Part shown: piece by piece, positions 1 to 64,000 of the stretch
Layout: each line of letters opens with the position of its first letter
Numbering within the stretch: position 1 is the first letter of the stretch
Source: Tricharina praecox
Taxonomy: Eukaryota
Direction: 5' to 3'
Assembly: GCF_024521635.1 (NCBI RefSeq)
Contig: NW_026250414.1
Location: 372,001 to 436,000, forward strand
DNA length: 64,000 nucleotides
Position numbers and translations under genes: made by a program
Notes under the pieces: model-generated
The model's input: only the letters and a program-made list of their open reading frames with translations
Told to the model about the DNA's origin: nothing
The model's database searches: none

Positions 1-3000
1 AGGTGGCAGCAAGAGCGGCGTCGGTCTCGACGGTGTTCTCTGTCGCAGCAGATAGTTCCACCGCTGCACAAAGTGCCGAGTCAGGTCCCTAGCCGGCTGT
101 CCGACAATCTGCATATGGATATCGTGCCACGGCATTCTGGGGACCAGGTTGCGGTCATACATGTCTTCGTAGGGTTTGTCCAGATTGAAGAAATCCTGCA
201 CACGAGGGTTCGAGTAGTCCTTTCCGGGCCATAGCTGGAAGCTGTCTGGATCGGCGTTGGCGCTTCCCTCTTCGAATCCACTGGGCCTATTGTCCATCAC
301 TGAATGCTGCGGTGTATCCCAACGGCCAAAACATAGATCGATACCACCGACGAATGCGATCATGTGATCCACAACCAGAATCTTCTCGTGATGGGCCCAG
401 AAAAAGGTGTTCTGCCTGATCTGGTTGGGTGATCGCTGGACGTAGATGTTGGGGTGCAGATCCAGCAGCGAGTATTTGGTATAGACCGAGTCGATAGGGA
501 TGGCCGCGCCGATATTCCGGTAGACTATCACAAAGATTTTGACTCCCTCCTGAGCCTTCTTCTGCAAGAGTCGGTCCAGTCGCCATTTCTGAGATACCGC
601 TGCCGGTCGCCTCAAATACTGGTCACAAAATAAGTCAGTATATCGCACCGGTGTTTCGAGTGAGACTACCAAAGACGCACCAGCTCGGGGGAAAGCCACC
701 AATCGTGAATATAAATCACGTCTTTGGCCATACTGATGGCTCTGCTAACATTCCAAAAGTAATCTCTGCCATCCACCAGCCACTGTGCAAAGACACCTTT
801 CCGCACAGGTGCAAAACTCTCGAATCTTTGCGGTCGTGACCATAGAGTGTTCTCCTTCATAAAATCCATGCTCTGCTGGAACTGCTGGAGCTGCCGCTCA
901 TTCTTAGCAAGTAGCTTTACTCTCCGCTCGTGGTTCTGCACGGTCAGACGGTGGTGCTGCGGTCTGGCAGGGTTAGTTGCAGATACAGGCTCGTCTTTGA
1001 GCATCTTAAGGATCCGCTTAGTGTCCACCGAAAAGGCAGAATCTACAAGAAACACATCATAGATATTCATTTCTTCTGGCGAATCGACGCAAACGATGTA
1101 GGAATGCCGGACCAAGAACCACTTTGGTGCATGGCGCCTGGCTACCTGCGAAGGATTCCACGGCCGTTTGAAGTCACTACCTTTCGCCGACCGAATGATC
1201 AGGTATCCCTCCTTTCCATGATAGGATCCTTCCGCAGCAAGCCTAACACCGAGCGCCGACAGTTCCAAGAACTTGCAGAGCCGGTTCGAGTCGGGCCGGA
1301 AAATCATCTGCTGGATGAGACGTCTAATATAATCCTCCAGCTGTCGTCTCTGCTGCATGTTGAAACCCTCCCGCTTCTGCATGGCCTGCTGGACGACAGG
1401 ACCCGCAGCCGCGGTGGCGGCAGCAATACCTGCAGCGATACCGGCGGACATCGCGTGCTCGATGTCGTCGACCGTAGTGGACATCCTCCTCGCGGGTGGC
1501 CGCTTCTTTTTCCCGGTCCCCTGATCAGCGGGTCCCTGGATAGTCGCATCCGTTTGTGTTCTCGATATGCCACCAATGCCACTAATGCCCTCCTCCCCGG
1601 ATTCATCGTCGCTTCCCAAGCCTCTGACACCCCTGAGGTAGGGGATAGTGCTCCTCGGGAATTTCGGTAGTTTGTGGCCCTCTCCTCCACCGGTGAATGT
1701 TGTGCTACTAACATCTGCCAACCGGTACCGGGAGTGCAAGTTGAAGAAGTCGCGAAACTCTCTATGGATGACCCACTTCATCCTCGTCAAGCCGCTGCCA
1801 TATTCCAGCTCCAATCGGAATGTAGTTTGCGCTCGCCCAGCACCCTTCTGGGAATGAGTTGAGTCCGTGATCTGCACCTTGAGCTGCTCGAGCAATATGG
1901 GAATCCTTCGGTGCCCGTGTTCGTCCCGCTGAAACATACTCGCGAGAATTACAGCGGCAGGAGTAGCAGCCGAAAGCTCCGCCACCAGCTCGGCCGATTT
2001 CTGCTTGTCGATCTTGGATTCCTCCTTCTGTTTCCTTCCAATCATGCGAATCCCAGCCTTGAGAGCCTTCCACTTCGCTGCAGAGTCCCTGTAAGTGGGC
2101 ATGTACGATGGCCTCTCTCCGTCCGTAGACCGGCGCTTCGTGACCCTGTTCCTAAACGATGACCGACGAGAAAAGTTGTACCTCCTCGACCGATCGGTAT
2201 CGTTCCCATCGTCGCCGGTAAGCGTTGCACGCCGTCGCATCCTGCCCCCGCCAAGTCTCGGCGTGGTTGGAGCGCTCATCGCGCCGCTTCTCGCATCGGG
2301 ACTGAACGACCTTCGGCGATTTGGCAGACCCTCCGAGTCCGCGCCGTCGTCCAGGTATCCACCATCACTGGCAGCGTACGGTGGGCGAGGGGTGTCGGGC
2401 GTGAAAGGACTGTCGGCATCACCGACACTATCGACCGTCCAACCCGATTGCGACCTGCCGTGAGTAGTAGATCCACCAAAATTCTTAAGCCGTTGGAAGA
2501 AGCTAGGTCGTTTGTTCGCAGTGGGAGTCTCGAGATCTTCGCCGGCCGAGTAGTCTTCCCCGGACGGTCTCGTTCCCGATTGGAAGAGGACGCTCCGCCT
2601 TGAGCGCGGAGTCGATGCGCCGCCGCCAAAGTCCATCTCGTCACCGCCGTCGACCGAAGCGGTGGAGCCGTTTTGGGCGCCTCCAAAGAAATTAGTTCTG
2701 CGCCATCGCCCACGTGTATTGTTGTTTGAGGGTCCGGCCGCGCTGCTCTCCCCTGGCGAGCCTCCTCCTGCTCCTCCTGCCCATGCTGTGGTAGACCCAG
2801 AACCGGCCGAATTGCGACGAGTCTGCACGGTGGATTCATCGTCCGATGCCCCGTCGTCCTTCCATCGCGGCGAGTAGTGAGATGACGACGGCCGCGACCT
2901 GTACCCCTGCTCTTCGATGGCGGCGGGTATCGGTGGGGGTGGTTCCATCTCCTCCAGCTGCGACAAGTTCCGTGAGATCCTCCGGGGAAGGGGCGACGGC

Positions 3001-3143
3001 TCGAGGGAGGTCAGGTTCGCGTTGGGATTCGGTTTCTTGGTAGACGCCCCATTCGCATGCGAACTGGACCTTTTGGAGATATTCGTAGTGTTGAGGGTGA
3101 TCGGAGGTAGAAGACCGCGATTGTTCTTGACATTGGTCGACAT
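1..3143 (-). CDS. PLD1: Phospholipase D1 (Spo14/PLD1 family); 5' part only, gene continues past window start; intron 619-680
   Basis: ATG at 3143 (MSTNVKNN). PX-like (WVIHREFRDFFNLH) and PH-like (KWFLVRHSYIVCVD) regions, then WLVDGRDYFW and IHDWWLSPEL. After a GT..CTGAC..AG intron (680-619) the frame reads YLRRPA...FWAHHEKILVVD (first HKD motif)...GGIDLCFGRWDT. Confidence 0.95.
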
Positions 3144-6100
3144 CCTTGCGGAGAGCCGAAAGCGGCCGATACGTTTGTTGGGAGGATAATGGTGGTGACA
3201 AAGGTGGTGGTGGGTGGTGGTTGGCTTGCGCGAGGACTGGCTGTCGACCTGCTTCTGCTGCTGTAAGGTGCAGCTGGGCTTAGCAACGAACGAACAACAC
3301 ACGCAAACAATGCCAACTTCTCACACGGGGACAACTTTAATTATTTTCTGGTCGTGTGCCCCAGCCCAGCTTCTATGCGGAAAGCTGTGCTACAGTACAG
3401 CTGAAGCTCATGGATCCACACAGGAATGGGAGTTTTTTCTGCAACCAGGGGGAAAGGGACAAATCAAGGATATGGATGGGAAAGTGTGGGATATCCACAA
3501 GACCGATGAGGGCTGAACGCGGGAAAGAATGCGCTGTGATGGATAGAAGGGGGATGAGATAGAATAGACTCGTATGCGTCACGCCGAAGAGGGGGTGGAT
3601 ACGAAATCGACAGTAAAAAAGGAGTGACGTTGGTGAAGGACCAAGATGCGGGATGTAGAGTCGATGGAGCACACACTGGGGCACGTACGTAGAGTGCCTG
3701 TATAGCAGCCGCGTGGGGATGGCGTTCGGAGCAGCAGCAGAGGACTATTCCGTCGGTATGTAGAGGTATGGAGAGGTTCAGTGGTCGAGGAGACTCTGCC
3801 TCCGTTCGGACGCGAAAAAAAGAGTCGTGTCGTGTAGATTCGATAGTTAGCTAGAGCAAAGCAAGTACCTGGCGAGTACTCTACTCTGCAGAGGGTAGCA
3901 CAACACAAGTCGATGAAAGTGCGGATCCCTGACAACGCGCATTGGCGGGCCATGTTACGTTGGCGGTGGAATTGAGGGTACTTGGCACGTCTCCCTTGCA
4001 GGCCAGGCCCACCCACGGGTCTCACAAAACACATGATGCCGCCTGCATCCTTTCGCCCCCGGCCGACAAACCGTGGTATGTATCTATATCTACTGTACAT
4101 ACCCGCGTCGACATGTTTCCCGGTATACATACAGAACTCTACTGTACATTCTCGCTTGAGGGGGGGGCAGCAGCGGCCACTCTTCAGGAAACCGTTCAGG
4201 AGCACTTTTGTCGCTTGGGCCTTCGGATGAGTAAGTGACTAGAGCAAATATAAAAAAGTTTGCACATGGCGGCATGGCGTACGCGTGTGTGGTTCTATGT
4301 AGAGTAGAGTAGGTAGGGAATCAACACAGCCCCCGAGAAGGTGCCATGGCGTCTTATGTACTCTATTCTTCCGCCGAGTCTGAGCCCACCGTAATTAATT
4401 GCAATTCCTCGGCCCAAGGGCAAAACCACCTTGGCCGCAGTCAACAGCTCGACGACTCCGGCTCGGACCCTTGGCGCCGAGCTGCGACGTTCCGTTCTCT
4501 GGCGGTACATGGTAGGTACTCTACCCCTGTACTCTATGTATCGCTGTCAAACCCCGCGCCTGTTTCGTGCGCGATTCGCGAATACCTTCACGTGCATGTA
4601 CTTTACATATTACCCAGAGTTGCTACTCTAACATATCCACCTATCGCGTTCGAAACCGGTAGATACCGACCAGATGACCACCCTCGAACTGCGACGATCG
4701 ACAAAGACCGGCCAGATCTTGCCCGGTTTTGTCCTGGAGAGACACTGCAATCATCGCTGTGAATTTGTCTCGTGGTGGGAATTTCAGGATCTCGAAAGGC
4801 GAAAGGGGCTGTGTAGAGCATGGTTATCGAGAAATCGAGAAATCGAGAAATCGGCACTGTTCGGTCATAATTATCGAGGTTCCTGGGAATTCGTATGTAC
4901 TCTAAAGGCTACCTATGAAGATTAGAGTTTTGTACCAAGAACAGCCAATAAGTCGTGCCTCATCACCATTACGAATTGTAAGCGCAAGCTGAGGCACCAC
5001 TTACCCTTACATTAGCTGGCCATTCAGCTGAGCTGAGCAGGGGGAAGGATGGTGGATGGAGCACGGTATATCACTCGGGAAAGTTCCAAGTGCACTCGGA
5101 ATTTTGTCTCACGGCGGGGTAATGCAACCGGGAAGGATGAATGAAGACTTCAAGCCAAGGTTGTGTCGAGCTTGCTATTGAGTGGAGTATAGTAATGCGA
5201 GCGCTACAGTTGCAACGGCTCCTGGTTCCATTCAATGCGTGACTGACACACATCACTAACTTTCGACGATAACCTTCCATTCAATCTCCCGCCACGGAAA
5301 AAAGAATCACCGCTTGACCTAGTGATTACGCACCCTCCATCGGGAGGTAGATCACCTAAAAACAGCCTAACCACCAAGGTTTTAAAGCTATCCACTAGGG
5401 ATGGTGAAGGTTTTTGTTTTTGCCGTGGTTCCCCACCAAGCTTGTGCACTGGATGTCACTCGCCGAGCGCTAATTTATGAGTCGAATCCGGATGAGAACG
5501 TATAAAGATTTATTGCCATGATTTAGATCGGTCGCACGCAATCAATGAATGAACAAAAAAAGAATAAAAAGAACGTATAAAGACAGTATAATCAACCATT
5601 GTCGTAGGTCTGCACTAGACCATTGAGTCGCCCTCCATCAGCACTGCCATCACACTTTACTGGCCCATTATGAACTTTGCCATGCACTCAACGCTGAACA
5701 GGTACGAGCATGTTAACTTAGGGTTTTTTAAACATAACACGGTGAAAAATCCTACGCCTACGCCTTTGACTTTAAGTTGTGTTCATGCGTAATGCGTAAT
5801 GCGTATGATATGTCTCGTCTGCTGGATGGCTGGGCAGTTGGCTACGTTGTTTCATAGGGCTAGTAGAGTTTGGGTGAAATGATTGCTCATACACGCCAGG
5901 AATCCACTTGTCCGTCTGGTACGCAGGCTGGGGTTACGGATATGTACCTCTCATCAGTTCTAATCCGTCTGCAAGCGTAACTGCGAGAGATAGCCTGAAT
6001 CTGGCTGATGCTTTGCCCTCGTCTGCTGTAGACTGTAGTCAATCTGATCGAAGAGGGGATGTAAGCGTTCGTTCCATAAGCTCCAAGCCGCTTGGAACAA

Positions 6101-6705
6101 CACAACTAACACATCTGCTCAATGCTCACCTGTGTCGGTCGAAAATGAATCTCGAGCATTCCAAGAACGAGAGGGAGGGAGAGAACCGAGTGATGTGATT
6201 CAGCCTTGAACTGCCTGCGAACCCGTTACCGAGCTGCCCGACCAACTTGTCACCAAGCTATCTTATGAACCCGACCTCGACCCTTGGAACGGATTTCTCG
6301 TGTATTCGAGATCGTTAAAAGCGCACTATTTTAAGTTGCTACATATGAGGGTCCCAGAGCTGGGAAGTTCCAAGGGTCTTCTTTCACATGATATGACACT
6401 ACGCCGCCCCCAGCCCACCAAGCGAAAACTTAAAGTTTAAACGCACTCAGCAGGAGGAAAAGTTCGGTTCTGCCCAGCTCTGATCTGGGACCTTTCAAAC
6501 AGTCTTCAGTATCCGCAGATACTATCGAGAAGCAACTCTGTATGGTGACTACTAGAGTACACCGCAGAACCATTGGATGTTACCGTCACAAGAAACTTCG
6601 ATTTGCTCTGATTGCTGGCACTGAGCTGGCTATCTACCTAGTGGACCCTTCTGACGAACAGGCTGCTCGACGAACTCAGCACCGAGTGCCTGACGAACCC
6701 GACGC

Positions 6706-8329
6706 CAGTGTTATACACAGTCCGGTCCAGACGGACTGGACGGAATTAATCCCGTCCCGTCTCTTCCGTTCCTTTTTCGGACGGGATACAAGTTGTCCGT
6801 CCCGTCCCGTCCGCAGTTTCGCTGGACGAGGCTGGACTGTAGTCCGGCAGTGCAAAAACCTTCCAATCTTTCCAGCACATACCCGCCCATCAAGTCTACG
6901 GGACCGAACGTATCTGGCTCCCGAGTCCCAGCCAACATAATGAGAGCATTACCATGATATGGGGGCCGCATTCAACTTCCGGGGAGTCGGGGACCGAGTT
7001 GTTGATGTTGTTCAATCAGTGCCTTCGATAGTCCAGTTCAGTCCGGCAGGCGGCGTGGACTGGACTGGACTGGGCAGTCTGTGCAACTGGTAGGGCTGGA
7101 CGAACCGCAGTCGACTGGATGGACTGGTACTACTTTGAATGGAAAATATTTGAATTCACTAATGAACTTTTTGTAAACGTCTATGTACATACAGCTATTG
7201 CAGATCCTCTTCGCACAGCGCATTGAGGATAGTTTCCATCTCCTTGACATGGCCCTTTGTAGCAGCTACGTACAAGACTATCTCGTTGCCGAATTTCGAG
7301 ACACTCCAGGCCCTTCAGTGTGTCCTCAGTACTCACCCATTCTGCAGCGACGATGAGAGAGTGTGTGATTTTAGCCCCACTAAAACTCCTTCCGGCTCTG
7401 CTCTCATGGCGGAAATGCTCAAATAGGTGCTCGCGGGCCATTCTAACGAGATCTTTCTAGCAAGGTTCGTGGGATTTATTCGGCGAGTACCTACTACACC
7501 ACATTATCGATGGAATCGCATGGAGGCGGTTCCTGCTGGAAAACATCCATCATACCGATCTTTATTCAGACGACGGTGCGGTAGGAGATGGAGAGCTGGC
7601 ATGGTACGAAAAGAGAACCTGTGATAGGTTGAAAGAGTGATGCCCGCTAGCCACATAGTTCGACCCAAAAAATTCAGAAAGTGGCAGTCTGTCAGTCGAC
7701 TGCAGTCGACTGCAGTCCAAGACGGCAAATCTTTGGGATGGACTGGATTCAAACCGTCCTCCAATTTTATCGACTGGACTGGACTGATGTAAGTGGTCCT
7801 TCTAGTCCGGACCGCCATCCGGACTGGACTAATCCGGAGCACTGTGTTCAATATGTCTGTTATGTAAAATTGTTGGAACCACAATGGAGCGACCTTGCGC
7901 GGGTCAAATATAAGAGGATGTTTTGGCTGATAATGTTTGATTATTCCACAGTCTCTCCGGACCGGAGGTCCTCTATATATACAGAATCTCTCGCTCCATA
8001 CGTCATGATAGCATACCGTTGATATGCCGAGTACTCGGCCGACCGATGACGATGCTCGCTGATATATCGCCAGTCGGATTTCTTGCCGTCTGTCAGCATT
8101 GCTGCAATTGTGATATACATTACGGACCTCCAACTCTGACAGCGCGAATGGCTCTCAACAACCTCACTGACATGCTTGGCAGTCGATTGCAGTCCGTCCC
8201 GTCCGACCTTGCCGGTGGACTATGTAGGTAGTCCGTCCAGCACACCTCCGGACGGACTGGATGTATGTAGTCCGCAGTCCCGTCCATGAGTCCGGACGGA
8301 CGGGACTGGACTACCTATGTAGAACACTG
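6706..8329. mobile_element. Degenerate hAT-like non-autonomous DNA transposon relic
   Basis: Imperfect terminal inverted repeats CAGTGTTATACACAG (6706) / reverse complement CAGTGTTCTACATAG (8329). Four clusters of GGACT/AGTCC/GGACG subterminal motifs. Possible hAT C-terminal dimerisation remnant at 7280-7426. No 8-bp TSD found. Confidence 0.5.
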
Positions 8330-10624
8330 CAGCCCTCTTCATAGCCCGGCGGAACCTTTGGTTCCCAGATCCGCCCATTCCATGTAGACCGGCGCTTGAG
8401 GATAGCGCCAAAGCATTCCATTCCGTTGCCACCAGCACTCCTGGGCGTTGGCGGGAAAATTGTAAGATCCAGTTCTCTGTTGGGAAGTTTCCGGCGGTGG
8501 GGCGACGAGTGAGATGAACCCATGGATGGTTCAATGGCGGTGATGGCGATTGCCACCCAAACGACCTGTTTTGGTAGTTCGAGGAGATGGAGATATGTAA
8601 GTAAGTGACGCAGGTACGGTGGAAGCTAAAGGTTGTGGAGGATTCTTCGTTGTCGACCTTGGGTGCGTGAGCTTGGTCGTTGTACGCGGTTCACTTACAT
8701 ACTTGATTTTTGATGTGCGGTTGCCTGCTCGTGAACCTGAACCGAAGTCCAGCCCGGACTTCGAACGTGCGTGCCATTCCACGATCAGGCTGAGATCGAC
8801 GCAAGATCTGATCTAGCGATCTAATCTGATCTGGCCCAGGCTAGTCAATATAGGTACTCACGACGTCGTCTCTCACCGACTGTAGTCTGTTCGTCGTTCG
8901 ACCGTTCGTTGCACCCGAGCATGTCCCCCCGTCCACCCCCCCGAACCCACTCCTCGAAAAACCAAGCTCGGATGCACTGTGGATGCAGCAAGGAATGACT
9001 TTATCTCCTCCGCGATCCTAGCAACCTGCCGGAACGGACGCACCGCGGCCACCCACATCCCTACCGCTGACGTCGTTGCTAGACGAGCTTTCATTGGCGC
9101 CGTCTTAGGCCTCGTCAACAGGTCTCAGGACTCAACGGTTTCGGAATCCGTCAAGTCGGCGTGTGCTCACTTCTCAGGCACGATTGGGGAATTGGGATCC
9201 CCTTAGAGCGGCGGAGAAACATGAAGGAGGCAGAGTTTGATCGGTTTGAGGATGGGAAACCACTACCACCACTATATCGATCGACATGCTGCAGTGCAGA
9301 GAGTGTGTGTGCGCGAGAGTGTCGGTGTTTTCGCTGGACGCAGAAGGCCACGACGATCGATACCGAGTGCGAACTCTGCAACAAGGAAGAACGGTGATTC
9401 CTTTCCCCGGTGGGACCCCCACTGGCTGTGATTGGGTCGCTGTGCCCGGCAACAGGAACATCTTCACCACTTCGAGGCTTACAAGTGTCTCCTATCACAG
9501 CCGACGGGTGGGGGGGCTCCACTGCTCTAGGAAATTCATCAGTCATCATCTGACACGGCGTCCCTTGCCAGCGGGTGGGAGTTCCCCAAACGTACCCAAT
9601 TGCCGTGGGAGGAGGGAGAGGGGGAAGGGACATGGATCTCATCAGGAGCTGGGCAGGGAGCAGTGCGGTGAGAACTCTACACCACCTACCGCGGCACACC
9701 GGCATCTGAGATGACGGGCTTGTGCTTCAACCGCGACGATAACGGCTCTTAGGTACTCTTCCCTTGTGGCCGGCACAACACAGAGTAGGTACCGTAGAGT
9801 GCCCATGGCGAGCGAGCCCGCTAGCTCTGCATTCGGTGGAAGGGCCAAGCATTGCTGTATCCTCCGCCTATCTTCGTCGATCCGAATCAAATTCTGCCGC
9901 AAACTGCAGCTACGTTCCTGCCGATGCTACCGGCCGGCCAGTGGTGTCGACATCACCCAATACCGACGACATAACTCGCCGGCCGCTGTTGGTGTCATCT
10001 GCATGCAGCGCGTGGGGAAATTTGAGAGGGGGGGAGGGGGCAAGGTGGAAGGGCGAGGGGGGATTGGAGGAAGGACCTACCCCATACCTTCTAGAACGAA
10101 ATTCTCCGTTCGGCCCGCATCCACTAAGCCCGCCAGGTCTCAGACGAACGTTGTTTGCTGTCCCTTCGCTGTCCGTTAGAGATATTTTTTTTCTTTTCGG
10201 TCCGTACGTACGCGTGCTGGGGGGACGTGGTTCCACGGATGATGCCGGTGCAGTGGGGGAAGAGGGGGTGGAGTGGGGAGTGGAGAGTGGAGAGGGGGGG
10301 TGAACCTGCAGCTTGGCCCTGCCGATTATCGTGGCCCCGTACGTCTAGTTTGTTCGCACGCACCTGCAGCTGGGCCAGCTTCCCTCTTTTTTCGTTGGCA
10401 GCCACAAGCGACCGAACATGGGAGAGGTGGAGAAGCCGCGCTGAAGATCCACCATGGCTGTCGGAAATATAAACCCCTTCCCCCGCCGCTTCAACCAGTT
10501 GTTGCCACCACAGTATTCGAGCATTCATATTCAGATCTCACGACGATCACCACATCACTCGCCACCACCAACCAAAAAACCTCCAAATAAAAACCCATAC
10601 ATTGCACAATACAACACAGCGATC

Positions 10625-11020
10625 ATGTCTTCTACCACCACCAACACCTCCACCACCTCTACCACCATAAAGTCGACCACAAAACCATCAAACCCTTACG
10701 ATTCGATGCAATCCGGCAATATCTACATGGGCAGCATGAGCGGGTACCTACCTCCTCCTCCTCCTCCCTTCTCCAATCCACCCCCAATTCTAACGCCTTC
10801 GACCTCTAGACTCCACCACCCCGCCGCCGCGCCCTCCTCCTCCGCGCCCCAGGCGCCCCCACGAAGAGGCAGCCACACTGCACACATGCAGCCCAATAAC
10901 CACGCGCACCATTTCAGTCCGCAGCAATACATTGCGAACGCCACCTGGCCTGCCGACATTGGTTCGGGTGGGTACTGTGGGTGGTACTGGAGTGCGCCCA
11001 GCACTACTGTTTCATTATAA
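10625..11020 (+). CDS. Hypothetical small Ser/Thr/Pro-rich protein (131 aa)
   Basis: ATG at 10625 in ATCATGT context after an A/C-rich leader; TATAAA at 10468; T-rich 3'UTR-like sequence follows. No recognisable domain. Confidence 0.45.
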   Translation: MSSTTTNTSTTSTTIKSTTKPSNPYDSMQSGNIYMGSMSGYLPPPPPPFSNPPPILTPSTSRLHHPAAAPSSSAPQAPPRRGSHTAHMQPNNHAHHFSPQQYIANATWPADIGSGGYCGWYWSAPSTTVSL

Positions 11021-11509
11021 ACGGAAGGGACACAATTATCATGACTGTTACGACCGCTGTTTTTTTTTAATATCACGATTTGAACATACATAGGGAGCGA
11101 GCACAGGTTACTTGCTTACTTGGTTGGTTGGTTGGTTCAGGGAGTTTGATGGAACGGATGGATGGAGTTTTTTTTTTTTGGTTTGGGCTGCTGCTGTACA
11201 TACTATACATACACCTTCTTCTTCTTATATGTCTTATATCATAGATTATGTCGACACTTGACAGTCGTTTTTTACATTCTTTTCTTTTGTCTAATATTTC
11301 TTTGTGGCTTTACATACTATAAATTTTGTTTCTTTTGTTCTATATCTCTTTACAGCTTCAATGGTGTTTTTAGAAAGTCAATATACACATGAACCTTTTT
11401 TTTGAGAACAAAACGTACTGTGGTTAGTCGGTCGGATTCGGTTGCCAAGTGATGCATTGTGATACGGTGTTCTGAATGGGGACGTGTTTTCTTGCTGGAT
11501 GTCAGTGTC

Positions 11510-11682
11510 AATGTCAATAGCCCCTAGAGTAACTACCACCAGGAGAAACATGGAGGGACGTTTGCTGAGTATCAATAGCCACTACTCTAGAGTACTACCA
11601 TCAGGAGAAATGGGGAGATGTTCTGACTGGATGTCAACGTCAATAGCCACTAACCAAGTCGAGTAACTACCACCAGGAAAAA
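11510..11682. repeat. Three imperfect tandem copies (about 60-70 bp) containing TCAATAGCC and GAGTA(A)CTACCAYCAGGA
   Basis: The motif pair recurs near 11513, 11571 and 11640. Confidence 0.65.
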
Positions 11683-12023
11683 TACATCGGCAGATCTTAA
11701 CGGAACATCTTGGTTCCGGGAATAGCTGCTGAGAACATCATAGTTACTCTAGTTACAACCGCCGCGTGAGCCTAGCAGGGGCCATACGTGAGTTGGTGTG
11801 ATTCGTGTCTGATCTGACGCCCGAGGCAACAATGGGACTCTCTAGTTTCAATAGCCCCTACATACTGCAGACCTACTCTAGTCGCCTGCCAACTAGTAAT
11901 GTAATCAGAACTGATACCGAACTCAAAAGTTTACTTGCTGTGTACCTATGTACAAACTCAATGTCCGCTTAAACGATTCAAAGATTCAACCCGCAACCTG
12001 ATGTTACATATACGCCTCTCTCT

Positions 12024-13925
12024 CTAATACCCAACAGCCTGACCATCGCCCCTAGGATCGCTCCCAGCACTCCACACCCTTTGTCCCTCCTCCTCATCCC
12101 ACCCAGCAACGATTACCTGCCCGCGCCCAAACATTCCGCGCCCATACTCCTTCACCACCTCGACGACATGTCCCTTCTCCCTCAGACCCCTGACCGTCTC
12201 CTCGCTAATGCCCTCCTCGACATGGACCACGGGCGCGCCGGGATCATAATTCGAGCCGATGCTAATCCTTGGAGCGTCGAGGGCAGCCTGGGGACTCATA
12301 TTGCAGCGCAGTCCGTTCAGGAGGACCTGCACGTGGCCCTGCGGCTGCATGAACCCTCCCATGACGCCGAAGACAGCCTGCAGTTCGCTTCCGGTGGGAT
12401 CGGTGAGCATACCGGGGATGATGGTGTGGTAGGGGCGCTTCCCGCCCTCGAGCACGTTCGGGTGGTCCGTGAGGAGTGAGAACCCCGCGCCCCGGTTTTG
12501 GAGCACGAAGCCGCAGTCCGCAGGAATGATGCCGGAGCCGAAGCCCCCGAATGTGCTGTTGATGAAGCTGCAGCCGTTGCCGTGGGCGTCGGTTACCGAG
12601 AAGTACACTGTGTCCGTGCTTTGGAAGGCCGGTGTGCCGTGCGAGATGGATGAGTTAGTGGAGCTAGGGGAAAAGAGCGCGGCGCGCGATGCGAGGTAGG
12701 AGGAAGACAGGAGGCCGGACACGGGTACGGGCGAGACGGATGGGTCCGCGATCCACCAATGGCCGTCCGAGAAGGCGATACGGAGGGCTTCGATTACAGC
12801 GTGGAGGTATCTAGATCGATAGTGTTAGCTCGTGCATGGTGAGGAGGGGACAATGGGTGCAAGTACTCAGCCTCGTTGTGGCCATAGCCCTTGTCCCCCA
12901 AACCAAGTGGCTTGATATCCCCACGCTTCTCCATCTCCTCAATAATCCCCAGTGCCATGAGGGCGACAAGTCCCTGGCCGTTGGGCGCACATTCCCAGAC
13001 CTTAGTCCCCGAGAACTCAATTCCAATCGGCACGGTCTTCTCACTTCCCAGCTTCCCATGTCTCTCCAGATCATCCATCTCCATAACACCGCCCCTCTTC
13101 TTCACCGCCTCAACAAGTGCCCTCGCCACCTCACCCTCGTAAAACGCACTTTTCCCCTCCTTGGCCAGCTTCCTAAACACCCTGGCCAATCCGGGCATCT
13201 TCATAATCTCCCCGACCCTCGGCGGCCTCTTTCCGCCCTTCAGCAGCTCCCCGGCATTGTCCGGACTCGCATCGCGGATGGTATGTTCGCACTCCGCCCA
13301 GAACCTTGCGCTCAGCTCACTGACAGGAAACCCCTCCTCAGCCAGCCTGACCGCCTCACCAAACACCTGTTCCATGTGCACCTTCCCGCTCCCAAACTTC
13401 TCTACCACATCGACCCACCCGGCCGCCGCACCGGGCACCGTGACAGCGTGCACATGTCCCATCGGGATCTGCGCCACCTCGTCGCCAAGGTCGTTGACGT
13501 AGCGCTTTCTGCCGCTAAGTCCTAAATCCTTGCGTGCACGGGCGAGGGACAGCGCCGCGGGGGAGCGTCCGGACGCGTTGATACCCCGGATCGTGCGGGT
13601 GGACGCGTTGTAGAACAGGCAGAACACGTCGCCGCCTATGCCGGTGCTCGTGGGCTCGGTAACGTTCAGGGCGGCGGCGACGGCTACGGCCGCATCCTAC
13701 TATTCTCAGTCGAGCGGACGGGAGGGGAGGGGAGCGGAGCGGGGGACTAACAGCGGCGTTGCCGCCATCGCGCAGGATCTTGATCCCCGCCTGTGCGGCC
13801 AGCGGCTGCGTACACGATACGATGCCGTTCGTGCTGTGGACTACTGAGCGCCGGCTGGGGAACGGGACGAATGGTGGCTGCTCCGCTGCGAGCGCGTGCA
13901 GGTTTTTGCGAGCTTGTCCGAACAT
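12024..13925 (-). CDS. Gamma-glutamyltranspeptidase family protein (Ntn hydrolase), 3 exons
   Basis: [80 protein letters not shown], catalytic Thr in [40 protein letters not shown]. First in-frame ATG is at 13925; introns near 13700-13752 and 12811-12866. Confidence 0.92.
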
Positions 13926-14989
13926 TTCCGCTGTGTTGACAGAGGGAGCCAAGGTTGGAATCTGGATTGTGGACACATGCAGGTTTTAAGTACCTGCCTG
14001 CAGGCCCGGCCCGGCCGTTGTCCCTTCAGCTGCGCATAGCCGCGGAGGTGGTGGTGGCGGGCGGTACACAACAGTGGTGATTGGTGAGGTCCATATAAAG
14101 TGTGGATCTACCACTACATGGCTCGGGAACGCGGAAGCTTTGCGGGGTAAACAGGGATCGGACGGGTTCTTCCGCGAGTCGCGAACTACGGACTCTCGTC
14201 TCCTAACGACGGGCACTATTTCGTGGGTCTAGGTCATGGTCTCTCGGGAGCTCTGCAAAGTGCTGTGTGCAACGGTCTACGATGTCGGAGAGAGCTTCTA
14301 TGTAACTACATTCCATCTCCCCGTTCGAAAAATAAACCTGACAGCCCTCCTAGAAACATCCGTACATTGTCCTCAATTCCTAAAGCTCCCAGACTTTCAA
14401 CAGTGACGACCTCCTTTTTGACCATACAACCCAGTCTGTTCCCCTCCCCAAGCTTCTCTTCTGCCTCACGAGATTCACCAGCGCTATTCGATCAGTTTAG
14501 GATGAGGTAGAACAACAGTGATGACTGCGCTCAAGACTTGCCTCTTTCAAAACTCTGAACCGACAGGTATGCAAGTAGTTTGCTATCAGTTTACCAGTTT
14601 GCCACCACTGCCGATTACCTAGGTACTCGCAGTGGACTCCATACGGAAATTGGGTGAGGGCGTTTGTGGCGTTTGTGGCGAGTTGAAGAGTGAGATGTGA
14701 GGAAGCGGTGATTTGTAAAGTAGCCGAGGTTGACAGGAATGAAGCCGGTGGATACCGGTAGATATCTCAAGGGTAGGTGCCTAGAGTAGATCTACTTGAC
14801 ATGCCGCTGCTCTGCCGCCTCGGTAATTAAGGGTTTCGTACATACCTGCATAGTGGGGATGGAGCTTGGTCGTGTGAGTATAATACAGCGCCGGGACGCC
14901 TTAAGATCGCAAGTCTTGGGCATTTCCCACGTGGTCCGCGTTGCGCGACACAATGGCCCGGTGAAGCCTCAAGACTACTATTCACGCAC

Positions 14990-16901
14990 GGACCTGTTCG
15001 GCTCGCGCCGTAATTCCAAGCTGCCACACAAATTTGAGTTGACGTTAGTTGGCTTGGAAATACGCTGAGCGTTCGGCACAACCACTTGATCGATGGAATT
15101 GAGCCACATCGTATTTTGTTTACGTATTTTTCTGAGCCACCACCAAAAAAAATAGGCTACATAATGCCAGCATTCATCACCAGCTCCCCCTGAACCCGTG
15201 CAACACAACAACATCCACAATGCCCCGCGGTGACAGCTTCCTCACCCCAGAAGTATTGCTTGCCATTGCCGTTCTTGTTGGCGCATGCGAAGCTTCTCGT
15301 TACGAAAAACCTTCACCAGAAACCTCCCCACTGTTTGGCTCCGAGTATGTGGACGAGCTTCTAAGCTGCGAAGAAGACGATGACCCACAAGTTCTCGACG
15401 CCTTCCGGATGCCGCTATCCACATTCCTCGCACTGCGCGACTGGTGTGTCGAGCACGGGCACCTGCAAGCGACGCGGTACATGTCGGTGGACGAGCAGCT
15501 CGCGATCTTCCTCTGCGTCGTCGGCGAGAACACGACCAACCGCGCGGCACAGGAACGGTTCAAGCGCAGCGGTAACACCATCAGCCGCTGCTTCAACATC
15601 GTTCTCGACGCGATGGTAGCGCTGTGCACCGCAATTGTCAAGCAGCCAGCTATCCGCCAGTCGCCTACTACCCCGCGTGTCCGGGATGATCCGGAAATGT
15701 TTCCGTACTTCAAAGATTGCCTCGGTGCCGCATCCGCAGCAACAGCAGTAGAAGCCGCAGTAGCAGACGGTACCCCGCATGCCCATGCCGATCCCCCTGT
15801 GGTGCCGGCGTCGGACGGAAAACCCTAAGCACGACCTCGAAACACCGGCAACGGCGACATCAGCCAGAGCGCCGTTGGACTGTGCACCTTTGACGAACTG
15901 TTCTGGCATGTTCTGCCCAGTGGTTGGGCAGGATTGGTACACGATGGTGGCCGCGGTCGCGTGCTTCAGGCCGCCGCTTTGCGTGATGCCCGCGTGATTC
16001 CACCGCCTGGCAACTACTATCTGGTGGATGCGGGCTATGGCTTAAGACCAGGCTTTCTCCCGCCCTACCGCGGCGCCCGGTATCGGAAGCTGGAGGATCA
16101 ACGGCTGGAGAAGCAACAACAAAAACCGCGCAACAAGGAGGAGCTGTTCAACCTCCGCTACGCGCAATTACGGAGCGGTGTCGAGCCCATCTTCCAAACC
16201 TTGAAACGGCGGTTCCGCATCCTTCGAGCTCCGCAGGAGTATACGTACGCTACGCAAGTCAAGCTGGTCTTTGCGCTTACTGCCCTGCACAATTTCATAC
16301 GAATAAACAACGACAAGAGTGAACTGGATCGATGGCGGAGAAGTACTAGCGTGGAAATGGAAGTGGAAATACATGATGGAGAAAGTTCGCAGGAAAATGC
16401 AGAAACGGATACTGCTAGTGTAGAGGAGGAAACTGAAGCGGTAGAAGGGAACGGCGGAAGACAAATGGCTGAATTGAGGGATCAGATAGCGGAGGAAATG
16501 TGGCGAGATTATACAGGTGAGGGAAGACTTAAGAGGAAAAGGAACCTGACGGGCAAGGGGCGGGAAGGACACAAGAAAGTATGTAGTTGAGTAGAGGTGG
16601 TGGTGTGGTTCTGTCGTATCGCTGTGTCGTCGTGTCGCCGTGTCTCTCTATTCATGTAATTTGTTCTGATGGCGCTGTGCGTGCCCTCTTACCAACTTTT
16701 TCGCCTCGGCTGAAAGTGTAGTATATACTGTAATAGTAATATCGTGGGGCGTAGAGAGGCTGTCGAGTGTAAAATACGGAGAAAGTGGTGTTGCCGAACA
16801 GATATTTGAGATGTGTGGGCGCCAAAATATACGGAGTAGTGTAGATACCGTATTTCCAAACTGACGTCGCTTTAGAGATACGGTGCGAGTCGAACAGGGC
16901 C
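14990..16901 (+). mobile_element. PIF/Harbinger DNA transposon, about 1.9 kb, single ORF
   Basis: TIRs GGACCTGTTCGGCTCGCGCCGTA (14990) vs reverse complement GGCCCTGTTCGACTCGCACCGTA (16901), 20/23 identical. Shared subterminal blocks TTGGAAATACG and GTTCGGCA..CCACTT. Flanks are CAC / TAC. Encloses a HARBI1-type transposase. Confidence 0.85.
15220..16590 (+). pseudogene. Harbinger (DDE_Tnp_4 / HARBI1-like) transposase with one in-frame TAA at 15826-15828
   Basis: FRMP..TF..L, SVDEQLAIFL, QERFKRSGNTISRCF, PYFKDCLGA..DGT, GW.G.VHD, YYLVDAGY, ELFNLRYAQLRSGVE.IF..LKRRFRIL, ALHNFIR. ORFs 15220 and 15934 are in the same frame, separated only by one stop. Confidence 0.9.
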
Positions 16902-17155
16902 TACGCCGGGCTCCGATTGTACTGGTACAAATGTCGCTTTTTTTTTCGGGGCTACCTACCGTACCACAGTACCGGTAGCTCGCGGTTCACAACACAACGT
17001 CAACTCACCTCTAGTTAGGCTCCGGCGGCTCTCACATGGTACAGTACAGCATAACTACAGAAGCAATTTAGATACGAACTGGCAATCACTTTTATCCCGA
17101 GGCTATCCATCATCTACCCGCCTCTCCCCCTCCCTCCCCTCCACCTCTTTGTGGC

Positions 17156-19762
17156 TCATGGCATCAGCTCGAAGGTATCGATTCGCTCCAGGCTGCCGTC
17201 CAGAATCTCGCAGGTGGAATAATCCTCTTTGAAGATGACGTGATAGAGGTACTTTGGGAGCATGGTGAAGCCTAGTTATCGGTTCGTATCAGTAACTACG
17301 AATTGCAAGTGTACGGTGGGAGAGGTGGTTAAAGCCTCGACGCATCGCGAACGAGAGAGGATGGTCATGGAAATTCTGCTTCCAGTTCTCCACATTACCG
17401 TGGAAGCGTCCATCTAGTCGTTGAGACAAGAGGACGCAACCTGTATTACGAATCTTTGCGACCACCATTGGGGGGAATGTGCGGGATAGCAACGCAACGT
17501 ACCGTCGATAACCTTTGGCACTACCATCCCAAACTCCAACCAAATCTGCTCCTGAACTTCCCCGTCACGTGCAGGCGTTTTATCCCTGATGGCCCACCGC
17601 TTCTCCGGGAACCACAGTTCGAATCCGCCCCTCTGCTTCTCGCATTCCACGACAGGCATGAGATCCCAACACACGCGGTATAATTCGTCGTAGTAAAGCC
17701 GAGAGCTCGGGCGGATGGTGAGGCCTGGTCCTAGGAGGCCGCCGAGATGGTGGTTTAGGGAGCTGCGGGAGAAAAGACGGAGGGCGGTAGAGATGAAGTC
17801 GATCAGCGTAAGGTTGGATATCGAGTTGGCAGGCGGGAATATGTGGCTCAGAAGGTGTTCGTAGACGCTGTTCTGGTCAGTGGGACGGAAGATAGACGAG
17901 GGGGGAGAACCTACCGGCGATGCAAAAGCGACGGAGTGGTATAGGTCCGGGTATTTGCGACTGGATCAATCTCAGAAATTAACAGGCCCTTTCGGCAGCA
18001 GGCTTCGAGGGTGGCCCTGTTTGCGGTGTTTTCGGTGACGCTCTGGCGGGCCACAACTTGCTGCATCGTCCTTGCAATCTGCGATTGCTCAAAGGAAGCG
18101 AGAAGAGATTGTGGAAAGAGTGTTTGCATGGCAGACGTCTTGAGGAAATAACTGAAATCAACGGAATTGCGAGCGAAAACGGTGGATAGCACTGCGGGTA
18201 TGAAGCATAGGTCTCCTTCTCCGGGTGATCTTGAAGCCTACCAGATGTTAGCATTGAACGGGACCATGGGCGTAAGATACCATACCTGGACCTCCTTCAT
18301 CGCACCGATGATGCTCCGAACGCAACCCGGATGCCCACCGGTAAACGAGTACAAGAACTCCCTTGCCTCCTCGGAAAAGACCAACGCCCCGGTCTTTCGA
18401 GCTTTGAAACTAGGGCCACAGACCGCGTTCATTACATCGTGATACTCCTCCCGTGTAAAATACAACGACACATTGGAATTATTGGTAGGAAGTGGCCGGC
18501 ACGAGACGGTCTGTTTCCGTGAGAGATACATATCATCATCGGAATACGACGAGAATAGGGCGATATAAAAGTTTCTCATCCCTTCCGTCGTCTCGCGCTT
18601 GATAAGATCGTTCCAAAGGTTGCGAAACGGGCTCAGGTATTGCGAATCGTCGAGAATTAACAGCTTCGGGCCCTGGGATTTGAGGAATTGTTCCGGTACG
18701 CCGATGCTGTGGAGAACAGAGATCCAGTGGGAGTGGGAAGGTAAATGGGGAAGCGGCTGACAGACGATGCTGCATACCTCGATGTCGGAGTTCGAGCTTG
18801 CGGATACATGCGTTGAGAGCAAGCCCGCAAGAGTGGACTTTCCGCTGGATGGGGGGCCATAGATCTGGATGACTCGGAGGAGCTGTTGCTGTTCCCATAG
18901 GGCATTGACGATATGGTGCCTGGGTGAGGATTGAATGTTCAAGAAAACAGGCACATCGGAAGGCCTCTGGCTCTTGCTCGGAGTGTGTTCTATTTTTTCC
19001 GCCTTGGTTAGCAAGCCTTCGGCCCCTCCTCTCACCGCCACCATTGTCAGGACCAACCGACCAGTCGTCATGCCAACGGACGCAACACTGCCAGCCGCTG
19101 CAGACCCACTATCCTCCGGACAATTCCCATGGCTCCCAATCAGATGGGCACAGTTATTGCAGCGAATATCAACCCAACCGTTGACACTCTCGGGGATATT
19201 GAACTCTCCGGCCCGGCACGGACACCCTATCCCGACCTTCCCCGAGCGGACCATATACCTGCATTCTCCCGACCTCGTCCGTATAGAGACCGTCGACGAT
19301 TCGTGCATCTCGTCGGCAGCGTCGAGTGGAGGCGATGACGATATCTCGTTGCTCACGCTTGTACCGGCGTTGTTCGATTTGATGGACCCGAGACGGACGA
19401 CCTGACGTCCCTCGGTGGGGGCTATCCCTTGTTCCCGCAGGTGTCTCTGGTAGGGCTGGCAGAGGCGGAGGTGATTGACTGAAAGTTGTTAGGATATATC
19501 CCCCCATCCCCCTCTTCATCCCTCTCCCGTCCAGTCCGGTCGTGTGTTTGTGCCCGTGATACATACCCTGCCGTCCCGCATGCTGCGCCAGTTCCTTCTG
19601 ACACCAATTGCACCGAACACTCCAGCGCTGTCAATTGCGGTCAGCCCTTCCCTTCCGCACCCCGGACTTGTCCGTCTTGCAACCAATGGGGCCTACCTTC
19701 CGATCCGGAGCTTTGTAGGTGGTGAAAGCCTCCTCGATCTCGGAGTTCCGCTGGCGAGCCAT
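17156..19762 (-). CDS. Multi-exon Crinkler-like STAND P-loop NTPase with N-terminal BED finger and CxC zinc module and C-terminal degenerate REase-like domain (about 716 aa if fully spliced; 3' part may be frameshifted)
   Basis: Proposed exons 19762-19697, 19627-19567, 19478-19062, 18989-18286, 18237-17915, 17867-17503, 17413-17315, 17271-17156, all GT-AG and frame-consistent; the last two introns are uncertain. Motifs: VRCNWCQKELA..RQVNHLRLC, Walker A GPPSSGKST, Walker B LLILDDSQ, TGGHPG, PSLLHRR, YYDELYRVCW, LYHVIFKEDYSTCEILD. Confidence 0.75.
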
Positions 19763-21572
19763 CGTGCTCGAGGCCGTCTGGGGGGAGAATAGAAAAGAAT
19801 CTTGATAGTGAAGTAGGTAAGAAGTTACATGTTCACACGATGTTTTCCGATACTTATGTGTCGAAACCCCGCCCGCCCCACGGGCCTCAATTTTTTTTTT
19901 TGCCGCTGGTCTTCTGACAAAGACTTACGTAGTGTATGGAAAGTAATGCTGTAATTCTGTTGCGCACAGGTCATCGTAGAGAAAGTTTTGTGTGCGGGTT
20001 TCGAGCACACGATGGGTTTGCGAGCTCGGGCCACGGGTCGGTCACTATATCCAGCGACACACGAGTGACTGCTTAAATGCAGAAAGGTGGGAACTGATAA
20101 GGCTACATGCGGCGCCCTGTTGGTGGTACAAGCAGGTACTTTGGGGTTCTTGTCTCGCACCAGCCGTCCAATGTCCAGCCGTAGTCCTGTCTTTGCAGTC
20201 CGTGAATTTTTGCCTTTGGGCACTCCGAGTAGGTAGTGACGAGCGAAGTGAGGGTCTGGATTTTGACTGCGATCGCGTGACGGATTGCCGGTATTCATAC
20301 CTCCGAATGAATCGGCATGACGTACACTGTACGCAGCTGAGTTGACCAGATAGCATAGATACGGATTTTAGGTATTCCATGGACGGGTGCGCAGACAGTG
20401 TCTTTGAGAGATCCAAAAACGTGTGAGGGATGGAAACGGATCGATTGAACTAGAATTCTCGGTCGACGATATGCAATATGAGTGTGATGAGGACTAGAGA
20501 CCGACCAACGGACAGGCAGAACAGAAATAGTGTCAACAGAAATAATTCAACGTTCAACAACCGCATCGGGCATGCATCGGGTCCCAGCTCCACAAAACTT
20601 TGTCCCACCAGGTCTCCACAAGGTGTTCTCTCTCTCCGGTGCTCACCGATGACGCCAAGCTGCCTCTTCCTTCGCGCCCCTCAACCTTATTGCAGCATGG
20701 AGAAAAAGAGACATGCTCGCAAACACTCTGATCTATACATGCAACGCCGCTCCATCAAATCTGTACACAAATAGCGCCGCCACCACGACCACCACCAGCC
20801 GTCACTTCAGTGACTGCTGATCTGGAAGTACTGAAAGGCCCACAGGAACCTCCAGTCCGCCTCCCGCGTCAACCTCTGCTCCCTCGGGCCATGTCAAGAA
20901 GCCGCCGTCCAATGTCATCTCGCCCTTTCCGAGCTGGCAAGCGCAACACGGTCTCAACTATCACCGTCTGCGAAACAACGCAGATCCGAGGCACCGCTCG
21001 CCAGAAGTAGCTGGACTAGTTTCGGATTCGTATAAACCCGCTACCATTCGCCTATAGAAGGGGGGTATTCGTTGCACTGTTCCTCAGGATATTGGGAGGT
21101 CATACCTACCCGTCCAGCGTGGGCGAGAAGCCATCCGTTCATCTGTCGAGTCCCGCAAATCCGGAATCATGGACTTTGCAGTTGAAATTGACTACCTACC
21201 TACATACATCTTACATAGGTATCGTCAAATGGTCTTGATCGACTGAATTCCTCGTCTCGGTGGCTAGGTGAAGCGGAACCGAACCGAATATATACCGTAT
21301 TATCTCGGATATAAATCTCGTTTTTGAAATGGGTTTGGCGCGGTGTGAGCGCGCCACTGCGCTTAACTAGGGTTAGTGAGGAAGCGGCAATAAAACGTCA
21401 ACTAATTGAGAGGTTGGAGCTTGGAGCTTGGAAGGGCTGAAGTCCGTGAGAATGGCAGTGAGAGGCTGCTGACCCCTGACTCCAGATCCAGGAGTCCTGA
21501 ACAGTTATTGATACAGAACACCTATACAAAGCACCTCACAAAAACCAACTTCCAGCAATCAGAAAGATAAGC

Positions 21573-22898
21573 ATGGAGAACGGCGAACTCGTCAATTCCA
21601 CTATACCACTGAACGCCTCGGATGCAGTCATATTGCAATTCGAATCTCTTATTCTCACCCCTACGGTTCGAAAAGCTACCGACAAAGCTTTAGACGAAGA
21701 CGATGATGACGATGATGATGACGATGACGAACTGGTCATCCGTCCACCACCCAAATCCAAGCCCGGCCCCAAACGAAAGCCTACCTCAGAGGTTGTGCGT
21801 AAATTTCCGCCTCCACCTACCGATCCCAACCCCGAGAGACGAGCCTTTACGACCGAATTCAAACTGGGAATACTGTCATATGCCAAATATGCCAGGGTGG
21901 ATAATGGAAAAGGTGGTCTACGAGCTCCGAGGGCTACCGAGGTGTGTGAACGTTACAACATAAAGCATACACGGTATTTGCGCAGATGGCGCTGCGAGGA
22001 GGAAAAGTTACTCGCCATGAAACCGGAACAGAAAAGAAACCGATTGTCTCGCAAACGTGCGCCTAAGCTCTCGGCTGGCTCGGCGGACGCCCTCTCGCCA
22101 GCCGTGTCCTCGCCAGCCGTGCCCTCGGCAGACGTGCCCTCGGCAGACGTGTCCTCGCCAGCCGTGCCCTCGGCAGACGCGCCCTCGGCAGACGTGCCCT
22201 CGGCAGACGTGCCCTCGGCAGACGTGCCCTCGGCAGACGTGCCCTCGGCAGACGTGCCCTCGGCAGACGTGCCCTCGGCAGACGTGCCCTCGGCAGACGC
22301 GCTCCCAGCAAGCTCGGCGAGCGGGTTCTCGGCAGGCTCTGCGGGCAGTCTCTCGGCCGGCTCGGCGGGCGGGTTCTCGGTAGGCATGTTCTCGGCAGGC
22401 GTGTTCTCGGCAGGCGTGTTCTCGGCCGACCCGCTCTCGGCGGACCCGCTCTCGGCGGACCCACTCTCGGCAGGTGCGCTCTCGGCAGGCTCGGCGAGCG
22501 CGTTCTCGGCTGGCTCTACGGGTGGTCTCTCGGCTGGCTCGGCCAACGCGTTCTCGGCAGACTCGAAGGGCAGTCTCTCGGTAGGCTCGCCGGGCGGGTT
22601 CTCGCTAGGCGTGTTCTCGGCTGGTGTGTTCTCGGCGGACGCGCCCTCGGCAGGCTCGGCAAGTGCATTCTCGGCTGGCTTTAAGGGCACTCCCTCGGCT
22701 AGCTCGGCGGACGTGCTCTCAGCGGACGCGCTGCCGGCGAGCTCTAAGGGCAGTCTATCGGCAGGCTCGGTGGGCGCACCCTCAGCTGTCTCTACTAGAA
22801 AAGTCAAGGCACTCTCGGCGCGCGCAAGCAAGAAAACCCCTCCTGAACCAACAACCTCAACTAGAAGAAGTAAGAGACTGGAAGGAGTGCAGAAGTAG
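21573..22898 (+). CDS. Pogo/Brinker-type HTH domain fused to a Ser/Ala/Gly/Pro minisatellite-encoded tail (truncated transposase derivative)
   Basis: RRAFTTEFKLGILSYAK...EVCERYNI....LRRWR resembles the BrkDBD/pogo N-terminal HTH. No DDE domain follows. The 441-codon ORF is uninterrupted. Confidence 0.6.
   Translation: MENGELVNSTIPLNASDAVILQFESLILTPTVRKATDKALDEDDDDDDDDDDELVIRPPPKSKPGPKRKPTSEVVRKFPPPPTDPNPERRAFTTEFKLGILSYAKYARVDNGKGGLRAPRATEVCERYNIKHTRYLRRWRCEEEKLLAMKPEQKRNRLSRKRAPKLSAGSADALSPAVSSPAVPSADVPSADVSSPAVPSADAPSADVPSADVPSADVPSADVPSADVPSADVPSADVPSADALPASSASGFSAGSAGSLSAGSAGGFSVGMFSAGVFSAGVFSADPLSADPLSADPLSAGALSAGSASAFSAGSTGGLSAGSANAFSADSKGSLSVGSPGGFSLGVFSAGVFSADAPSAGSASAFSAGFKGTPSASSADVLSADALPASSKGSLSAGSVGAPSAVSTRKVKALSARASKKTPPEPTTSTRRSKRLEGVQK
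22069..22822. repeat. 15-bp minisatellite (GCCCTCGGCAGACGT)n grading into degenerate 12/15-bp CTCGGC-core repeats
   Basis: Near-perfect units at about 22121-22300 encode (VPSAD)n; the CTCGG core recurs to about 22820. Confidence 0.95.
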
Positions 22899-24366
22899 TA
22901 TGTGGTTGCAGAGTTGTTTCCTAAAGTAGTATTAGCAATAATGAAGATGATGAAGATGATGGTGTGGAATTCTGTTGGAGAGACGAGGTTTGAGGCGGGA
23001 GCATTCTGGAATTTCAAGTAGTATTACAAAAGAGTCGTCACTGTGAACCTATGTAATCAATATGCCTCCAGAATTATGGCCGACGGATATATTGGCCGTT
23101 CCCTGCACACAGGTACCATGCCGTACCGTACTGTGGGTACACAAGTACCTTGTTGTACTCTATGTGAACAATACCGCGTAAAGTTACGCATGGTCAAGTG
23201 CATGCTTATCTTATATACACACAATCGCTGAACCGTTGAATGACAGAAAACCATCGTCTTATACCGGAATGTCTCCACGACGTACCTATATAAAAGGCAT
23301 AGGTATTCCCTCAGCCAACTAGATGCTAGACAGATTGTCCAAATGACAGTTAGCAAGCGGTTACGCAGCCGGTCCTCATAAAGCTCCCGAGAGCCTCACC
23401 TCGGTCGGTCGGTCGGACGGGCCTTCGAATATGGGGCCGAGATCGGTACATACTCTACTCTAGTCTACCGGTATTTGATTTCGCCATTTAAGCGGCCATT
23501 TAAGCGTATATCTATAGGTCTAGTCCCGAATCCATGAAGCTTGAACCTGTAGTTGGGTACCGCACTGCGGTTAAGCTTGTGTAATAGCGCGGGGAGAATG
23601 GTGGGGGCCGGGGAAGCGGGGTCGGATTCTGGAACCCAAACACCGGTACAAGAACGAAAGAGGAAGAGAAAAAACAACCTTGCCCGTCCCTTCCCATACC
23701 AGTAGCATAACCAGACTCCAGAGAGCGAGAATTATCCGTGGATTTAGCCTATCTACAAACATGTCCCGTTTATGTGTGCACACCCCCCGGTAAACGGCTT
23801 CCAGACAGACTCCAGTGTCCAATCGGTCGGACTGGAGATACGTTCCAGGCAGGTGCGTATCTCTGGCGTGGGAAACGTAGTGGGATTGGATAGCTCCCAG
23901 AGTAGTAGATAGATGTGTGTATGTATCTACCTACTCTAGACCAGCGGCGGCGAGTGTCTACCGAAACTACAGCAGCAACTACAGCCCTTCCGCCTTTCCG
24001 CCCGGAAGTCCTCATCCCTTCCTGCCTCCCATCCCATCCCATCTCGGCGCGAAGGACGGATCTCGAGGTCATACAGCTCCTGTCAGACCCCCAGAGAAGA
24101 GAAGGTGGATATGTGGTTAGCTAGCTAGCCATGCAAACACACGGACGGAGGACGGAGAGGCGGGTGTGGTGGTGGTGGCGACTCCCTGATAGGTACCGTG
24201 CATAGCAGGGCCAATCGACAGAATGGCAAGAAAAAAAATCTACATACATCGCACTGTCAACGCGGTACTCTGCCAACCGTGCCCGCCGCGGTGGTGAATA
24301 AATATCCCCCCGCGCACTCCCCTCGATATCCCGCGCACTCCCCACAGGTACCTATAGACTATAGAG

Positions 24367-25427
24367 ATGTTCCGCCCCCCGAGCCTACGATCCGCGCTGC
24401 GCACAGCAGGCGCAATCCTGCCCCGCAGTCCCGCTCTCCGAGTCGCAGCGCGCACACTCTCCAGCAGCAGCTCCGCCGCCGCCGCCGCCGGACCACGCAC
24501 GCTGAGCAGCTTCTCGCTCGAGGGGAAGACCGCGATCGTTACTGGCGGAGCTCGTGGGTGAGTCGACTCCAATCCAGAGCACGGGGGGAGGGGGGGAAAG
24601 AGGAGGGGCTAACCGCGCGGATAATGAAGACTCGGATATGTCATGACGCAGGCGCTCGTCGAGTCCGGTGCTGATGTGGCCATCGTCGACTTGAACGGTT
24701 CGTCGCTTCTCCCCGCACGGCGAGCCAGCCACTGACGAGTCCCCCCGCAGGCGACCAAGCACACAAAGCAGCCGAGGACCTCCTCGCGTCCTACCGCCAG
24801 GCGCACCCAGACTCGCGGACGCCACGGATCACCGCGCACACGATGGACGTGTCGTCGGCATTCATGGTCGACGAGATCTTCCCTGACATCCTGGCTGCAC
24901 ACGACAACCACATCGACACTCTCGTGACTTCCGCGGGGTTCTGCGAGAACTTCCCCGCGCACGAGTATCCGGCCGAGCGCATGCAGGCGCTGTGGGGCGT
25001 CAACGTCAACGGCACGTACAACTGCGCGGCGACGCTCGCGAGACATCTCATCAAGCAGAAGAAACGTGGCAGCATGGTCTTTATCGGGAGCATGAGCGGC
25101 GCCATTGTAAACATCCCTCAGGCTCAGGCACCGTATAACGCCTCTAAGGCCGCGGTTAAGCATCTCGCGTCCAGCTTTGCCGTCGAGTGGGCCCAGTACG
25201 GCATCAGGGTCAACTGTATCTCCCCCGGATACATGCTGACGGACCTGACGAAGAGGATCCTGGAGGATAAACCAGACCTGAAGAAGCAGTGGGAGACGTT
25301 GACGCCCATGGGAAAGATGGGGAATCCAGAGGATCTCAAGGGCGCCGTTGTGTACCTGGCGAGTGATGCTGCCGGGTATGTCACCGGTACTGAGTTGAGG
25401 GTTGACGGCGGATACACTGCTGTCTAG
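24367..25427 (+). CDS. arbD: D-arabinitol 2-dehydrogenase-like short-chain dehydrogenase, 3 exons, with a mitochondrial-presequence-like N-terminus
   Basis: TGGARG|LGYVMTQALVESGADVAIVDLN, LVTSAGFCENF, GSMSGAIVNIPQAQAPYNASK (YxxxK), AVEWA, VNCISPGYMLT, VDGGYT. N-terminus is Arg/Ser/Ala-rich without acidic residues. Confidence 0.88.
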
Positions 25428-25879
25428 GTAGTGGAGGGAAGGATGGGGGGTGTTTTGATCTCTTTGTTGGGGTGATATCTATTGTGGTTTGCGGATGGAG
25501 TTGGGGCTTTGATAGAACTCATTATTGGTTACTGAAAGTAATAAAGTAATGAACGCGAATGGCAGCTATCACCACGCAGTGTCATGACGAACACAGAAAT
25601 ACAGGGTCAAATAATGCCATTGATCCTCTAGAAACTCATTCATACAAGCCTTGTCTCTCCTTCAAACATAGGCACTCGTACTTGTACACAGTAAAAGAAA
25701 ACGTAACCAGTAATGCCCCATCTTCCTCCGCCAGTGGAAGCAGTAGCCGTAGCCCTTGCCATAAACCCCCAATCACTCACGCACGCAATCCGGCGTCTCA
25801 TACAAACCAACGTTGGAGAACAGCCGGAAGGAACCTCCACAGCAGCGCCAGCCAGCAAACCGTGCCACCCACAAGCTGC

Positions 25880-26611
25880 TCAAACCTGCGTTGGGACGGC
25901 CGGCTTTCCACCCTCCCTTCCACCAGCCCAGATTCTCTCGCTATCACTGGACCAGTTTGTAGCCCAGTCTGCAGCGCCGTCAGCACCAGCATGAGCGCTC
26001 ACCAGACCCGACGGGCGCACCTGCTGCTGCTGCTGCTGCTGCGTCTGCATGGGCACCTCACACTTCGCCGCTGCGCGGGCGGCCCTCCTCCTGCGAATAG
26101 CGTTCCAGACGCACAGCCAGATCCAGATGCCGACGGTGACGATCCACAGGACGATCGCGGCGAGGATCATGATTCCGCGGGCGCGGTTTGCGCAATCCTC
26201 GTCGTAATAACTCCCGTTCGTGCTTCGACCCGTGTCAAAGTCGTCCCAGAACATGGCGCCGAAGAAGAGCCCGTACGCGATCAGCGAGAGCAGGAAGAGG
26301 ATCAGGTGCATTACGATAATGCCGTGTCGGTGCGCAAGCAGTCGCCAGATACAGCAGTCCCGTCGGTCGGTAGCGAATTGCGGGTCGCCTTTAGGGTGAC
26401 GCGGGCCGAGACAGCAGCAGAGGCATGGAGGGTCGCTGGATGTTGGTGGTGATGATGAGGAGGGGCCGTAGAATATCGGACGGGGAGTGTATGGATAGAA
26501 AGAGGGGGGGGTATGCCTGGTCTCTTCGGGAAAAGCGGCGGTGGTACGCCCGATGTCTTCAGGAGGAGCGTGGGTGGGACGCCTGGAGAAGGGGTTGTAG
26601 CTGCTGTACAT
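25880..26611 (-). CDS. Hypothetical membrane protein with two hydrophobic helices (243 aa)
   Basis: ATG-initiated ORF with hydrophobic segments IIVMHLILFLLSLIAYGLFFGAMFW and GIMILAAIVLWIVTVGIWIWLCVW, followed by RRRR. Confidence 0.65.
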   Translation of the reverse strand: MYSSYNPFSRRPTHAPPEDIGRTTAAFPEETRHTPPSFYPYTPRPIFYGPSSSSPPTSSDPPCLCCCLGPRHPKGDPQFATDRRDCCIWRLLAHRHGIIVMHLILFLLSLIAYGLFFGAMFWDDFDTGRSTNGSYYDEDCANRARGIMILAAIVLWIVTVGIWIWLCVWNAIRRRRAARAAAKCEVPMQTQQQQQQQVRPSGLVSAHAGADGAADWATNWSSDSERIWAGGREGGKPAVPTQV

Positions 26612-27012
26612 TGGAGCCGGAATGGGTGGCTTTGAGCCAGATTGATCGTCGTTAGTAGGAGGGATAGCAGTGGACGAGAACGGAAATCACCTATTGCTAT
26701 GAATGGGAGTAAAGACAAATCAGACTGGAGAGTGGCCTCTTGGTCTCCGGCAATGCTCGAATTCGGAAGGGATGATGGCTTTGTGATGGATACAACTCAA
26801 GGATGGAGGCAATTGGATGTGAATGGGGGTTGGAGGAGAGCACGAGGAAAGTGAGGAAGAAAGGAAGAAACAGATGACGAGGTGCTACACCGACTTGGAT
26901 CACTCGGATGGCCTGTGTGACAGGTATCGTGCTAGCATGAATGGAACCACTCAGCGTCCATGTATATAGCTGTATAACATGGCAAAATCACTCGCAATGC
27001 ACTGCACTGCAC

Positions 27013-28742
27013 TCACTCCCTCGCGAAAACCGTCTTCCCATCCACCCATACCTTCTTGACCCCCTGCTCCCCACCATGCGAGCAAATCCACCTCTCAAAC
27101 TTCATCTCGACGTCTTCCTCGTTCTCCCGTGGGGTATCATCTGCGGAATCATCTTCATCCCACGTCAAGTCCACCATCACCGCATCCCACCTCATGCCGA
27201 CCTCAAAGACCCCGACCTCCAAGCCGAGTGCTTGCGCCCCACCCCTAGTTGACAAATAAAACGCCGTTTTCCAATCGACGACTTCCTCATCCCCTACAGG
27301 CTGCACTCCGCTCTCCTCCCTAGGATCCGTACTCCTATCCCACCGTGGCAGGAATCCATCAATGCGACTCACCAGCCCGGCCATCCTAACGGAGTCGACC
27401 ATGCTAGCCGAATGTCCTCCGGCAATATCCGTTCCCAGGCCGATCTTGACGCCCAACGAGCGAAACCTATTTACTGGAAGCACGGCGCGGGAGAAGAGCA
27501 TGTTCGAGTAAGGACAGGAAGCGATCGCGGCACCGGTTTGTGCCATTGTCCGCGCTTCAGAGTCGTGGAGATGCGTGCAGTGCGCCAGAACCGTTTTCGA
27601 GGTGAGGAGCTTGCAGGACGCCAGGATGGCGATGTCGCGGGCGAGCTCGGGGTGCTGCGAGCGGACTATGAGGGGGTGGGTGTGAGCGGTTGTAGAGAGG
27701 ATGGGACGAGCGGAGTTCCTACCAAGGGCTACTTGATCTACACTCTCGGCGGCATGCGTTTGGATGTGGCAGCTGTACTTCTCCGCAATCTCGCCCAGGC
27801 CCTGCAGCAGCTCGAGGGAGCAGGTCGGCACCTATGTAGGTACCGCTCATCAGTCGCACACCCACTACCTACCTACCTCATGGGCAAGGGCAAGGGCACT
27901 CACGAATCTCGGTGTGACCACGGGCATCACCAATCCATTTCTGCCATGCCGCTCATACACGGACTTTACAAACACCTCTGTATCTGCCAGACTACCAGCG
28001 GTAGTCTCGACATAGTCCTCGGGCAGCAACTGGTCGCTACACGTCTTCCCGACCAACGCGCGCTGCCCGTACTTAGCACACGTCTCGGCGAGGATGAGGG
28101 AGGCGGCTAGATGGTTGGACGCGAAGTACAGCGCGGTGGTGGTACCGTTCCGCAGGAGGCGGCATATCAGGCGCGGGTACACCGCTGAGGCGTGCGCGGT
28201 CGAGGCGAAGGCCGCTTCCGCGGGGAAGGTGTATCTTCACACCGGATCAGTCAGGGTACGATACATAGCGAAGGGTGAACGGGGCGGGGGGACTTTTGCA
28301 GCCATTCCATGAGCGGGACGTCGGTTTTTGTTCCTAGCTGTTTATACTGCGGCGCACTGCCATCCATCACGATCACCGCCTCAGCCTAACTGCCCTTCCC
28401 CTTCCCACGCTGAAGAATTCGGGAAGGCATAGTTACTGCACATGCTGCCGCACAGTCAATCCCTATGTACCTATGCCATTCACCCCCGCTGTTGCCATCG
28501 GGATAACTCACACAATCCACAAAGCCGGGCACAATCACGCAGGTTTTGTTCGCAGTGGTGGATTTATCAGCTTCGTGGTTGGGATCGATCGCCTGGATCC
28601 GGCCATCACGGGAAACGACAACCTTTACATTCTGGCGCACACGAAGTTCTCCAGCGGTGGGCGCATCGATGATGAAAGGACAGTGGAATACAGCTACGTC
28701 TGTCGCTGCGCCCAACGGTGGCTGTGGAAATTTGAGAGGCAT
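27013..28742 (-). CDS. GUD1: Guanine deaminase (amidohydrolase superfamily), 6 exons including an 8-nt microexon
   Basis: PGFVDC|HVH|APQY, LMEWLQKYTFPAE, LLRNGTTTALYFAS, GQRALVGK, PVVTPRFVPTCS, IQTHAAES, LAHCTHL, CPYSN, GLGTDIAGG, STRGGAQAL, KVWVDG. Confidence 0.92.
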
Positions 28743-29471
28743 GCGTAGTGGGGGGGGAGTTTGCGGGGAAGCTCACGAAGCTTGAAGCGAGACGCGAGAG
28801 CTAGTTAGAGTACATAGAGTAGGTCTGGCTGGCACGGAAATCGCTGTGATTGGTCGGTCGGTTGGTAGTGAAATGAGTATATCTCCTCACTCGAGGCTTG
28901 ATTGCTCAGCGACTGGAATTTGTCTGTCTCACGCATTCCATTCTACAGCTTCCGGACCGCGCGTCCATCCTGCTCCATTTCTCCACCGCTGAAAGTTCAA
29001 TCTCGAAAATGAAATGTGCGCGGTGCTGATACTGACGGGTAAAATAAAAAAAAAAACAAGAAGACGCCCTCGGCAGGTGGTGGTATCATATGGTGGTGGT
29101 GGTGGTTGTTGGAAAGATGCAAATAAAAACGAAAGAAAAGAAACCCAACCCCTTCTGCCCATGCCGCGCACGCAGCGTTGTAAGATACAAAACAAAAAGA
29201 AAAAAGAAAAGAACACAGAAAACCCCAAAAACAGGACCATTACGACGCTGTGGCATAGTGTAGGCAAGTATGTAGTGATGATGTAGCAGCAGTAGCAGTA
29301 GTGGTATTGTAATGGTCGTGCCTCGACGCGATGAAAGTAAACCCGAGCTTTCCAAGCAAAAAACGCCGTCGTCGTTATCGATATGGTCGGTGACGGTGCG
29401 CTATCCCGTCGCCATTTTTCCATCTCCCATGCCCCATCCTCCATCTCCAGAGCACCTAGGCCCTTAGACAC

Positions 29472-29979
29472 CTAAGCACCGCGGCTCCTCTTGACAACCT
29501 GCAACTTCTCGCCCTCGAGCACCTCGACATCGTCATCATCCTCCTCCGCACTACTTCCGAGCATTCTCTCGCCCAGCCCAACACCGCCCAGCAAGCCCAC
29601 GCCTCTCCGCCCAGCCGCGGAGGCGCCATTCGTGATCCTAGCGGCGTTTCTCTTCTTCCCCCTCCCGGTCGAGGGCGGCGGCGGCGGCGGCGCGGCAATC
29701 GTCCCGTTCATCTGCTCGGGCGCGAACCCTTCATGCGCCTCCTCGTCGTTCTTGAGGTTGTGGAAGCTCGCGTGGTGCCCGCATCCGTCGCACGCGAACG
29801 ACGACGCCGCTTGTAAGGGGTTCAGCATGAACCGCAGGCAGGGGCAGCAGGAGGACAGCACCGACGGCTTGTGCACGCATTTGCTATGGACGCGGGACGT
29901 GTGTTAGCGCGGGACAGACGGAGGGAGGGAGGGGCGGGGCGGGCGGATGTATTTACCCGCGTGGCACGGGGTAGTTCAT
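29472..29979 (-). CDS. Small hypothetical protein with N-terminal C-x10-CPC-x15-CxxC-x-H-x4-H putative zinc-binding module; intron 29884-29956
   Basis: MNYPVPRG|KCVHKPSVLSSCCPCLRFMLNPLQAASSFACDGCGHHASFH; intron reads GTAAAT..GCTAAC..TAG. Basic patch GRGKKRN and an acidic tail follow. Confidence 0.75.
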
Positions 29980-31341
29980 TATTTGCCAGATGTTTGTGGC
30001 GCCGACGCCGTTCGCGTGCTGGTGGGCGTTCATCGTGGAGGTGTGGGGAGGTATGGTACGGAGCAGAGCACGGGGATGCGAGTAGGTGGTTGGTTGGTTG
30101 GTTTCGGTCGGCGCGTTGATGGTGGTGGTGGTGGTGGTGGTTGTGGTGATGGTGATGGTTGGCTGGAAGGAGGTCGGACGGACGGGCAGGCGGCAGCAGC
30201 AGCAGCAGCAGCAAGAGGCGATGTGTGTCGAATGGAAAGGAAAGTAGTGAGTTAGGTTATGCTATGCAGAGATTGATGGGGATGAGTGAAGAAGGCTGGC
30301 AGATGTTGCAGATGCGTTGCGTTGCGTTGGCGTTCGAGGCAGCAAAAGGGGTTAGCGCGCTTGGTGTGTTTTGCGAGTCGCCGCTTGCCAAGCCGAGCGT
30401 GATCGGCTCTATAGAGACGTCAAGAGGATTCGGACACGCTAGTGATGTGAGTGGGAGCCTTGAGGTGTGATTACGACGGGTGTGTCCGGATACCCCGAAG
30501 TCACATGTATACACACAACAAGAGGTCATTCCAGTAGGCACTTACGCAAGCACGTCTAGTCAAGTCAAGTGAGGTACATCGCGGCTTCAAGATGAATTTT
30601 AGTTCTTGCTTCTAAGGCATTTACTTGAAGTTCCGTCGGCTTTCCCCCAGACCAGGCGATCTCAAAGGACCACCAACTTGCAAACACTGGGTTGTTGGAG
30701 AATAGTTATGTTTCTGCGGTTTCGGATTCCAAGCGGGATATCACGGTACCTACCAGAGTTTCTCGCAGGGACTGAAAGTTTATCCCACGCACTGTTCATG
30801 GCCCGACCGCAGGGCAGAATGGCCCGTGCCGCAGGGCCATATTAAGCTCGCATATGTGAAGTTACTTCATACCGTACCGCCAACAAGGCATGTATATATA
30901 GAGTAAGTTTCCACCACAACCACAAAGCATAAAGCCGTTCTCTCCATATCCTCTCGGCAAGCGTAGCTGAGCGCGTAAGCAGTCATCAAGCTCAGACGAC
31001 GGTTGTTCCCGCACCTCCCTCGAGTTCGTTTATCACATGATCTCCTCCCCGCCGTTCTTCAGCCGCATTCAATAGCAATGCACGATTCCATCGTCTCCGG
31101 CTTTTTCCGCCGCATGTTCGATCGATCTACAGTAGAAGAGGTGCATGCACGGATTTTGCTTGCGTAAGTACTGGTAAAGTTAGACCACCTGGGATGACTG
31201 ATTGATGACTGGTATAAAACGTGCATAAATTGATCAGATTCGAATGACACAAGCTATCTCACTCGCTCTCCTCCAACCCAGCTGGTCTGGGTGATACCAA
31301 CTCTATCTCCGCCACGAATCCTTCTGCCCCCAACAGCGCAG

Positions 31342-32505
31342 CTAAAATATAGCCACAGCATTCGGCGGCCCAGCGACACCTCCCGGAATCTGCGTATATA
31401 AAGCCAAATTAGCCAGATGCACCAGCCAACACACTCACACTCAATCTCTCCATTGGATCAAACGCACCTTCAACGGCACACTGCTAACAAAGAAAGTCCA
31501 CCTCTTGTTCCTCCTGCACTCATCACTCAACCCTTCAAGATCAAACATCTCACCAACCGGCATTCCCCAACCAGCCAGCAACCAGGCATGGAGCGAGAAC
31601 TGTGCCTCCCCCATTGCACCCTCCTTACTCGCCACCTCAAAAGCCGGCGCATCGCCGGCCACCGCGGCAAAACGCCTCTCCCACAGCCACCTTAGCGTAT
31701 CCTCGCTGGGCTCAACGCCGATATACTCCGGTGCGGCGCGGGCCTGCAGTGCTGTCTCCTGTGCGGGCGACAGCAAGTTCCAGGCCGCGGTGAACCCGGA
31801 CCGGATAAACAGGATGTCGCCGGGTCGGAACTTGATCCCTGAGTCGCGCGCAACGGAGGAAAGGTGTGACGCCGGGATCGTCTGTGCTGTGAATGGAGAC
31901 ACAGTTATGTTGTTCTTGCCCGCCCATAAGGCGTAGTCCAGTAGCACCCCGCGCCCCACGATCCCGCCGTTTTCCACCCACACTGTCGGCTGGCGTCAGC
32001 GCTGCTCGACACAGATAAGAAGGGGAGGGGAGGGGGTGGCACCATTTATCCCGAGCGTATCCCCTTGCAGCGTCTGCTCCCTCGTGCGCCCACCGAACCA
32101 CGTCGGGCCCTCCGCATCCGCATATCCATAGTGTCGGAACCCATCCCACTGGCTGCTGCTCTGAGTATTGAGCGTGATGTTATCGGCAAAGGCATTCGGT
32201 CCCAGCGGGCTGACCGTGTGCTGCAGCGGCGGGCGCCCAAAGAACCCCTGGCGCGGCAGGTCCAACGCCCAGTCGAGTGATACCCGGATACCGCTGCGGA
32301 TCTCCCGTGCCGCGGAAACGGTGTTACTAGGCGTCAGAAGGTTGAGCATACCCAGCTGGTCGGTCGAGGCGGGGCCGAAGAGCCCCCATGCGTTGCCGCG
32401 CGGGCCTGGGCGTGTCAGCGGGAGGGAGGAGAAGGGAGGCCAGCTTGTGCCTGCGGAGGCGGCGGCGAGTGGGACGAGGAGGAGGAGAGAGGGGTGGAGA
32501 TACAT
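31342..32505 (-). CDS. Putative cyclase family protein (kynurenine formamidase-like fold), 3 exons, with a signal-peptide-like N-terminus
   Basis: NAWGLFG..DQLGMLNLLT, NTQSSSQWDGFRH, GIVGRGVLLDY, GDILFIRSG, AVAGDAPAFE, LHAWLLAGWGMPVGEMFDLE, SVPLK|IPGGVAGPPNAVAIF-stop. Confidence 0.88.
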
Positions 32506-34189
32506 GCTGGATGCTGGGTGTCGTCAAATCAACCCTTAGGCCCTTCCACCGTGGGTACTTATACTTATACCCCCGCCGCATCGGGACTATTTCTGCGAGC
32601 CAGGTACATACCGTACATACATACATACATCCTGCAGATTTGCCTTGTGGGCCTGGCCAGGACATGGATGCCATCGAGAATCTAGAGTAGCATCTAGATC
32701 CCCACATCTCGCTAGTTTGAGACCGATGAAGCACTCCGTATGTACTATATGCGGCTCGGGACTATGTGGAGGGGCATAATTGCTTCTTTTCGGTAGATAC
32801 TGAATTTAGGCCGTGAGAACGAATGGCCGAGTGGGGTGCTATGATGGATAATACATAGCAGTGCTCACAAGAACCAAGTCAATCCAGTTACCGTAGTGGA
32901 ATGACCGCGAGAAGGATTCCTCCCTCGTATGTAGCATCTTCAACATCCCTCGATCCCAACCTCGTTTCCTAACCTCGGTGCCACTGCCAAAAAAAATTCG
33001 CCGAGACAGTGTGGGGGCGGCGTAGACTGGCAGTCAAGGGAGCATTGTAACCGGCAAAGGGAGGAGGACGGGGCTCAATTCCTTTCCCATCTACTTTGCC
33101 CTCCGCCTACTGTACTTTCGCCTCCATCCCCGCACACCGCAGCCTAATCACCGCCGATCACCCGTCTCCGTCCTCAGCCTCCGTCCTCAGCCACCAGCCC
33201 CCGGCACGGGCCGAGTCGCACGCGGCCATCCAAGCTCCAGAGTCCAGCGAGCGCAAGGCCCAAGCTCGCGGGCCGAAGCGCACATAGTTACACCGTCCCC
33301 GAACCCCAAGTCAAGTCAAGCCAACCCTTGCCGAATGGTATCACACCACCCCTCTTGCATACTCCCAATTCCCCGCCCGCTCACGAATCGTGTTTGTTTC
33401 GTTTGCCCTCCACCACCTACAGGCCGACCAACCGGATCCCTCTCATCCCTCTCTCCTCTCCTTCCGCATCGTAGATTTGTAGATTCGTAGCCGATGTGAT
33501 CCACCAATCAGCGAACTGCCGCTGCAAACTTCCCCTCCCTCCCTCCCTCGCTCAGACTAGATACATAGCATGCAGATTTCACGAATCACGAATCACGATC
33601 GCTCTGTTACAGCAATACTTGCTTCTTCGCGTCGCGGATACTAGCGGGAGTGGCCGACTGTCCGACGTCCGTACGTAGCCGTTTCGTCACACCCCACACC
33701 CCACTTTACAGATCCACCTACTTGGGTCATGTGGATTGTGGATTGTGGATTGAAGTGGAATTGTGATCACGATGAAATATAGTAGGTACTCAAGGTGGAT
33801 AGGTAGGTAATGTACATTTTGATTTGCATTGATCGATCGAGCTCGCAGAAAAAACAGTGAGGAGAAGGAAGAAGAGGGAGAAGAAGAGGGAGAAGAAGAG
33901 GGAGACTTCAAACAGAAGAAGAAGAAGAAGAAGAAGGAGAAGGAGAAGAAGAAGTGACAAGGAGAAGGGAGATTATACAACAAAAAAACAACCACTGACT
34001 GCTGGATCTTCCGATGAAACACGAATACGGTACTCAACGTCCATGTATCCAGGGAAGTCCGTCCGCCACAAAGAGCCATAACGCCGTAGGAAAAAAATAT
34101 AAAGGTAAAGGGAATCCGATATGTATGAAAAATGTACAATGGTGTGGAAATAGCAATAGTGAGGGGTGGAGGGGGAGGGGGGGAGGGAG

Positions 34190-34990
34190 TTAGACTTCTT
34201 CAGTCTGGCCCTCCCCTCTCCACACCTTCCTCCACCTTTCCCACCCGCCCTGCCGCTGCTCCTTAACCACGCCAACGAACCCACGTTCCCTCAACTGTTC
34301 GAGAACAATCTTCATGCCCTCGCGGCTCTTCTGCAGGCCATCACACATCCTGCTCCTTCCGACGAGCTCAATGCTTCTCTGAACGCCGCCTGTGCCCCAA
34401 CCGCCGAGCCAGCCCCGCTTCTCCACGCCCTCCTGGCGTCTAGCTGCGCCAAATTTGCTCTCGAACTTAACGACAGTCCTGACATCGGTGGTCTCAGCCT
34501 CCCTGCCGACCGTGGGCGAGTACACCTGGCTCTCGACCACGCTCAATACCCCGTCCCAGTCGAGATTGCGGTTCTCTGTCGATAGTGTCTGGTTGCGCGC
34601 ATCGACGATCGACTTCTCGAGAATGTACGACTCTTTGATCTTCGGGATGAACCGCACGACCGACGCGGGAAGCTTCCCCCGCTTCAGGTGCAGCCGCGTG
34701 ATGTGCAGGTTGCCTGTGGTGGGATCGATGTGGCTGGACAGCGTGTCTGATGAGACGACGTGCGTGGAGTACGGACTACACACAGTGTCAGCGGGGAATC
34801 GCTGCTGCTACGTGGACGGAGAGAGCTACTTAGGATAGCGGAGGAAGTAGGCGAGCGTTACGGCGGGCCATTGGTAGCTAATCGTCGTCATCGCATCGTC
34901 AGCACTCACTACGGCGAAGAGAGGAAGCAGAGGGCTGGAGGTGGGGGGAAGTTACTCGTAGCTAAACGTATTCTCGTAGAACTTAACCAT
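34190..34990 (-). CDS. UPS1: PRELI/MSF1 family mitochondrial intermembrane-space lipid transfer protein, 3 exons
   Basis: MVKFYENTFSYD|YQWPAVTLAYFLRYPN|PYSTHVVSSDTL..., SYILEKSIVD, TENRNLD..GVLSVVE. Confidence 0.88.
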
Positions 34991-36833
34991 TGTGTCTCGT
35001 GTCTCGTTATCGTTGCTTGTGCGATCGGAGTGTTTTGTTGCTTCTTTGAGGCGCTGGTCCGGCGGTGGGTGGGTGGAGAGGTAGGATGTAGTGAAGAAGC
35101 GTAAGCGGTCGGTGGGGTTAGGCCGTATTCATATGGGTTACGCTGTCGATCGGCCACACCAGCCGCCTGGGGAGTGCGGGAGTGCGGGGAAAGAAGCTGT
35201 TGCACGATAGTGCTATGGTGGGCGGGGGGTGGCAGAGGTTCTCTAAGAGGGGGGCGAGGGAGGTTGACGTTGATGGTGGAAGCGGAGGTAATTGGTTGGT
35301 TGGTTGGCTGGCGGGTGCAGGAGCGATGGATGTGTGGTGAGAAAACCGGCAGCCGTTGTAGTCGTCGTCTCTCGGTTGTGTCGTCGTGTGCGGTGCGGTG
35401 CAACCTTGCCTTGCTTGGTCTTGTGTCTGTCTGGCAAAACAATTCCCCGTCCGTTGCCACTTCCAGGCAAGTCCGCTTTTTACTTTTTCGACTTTACCGA
35501 AGGAAGATCTTCGACGAGCCTATGATCTCAATCCTCGTTCGATGCTTTCCTTCTTCCTCCTCCCCTCCGAGATCGCAAGCTTTATTTATCAACGAAGAAT
35601 CGCGCACGAAGCGAGCAGGCAGAGATCGAAAAAAACTTGAAGAGATTTCAGCCCCCAGGAAATTCTAGTTTACCGCTGTACCGACCGAGCTGCTGCCTGC
35701 GAACACTTTGCAGAGTGCATGTGAATCGGCGAGCGATATTGGAGGGAAAAAACGGGCTGTGTGGGGTGAGCGACCGGGGGGTTTGTCCGCACGCCGAGGA
35801 TGAGGAGGACGGACAGCGGAATGTGAGAATGCATACACTTTGGATTTTGTGACCTGCAATGGAATGTTGAGGAATGTCTTGAATTGGCGGTGCCAGAGGC
35901 CGTCGGGTTGAAACATTCGGAAATATTCCCATGTGCGCGGGTGGATGGCTGCATGAGATGTCACTCGATAAGTTCCGATAAACGTCCGATATAGCCTGAC
36001 TGCCCATGCCGAGTGATTTATATGGCGTATGGGTACGGGCTGGGTTCGCCGTGTTGGATAGAGCAACGGATGTGCCACAGCAGTATCGATCACTCATATT
36101 TCCGTCGCGATTGCAGGCAGTACCCATTTACTCGGCTTCCCTGGGTATCCGCGATATGACTCGATTGCAGGCAATATTTGCTCGACTTCCCTGGGTATCT
36201 GCTAGGTATATGACTCTTTGATTACAGCCGTCGTCCCACATCTCCTGAGCAGTGGTTCCATAATCCATGAGATACCTACAGCACATATCCGAAAACCTAC
36301 ATACCTGTACACACATATGTACTGATCCGCGGCCAAATTAACATCCCATGTAACAGATCATGCATCCGCCGACATGATACATCTCCACCCGTGTTCCACA
36401 CCTTGGCTTCCCGGTCAACTTTCCCAGTTCCCTCCGCCTCTTACATCCCGGAAGGCCCTATAGAGTAACCATACGTGCGTGGTGGTACTGGAAGCCGGCG
36501 GATGCAGGGACGAGTCACGAAGGAACTTCGAGACGAGCTGAGCAGAGCTGGGAGAGCGGGAGGGCGGGAGAGGGGGAGGAGTGGTTGAGTTCTGCAGACT
36601 CTGTCGCGTTGCACGGGCACCCTGTTGGAACTTGGAAGGACTCGTGGTGGTGGTCACTGGAACGGTGGAGATGGAGATGGAGAGACGTGATGTGGGATGT
36701 TCGGGTCTGGGAGCTATAGGTACAAGAGAGAGATAGGGAGAGAGAAAGAAAGAAAACCGAACTGGGACCCGTGGCCGCACTGAATGTTCCAAGCACCCAC
36801 CACCACCGGTCCGACGGACGGCTAGTGCACTAG

Positions 36834-36972
36834 GTAGAGAGGTGGCATGCCTGTGGAATTGGCCTGCCTATCGAACCCGCTCAGACTTTAGGAGAGGAGT
36901 TTATGGATGATTGGTTAGCGTCTAAGCGGGTTCGACAAGTAGGCCAATTGCACAGGCACGCCACCTCTCTAC
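36834..36972. repeat. 139-bp foldback / MITE-like inverted repeat (53-bp arms, 33-nt loop)
   Basis: Arms 36834-36886 and 36920-36972 are reverse complements at 47/53 positions. Confidence 0.9.
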
Positions 36973-39900
36973 TCACAGGAACACACTCGTTCCCACATGC
37001 CCTACTCAGCCTACGCACTTAGGTACGTACTCGGACCGAAAGTGGATTCCACTAGTACTTAGTAGGGCGTGTTTGAATGGGTCGACGGAGGTTATAGGTA
37101 CTTGGGTTTCCCGGGCAAACTATGACAGGCTGACGCGCGACTGGGTACAGTAGGTAGTTCAGAGTGGCGGATCAACGAGTGTTATGTACTGGTCTATCTA
37201 CAGGATGGAATCACCAGCCATAAGTTGAGTGGTGTTACCGTGTCTGTAGTAACCTGGCTTCATACCGATGCCATTCCCGACTTCGGAAGTGCTGGTACTG
37301 GTACGTAAAATATGTATGATACGACTGCAAAACAAGGTCACTGTATTATACATACCTAAACTCCCAGTGTCCTGAGGTTATAATCGGAGCAAGAATGTGA
37401 TCCAAAACGATTGCGTTTGATTCACCAGTATTTCCGAAAAAAAAAAGCCGGGTTTGATTCGGGCCGCGCCAGGTGATAATCCATGACCCGCCGGCCAGGC
37501 CGAATCAGTAGTTACGTTGAAAAGGTGAAAGATCTTCTTCAGTTACATAGCACCTGGATGCAACTTGCAAAAGATACTCCGATCCTTGGAGTCATCCCGC
37601 AGCCCGGCTCTTGTGCCGTATGTACCGGTACTTCCATAGGATTCCCGAGACGAAATCGACCGTAGTCGAGTGATGCCATGTGATCCCCCCCCCCCCCGCC
37701 CCGGGAAGTCTAGGCCTCCTTATTTGCATGCAGAAACAAGCCGACGAAAGCCGTTACACTCGCGGAACAGAATTTCAAATTGTTTACCATGGTATTTTGC
37801 AACGTTAATTTCGTTAGTTTCGTTTTTGCGTTGCAAGGCGGGCGATCGGGATCGTCGATGGCGATGCCGAATCAGGCCGGCGGACGGTAATTGTTCCCCG
37901 TCACTTCCGATTCTGGTCGTTGAACTACCGGTAATGGGGTTTGCAACATGGACTCATGGAGGATGGCAAGACGAAGGCGGTGGGGTCGCTATGGGTAGTA
38001 AGGATTTGCCGCCTACGGTACGCTCCAGACAAAGGATGATACCTTCCACCTGTTCTTCCCGCCGGATGCTATGTAAGACCCTCGAGCTCCCCGTTGAATT
38101 TACCGTCAGTGTGCCCGCAACAGTTAACGGACATTCCGATTAGTTACCCTCTCTCTCCCTCCGGGAGAAGCAGTAGGTAGGCCAGTAAATTCTCCAGGTT
38201 TTTCGGGCAACGCTGGGTCGCTGGGTCGCTGACACCTAGCCGCAAAGTACCGGTATATAGTCCTTCAAATGCCATTGGTTGTTCGACTCGCTATGTACCC
38301 ACGGTTTCAAACTAGTGAACGCTGGAATTCCCTCTGACCGTTGGGGCATGTATAGCCGATGTCCTCTGTAGAGTACCTGTATCTATTGGTTCAACCGTTC
38401 GGTGCTCCCGTCTATTCCGCGGCCATAGTTAGGTATATGTAGGTAATAGGTATGATATATCTGAGTAAGTTCCACACGACGGTCTATTCTGGATACGAGC
38501 ATCTGGATTCCAGACTTGCGTCTTTTAAGGGTTGATACTCGATAGTGCACGATATCTGCGCGGGGGATAATAAGCATGATTGCAAGACTTTTTGCTTATA
38601 CTGACCGCGATTACGGTTGCGAACTGCCATCCCGTCCGCCCTCGGTTCCCCGCGTGTGTACCCGCGTGTGTATCAGCATAATTTGGGGCTTACTCTGGTG
38701 GTGGGGCTGTCGAAGCCTCGAAGTCAGTGGAACGATCACTAGGCGTCCATTCTATCGATACATAGCCGACAATTCGCAACTGCTGTGCCACCCATCCTCC
38801 GAGTCCCCTCCGACCGACCGAACGATAGATACGGTACGGGCCGTGTTCTGGGTACTTAGGGCCCGAACCGAACCGCCTCGCCTTGTCTCGCCTCGCCGCG
38901 CCGCGAGAAAATATCCACGAACGGGCGTGGTAAAACAGTGGAGGTCTCAACTCTTGAGCAGTATGGCAAACAGAAGCATAGAACGGCGGAACTGCTAGGT
39001 GGGTAATATCAATGGATACTTGTGATTACTCTATACACGCTGCGGCCGTCGCGACTCGCGAGTGCTGCTCCCTTTCATTCAGCCCCATTGCGCGCGGGCA
39101 AAAAAAGCTTGTCGCCTTGCCCGACATGTCACAATCATTACTTATCCGACGGCCTTAAGAAAAAGACGCCTATTCCGGCATGGAAACCTGTGATTTTTCG
39201 ACGAATCAAAGTTATATCTACGCGGTGTGCAACGTAGTCCGCGTTTTTTTAGAGCACATAACTTACCGTAAGGCTCCGAAACGAGCTACATACGGTCCTA
39301 CGGTCCAACTCCAGGGCCCAGGGGACCAAGGTGCAGCAGACGAGGTCCGCACAGCGTGGAGGAGCGTGAAGGAGCGAGGGATTCGGAGGTCGCTGGGGAC
39401 TCGGCAGACTCTGCGGAGAGGTTCAAACTTCAAACTTCAAACAGAGGGAAGAAGCCGACATGGTTATCCGGGCGAATCATACTGCACAGATGTCCTACTC
39501 TACTATTCCTCAAGTATTATTTATTTTCGTCTTTCTTTCTTTTCTAAACACGGTTTAGAACGGATTTCGGTGGGCAGCAGGCCGTAAGAAGCAACACGTC
39601 CGACACTCCGAGACACGACTACACTGCCGATCGCTGACTGAATTTTGTTTTGTGGGATTCCTCTTTCTCGGATCTGCAGGGTCTTGTCACGAGTTGGCCC
39701 GCATTTCACGTGAGGGATGGATGGAGCGAAGGAGGAAGCGAAGGATCGAGATCCCACCACGACGACGACTATGTACGCCGGTGAAGGCTTCTGCTGCATG
39801 CTCCTGCTGCTGCCTCTGCTGCTGCTGCTGCTGCTGCTGCTGGGGGATTCGTGACAATTGCTCTATGTAGATGCTCTGCTCGGAGAGAAGAGGCAGAGGC

Positions 39901-40884
39901 AGAGGCATCAGGCCATAACAGAAGACGGTACGTACGGTACTTAACTGCATGGAGTGCTGTCGGAAAAGAGTGCCGAGCTGCTGCTGCTGCTGCTGCTGCT
40001 CGTGAGTGAGTGCGAAGCTAATGGTGGCTGGAGCCGGTCGGTATGTAGGTTGGCTGGATGGATGGATGGAGGGATGGTGGTGGGCTGACTTCGTATCGCT
40101 ACTCTATCTAGAGTAGAGTAGCAAAGGGAGGGTTACCTTTGGGTCGGGGCGGTGACGGCGGCGGTGCGAATGGTACGTACTACTCTAGAGTAGATACCGT
40201 GCTCTACTGTGTACCTGCGCCCGTTGGCCGGTTGCCGAGTGGCATTCGGATTGGCGGACGCCCCCCCTTCTATCTACTTCTTTACTTCTTTCTTTCTTTC
40301 CTTCTTTCTCTCCGTGGAGATCTTGGTTCTTCTTCACTGTCATCGATGATTTTTTGGCCGCTCAAAGCTTCGAAAGGACTGGCTGGCTGGATAACTGACT
40401 GACTGCACCGCAAAGCCTTTCTCTCTCTCGCCCTCTAGTTACTTATCTACCTACTCTATCTGCCTCGTACAGCTCCTGCAGACAGAAGGGCCTGGCCCCT
40501 CTGCGCGGGTGACATCAGGCGGCATGGGGACGAAGGGTCTTCAACGCTCTGGACTCGCGGTTGGAGTCGTGCATTCTTGGCGGCGTGCGTAGAGTACGGC
40601 TGGCCATCTTGGAGCTCGGCTTCTTCGTCTTCTTCATATTCTTCTTCCTCTTGTTGTTGTTGCTCTGAGTCTGTGATCTGAACGTCCAGTTCCCATCGTG
40701 CTCTGCCCGTAGGTCTAGAAGTTACCCGTCGTCATAGAAACGATCACGAAGGCGAACCAACCCCTCTCCACCCCCACTCCCCCCCGCAGGAGCAACTACA
40801 TATCATATATACACACGATAGATGCCTTGCGTCGGATTGGTGTCTTGCCCGATCACCCGAGCCGAGGCACGCGTGCTCCGTACC

Positions 40885-40932
<48 letters not shown>

Positions 40933-40933
40933 G
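40885..40933. repeat. (GTCT)n microsatellite
   Basis: About 12 tandem GTCT units. Confidence 0.95.
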
Positions 40934-41775
40934 CCCAAGCACCAAGCTCGGGCTGTCTCCGCTGCCGCCGTCGCCGCCGCCGCGCCGCCCCCGCTGCTGC
41001 TTATTCATCGCTCCTACGAGCAGCAGGCCATAGCATAGAAGTGAGTAACTTATAGTAGCGATAGCCATTCTATCCGAGTATCCACCGTCCCCAGACAGAC
41101 TCGAACTCTAGAGTGCTCTACCGGCAGTCCGACCGGATACTCTACGCTGTGTTACACCCCCGGTACATACGCACAACCAGAACCCATCAAACTTTCCCAT
41201 CATCCTTCACGCGCACCGATATTCCTCTCCCACCCCCCCACAGCATATCCATCGCGTTTTTTCCGCTTCTCTCTCCATCTGCTGCACGGAAACTGATCCT
41301 CGCTGGTCGCGCATTTTCTTCCTGTTGCTTGGCACATCCCTTCTTTCTGCCTCTATCCCTCCACCCACCCCCCCCCCAGAAAACCCCAAACCCCAGCCCG
41401 ATCATCATCATCCCCGTCCTGTCTGTCGTCCAACCACCGACCAACCGAACGATCGACCGACCGACGCAGTCCAGTCTAAAAGTCCATATCTATCATAATC
41501 AGAGACCTAGGCGGTTCAGTTCACAGTCGCTCGACGCGGTCGGCCATCCTTCCTTCTCTCCCTCCCTCCTCCTCAGCGAACCAACCGACAAAACTCTTCA
41601 CGAAAGGAACGGCCAAAACAAACCATTCTCCCCCCTCCCTCCCCTCCTCCCCTCCCCCTCCCCCCCCCCTCCGTCCCCAGTGAGTTGCTGTCAGGAAAGA
41701 AAGAAAGAAAGAAAGAGAGAGGAAGAACAAACATAGCGGCATACCCGGTAATACACGCGCGGAAATCGGAAAACC

Positions 41776-44700
41776 ATGGACATCAGCTCACTTCTCTCGC
41801 CTTCGGACGAGCTCTCGCACACGAACGTCGTCCCCTCGCCGCGTTCGCGGCCTTCAATCAGTGGCTCGAATTCGGAAACTTCGGTCGCGAGTGCACACCC
41901 GCCAGCGAACACAGCACCACCATCGCTGCTGCAACCCCCGGGACATGTGCAGGATGGCGGTAGACGGCGGTCGTCAGCTTACACCGATGATGCTGCCGCT
42001 TCGGAGGAACGGGCGGATGTCGATATGACGGACAACAACGATATGGATAATGCTAGCAACAACAACACTACCACATCCACCCCCGTCCCCCTCCCAAGGG
42101 AGGCGGCGGAACCTCTGACGGAAGAGGACTACAAGGAGATCCAAGATGTGCTGGAAACGGTAGCGACTCACCCTTACCAGTACTCGGAACACGTTAAGTG
42201 CATTGGCCTGCTCCGTCGCGCATTCCTTACGGCTCAGGAGGATCGGAAACCGCTGCTGCGTGAGCTCCGCGCCGCCCGAGAAACCATGATCTCGATATTC
42301 CCCATGGTCGAGAACATGTGGCTGGAGTGGATTGAGGATGAGCGGTGTGAGGCGGATACCTTCGAGGAGCGGTGGAAGCTGATGGATCTCTGCACCCGGG
42401 CTGTGACGGACCAGGTTGCCAGCGTGAAGCTGTTCAAGGCGTACGCGGATTTTGTGGAGGCACAGCACGTGTATGCGAACTCCGCGGGGAAGGGCAAGAT
42501 GGTCGAGGAGCAGCTCAATGCGTTGAAGGAGCTCTTCCAGCACGAGGTTGTGGTGGATACGTACCGGCAGGGTGCCGAGGCTACAATAAACGACATTGCG
42601 AGCAGTCACCTGCTCTGGGACAAGTACCGGGATCTCGTGTTGCAGGATCTGGCGAAGGACCCAACCGCGGAGAAGATCGATCATGTGTACAAGATGTATA
42701 GGGATCGTCTCCGGGTGCCGCACGCAACAATATCACACACGTTCGCCGCTTTTAGCCAGTTTGTTACGCAGTATGACAATGCCAATTACGAGAGCATCAT
42801 GGTGAGCTACAACAAGATCTACTCGGCCGCCTTCGCCAAGAATTCCGAGCGCGAGATGTACGAGCTTTCCCTCAAACGCGAGGTCGACTCCAGCAAGACG
42901 CCCGGCGCCGAGGAGTGGCGCATCTGGTCGGAATACCTTGCGTGGGAGACATCGCAGCCGCGGAAGAAGCTCGATGAGCGGCTGGCTTCGGCACTGTACG
43001 AACGTTGTCTGCTCCGCTTCGGCGAACAGGCAAAGGTGTGGGAGGACTACGTGTTTTTCCTGCTGGAGAAGGGTCAGAACACCATGGCGAAGGTCGTCTC
43101 GGTGCTGCAACGCGCAACCCGACATTGTCCGTGGTCCGGGGCCCTGTGGGCGCAATACATCGTCGCTCTGGAGAAGGGGTTCAAGCCGTTCGAGGAGGTG
43201 GCGCATGCCAAGCACAGAGCCACGAAGACGGAGCTGCTGGATCTTGCCGGACCCGAGGAGGTGTTGATGGTGAACATTGCGTGGTGCGGGTTTCTGAAGC
43301 GGAGGGCATTCGAGCACGATGCCGCCGAGGAGGACCACGACATGGCGGAGATGGGAATCGGCGAGGCCGTGACCGAGGTCGAGAACGGAAAATTCCAGGA
43401 CCCGGATTACCGACTACATCGCATCCAGATCAATTTCTACACCGCGGCAAAGAAGTTCGATACCGCCCGCTCGATCTGGCAGGAGCTGAGAAAGTCGAAG
43501 GGGACTTCGTACGAGTTCTGGCAGAGATACTACAACTGGGAGTTTGGCCACGGGACCAAGGACCACGCCGCTGCGGTTTTGAAGCGTGCTCTCACCGTCA
43601 AGACCCTGGACTGGCCCGAGAAGATTCTCGAGATGTGGAGAACCCATGTGGAGGATTTCGGAAACCCGACGGACGTGGAAGCAATGATGGTCAAGCACAG
43701 ACGGTATCTTTTGGAGATTACGGAGAAGCGGGAGGCGGAACGCGCTTTGGCAATTCAACAGCAGCCGCCCGAGCCGGTTGCGGCGGAACCAACGGCACAG
43801 GAGGAACAGCCGATATCACTCGGAAACGGAAAGCGCCGGAGAAGCGAGGCGGGAGACGATACGCAGCCTTCGCCGAAAAAGGCCAAGTCTGCTGAAGGGT
43901 CGGCAGTAGCAGCAGTCGCTGTCCCCGTTGCGGCTGTGGCGTTGGTCAATCAGGCACCGCCGACGGCTCAGCAGGTTGCCAAGCGTGATCGCGAGAATAC
44001 TACCATCATCGTCAGGAATATCCCGCCGAACTATCCTGACGTGAAAGTTCGGCAGTTCTTCAGAGACGTAAGTTCGCTCTAATGTTCCCACCACAAACGC
44101 CCTGTAACTAATAATACTCGATACAGTGTGGTACGATTAACAGTCTGAAGGTGGTCAATGATAATAATGGAAATTCTGCCACGGCCACTGTCGAGTTTGA
44201 CGCGAAGGATTCCGTTGTTACGGCCCAGACAAAATCTATGAAAAAGATTGACGGGTTTCAGATCGAGATCCAAGTTGGAACTGGGTCAACGCTTTACGTT
44301 ACCAACTTTCCCCCGATTGCCGATGAGACATACATCCGAGACCTCTTCAAAGACGTGGGTTCCAACCCATACATCTCGAGTATTTTCAGTGCTGACAATG
44401 TTAATCAGTTTGGTGAGATAGTTGATATACGGTTTCCCAGCTTAAAATACAACACGCACCGTCGGTTCTGCTACATCCAATTTTCCTCCTCCGAGGCGGC
44501 ACACGCAGCCACGAGCCTGGACGGCAAACAGTTGGGAGAGAAGGAATTCCTTGTGGCCAAGATTTCGGCGCCAAATCAGAAGAAGGAACGGACCAGCGCC
44601 ACTGCGGACGGGCGAGAGGTTTACATCCGCAACATCGATTTCCAGGCTAGGGAGAGTGATGTGCGCGATATCTTCTCCAAATACGGCAGGATCGAGAAAG

Positions 44701-45515
44701 TGCGTTTACCACCGGGGCCGAAGAAGGGAACACACAAGGGATTCGGATTCGTCACGTACGAGTTTAAGGAGGAAGCGGATGCGTGCTTGGTCGAGAGCGG
44801 AACCAGGTTGAAGTCGAGGGAGCTCGAGGTCAGCATAGCGCAGTTGAACCCTGCAAAGTTTGTGCCCGGGAATGCGGTCAATGCTGGGAGATCGATGTCG
44901 CCAGCTGTACAGCACGATAACCACTCCACCAACGGCGCCAACGCTTCACAGAGACCCGAGGGGGATGAAGGAGCCAGCGGAACGCCTCCACCGGATTTTG
45001 AGACGATCAAGAAGAAGACGTTGGGCATCATGAACCTATCCGATACGGTCAACGACGCTCGTCTCCGCACACTCTTCGAGGCCTTTGGACCGCTACGGAA
45101 GATCGCGCTGCGGCCGGCACACCAGGGCGCAATCGTCGAGTACGAGAACATTGCCGATGCTGGAAAGGCCTCGCTCGCACTCGACGGAAAGGAGCTCGAC
45201 GGAATGAAGATCCACATCGGCGACTTGCCCGAGCTGATGCATCGCCAGCCGGAGAAGAAGCTCACCAAGGGCTTCGAGAAGAAGAAGCCTGCCCCGACAG
45301 CTGCAATTTTAGTGCCGAGGAGTCAGACATTAGGCGGAGGGAGGGGAGGAAGAGGCGGTGGTGGCCAGAGACGCGGGCTGGGATTCGCGCATGCAATGTC
45401 GAAAAAGCCGGCTGCACCTGTAGATACGGAGGGGAAGGAGGCCGCACCAGAGGCGGAGAGGAAGCCAGGAAGCAGTAACGATGAGTTCAAGAAGATGTTT
45501 CTTGCTGGGCGGTAG
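41776..45515 (+). CDS. PRP24: U4/U6 snRNP recycling factor Prp24/SART3 (HAT repeats, RRMs, Lsm-interaction motif); introns 44068-44126 and 44355-44408
   Basis: HAT-like repeats (MWLEWIEDE, RATRHCPWSGALW), KRDRENTTIIVRN, RRM motifs (TLYVTNFPP, RRFCYIQF, KGFGFV) and C-terminal SNDEFKKMFL. Confidence 0.95.
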
Positions 45516-45821
45516 GAAGGAGGGGTGTGGTGTTCGTTTTACCTTTACCATGTGTTTTTGCTTTCTTGGGCGAGCAGATGTTTGTATAGAAGTCATTACT
45601 GTATCATAATTCTGGGCGGTGTAGGGGGTGGGGTGGAATTGGTGGGATTTGTCGAGATGGTGTTGGTGCTACTGGGAGTGTTCCTCCGCGAGGTGATTTC
45701 TGCTTACGTATGCGGAATGGCCCACAACTGGGTATAGAATCGAAAATGAAGTGTATATACCTCTTATGAGTTTCCGAGACCCTAAACAAACATAACGCCA
45801 GCTCACCCCATCCAGCACAAG

Positions 45822-46613
45822 TCAAGCCACCGCCTCATTGATCAACCCCCAGCCCAGCTGATCCCTCCTCCTCGCCCTCTCCACACTCTCGACCTGCACC
45901 CGTCTCCTGGGCTTATCCCCCCTCTCCCCGTCCCTCACCCTTTCCGCGACGGCCTCCACCTCCCTCAGCGCCTCATCCACGGCTCTCACAACACGTCTAT
46001 TCCCCTCGGTCTCCGCCCGCACCTTCGCCAGCTGCTGCTGCATCATGAGACACAGCGTCTCCCGCGCCTGGTGCGGGCGGTACTGGTTGATCAAGTGGTG
46101 CATGTTGAACAGCACCGTCTGCACGTCCGCAGTCTTGGCCGCGTACTCCTCTGGCACTACGGCTAGCAGGCCTACTAGCTCTAGGAACGAGAGGAGGAGC
46201 GATTTGGAGAGGCGTCGGAGGGAGTGGATGTTGCTCGTGCTCGTGCTCGTGCTTGGCGGGGTGGATGAGGGGGGGGTGGTGCTGGGGGAGGGTGAGGTGG
46301 AATGGGGGGGGGAAGTGGGCGAGGGAGAGTATAGGCGGGGTATCCCGTGTGATTCGAGGGAGGCGTGCACTGGCGGGTCCGCCCAGAATGAGGAGAAGGT
46401 CCAGTAGCTGCCCGAGGGGGGAAGGGGCGGCGGGGAAAGGTAGTGGAGAGGCGAGTCGGCGGGGAGGGTCGGGGGGGGCGGGGAGGTGGGAGAGAGGTTG
46501 TGGGTCCGCTGGTGGGACCGCAGCTCTGAGAGGTTGGACGTGGTGAAGTGGGTGTAAAAGTTTGGTGGGTCCGGGAAGGCGGAGAGCGTGCTTTGGTTTG
46601 GGTCCGTGGCCAT
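45822..46613 (-). CDS. MED7: Mediator complex subunit 7
   Basis: MATDPNQSTLSAFPDPPNFYTHFT, YLSPPPLP..GSYWTF, LESHGIPRLY, LRRLSKSLLLSFLELVG, NMHHLINQYRPHQARETL. Confidence 0.93.
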   Translation of the reverse strand: MATDPNQSTLSAFPDPPNFYTHFTTSNLSELRSHQRTHNLSPTSPPPPTLPADSPLHYLSPPPLPPSGSYWTFSSFWADPPVHASLESHGIPRLYSPSPTSPPHSTSPSPSTTPPSSTPPSTSTSTSNIHSLRRLSKSLLLSFLELVGLLAVVPEEYAAKTADVQTVLFNMHHLINQYRPHQARETLCLMMQQQLAKVRAETEGNRRVVRAVDEALREVEAVAERVRDGERGDKPRRRVQVESVERARRRDQLGWGLINEAVA

Positions 46614-47065
46614 TGTGGAGGTTGGCGTGTGCGTCGGTGGATTGGGGTAGTGGTGGTGTGGGAGTGGTTGGTTGGTTGGTGGGGGATGGTGGTACAGGAG
46701 TGGTTGTGGTGGATTTGGAAGTGGTGAGGATGGGTGGGCAGGGCGGGGGGAGACGTGTCGGCAGGGTAAGTGCGGTGACGGCATATTATCCGCGACAAGA
46801 GCCGGATCGAGTGGCGGCCCAGCAGACAGCTGCCTGCGGCCCCGGATTGCTTGTTTTGTTTCTAGAAACAACCTCATCCCACACACAAGCTTCCGCCCTA
46901 TACACTCTTAACTACCCCGCCCGGCGCTCCGCTGCATTGTCAGAGTTAGTGGCGCCATTCGTGAGACCGCAATAGTCAATTAGCCCATACACATACACAC
47001 CCGCCATTACCGCATCACTTGACTCCCCTATCCCGCCACCACCGGACAGCCACGGCTACGGCACC

Positions 47066-48080
47066 ATGCCCGCCAGGAGCAGCACATACCTAAAATCCAA
47101 CGTATCCATGTCAGAGCGGGGCTTCCTACCGGCTTTGTGGCGCTTCAGCAGTGTCAGTAGCATGTAACCTCGGGGTGTCTCCCGTCTTCCCCCGCTACGC
47201 TGACCGTCCACAGCGCGCCTACATCCCCGACTGGTTCGGCGTGCTTCTCCTCGCGCTCGCCAACCTCGCAATCCTCTTCTTCACGCCATTCCACCGCCTA
47301 TTCAGCCTCGACGACCGACGTATCTCGTACCCGCACGCAGACCCCGAGCGAGTTCCCGTTCCCCAGCTATTCTTCTTCTCCGCGGGTCTGCCCCTGCTGA
47401 TCATCACACTCTACACCCTCGCCGCGCCCTCCACCTCCTCGAAGTCGCACAAACTGCACGTCGCCCTCCTCGGCCTATCCACCTCCCTCCTCCTAACCGC
47501 GTTCACAACGGACCTGATAAAAAACAGCGTTGGCCGCGCCCGCCCGGACCTGCTGGCGCGCTGCGCCGCGCGCCCAGGAACCCCGCGCCACGAACTCGTC
47601 GACTGGACCGTCTGCACGCAGAGCGACGCGCACACGCTCCACGACGGCTTCCGCAGCTTCCCGTCCGGACACAGCTCTTTCGCCTGGGCTGGGCTGGGGT
47701 ATCTGGCGCTTTTCCTGGCGGGGCAGATGGGTGCGCTAAGGAGAGGCGCGGGGATGGCGAGGGTGGTTGCGGCGGCAACACCGCTCGTGGGCGCGGCACT
47801 CATCGCGATTTCCAGGACTGAGGATTATAGGCATGATGTCTTTGATGTATCCGTGGGCACGGGGATTGGCGCGGTCACGGCGTGGTTTGCGTATAGGAGG
47901 TGGTTTCGGGCCTTGCAGGCGAGGAAGTGTGATGTCCCGTATGAAAGAGAGGAGCCGGAGGAGGAGGCAGGGTTTAGGAAGTTGAGGGAGGTCGAGATGG
48001 GCAGGGTAGCCGGGTTGGTGAATGGTGAGGAGGTGGGCGATATGGCGGATGAGTGGGAGAGGGAGAGAGAGAGGGTGTAG
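47066..48080 (+). CDS. DPP1: PAP2-family lipid/diacylglycerol-pyrophosphate phosphatase; intron 47153-47213
   Basis: Three catalytic motifs KNSVGRARP, SFPSGH and SRTEDYRHDVFD; several hydrophobic helices; ATG at 47066 in CACCATG context. Confidence 0.9.
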
Positions 48081-48809
48081 GGTTTTGGGGAGGAGTGTAT
48101 GTATATCTGGGGCGTTTTTCTTCTCTTCTGGTTACAATATCTCATTTGGATCTTGGTTTATATGGCGGTAAGGTAAGGTACAGCATACAGGTAGTCGTGT
48201 TGCTTGCATTGGTGGAATATTTATGCTCGAGTTCAGTTACATACTTTGTACTTGGTAATACAAGATACGGTGAGTGTCAGGCAGGATGCTTCAGCCCTAT
48301 ACACAGTTGGTGTGCGGTTGTGGCGTATGGTACGGTGGGATCTGTTCTACGTGCATATAAATTGGCCCGATATCGATATCGATCACGCAGGGTCACTCAA
48401 TCGATCCACATCCACATCCGTGTCTGTGTACAAGTTCCAGCCATTCGGCCGGAGAGGTGGAGGGGAGGGGAGGGGGATTAACATGCCATCCTCGCACCTC
48501 CGATGAACCCCGGGCCAATCCCGCATCGGGCGAATGATCCGCGGGGTGTCTCACACATCTCAACCCGACTGGCCCTGATCACGGACGGGCGTCAGGCGAA
48601 CGAACCGGCGTCCTACCCACCACGTCGGCGGCGCTGGATACCTGCAGCAGCGTGCACGTAGAGTACGTATGGGGATATAGAATAGCCAGCCAGCCTAACC
48701 CGTGCCGCCTGCGTCCGTCGCTGGATGGATATATAACCTCCACTATCTCCCCTTGCCTTGCATCTCCCACCGCTCCCCCACCGCTCTCCCCTCGCCCGCC
48801 CCGCACAGC

Positions 48810-50679
48810 ATGGCCGCACCCATCACCGCCAGAGACCCAACCGCGGGCACGCCCGACTCCTCGTCAGCACTGTTATCCTCGCAGCGCGCACTCGGCGTGC
48901 TGCCAGACGATGCACTCACACCCGTGTACGGCAGCAAGGCGCACGTGCTCAACGCTGCGATACAGAAAATCGGCATGGGGAGGTACCAGTGTGGGCTGTT
49001 CTGCGTGGCCGGGTTCGGGTGGTTGGCGGATAGTGTTTGTTCCCTCTTTGGCGGGAGTTGCTGGTGCTGCTGGCGCAGGTGTTGACGAGAAATGTGTTGA
49101 CGGGGAATGTGGTTGTGGCTATGTAGCTATGGACGCAGGTTGCGGGATTGATATTACCTGCGGTTATCCCGGAGCTGAAGCCTGCGCGGATCGAGTATTT
49201 GGCGCTGGCACAGTACCGTACCGCCCTCCCCCCCCCTTCCCCGCTTGTTTACATCCGCTGACCGCGAGCAGTAGGCGCAATGCTCGGCGCCTTCGTCTGG
49301 GGCGTCGCATCGGACATGATCGGGCGGCGCACGGTCTTCAACGTGACGCTGCTGATCACGGGGGTATTCGGGGTAGCCGCGGGGGGGATGGAAACGTTCG
49401 CTGCGGTGGCGGTCATGACCGCGCTGTGGAGCGTCGGCGTCGGCGGGAATATCCCCGTCGACTCTGCCGTCTTCCTAGAGTTCCTCCCCGGAAGCCATCA
49501 GTGGCTGCTTACCGCTATGAATGTTTGGTGGTGTGTCGGGCAGATAGGTGAGTGACCCAGAGAGATGGGGGAGGTTGCGGCGGAGGGTGCGGCGGAGGCT
49601 GATGGGTGGGTGGGAAATAGTTGCGAGCGCGGTTGCGTGGCCGCTGTTGACCAATTTCTCGTGTCGGGGCGGGGACACGTGTGAGCGCGGCCGGAACATG
49701 GGCTGGCGGTACTTCCTCTTCGCGATGGGAACGCTGACTCTGGTGCTGTTCCTGCTGCGCTTCTGGGCGTTCAAGCTCTACGAGTCGCCCAAGTACCTGA
49801 TGGGACGGGGCAACGATGTTGCAGCCGCCGAAGTGGTGCAAAAGGTTGCACGGTACAATGGCGTCGAGTCCGAGTTTGGAGTCGCGGAGCTGTCGGCCGT
49901 GGATACGGCAGCGGGAGGGGCAGGAGGGGCAGGAGGAGTGCAAGGTGATCTGGGCATCCTGAGCCATCTCCGCGCCCTCTTTGCCACAAGGGAGCTGGCC
50001 ACCAGCACACTGCTCATATTGGCGATCTGGTTCCTAACCGTATATACCTTCCCCGCGCCTCTCCCTTCCCGCGCACACTAACCCCCCCAACAGGGACTCG
50101 GCTTCCCGCTGTACAACGCCTTCCTCCCGTACTTCCTTACGCGCCACGCCGGAACCACTCAGCCCAGCCAGTCGATAGCATACCGCAACTACCTGATAAT
50201 TCTGTGCATGAACATACCCGGCGGCCTAGTCGCCGCCTTCACAGTGGAGCTCAAGGGGCTGGGGCGGAAGGGAACGATGAGCATTGGCGCGTTCATGACT
50301 GGCACATTCCTCCTCGCCGGGACGACGGCGAGCACGAGTAACCAGCTGTTGGCATGGAACTGCGTCTATGGGTTTGCGGGGACGTTGATGGCCGGGGCGC
50401 TGTACGGTATGTCTTTCTGCCATATAAATCCCCCGCCCGCGAACATGCCTAACAGGAAAAGCCTACACGCCTGAGGTATTCCCGACAAACCACAGAGGCA
50501 CCGGGTATGGACTTGCGATGACGGCGAATCGTGTGGGCGGCGTGCTGGCGCCCGTGGTGGCAATGTATGCGGATGTCGATACACCCGTGCCGGTGTATAT
50601 TGCCGGATCGATGTTTCTTGTAGCCGGTGTGCTCATGTTGGTCCTGCCGTTTGAGAGTCGCGGGAAGAGTAGTATGTGA
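48810..50679 (+). CDS. MFS transporter (sugar/organic-ion, SVOP-like fungal family), multi-exon
   Basis: VYGSKAHVLNAAIQKIGMGRYQ, WGVASDMIGRR, VGGNIPVDSAVFLEFLP, NMGWRY, LYESPKYL, GFPLYNAFLPY, LGRKGT, YTPEVFPT.HRGTG, LPFESRGK. Confidence 0.9.
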
Positions 50680-51256
50680 TTTGACGGAGCTGGGGTGCGC
50701 TTGGTGGTGGGCGAGTGATGAATGGTGGTGATGATTATGTGATACCTACCATGGAAAGAAAAGGAAAGTAAAGATGATGTGGTCCCAGAAAACCTACCTA
50801 CCTAAGCCTTGGCCAGATTCAAAGGGTACGCGAGAAACCTAGGTTGCAGTACTGGACTTCCCGGCGCCAACCTTCAATGGCAGACGTAGTGTACTCGGTT
50901 CCAATAAGCTTTGCAGCGTACTGCCCGAATCACCCAATAAGTATATGGTAGGAAATAAAAGCCACCAGAACGATGGAGTGTTTGTCGTCGTGCACGTGAT
51001 TTCGCCAGAATTAGACCGCAGTTATCTGCATTCCAATTCCATCACGATCCATGCGTGTATCACTCGAGATCGAGTGCTGGCCGTGTCCTGAAATGCAAGT
51101 GGAGGTCCGCATCGTGGAGTTTCTTCGGCTCCGATTTATACATAGCGGCGGATGTACTATCAGCACGCTGATTCCTTCGGAAGATTATCCAACACTCGTC
51201 AGCTTCAACGTGCTTGTACGGTTGTACCTAAAGTTATGGAGTAGGTAACTGTCTAT

Positions 51257-51389
51257 GAGAGGAGGAGCTATCAGCGAGAGGAGGAGCTATCAGCGATAGG
51301 AGGAGCTATCAGCGAGAGGAGGAGCTATCAGCGAGAGGAGGAGCTATCAGCGAGAGGAGGAGCTATCAGCGAGAGGAGGAGCTATTAGC
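51257..51389. repeat. 19-bp minisatellite (GAGAGGAGGAGCTATCAGC) x7
   Basis: Seven head-to-tail copies, two with single substitutions; no spacers. Confidence 0.95.
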
Positions 51390-51566
51390 GAGAAAAGGAA
51401 GTGATACCGCCCGCAAAAGGGTCCAGTAGGGCTAGTAGCAGTAGGAGGAGACGGTGTCCGCGACGGTTCGGTGGCCGCGAGATGGATAACCCAACGCAGT
51501 ACTCCGGTGTCAACCCTGGATTTCACGACTCATGGTATTCGCAGCTATCTAAAGCCTGGGGGTTTG

Positions 51567-51879
51567 CTATCCCCTTGGGTGGCAAGCCAGGGTGGGGTAC
51601 TACGTACAGTGCATTAGCGTGTGTGATATGCATTAGCGTGGGCAATTCAGGCCAGTTGTAGTATAGTGTATTTGGCAGCGAACCTCATCTCATGAGCTGT
51701 TTGGTACCTAAACATGTTGGGCAGGAGCGCTTACTGCTGCGAAACCGGGTGTGAGGGGATGTTGATGCTTTTGATATCACTCGGTATAACCATTTTCAAG
51801 CTAAGGCGCTAATGCATATAACACACGCTAATGCACTGTACGTAGTACCCCACCCTGGACTTGCCACACAAGGGGATAG
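51567..51879. repeat. About 313-bp inverted-repeat element (72/73-bp arms), MITE/foldback-like
   Basis: Arm 51567-51638 matches the reverse complement of 51807-51879 with 2 substitutions and 1 indel. Confidence 0.9.
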
Positions 51880-52506
51880 GAACCAAGTGGTATATCCGAG
51901 GCTTGCTGCATCAATACCGTATTAAATCGAAGTCCTGTAGAATCCGGCTTCTGCGCAAAACTGGCCGGTAGGCAGGTACTAACTGCGGCTAAAGGCGGTA
52001 TTTCTGTGGTCCAAAGTGTTGGTACGGTATTGGCAACGTTGTCTTGGAAACCGGTGTTCTCAAAGAACACGTCGAATTCACAATACCGCGTGAACACCCA
52101 CCTCCGACAAATACCAATTCTGCGGCATACTTTTTTTCTGACAAAGCGAGCTGGTTTTATAACACCGTATCCACCCCTCCTTCTGCAGGACACGGTTGGA
52201 CGCCGGTGTCAATGTTACCCCGTTTTTTGCTGCTGTACTTCCTCAAACTCGAGTCTAATAGATCTATCATCTATCCCGGGTATTTCCTATACGTTTCAAG
52301 GGAACACGGCCGGAGTAGGAGCACGGCCGGACGCCGGAGGGGTAGGTAGTAATCATTCCCAGTGCCCGAGATCGAAGAAGCCTTAGTACGGTAAAGAGGG
52401 TACCATAGTGTGCTGGCCCTCTAGGACTGGGCCCTCACTGCCAGCCGTATTGTTCGTTCGACGCTCGATGGAATAACAACAACGGGCTTTGAAGTGCGAG
52501 AGTGGA

Positions 52507-52612
52507 AATGTAGGCTTGGGAGTTGCAAGAAGTGCGGAAGTGATAATGTAGGCTTGGAAGTTGCAAGAAGTGCGGAAGTGATAATGTAGGCTTGGAAGTT
52601 GCAAGAAGTGCG
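52507..52612. repeat. 38-bp tandem repeat, about 2.8 copies
   Basis: AATGTAGGCTTGGAAGTTGCAAGAAGTGCGGAAGTGAT starts at 52507, 52545 and 52583. Confidence 0.95.
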
Positions 52613-54816
52613 CGGCTGGGAATCGGTTCTGGAAGAGCAGGCTTGGAAGAATGCATCTCTTGTCCCTTCCTCCTCCTCCTCCACCTCCTCCGCCTCCAAT
52701 AGTGATCGACCTGATGATAGGTAGTCCAGGCCGAGCCGGGCTGTTGCAACTTGCATGACCTGAAAGTTGAAGCTGTTCTCTCACTCTCACGAACGGACGA
52801 GTGTGACCGTGGACGTTAACGTTGGCCCGCTGATGACGATGCCGGATATGCGTATGTGGCCACTGGCGATCTTCAAAGTTCACGACGGTCGATTTGCACA
52901 CACCATACAAGGTGCATACTCTAGATACTCTGGGGAAAGTACCATGCCCAGCGGTCAATCGACACGACTGCAGATCAGCAGGTTATGTACGGGCTCCAAG
53001 CTTAAGTGCTCTGCTCCTCTGGTATGTACATAGCCGCAGGCTGCAGTATCTACCCAGGTGCTCGACTTCCTTGTCGCTGGACAATACTCTACCGTACCGT
53101 AGTCAATCCCGGGCGCTGTGCAATCACAAGCCATCACCCGTCATTCCCGGCCGCGCACTCGAACACGCAGCTTTCCAGATATAATCCAGGCTTCCAGCGC
53201 TGCCCGACCACAGATACTACGTTTCGTTTCGTTTCGGGTCTGCCATGCGCATTCAGCTTATGCACTCACAAAGGTGCGTAAGTGCGTTCCGACCCACCCA
53301 TCCAAAACCCAGCCAAAACCCAGCCTGCGGACTGCGCAGTGCGTATGGTTCCTCCAGCTCCTCCAGCGTCCAATCCACTCAACCGGATCACCAGTGCAGC
53401 CCCGGTGAAGCCCCGGTGCAACCCCAAACTGCAAACATGGCAATTGCACTGAGGCATCTACTCTACTCTGCATAAGAGTTTCTGCATGTGAGTTCTGCAC
53501 AGGAGTCCAGCTCGCTTTGCTTACCTCTACTCTGCGTAGAGTAGAGTCGACGTATCACGTAAGCGCTCGTGACCACCTCCAAAACAATGACTGACGAACC
53601 GACGAGTCAACGAGTGAAGACCAACGGCCAACGACGAGCATGACCGACCGCAGACCAACAACCGGCGACCGCAGACCGACCGCAGACTGAATACGGCTCC
53701 CTCCTCGTAACTTCGCTCCCCGGCTCCTTCTCCGCCACAAAAAAGCAAAATCATTTTCGGCACCCTATGTACCGCCTTACGTAGAGTACTCTACATATGA
53801 CCACCCAGCCAGCTAGCAGGTACCGTATACCGGTAGATATACCGGTATGCATGGTAGTATTGGAAGACAGAGTGATGAAGATTCCGGGGAGGGAGGGGAA
53901 AAAGCAAAATGGACGTCGAATGCATGAGAACCGGGACATGCTATGTACCTATACTACTAGGTATACCTACTACTATAACGACCATCTACTATAACTACTG
54001 GTACTAGAATAGTAGTACCGAACGTCATCGTCGGATGGCCACAGTTGGTGGGTTATCACTTCGAGTGGGTAGATATATCGAAGTATGTACAGAAACCAGA
54101 ACGCATAATTGTTCCGGCAGGGCCTCACGTAGGAGGCGCAAAGATTTCAGGTATCTTGCTTCAGCGGACTGATGGGAAGAGTGTGTGGCTTCTTTGTTTG
54201 CACTCGAGCTGAGAACGGTGTTCGAGTTGAATAGGTAGCTCACGGAATTGGAATTGCACAGAAGTTCAGAAGTGTCAAGAAATTTGGTGTATCATGATGA
54301 ATATTCAAAATCCCATACTTGGTACCAACAAAAAACAATAGTGAAAAAACAGTTCCCATAAACACCCAATTCCCAGTCCCGAATTCCCAAAGCCCTAGCC
54401 AAAACAGTACAGAAACCATACAGAAGGAGATGTACAGAGTAATTTTATACAGGAGAAAACGAAATGGCAGTCCTCTGATCGATCCCATCCAATCCCCAAT
54501 CCCGGTGTCCCGATTTTCCTCTTCATAACTAAGACGTTGAGGTCTTTTCATCCACCCTCCCTCTCCCTTCCCAAGAAGATTAAAATAGAGTTGGAATACA
54601 AGCAAAAAACAAAAACAACACAAAAAACACCAGTAGGCACCAGATTCCGAACACCGGTCCCTTAACAGACAGCAAGAGCAAGAGCAAGAGAAATCAAGAG
54701 AAAGCAAAAATCCGCGATGAGGATATCGCACGGGTATACCCAAAACGCCATTTGTAAAGCAACAGAAGCAAGCGCAATCGAGAGCAGAGGCGAGCAGAGC
54801 AGGTGGCGGCAGAAAT

Positions 54817-55290
54817 CTACTGCGACCCGGCCGAGCGAATCTTCGAGAGTCTATTCAGGACGCGGTCCGCGCTGTTCCTGAAGCTGTTCGCATGTACGGC
54901 GCTAACATCTGACCGAGCCGAGGAGCTCGAGTTGCGCGGGGTGCCATCATTCTTGCTGTAGTGGGAGCGGGTAGAGATCGCGTCCGCGGGGACGATGTTG
55001 CCTGCGCCGCCGCGCCCAACGGAGTACACCGGTGCGTGGTGCTCGTGGAAGAGGCGGTCGCGCTCCAGCTCTTCGTCGAAGCTGAAGATCGTGCGCTCGC
55101 TGGTAGGCCGCACGTTCCCGGCACCGCCACGCCCGCCAAAGAAGCGCGAGGACTGCGAGTTGGGGAGCGTGGTGGGTGGGGGAGGCAGAGGCGCCGTCTC
55201 GAGGCGGTGGTAGTTGCCTGCGCCGCCGCGGCCCGAGGTGTAGTACCGCCCGGCGGTGTGGAGGGGAGAGGGCTCGGCGATGACGGTCAT
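54817..55290 (-). CDS. GRGGAGN-repeat protein (DUF3602 / Par32-like), 157 aa
   Basis: Three GRGGAGN motifs (TSGRGGAGNY, GGRGGAGNV, VGRGGAGNI); ATG at 55290 in CACAATG context; TATATAA about 300 bp upstream. Confidence 0.8.
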   Translation of the reverse strand: MTVIAEPSPLHTAGRYYTSGRGGAGNYHRLETAPLPPPPTTLPNSQSSRFFGGRGGAGNVRPTSERTIFSFDEELERDRLFHEHHAPVYSVGRGGAGNIVPADAISTRSHYSKNDGTPRNSSSSARSDVSAVHANSFRNSADRVLNRLSKIRSAGSQ

Positions 55291-58200
55291 TGTGTTGGTT
55301 GTGGTGGTGGTGGTGGTGGTTGTGATTGTGGTGGTGGTGGTGGTTGTGGTGGTGGTTGTGGTTGTGGTGGTGGTGTTGTTGGGAGCTTGCGAAGGAAGCT
55401 GTTGATGTTTATACGGAGAGTGATTGAGAAAGTTTTTGAAGCTAGAAGCTTGAAGCTGCTGGTTGATTGAGAGTGGGTTGTGGTTGTGGTTGTAGTTTGG
55501 AGAAGAAGCTGGGTGGGTCCGAAGACTGTAGTGTGCTGATTGATGCTGTTGATGATGGGAGCAACAACATCGTGAAGCGGCCGCGGGGCTTATATACCGA
55601 ACATGCAAGTTGGTCGACGGATGGGCGTTCCAACATCCATCCACACACCAGAGGGGGGTGGTCCACGATGAAAATTGTTACCAGTGCCTTACTTAGCACA
55701 GGAGCAGAGCGGCGCGAACCTGTCATGTCAGAAGAGCTAGCAACTACGCCATCCCCCCAGCTGCGCTGCGCTGCCTGTCCTGCCCGCCTAACAAAACTCT
55801 GCAGCTATTACCCCATAGTAACACCCGCCGAGCCCTTGCTAGTCGTCACACGACCGAACCCATCCCTGGGACCAACATTCCCATGTACGGGCCAATGATG
55901 CGTGAAACGTGTGAGTGAGGCCATCCGACGCCGACGAGGACGACCACGCCGACGATGGATGGGACGCCAGCCAGCTGCATCCAGCTGCATCACAGCTTTG
56001 TGGCCCAGCATAGCAGGGCAGGGCACCGAGGGCAGGGCAGGGAGGCGAACAACGTCTTTGGCCTCGGCCAGCAGCCAGCAGCCAGAGCCAGAGCCAAAGC
56101 CAGAAGCACCACCGTTTTTTTCTTGCTTTCTTTGTCCTTCTCTTCATTCCGCGCCTCAGCACCACCAGCTCCCACTCTCACTCCGGCGAGAAAACTCTGA
56201 CCGAACCCATGGCCAGGTGGCCAATCAGCAGACGGGTTCTTGCACGCTGGGTAGTATTTCGGTGACCTCAGGTCCCCAGGTCCCCGACTCCCCGGGCGGG
56301 CCCACCAGCACCAGTGAGTACCAGCAGCACCACCGCCCCCCTGACGCGCGTGTAAACCACTCTTCCATCCATACTCAGCAACCACCACCCCGGCGATTTG
56401 AATGTCCAGCCGCTAATTCCCCAAGCTGCAAGTCTCCCGCTTCGACTTGCGGATAGGGATCAGGATCAGATCAGGCCCATCATCCTTCCACACACGCATC
56501 CATCGTTGTCAAGCGAGGATCGATCGCCTTGCTGCGTGCTTGCTGCGTGCGGCGTGCTGCGAAACTGCGAAACTGCTCGTTTCCTTTCCTGCCTCGCACA
56601 CGCTGAGTACTCTACATACTCTACAGACCATGCATAGCACACACATACATACATACGGCCTACCTTCCCTCCCGAGCTGCTGCGCGACGGTTTCCGTTAC
56701 ATAACAACCGAGTAACTACACACACGGACGGACGGGGCTGCAAGCACTACCTACTCTAACTAACCACGAACCAACAAGGTAACTAACTCATATACTCCGC
56801 TGGCTGGATGGATGGACGGCAGTGGATCGCTCGGCAGCATGCCTGAAGCATGCCTGGAGGGAGATTCGAGAGTGCGTGTGAGAGTGAGTCGTATGGATGC
56901 AAATTGATGATGAATTATTGCGAACATCTGAGCGAATCGTCTGGCCCATGGTTCGTTCGTTCGTGTTGCTGAATTGCACCGGTAGGTATGAGGTATGTAA
57001 CAATGTGCTCGGTATGTAGAGCATGTAGAGCATGATACTCTACACGGCACTGCGATCCGTATAGTTGGAGTCTGGATACGGTGCATACGGCATAGGTATA
57101 CGACGACTCGAGGTCGACGAGACAGCTTCGGCGTCAGGCGCACGTTGTTTGAAGTTCTTCTTTTTACGTACACATAGTAGCTGTCGGTACTTTCATTGTC
57201 TCGCCGGCTCTCCGCCATGCCAGGGGAAGGGGAAGGGAAAGGCGGAGGCCGCACATCCATCCACCCCAAGTTACCAACGATCTGCTCCAGAATCAGAGTC
57301 ATGTCCACATGGGACGGACGTCGGACGTCGAGCGGGCTCCATCCATCTTTGGACATTCCGAGATGATGGCCACCGTGCTTCAGGAGACTGGCTGTAACTA
57401 ACCAAGCAATTGCACTAATAGTGGTACACAAATAGGTAGATACATAATAGTCGTCGTCGTCTAGTGTGCCAATACTCCGAGATCCACTCCAGAGACTTCT
57501 CCACACATCGATACCAAAGTAGGCAGAGTAGTAGGCGACCAGACCAGCGATCCAATCCAATTCGCTTAGTAGAGCTCGAGCTGGCTGCTGGCGGAGCATT
57601 GTGTGTGCTGGTGCTGGTTTGCAGCCCGTCCGTGTCCACAGCTTGCACCGCCAGGCCGCCAGCAGCTAGCTGTGTGGCCGTGAGCAGGTCACTACGAATG
57701 CCCAGCCATCAATCTCCGCTGCTCATTACTGTCCAGTGTCGCTCATCACTGTTGTCGCCCATCACTGTTGTTGTTCTTGACGTTGCTGTTCTTAACGTTG
57801 ACGTTCCAGCAAACGCCAGCCGATCGGGATCGGGAATCGGAGCTCTCACAGTCTTCCAAACACACAATTCGTTCATTCCATTCCATGCCACAGCCTCAGT
57901 CACTCATCTGAACTGCCACAAAGAGCATCTCCTGGAAGTTCGCCGGTTGGCCGGTTGGATTGGATTGGATTAGGTTTGTGGTTGGGTTGGCCAGGTCCAG
58001 CCCAGCTGGCCAGACAGCAGAAGGCCAGACGGCTGGCACTGGGCAGAAACACAACATCCATCCATCCATCCATCCTTCAGCTGCCGTGCATCTGCGTCCG
58101 GATCAGAAACAGAATAGAAGAAAAGAAAGGAAAAGAAAAGGAAAGGAAGGGAAAGGGTCGGGTGGCCAAGCGAGCTCACACAACACACAGAGACACACAG

Positions 58201-61200
58201 AGACACACAGACACGGACACACATTCCAACAGAGTCGAGTCAGAGTCAGACTCTTTCACGATGCCTTCACACCCTTCACACGCACGCCTGCACACATGGC
58301 GCACGCACCACCAGCCAGCACCAGCAGCCCAGCCAGCAACCGGCGCACCGTCCGCCGCACCGTCCGTCCTCCACGCCACGCCCCGCCGCGCCGAGGACCG
58401 AACAAAGCAAAAGCAAAAGCCCATCCATCCGTCCCAAGCCGCAGCGCGCTAAACTCCTATCCACAACCGCAGGCGGGAGGGAGGATCCTTCGTAACTTCG
58501 TCTTTCATCCTTCGTCGGCGTCGGCGTTGTCGTTGCTTTTTGCCTCCCCCCCCCAGACCCCCCGCAACCGCATCATGTAGAGTAACTACCGTGTACCGTG
58601 TGTATGGATGTATGGATGGATAGACGGCTACATCCAAGTTTGAGCTTTGCGGATTGATTCTTCTTCTTCTTCTTCTTCTTCTTCTCGCTAGAGTACTCTA
58701 GATGGAGACGCGTCGTGACTGACTGACTGACTGACTGACTGCGTGCATGAGTTATGTAGAGTACCGGCTCTTTGCCCGTTGCTCTCTGCTCCAGCCTGTG
58801 TCCTCGGACTTGGGCGAAGGAGGGGGAGAGAGTGGCCACGGGCCACGCAGGTACCTAGGAGTACCTTACCTCAAGACTCAAGTTCCAAGTTCAAGTTCCC
58901 AGCATCCCTCCAAAAAAATCTCCTCCCTTGGGTGCAAATTCCCCCCCTCCCCTTGGTGGTGGCGGCTAGGCGGATCACGGATGGAACTTTCTCTGCAAGA
59001 ACTGCAAGTTGCAACCCCTCGTCCACAAAGCAAAGGCGTAGTCCATTTCGGGTAGTCGCCGAACACAACGGTGCGTCGTCGGTGCCGGCCAAGTGCGAGT
59101 GTGTGACGGACCGGATTGGCTCGCAAGGAATGCGGGGAAGGCTTTGGGGGCTTGGCGGCCAGACCAGGACAGGACCGGGCAGGAAAGGACAGGACGACAA
59201 GGGCAGGGGAGGCCGGAGAGCGTATCCCGTGCAACCACCAGCAGCACCAGCAGAACCACAACTCCCCACCAACTGCAGGAGGATTCCAGTCACCTGGAAG
59301 TATCGTGAAACGGCTGTGCTTGGGGCTGGGCGGCGGTTGGGGTTTTCTTTGGGAGGAGGCGAGATTTCTGCCGGCGCTGGTGCTGGTGCTGGCTGATGGG
59401 ACAGGCGAGCTTTGGCTTTGGCTTTGGCTTTGAAGAAGGTGCAGGGAAAAGCTGATGCTGATGCTGAGGCGGAACCGAAACGAGGTCCAGCTCCAACTTG
59501 GGCGCTCGTCTGGCTGGCTGGCTGGATGGCTCTTCGGCAAAAAATCATCAAAGCATAAATCGCTCTACCTATGGGGTAAGGCTGGCTGGCGTGCTTCAGC
59601 ATCCATCTTCACGATCCTGCGAGGTGCGCCTTTTCTTTGGGCACTCTACCTAGTTGACGCTGGGTATGTAGGACTCTGCTCTAGTTGACGCTGGGTGCCT
59701 ATGCTGCTGGGTATTCTGGTGGAGGAAAGTACCGTAGGTATGCGACGGGTCCATCCGCCGCCGATGAAGTTGTTGCTGGTAGTCAGCCACACATCTCCTG
59801 GGTGCTTTACACAGGCTTGGTATGATGGCCGGCGGAGATTCGGCGTCGTCGCACCACCACCACCACCACCACCTCCACCACCACCTCCACCACCACCTCC
59901 ACCAACAACGCCACGCGGGGACCAGCACAGACACCAGCCAGCCAGCGCCGGACCCAGCGCCATCTCCACCACTCTGCGGTAGCCAACGCCATTCCATCCG
60001 CCCAACCCAACGCTGGAGTTGGTACTGGCAGGTACTCTACATACCATCCATCGTGAGTACAGTACAGAGATTTCACGACCGTCCAGATCCGCCGGCCATC
60101 CAAGCTCCATCCAAGTTCGCAGTTCGCAGTTCCACTCATCCCGATTCCAGACCCAATCGAACGGGCAAAAGCACCAACAAAAAACCAAAGAAAAAGAAAA
60201 CGCCCAAACCTAAAAAAACCTCCTCGGTCCTCACATCACAGCCAACACCAACCAGCCGTTCCCTGAGCCCTCCCTCCCATCTTCTTTCTTTCTTTCTTTC
60301 TTTCCTTCGGTTGCCTTGCCTTGCCTTGCCTTTGACGTGAGTGAAACCGTAGAGTAATAGAGTACCTAGACGAAGTTTACTCCCCTCCACCTGGTGCTCT
60401 GCTCTACCGTTTGCGTTTTACTTTTTCCCGTCGGCGGCCGCTGCTGCTGCTGGGGCGATCGGGCGATGCGATGCTTTTACTATGATATGTATGGGCACAT
60501 TTCTGATTCCGTTCCTTTTGTCTGTATGTAACCAACCCAACCCAGTGAACCAACCCGTCCCTGTGGCGGACGTCATCGACAGCAACACACACCACAAAAA
60601 AAAAACCAAAACCTTCCCAGCGATCGCTAAACACCTCGTCATCGCATCGTGATCGTCTTTCATCTCTCGGAGGGACGCAGGCCTGGAAGCGTCTTTGCGT
60701 AATCCTCCTCCCACCTTCTCGTCCTCGAGTCTTGAGTCGTCGCACTCTATTTCCGTTCAGGTACGGTGCGGTGCGCCCCTCCCTCTTCTGCCCCTCCCTC
60801 TTCCTCGTCTGCCTGACTTTGCGCCCCGTGCGCCGCGAACGCGCGACGACAGGATGAGGACGGCGATCAGACCTGTCGCACTAGTAGAGCACGGTACAGT
60901 AGAGCCTGCGCAAAAGGTCATGAGGCGACGCGAGGGAGTGCGGCGAGTGACATCGTGATGATGGCTGTAACTTCCTTTCACTGTCGAGTGTCGGCTGGTC
61001 AGTGGTCGCCCCCCTGTACTTCGGCTAGTACGGGGGGGTAAAGAGGCGGTAGGATAGCCAGACGGACCTCTGTCTCCGCTCCGCCCCCGTCCCGCCCCCC
61101 CCGTCCCGCCCCCGTGAAACCGCAACACATGATCTACCTGGGTACGCGCTGAGAACTCCACATCCTCCGCATCTTTTGCAGATTCCCAGCCTCGCTGTGT

Positions 61201-62283
61201 ATGTAGGTCGGTAGGAAGTAGGTACGTAGGATGTGCGTAGCTGTACATCGCGGTCCGCCAGCCGACACCGGACAACTTCCAGGCTCCAGGGACCAGCACC
61301 GGATGAGCGCCGGCCACTGAGCTCACCGAGCCCACGTAGTTCACGATGCTACATACGCTCCAACTTTGGCTTCAAAGGGGGCAGCCCGGGGGTGATGTAC
61401 TATTTACTACGGTACTCTAGTAGATGCCTATGCCCATGCCGCACGCATTCCCATGCCGTGCCTCGATCAAACCTACCTTTCACCTTCTCGCCTTCTCGCC
61501 TTCCACCTTCTCGCCTCCTCCGTCTCGCCTCCTCTCCGTCTCTCCAAAAAAGCGGGTTACTCCAGAGTAGTCTACATACGGTACATACGGTAGTTAAACG
61601 ATTACGCCATGCGGCGCTGGGATTATGTGCACCCAGCAAAGTTGCAAAGTTGCATAGAAGGGAGGGAGGGGCATATTGCTTCTTTCTTTCTCCTCGGAGA
61701 TTTTCCGTGACCTGCCTCCATAGTACTCTAGAGTAGAGTAGAGTGCTCTATGTACCTTGGGAGTTGTGGTGACCTGCGGTACTTCTGCCTGTGGATGTGG
61801 ATGCGCGTGTGGATGGGTATGTGTGTGGACATGTGGATGGGTATGGGGATGGATGTGTCATCCACGCTCCTCCTCATCCTCCTCGCCCACCTCGCCCTCG
61901 TCCATCTGGGGGCATATATACGAGAGCGAGCACACGCAACATCCTCTACATGTGCAAAAGAGGAAAGAAAAAAAAGGAAGAAAAAAAAGGAAAAAAAACC
62001 CGGTGGTGTAAAAAAAGTGATCGCCGTTCATTAATAAGTACGGACTTATGTGTGTGTACCCATCAAATAATTTTTCCCCCTTCTGGGCTGGGCCGCTGGG
62101 CCTTCAAGTTCGGCCAGCCATACAAGTTGCAAGCTACAAGCTACAAGTTTACAAGTTTACAACCACTTAGGCCCCGGAGTCATACTGGATATAGAACTTA
62201 GAACTACAACTTTTTTTTCTCCTTGCAGGGCGGTTACGTGATCAACGCAATGGGTAGGTACTCTAGAGTACTCGCTAGAGCAG

Positions 62284-64000
62284 TTAGAGTTGAAGGCGGC
62301 GATTCATCGGCGGAAGGCCACTGCGGCGCCGTTTCTTGAGAGCGAGTGCACCTACTGTTGTTGTCGCGGGTTCGTCAGCGGTTGTTCTGGAATGGACAGA
62401 CTCCTCCTACGCACGCACACACGAACACGCGCGCGGTCTCGAAGTCTCGAGGTTGCATCGCCATCGACCGACACGACACATGACGTGGCTCTGGACGGAC
62501 GCCGAACGCCGAACATGATGATGCCCGGGCAGCCAGACGACAGAGAGGCAGAGAGGCAGAGAGGCAGAGAGGCAGAGAGGCAGAGAGGCAGAGAGGCAGA
62601 GAGGCAGAGAGGCAGAGAATGGGAGGAGGGCACGTACACAGCAACGCCAGCAGATACCGCAAAAGAGCCTTCCTCCATCTCGGGGCACCGAGCATAACCA
62701 GTTTCCAGAACCATCCATCGTACAGCAACTTCCCGTTGCGGTCAAAGTTTGCCGAAGGAATGTTTACCGAAGCGGCGTACTGCTTGATTTTTTTCTGGTT
62801 GAAGGGCGGATATCGGAACTGTTTCCCCGGGTCGGTCAGTCAGTGGACTGCTGTGGGAGGGGAGTCGTTCTGTTTGCTTTTGTTGGACTTGCCTGCATTA
62901 AGTTCTCGGTCCAGCTGGGCTGCGTGATGACTGGTCGTTTGTGCGTGAATGCATCGAACGTGTGCCGCCCTGTGATGTTTCGAGCCATGTGAGTACAGAG
63001 TTCAACGGCCGTCTGGTGGCCGGTCGGCGGGGTGCAATCGCCTCACCTCTGTAGGCTCCACTACCACTCTCGCCAACTCCTCCGAACGGGACGCTGTGAA
63101 TGGCGGCATGGAATATGGTGTCGTTGAACGTTACACCACCACTGCGAGTATTTGAGAGAACTACACACACACACACACACACACGAAGAAGGGTCAGCAA
63201 CACAGAGCAGCACTCGATGACATCGGCTCCCCTCGAAAACGTACTCATCTCTTTCTCCTTCTTGTCGCGCGTAAAAGCATACAGCGCAAGCGGGCAGTCT
63301 CCCACTTTCCTTACGATACCCAACATCTCCTGCAGCCCGCCCGGAACCACCACGTACGGCAGCAGCGGCCCAAAGATCTCCTCGCCCAGCAAGGAATCAT
63401 CCAGGCTATCGACCCTGATGACGGTTGGCTCAATCCACTTGTCCTCTGCGTCCGACCGTCCTCCGAAGACGATCTTCCCCTTGCTGTTCTCGAGCATGCC
63501 CACAATGCGGTTGAAGTGCCGCTCGTTGATGATGCGCGCAAAGTTGTCTGGGTCTTGCGTGCCGTTCGGAAAGAACTTGTGCATGGTCTTGATGTAGCTC
63601 TCGACGAAGGCGGCTTCGCAGCTGGGGTCGATCAGGACGTAGTCGGGGGCGAGACATATCTGCCCGCAGTTCATGAGTTTTCCCCAGGCGACGCGTGGTC
63701 CCGCCAGTTTTGCGTCCGCGGTCGAGGTTATGACAACCGGGTTCAGACCGCCTCTGAGATCATCCGTCAGCATTCGCTCTCGTAGGGATTCTCCACTCCA
63801 TCATTTGGTGTAACCCACAGCTCCAGGAGTACAGGCGTCAAGTGTTTGGCTGCCGCCTTGGAGACGATCCGGCCCACGGCGCTGCTGCCAGTGTACAGGA
63901 TCTTGTCCCACTTGCAGTCGAGCAGCCTCGTGGTCTCCTCGATGCCGCCGTTGACGACCGCGTAACAGTCGGGGTCCAGGGCCTCCTTCACGATCTTTTC
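62284..64000 (-). CDS. HFD1: Fatty aldehyde dehydrogenase (ALDH3/Hfd1-like); 3' part only, gene starts beyond window end; multi-exon
   Basis: [47 protein letters not shown] (catalytic Cys), [36 protein letters not shown], then hydrophobic tail [17 protein letters not shown] with stop at 62284. Confidence 0.9.
62542..62618. repeat. (AGAGAGGC)n 8-bp microsatellite inside the last ALDH intron
   Basis: About 9 tandem copies. Confidence 0.9.

What the first reader, a model, noticed from the sequence alone, without database searches (positions are those of the whole stretch)
17156..19762. BED finger + zinc module + STAND/Crinkler NTPase + degenerate nuclease: candidate fungal integrated-domain sensor or effector
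Seen: two short upstream exons not shown in the ORF track (19762-19697, 19627-19567) have canonical donors and branch sites (GCTGAC, CCTAAC). They splice in frame to MARQRNSEIEEAFTTYKAPDRKRWSVRCNWCQKELAQHAGRQVNHLRLCQPY, then a C-x12-CPC-x18-CxxC-x-H-x4-H module, Walker A GPPSSGKST, Walker B LLILDDSQ, GGHPG and a C-terminal YYDELYRVCW..GGFELWFPEKRWAI..LYHVIFKEDY region. Established: CxxC...H-x3-C is the BED finger of hAT transposases; BED fingers are integrated into plant NLRs (Xa1, Yr5/Yr7); Crinkler-type genes couple a variable header to a P-loop NTPase and a restriction-endonuclease fold. Inference: a transposase-derived DNA-binding finger has been captured as the header of a fungal STAND NTPase, convergent with BED-NLRs. 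I do not recognise this architecture as described.
Basis: partly seen in the sequence, partly recalled or inferred. Interest (0 to 1): 0.8.

Follow-up and report, generated by a model that had tools for sequence, protein, structure and literature searches.

The report
Fungal Crinkler-type ATPase with BED-like finger
A conserved gene of a cup fungus encodes an ATPase related to the toxin end of Crinkler effectors, with a nuclease-like tail that lacks its key acidic residues and an extra small BED-like zinc finger at the front: an unusual domain mix, but a variant of a known class.

Summary
The seven-exon minus-strand gene 19762..17156 translates exactly to an NCBI protein, a 683-aa "hypothetical protein" of Tricharina praecox, and that model includes both short 5' exons. 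A syntenic ortholog on a metagenome contig keeps these exons with the same phases. They are the best-conserved DNA of the gene (83% and 89%, against 70-76% for the other exons).

The finger (C28, C31, H45, C49) is split by intron 2. Its best Pfam match is zf-BED, but below threshold (E 0.051, 14 bits against a cut-off of 20.6).

The rest belongs to a fungal family of about 200 cluster representatives. Some basidiomycete members carry the Crinkler header. Most ascomycete members start with a seven-ligand Cys/His module. The NTPase folds like Apaf-1, ORC/Cdc6 and CED-4.

In this clade the C-terminal acidic motif is lost, yet the domain is under purifying selection. An NLR-like "integrated decoy" role is not supported.

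RNA contigs confirm two 3' introns but do not cover exons 1-2.

Verdict: a lineage-specific variant of a known module; moderate interest.

The parts
19697..19762 (-). Exon 1 (66 nt, residues 1-22), ATG at 19762; holds the aromatic positions F13 and Y16 ahead of the finger
   Evidence: In the NCBI model P0002. Ortholog exon at L001 5757-5822, 83% DNA identity.
19628..19696 (-). Intron 1 (69 nt, GTAGGC..CAG, branch-like GCTGAC)
   Evidence: 46% identity to L001. No RNA cover.
19567..19627 (-). Exon 2 (61 nt, residues 23-42 plus 1 nt); holds W24 and the C28-x2-C31 half of the finger
   Evidence: Ortholog exon at L001 5893-5953, 89% DNA identity.
19479..19566 (-). Intron 2 (88 nt, GTATGT..CAG, branch-like CCTAAC), phase 1; splits the finger
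   Evidence: One RNA-type contig (19328-19538) runs unspliced into it and another ends at 19479.
19062..19478 (-). Exon 3: the H45-x3-C49 half of the finger, a low-confidence linker (63-104), and the seven-ligand Cys/His module (residues 115-159 = 19263-19129)
   Evidence: Module pLDDT about 90. The module pattern is found in 29 of 155 retrieved proteins.
18990..19061 (-). Intron 3 (72 nt, GTCGGT..TAG), in frame and without a stop, so invisible in an ORF track
   Evidence: only this splice reproduces P0002. The L001 counterpart is 49 nt, so it must be spliced to keep the frame.
18286..18989 (-). Exon 4: P-loop NTPase core (Walker A from residue 226 = 18858; Walker B D295-D296; G-x-P-like motif about 398-403)
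   Evidence: Fold matches.
18238..18285 (-). Intron 4 (48 nt, GTATGG..TAG)
17915..18237 (-). Exon 5: helical and winged-helix part after the NTPase
17868..17914 (-). Intron 5 (47 nt, GTAGGT..CAG), splice seen in an RNA-type contig
   Evidence: joint 17867/17915 in run X2
17503..17867 (-). Exon 6: linker and most of the C-terminal nuclease-like domain (helix from residue 578, strands 606-610 and 615-619). E607 and R618 stand where the family has D and E.
17272..17502 (-). Intron 6 (231 nt, GTACGT..TAG), splice seen in contigs of two runs
   Evidence: joint 17270/17502 (cut +1) in X1 and X2
17156..17271 (-). Exon 7: last 38 residues and the TGA stop

Best explanation
This is an intact, conserved, single-locus gene of Tricharina praecox (Pezizales). 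It encodes a soluble intracellular four-part protein.

1. A small C2HC finger of the BED/C2H2 class (ligands C28, C31, H45, C49). It is added by two short 5' exons and was seen only in this lineage.
2. A seven-ligand Cys/His zinc module, which is the usual N-terminus of the ascomycete family.
3. A STAND/ORC-like P-loop NTPase with a helical and winged-helix extension.
4. A C-terminal alpha/beta domain. In canonical members it keeps an acidic E..D..E motif, as a PD-(D/E)xK nuclease would.

Parts 3 and 4 are homologous to the C-terminal module of fungal proteins that carry the Crinkler header.

In the window's clade two of the three conserved acidic positions are replaced (D to E607, E to R618). 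The helix after strand 3 is missing. The second Walker B acidic residue varies among clade members.

I infer that the protein no longer cuts nucleic acid. It most likely works as a nucleotide-dependent switch or assembly factor, held on DNA or another ligand by its two zinc modules and the winged helix. The dead nuclease domain would be kept for binding or oligomerisation.

Shown: gene structure, conservation, homology and motif loss. Inferred: zinc binding, DNA binding, loss of nuclease activity and the cellular role.
For: Gene and protein. The seven-exon model equals NCBI protein P0002. RNA-type contigs of two runs carry spliced 3' junctions. No hydrophobic leader or membrane segment is present: the maximum Kyte-Doolittle 19-residue mean is 1.25.

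Conservation. Locus L001 is collinear with the window on both sides. It holds an intact 685-aa ortholog with seven GT..AG exons in the same phases. dN/dS is 0.26 overall, 0.26 in the finger, 0.17 in the Zn module, 0.21 in the NTPase and 0.18 in the C-terminal domain.

Finger. The pattern C-x2-C-x13-H-x3-C is rebuilt across intron 2, and all four ligands plus F13, Y16 and W24 are kept in the ortholog. zf-BED is the top Pfam hit for residues 1-62 (E 0.051). Atlas neighbours of residues 1-62 are zf-BED or C2H2-clan clusters (0.90-0.92 by features; TM 0.62-0.76 by structure).

Lineage-specific. Of the 150 listed relatives, none but the protein itself matches before query residue 44. A word-based search with residues 1-62 found only the protein itself among 2 candidates. 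Of 113 retrieved proteins with a Walker A, only P0002 and one doubtful case have a CxxC..H..C pattern upstream.

Family. 200 representatives match at E<=1e-3. Across 65 members, nSTAND3 hits 37 and the Crinkler header 5. P0049, P0102 and P0108 pass the Crinkler gathering score and come from Serendipita, Tulasnella and Tricholoma.

Fold. Apaf-1, ORC1/Cdc6, CED-4, Sr35, MalT and two archaeal ATPases match at E 6e-7 to 1e-4.

Motif loss and derived position. See the alignment. In a tree of 49 rows the window's six-row clade (SH-aLRT 100, stem length 0.89) nests in a 16-row clade (96) of members with the intact motif.
Against: - The zf-BED score (14 bits) is below the gathering score (20.6) and covers only residues 19-41.
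- The AlphaFold model is below pLDDT 50 over residues 1-32 and 38-48, so most of the finger is unmodelled.
- No PDB sequence matches residues 1-62.
- One RNA-type contig runs unspliced 60 nt into intron 2. A finger-less isoform starting at an internal Met is therefore possible.
- The nuclease fold of the C-terminal domain is not shown. There were 0 matches at E<=1e-3 in PDB or BFVD, and no Pfam nuclease family at E<=10 for three C-terminal fragments.
- E607 is still acidic, so residual metal binding cannot be excluded.
- The tree is rooted at the midpoint only.
- All functional statements are inference. Nothing here measures DNA binding, ATPase activity or nuclease activity.
Confidence: 0.55

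Rival explanations
1. The protein is an NLR-like fungal immune or allorecognition receptor. The BED finger is an integrated decoy or sensor domain, convergent with plant BED-NLRs, and the NTPase oligomerises on detection.
For: The NTPase plus winged helix matches Apaf-1, CED-4, Sr35, NLRC4 and MalT by fold. nSTAND3 is the commonest Pfam hit in the family (37 of 65). The Crinkler header is reported as an N-terminal domain of fungal NLRs (PMC9815663, passages read). The finger is a recent N-terminal addition.
Against: No C-terminal repeat or other sensor domain exists; the C-terminus is a small alpha/beta domain. No NACHT hit was found, and NB-ARC hits in relatives are only sub-threshold (E 0.07-0.23). 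The gene is at a syntenic locus, with one ortholog and dN/dS 0.26 in the finger. That is not the diversifying pattern expected of a decoy. ORC/Cdc6 and clamp-loader AAA+ proteins match about as well as NLRs. The main text of the fungal NLR survey holds no 'BED' or 'zinc' (0 occurrences; supplements not seen).
Confidence: 0.12
2. The protein is still an active Crinkler-type toxin or effector. The NTPase regulates a C-terminal nuclease that uses a variant catalytic set.
For: It is homologous to header-bearing Crinkler proteins. CRN C-termini of the type NTPase + HTH + REase are held to be toxic through the REase (review PMC5289972, passages read). The C-terminal domain is under purifying selection (dN/dS 0.18). 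E607 is still acidic.
Against: It has no Crinkler header and no signal-like N-terminus. The family's strand-3 glutamate is R618 here and alanine in P0005 and P0007. The segment after strand 3 is deleted. The gene is a stable syntenic single locus.
Confidence: 0.08
3. The N-terminal finger is not a BED finger taken from a hAT transposase. It is a generic C2HC/C2H2-clan knuckle of other or de novo origin, or it belongs only to a minor isoform. In that case the main product starts near the Zn module, as in other family members.
For: zf-BED is below threshold and was not reported for the whole protein. The best Atlas feature hit is zf-C2H2_12, not zf-BED. Three Ascomycota clusters without a BED label give the highest structural scores (TM 0.76-0.84). 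One contig is unspliced at intron 2. No other copy of the finger lies in the 64-kb window.
Against: zf-BED is still the best of 24,736 Pfam models for residues 1-62. Nine Atlas feature hits carry the zf-BED set, and several zf-BED clusters match by structure. Exons 1-2 are the most conserved DNA of the gene, with phases and ligands kept, which argues for regular use. The intron-6 region also has an unspliced contig beside the spliced ones, so unspliced contigs occur in these runs anyway.
Confidence: 0.17
4. The gene is part of a transposable element. NTPase-plus-nuclease modules are linked with transposons, and a Harbinger transposase fragment lies next to it.
For: A DDE_Tnp_4 ORF lies 566 bp beyond the 3' end, at 15829-16590 (E 9.5e-12). 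A review reports that NTPase+REase pairs are tied to prokaryotic transposable elements (PMC5289972).
Against: The ortholog sits between the same flanking genes in L001. The Harbinger-bearing segment is absent there: about 0.7 kb lies between the gene and the GGT gene, against about 2.9 kb in the window. Only one copy is in the window. The whole gene is under purifying selection.
Confidence: 0.03

Closest known systems
Crinkler (CRN/CR) effectors with an NTPase + HTH + REase C-terminus (Zhang et al. 2016, as summarised in review PMC5289972; the original paper is not held)
   Same: The NTPase, helical/winged-helix and C-terminal module is homologous in sequence to fungal proteins that pass the Pfam Crinkler header score (P0049, P0102, P0108). 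The domain order is the same as described for the commonest CRN C-terminus.
   Different: There is no ubiquitin-like Crinkler header and no secretion signal. The N-terminus is a Cys/His zinc module preceded by a BED-like finger. The acidic motif of the last domain is degenerate. The host is a saprotrophic cup fungus, and the gene is syntenic and conserved.
STAND NTPases, especially Pfam nSTAND3, and the archaeal ATPases SSO1545 and PAB2304
   Same: A P-loop core is followed by a helical domain with a G-x-P-like motif and a winged helix. Fold matches include Apaf-1, CED-4, plant NLRs, MalT, 2fna and 2qen. nSTAND3 is the commonest Pfam hit in the family.
   Different: P0002 itself scores only 11.4 bits against a cut-off of 27.2 for nSTAND3. 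It has no C-terminal repeat array. ORC/Cdc6 and RFC match by fold about as well.
Plant BED-NLRs (Xa1, Yr5/Yr7; recalled, not read here)
   Same: A small BED-type finger lies N-terminal to a STAND-like NTPase.
   Different: The NTPase family is different (not NB-ARC). There are no LRRs. The finger is only BED-like. No evidence of an immune role was found.
Bacterial AAA_35 and AAA-ATPase_like proteins (the latter usually paired with a PD-(D/E)xK domain; the pairing is recalled)
   Same: ESM Atlas feature scores are 0.88-0.89. Atlas structural alignments of bacterial AAA_35 proteins cover query residues 194-677 (TM by target 0.56-0.60).
   Different: These are leads only: no sequence-level match was tested. 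The bacterial proteins lack the zinc modules.
zf-BED (PF02892) of hAT transposases and ZBED proteins
   Same: The spacing is C-x2-C-x13-H-x3-C with aromatic residues upstream. zf-BED is the best Pfam hit. Atlas neighbours are zf-BED clusters.
   Different: The score is below the Pfam threshold. The spacer is shorter than the Pfam profile, and only the first half aligned. No transposase is attached.

Membership tests
zf-BED (PF02892) | Score at or above the Pfam gathering cut-off (20.6 bits) | tested here: not met
   14.0 bits, E 0.051, residues 19-41 against profile 10-30 of 44, when residues 1-62 are scanned alone. Not reported when the whole protein is scanned at E<=10.
zf-BED (PF02892) | Ligand signature C-x2-C-x(n)-H-x(3-5)-[H/C], with conserved aromatic positions upstream (definition recalled from Aravind 2000) | tested here: met
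   C28, C31, H45 and C49, with F13, Y16 and W24 upstream. All are conserved in the L001 ortholog.
zf-BED (PF02892) | BED/C2H2-like zinc-finger fold | tested here: inconclusive
   The Atlas's own model matches zf-BED clusters at TM 0.62-0.76 over 49-58 residues. My AlphaFold model is below pLDDT 50 over residues 1-32 and 38-48. No PDB sequence hit.
zf-BED (PF02892) | Descent from a hAT transposase | not testable with these tools
   No whole genome is held. Within the window, tblastn with P0002 matched its residues 1-42 only at the gene itself.
Crinkler (CRN/CR) proteins | N-terminal ubiquitin-like Crinkler header (PF20147) | tested here: not met
   No PF20147 hit in P0002 at E<=10. Present in 5 of 65 family members.
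Crinkler (CRN/CR) proteins | C-terminal module homologous to that of header-bearing proteins | tested here: met
   phmmer of P0002 against P0049 gives E 1.4e-12 (query 202-618), against P0108 7.5e-7 (205-677), and against P0102 3.3e-7 (198-621). Their headers score 54.7, 57.0 and 29.6 bits against a cut-off of 24.6.
STAND NTPases | P-loop core with Walker A and Walker B, followed by a helical domain and a winged helix | tested here: met
   Walker A from residue 226 and D295-D296. Foldseek: 159 PDB matches at E<=1e-3, led by Apaf-1, ORC1, CED-4 and Sr35.
STAND NTPases | Membership of a curated STAND family (nSTAND3, NB-ARC, NACHT) by Pfam score | tested here: not met
   P0002 scores 11.4 bits for nSTAND3 against 27.2. 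Only P0049 passes, with 28.6 bits. NB-ARC E-values are 0.07-0.23 in relatives.
STAND NTPases / NLRs | C-terminal repeat or other ligand-sensing superstructure | tested here: not met
   No repeat family in Pfam. The model ends in a domain of about 110 residues, one helix followed by six strands.
PD-(D/E)xK (restriction-endonuclease-like) nucleases | Catalytic acidic residues on strands 2 and 3 | tested here: not met
   Most of the rows displayed have D on strand 2 and E on strand 3. P0002 has E607 and R618. P0005 and P0007 keep D but have A for E.
PD-(D/E)xK (restriction-endonuclease-like) nucleases | alpha-beta-beta-beta-alpha-beta core fold | tested here: inconclusive
   Model of the canonical fragment P0148 (pLDDT 86). 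The secondary-structure order fits. There were 0 matches at E<=1e-3 in PDB or BFVD. A restriction enzyme, 3ndh_B, has probability 0.63 at E 0.11. 13 of the 50 BFVD rows listed bear endonuclease, PD-(D/E)XK, DUF559 or Cas4-like names; the best is E 7.7e-3.

The most novel reading that the evidence does not exclude
Ascomycetes hold a large, undescribed intracellular branch of the Crinkler NTPase-nuclease module. In this branch the secretion header is replaced by a seven-ligand Cys/His zinc domain that no Pfam model covers. In one Pezizales clade the nuclease has been disarmed, and a BED-type finger was captured through two new 5' exons. That would turn a conflict-type toxin module into a nucleotide-gated DNA-binding regulator: a domestication caught in progress. 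If the Atlas lead holds, it would also be one case of BED-like finger exons being grafted onto the 5' ends of unrelated ascomycete genes.
Probability: 0.25. Interest if true: 0.6.

Novelty: new variant of a known kind. Interest (0 to 1): 0.4.

Why it matters
The gene shows that the NTPase-nuclease module known from secreted Crinkler effectors also lives in saprotrophic ascomycetes. There it is a conserved intracellular protein with different N-terminal "heads". One lineage has both lost the nuclease motif and gained a small BED-like finger by adding exons.

That makes it a compact case for studying how toxin or conflict modules are domesticated, and how short DNA-binding fingers are recruited. 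It also flags two unannotated pieces: the family-wide Cys/His module and the C-terminal domain. The public record and the relatives I looked up are all called "hypothetical protein" or a generic AAA+ name.

It does not, on present evidence, reveal a new kind of immune receptor.

Tried and rejected
- RNA search: no RNA holder listed. The two holders are only guessed to be RNA.
- Laying them gave no cover of exons 1-2 (19567-19762), so the two 5' junctions remain untested. Contig X2-9 ends at 19479, one base past the exon-3 boundary. A spliced/unspliced branch would end a contig there, but this is one contig in one run and is not used as evidence.
- Whole-genome search: no genome is held, so copy number and hAT elements could not be examined.
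- Word-based search with residues 1-62: only the protein itself, among 2 candidates.
- PDB sequence searches: only P-loop matches. Nothing for the finger or the C-terminal domain.
- Pfam on three C-terminal fragments at E<=10: no nuclease family.
- Foldseek of the C-terminal model: nothing significant.
- My first 3' gene model, with an extra 42-nt exon, was rejected. The NCBI model and the RNA contigs use one 231-nt intron.
- My first placement of intron 3 was 3 nt off. It was corrected and dN/dS was redone. The per-segment identities carry that 3-nt error, which does not touch exons 1-2.
- Pfam over 150 members exceeded the size limit, so the 65-member alignment was used.
- Zhang et al. 2016 is not held. 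Its content is taken only from passages of review PMC5289972.
- Literature searches found no paper with a BED finger on a Crinkler-type or fungal STAND protein. The one paper holding 'Crinkler', 'BED' and 'zinc finger' concerns transposable elements of Rhizophagus (listing seen only). Supplements are closed and may list such architectures.
- Earlier findings were not open.
Full report
**1. What is in the sequence**

The region 19762..17156 on the minus strand holds one gene. Reading the strand and splicing in a script gives seven exons: 19762-19697, 19627-19567, 19478-19062, 18989-18286, 18237-17915, 17867-17503 and 17271-17156. All are bounded by GT..AG.

This model reproduces a stored public protein letter for letter. 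That protein is P0002, 683 aa, "hypothetical protein BZA05DRAFT_474014 [Tricharina praecox]". The window is therefore from this cup fungus or a near-identical isolate.

Two details were missed:
- a 72-nt in-frame, stop-free intron (19061-18990);
- the 3' end uses a single 231-nt intron (17502-17272).

**2. Are the 5' exons real?**

No RNA run covers them. The run search listed two holders that are only guessed to be RNA. Their contigs carry the spliced joints 17270/17502 (both runs) and 17867/17915 (one run). So they hold processed transcript and the gene is expressed. But nothing lies on 19567-19762, and one contig (19328-19538) runs unspliced into intron 2.

The support comes from comparison instead. 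Two protein fragments, P0011 and P0003, 67-68% identical to P0002, lie on the same metagenome contigs. I fetched that locus as L001 and L002. The two copies differ at 4 of 2616 bases in the gene, so they count as one relative.

- L001 is collinear with the window on both sides of the gene.
- Upstream of the fragment's called start it holds homologs of exon 1 and exon 2, with the same lengths (66 and 61 nt), the same phases and canonical donors.
- DNA identity is 83% and 89% in these two exons. It is 70-76% in the other exons and 46-67% in the introns (the intron-3 boundary was 3 nt off in that script).
- The full ortholog is an intact 685-aa reading frame of seven exons.
- Nei-Gojobori dN/dS is 0.26 overall, 0.26 for residues 1-55, 0.17 for the Zn module, 0.21 for the NTPase, 0.30 for the helical/winged-helix part and 0.18 for the C-terminal domain. 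Only the linker 166-200 looks unconstrained, at 1.42.

The finger is split by intron 2. C28 and C31 lie in exon 2; H45 and C49 lie in exon 3. Only the proposed splice rebuilds it, and all four ligands are kept in the ortholog. I take the exons as real coding exons. Whether every transcript uses them is open.

**3. Is the finger a BED finger?**

- Scanning the whole protein against Pfam at E<=10 gave no zf-BED line.
- Scanning residues 1-62 alone gave zf-BED as the best of two hits. It scored E 0.051 and 14.0 bits against a cut-off of 20.6, and aligned only residues 19-41.
- The ESM Atlas search with residues 1-62 gave feature neighbours at 0.90-0.92 that are zf-C2H2_12, zf-BED or zf-BED_2 clusters. 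Structural neighbours include several zf-BED clusters (TM 0.62-0.76). Three Ascomycota clusters labelled TENA_THI-4, DUF3237 or unnamed scored higher (TM 0.76-0.84). By the tool's own caveats these are leads.
- My AlphaFold model is below pLDDT 50 over residues 1-32 and 38-48, so most of the finger is unmodelled.
- PDB sequences gave nothing.

The spacing C-x2-C-x13-H-x3-C, with aromatic residues upstream, fits the BED signature as I recall it. My verdict is a BED-like finger of the C2H2 clan, with membership not proven. Descent from a hAT transposase could not be tested.

**4. What the rest is**

An exhaustive phmmer search found 200 cluster representatives at E<=1e-3, 62 at E<=1e-10 and 8 at E<=1e-30.

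Named members looked up are all fungal "hypothetical" or generic AAA+ proteins:
- Ascomycota: Sphaerosporella, Geopyxis, Tirmania, Terfezia, Geoglossum, Trichoglossum, Chaenotheca, Helicocarpus, Aspergillus, Paecilomyces.
- Basidiomycota: Serendipita, Tricholoma, Tulasnella.

Pfam over 65 aligned members gave mostly weak hits: nSTAND3 (37 members), AAA_16 (18) and AAA_22 (17). It also found the Crinkler header PF20147 in 5 members, best E 3.9e-15. P0049, P0108 and P0102 pass the Crinkler gathering score. They match P0002 over about residues 200-677 at E 1.4e-12, 7.5e-7 and 3.3e-7.

So the NTPase-to-C-terminus module of this protein is homologous to that of header-bearing Crinkler proteins. A review describes the commonest CRN C-terminus as NTPase + HTH + REase, citing Zhang et al. 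2016 (PMC5289972, passages read). The original paper is not held.

The full-length AlphaFold model (pLDDT 78, pTM 0.70) matches Apaf-1, ORC1/Cdc6, CED-4, Sr35, NLRC4, MalT and the archaeal ATPases 2fna and 2qen (E 6e-7 to 1e-4). This is the STAND/ORC-like branch of AAA+ with a winged helix. STAND and ORC are not separated by these scores.

**5. The N-terminal zinc module**

Residues 115-159 carry C-x12-C-x-C-x18-C-x2-C-x-H-x4-H, which is seven possible ligands. The same pattern is in 29 of the 155 proteins then held, usually within the first 60 residues. One protein, P0112, has two copies. It is modelled with pLDDT about 90 as a small beta structure, and Pfam has no model for it. It looks like the normal "head" of the ascomycete branch, in the place of the Crinkler header.

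By contrast, a CxxC..H..C pattern upstream of it was found only in P0002 (plus one doubtful case) among 113 proteins with a Walker A. No listed relative aligns before query residue 44. The BED-like finger is therefore an addition of the Tricharina lineage, as far as current gene models show. Some models are truncated: P0005 starts inside the Zn module.

**6. The C-terminal domain**

Most canonical members keep a glutamate before strand 2, an aspartate on strand 2 and a glutamate on strand 3, followed by a helix and a fourth strand. That is the order of a PD-(D/E)xK core.

- P0002 has E607 for the aspartate and R618 for the glutamate, and lacks the helix segment.
- Its ortholog has the same state.
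- The sister proteins P0005 and P0007 keep the aspartate but have alanine for the glutamate.

In a tree of 49 rows (46 of the 48 proteins of 480 aa or more, leaving out P0074 and P0112, plus fragments P0003, P0004 and P0006), these proteins form a six-row clade. It has SH-aLRT 100, sits on a long stem (0.89), and nests in a 16-row clade (96) of members with the intact motif. The Crinkler-header proteins lie in the other half (midpoint root only).

The fold itself was not proven. A good model of a canonical fragment (P0148, pLDDT 86) had no match at E<=1e-3 in PDB or BFVD. A restriction enzyme had probability 0.63 at E 0.11. Of the 50 BFVD rows listed, 13 bear endonuclease-type names, best E 7.7e-3. 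"Degenerate nuclease" is thus supported at the motif level and remains an inference at the fold level.

**7. How it most likely works**

The protein has no hydrophobic leader. It is conserved at a syntenic locus next to a gamma-glutamyltranspeptidase gene. Every folded part is under purifying selection, including the disarmed C-terminal domain. The Walker A is intact. The residue after the Walker B aspartate is D here, but V, A or E in clade relatives.

I infer a nucleotide-gated switch or assembly protein that binds nucleic acid through the finger, the Cys/His module and the winged helix, and that no longer cleaves. The steps from "binds zinc" onward are all inferred.

**8. Rivals**

- An NLR-like sensor with an integrated BED decoy is weakly supported. 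The fold resembles NLR NTPases, but there is no sensor repeat, no NACHT or NB-ARC membership and no sign of diversification.
- An active toxin is unlikely given the motif loss and the missing header.
- The finger may be a generic C2HC knuckle or belong to a minor isoform.
- A transposon-borne gene is unlikely. The neighbouring Harbinger DDE_Tnp_4 ORF lies in a segment absent from L001.

**9. Novelty**

The module is known in kind. This combination of heads and a disarmed tail is not annotated in the public record (no Pfam domain). It was not found in four literature searches of the held library. The main text of a survey of fungal NLR N-termini has no "BED" or "zinc". Supplements could not be seen.

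I rate it a new variant of a known kind, interest 0.4.

Noticed in passing
window 15136-16590 (+): An ORF with a Harbinger/PIF-type DDE_Tnp_4 domain (15829-16590, E 9.5e-12), preceded by an ORF with no Pfam hit (15136-15828). It lies in a segment between the gene's 3' end and the GGT gene that is about 2.2 kb longer than in the syntenic locus L001. This is probably a lineage-specific transposon insertion.
   Followed up: partly
window 12017-13928 (-): A gamma-glutamyltranspeptidase gene (two ORFs with G_glu_transpept, E about 1e-59), 81% identical in DNA to L001 9390-11297. It is a syntenic anchor.
   Followed up: partly
window about 19763-24500: The upstream intergenic stretch is about 2.4 kb longer than in L001 (3406-5757). 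It holds overlapping long ORFs on both strands (21501-22898 + and 21953-23023 -) with no Pfam hit. Possibly another insertion or an unannotated gene.
   Followed up: no
window 19129-19263 (-); proteins P0004, P0012, P0021, P0023, P0112 and others: A seven-ligand Cys/His module (C-x(n)-CxC-x(n)-CxxCxH-x(4-5)-H) is the usual N-terminus of the ascomycete family. It is in 29 of 155 retrieved proteins, and P0112 has two copies. No Pfam model covers it, and it is modelled confidently as a small beta structure.
   Followed up: partly
ESM Atlas result for residues 1-62: The best structural neighbours of the finger are the N-termini of three Ascomycota clusters otherwise labelled TENA_THI-4, DUF3237 or unnamed (TM 0.76-0.84). 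This hints that similar small fingers are grafted onto unrelated ascomycete proteins.
   Followed up: no
window 19328-19538 and 17243-17385: Low-depth RNA-type contigs run unspliced into intron 2 and intron 6, beside spliced forms. If intron 2 is retained, the first in-frame Met lies just before the Zn module. That would give a finger-less protein like the rest of the family.
   Followed up: partly
window 18934-19038 (-), residues 166-200: The linker between the Zn module and the NTPase is 34% identical to the ortholog, with dN/dS 1.42. All folded parts are at 0.17-0.30.
   Followed up: partly
window 19881-20000 and beyond: An RNA-type contig of run X1 covers 19881 to beyond 20000, upstream of the ATG, with a gap to the gene. 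It may be a 5' UTR piece or a separate upstream transcript. An A11 run lies at about 19890-19900 on the minus strand.
   Followed up: no
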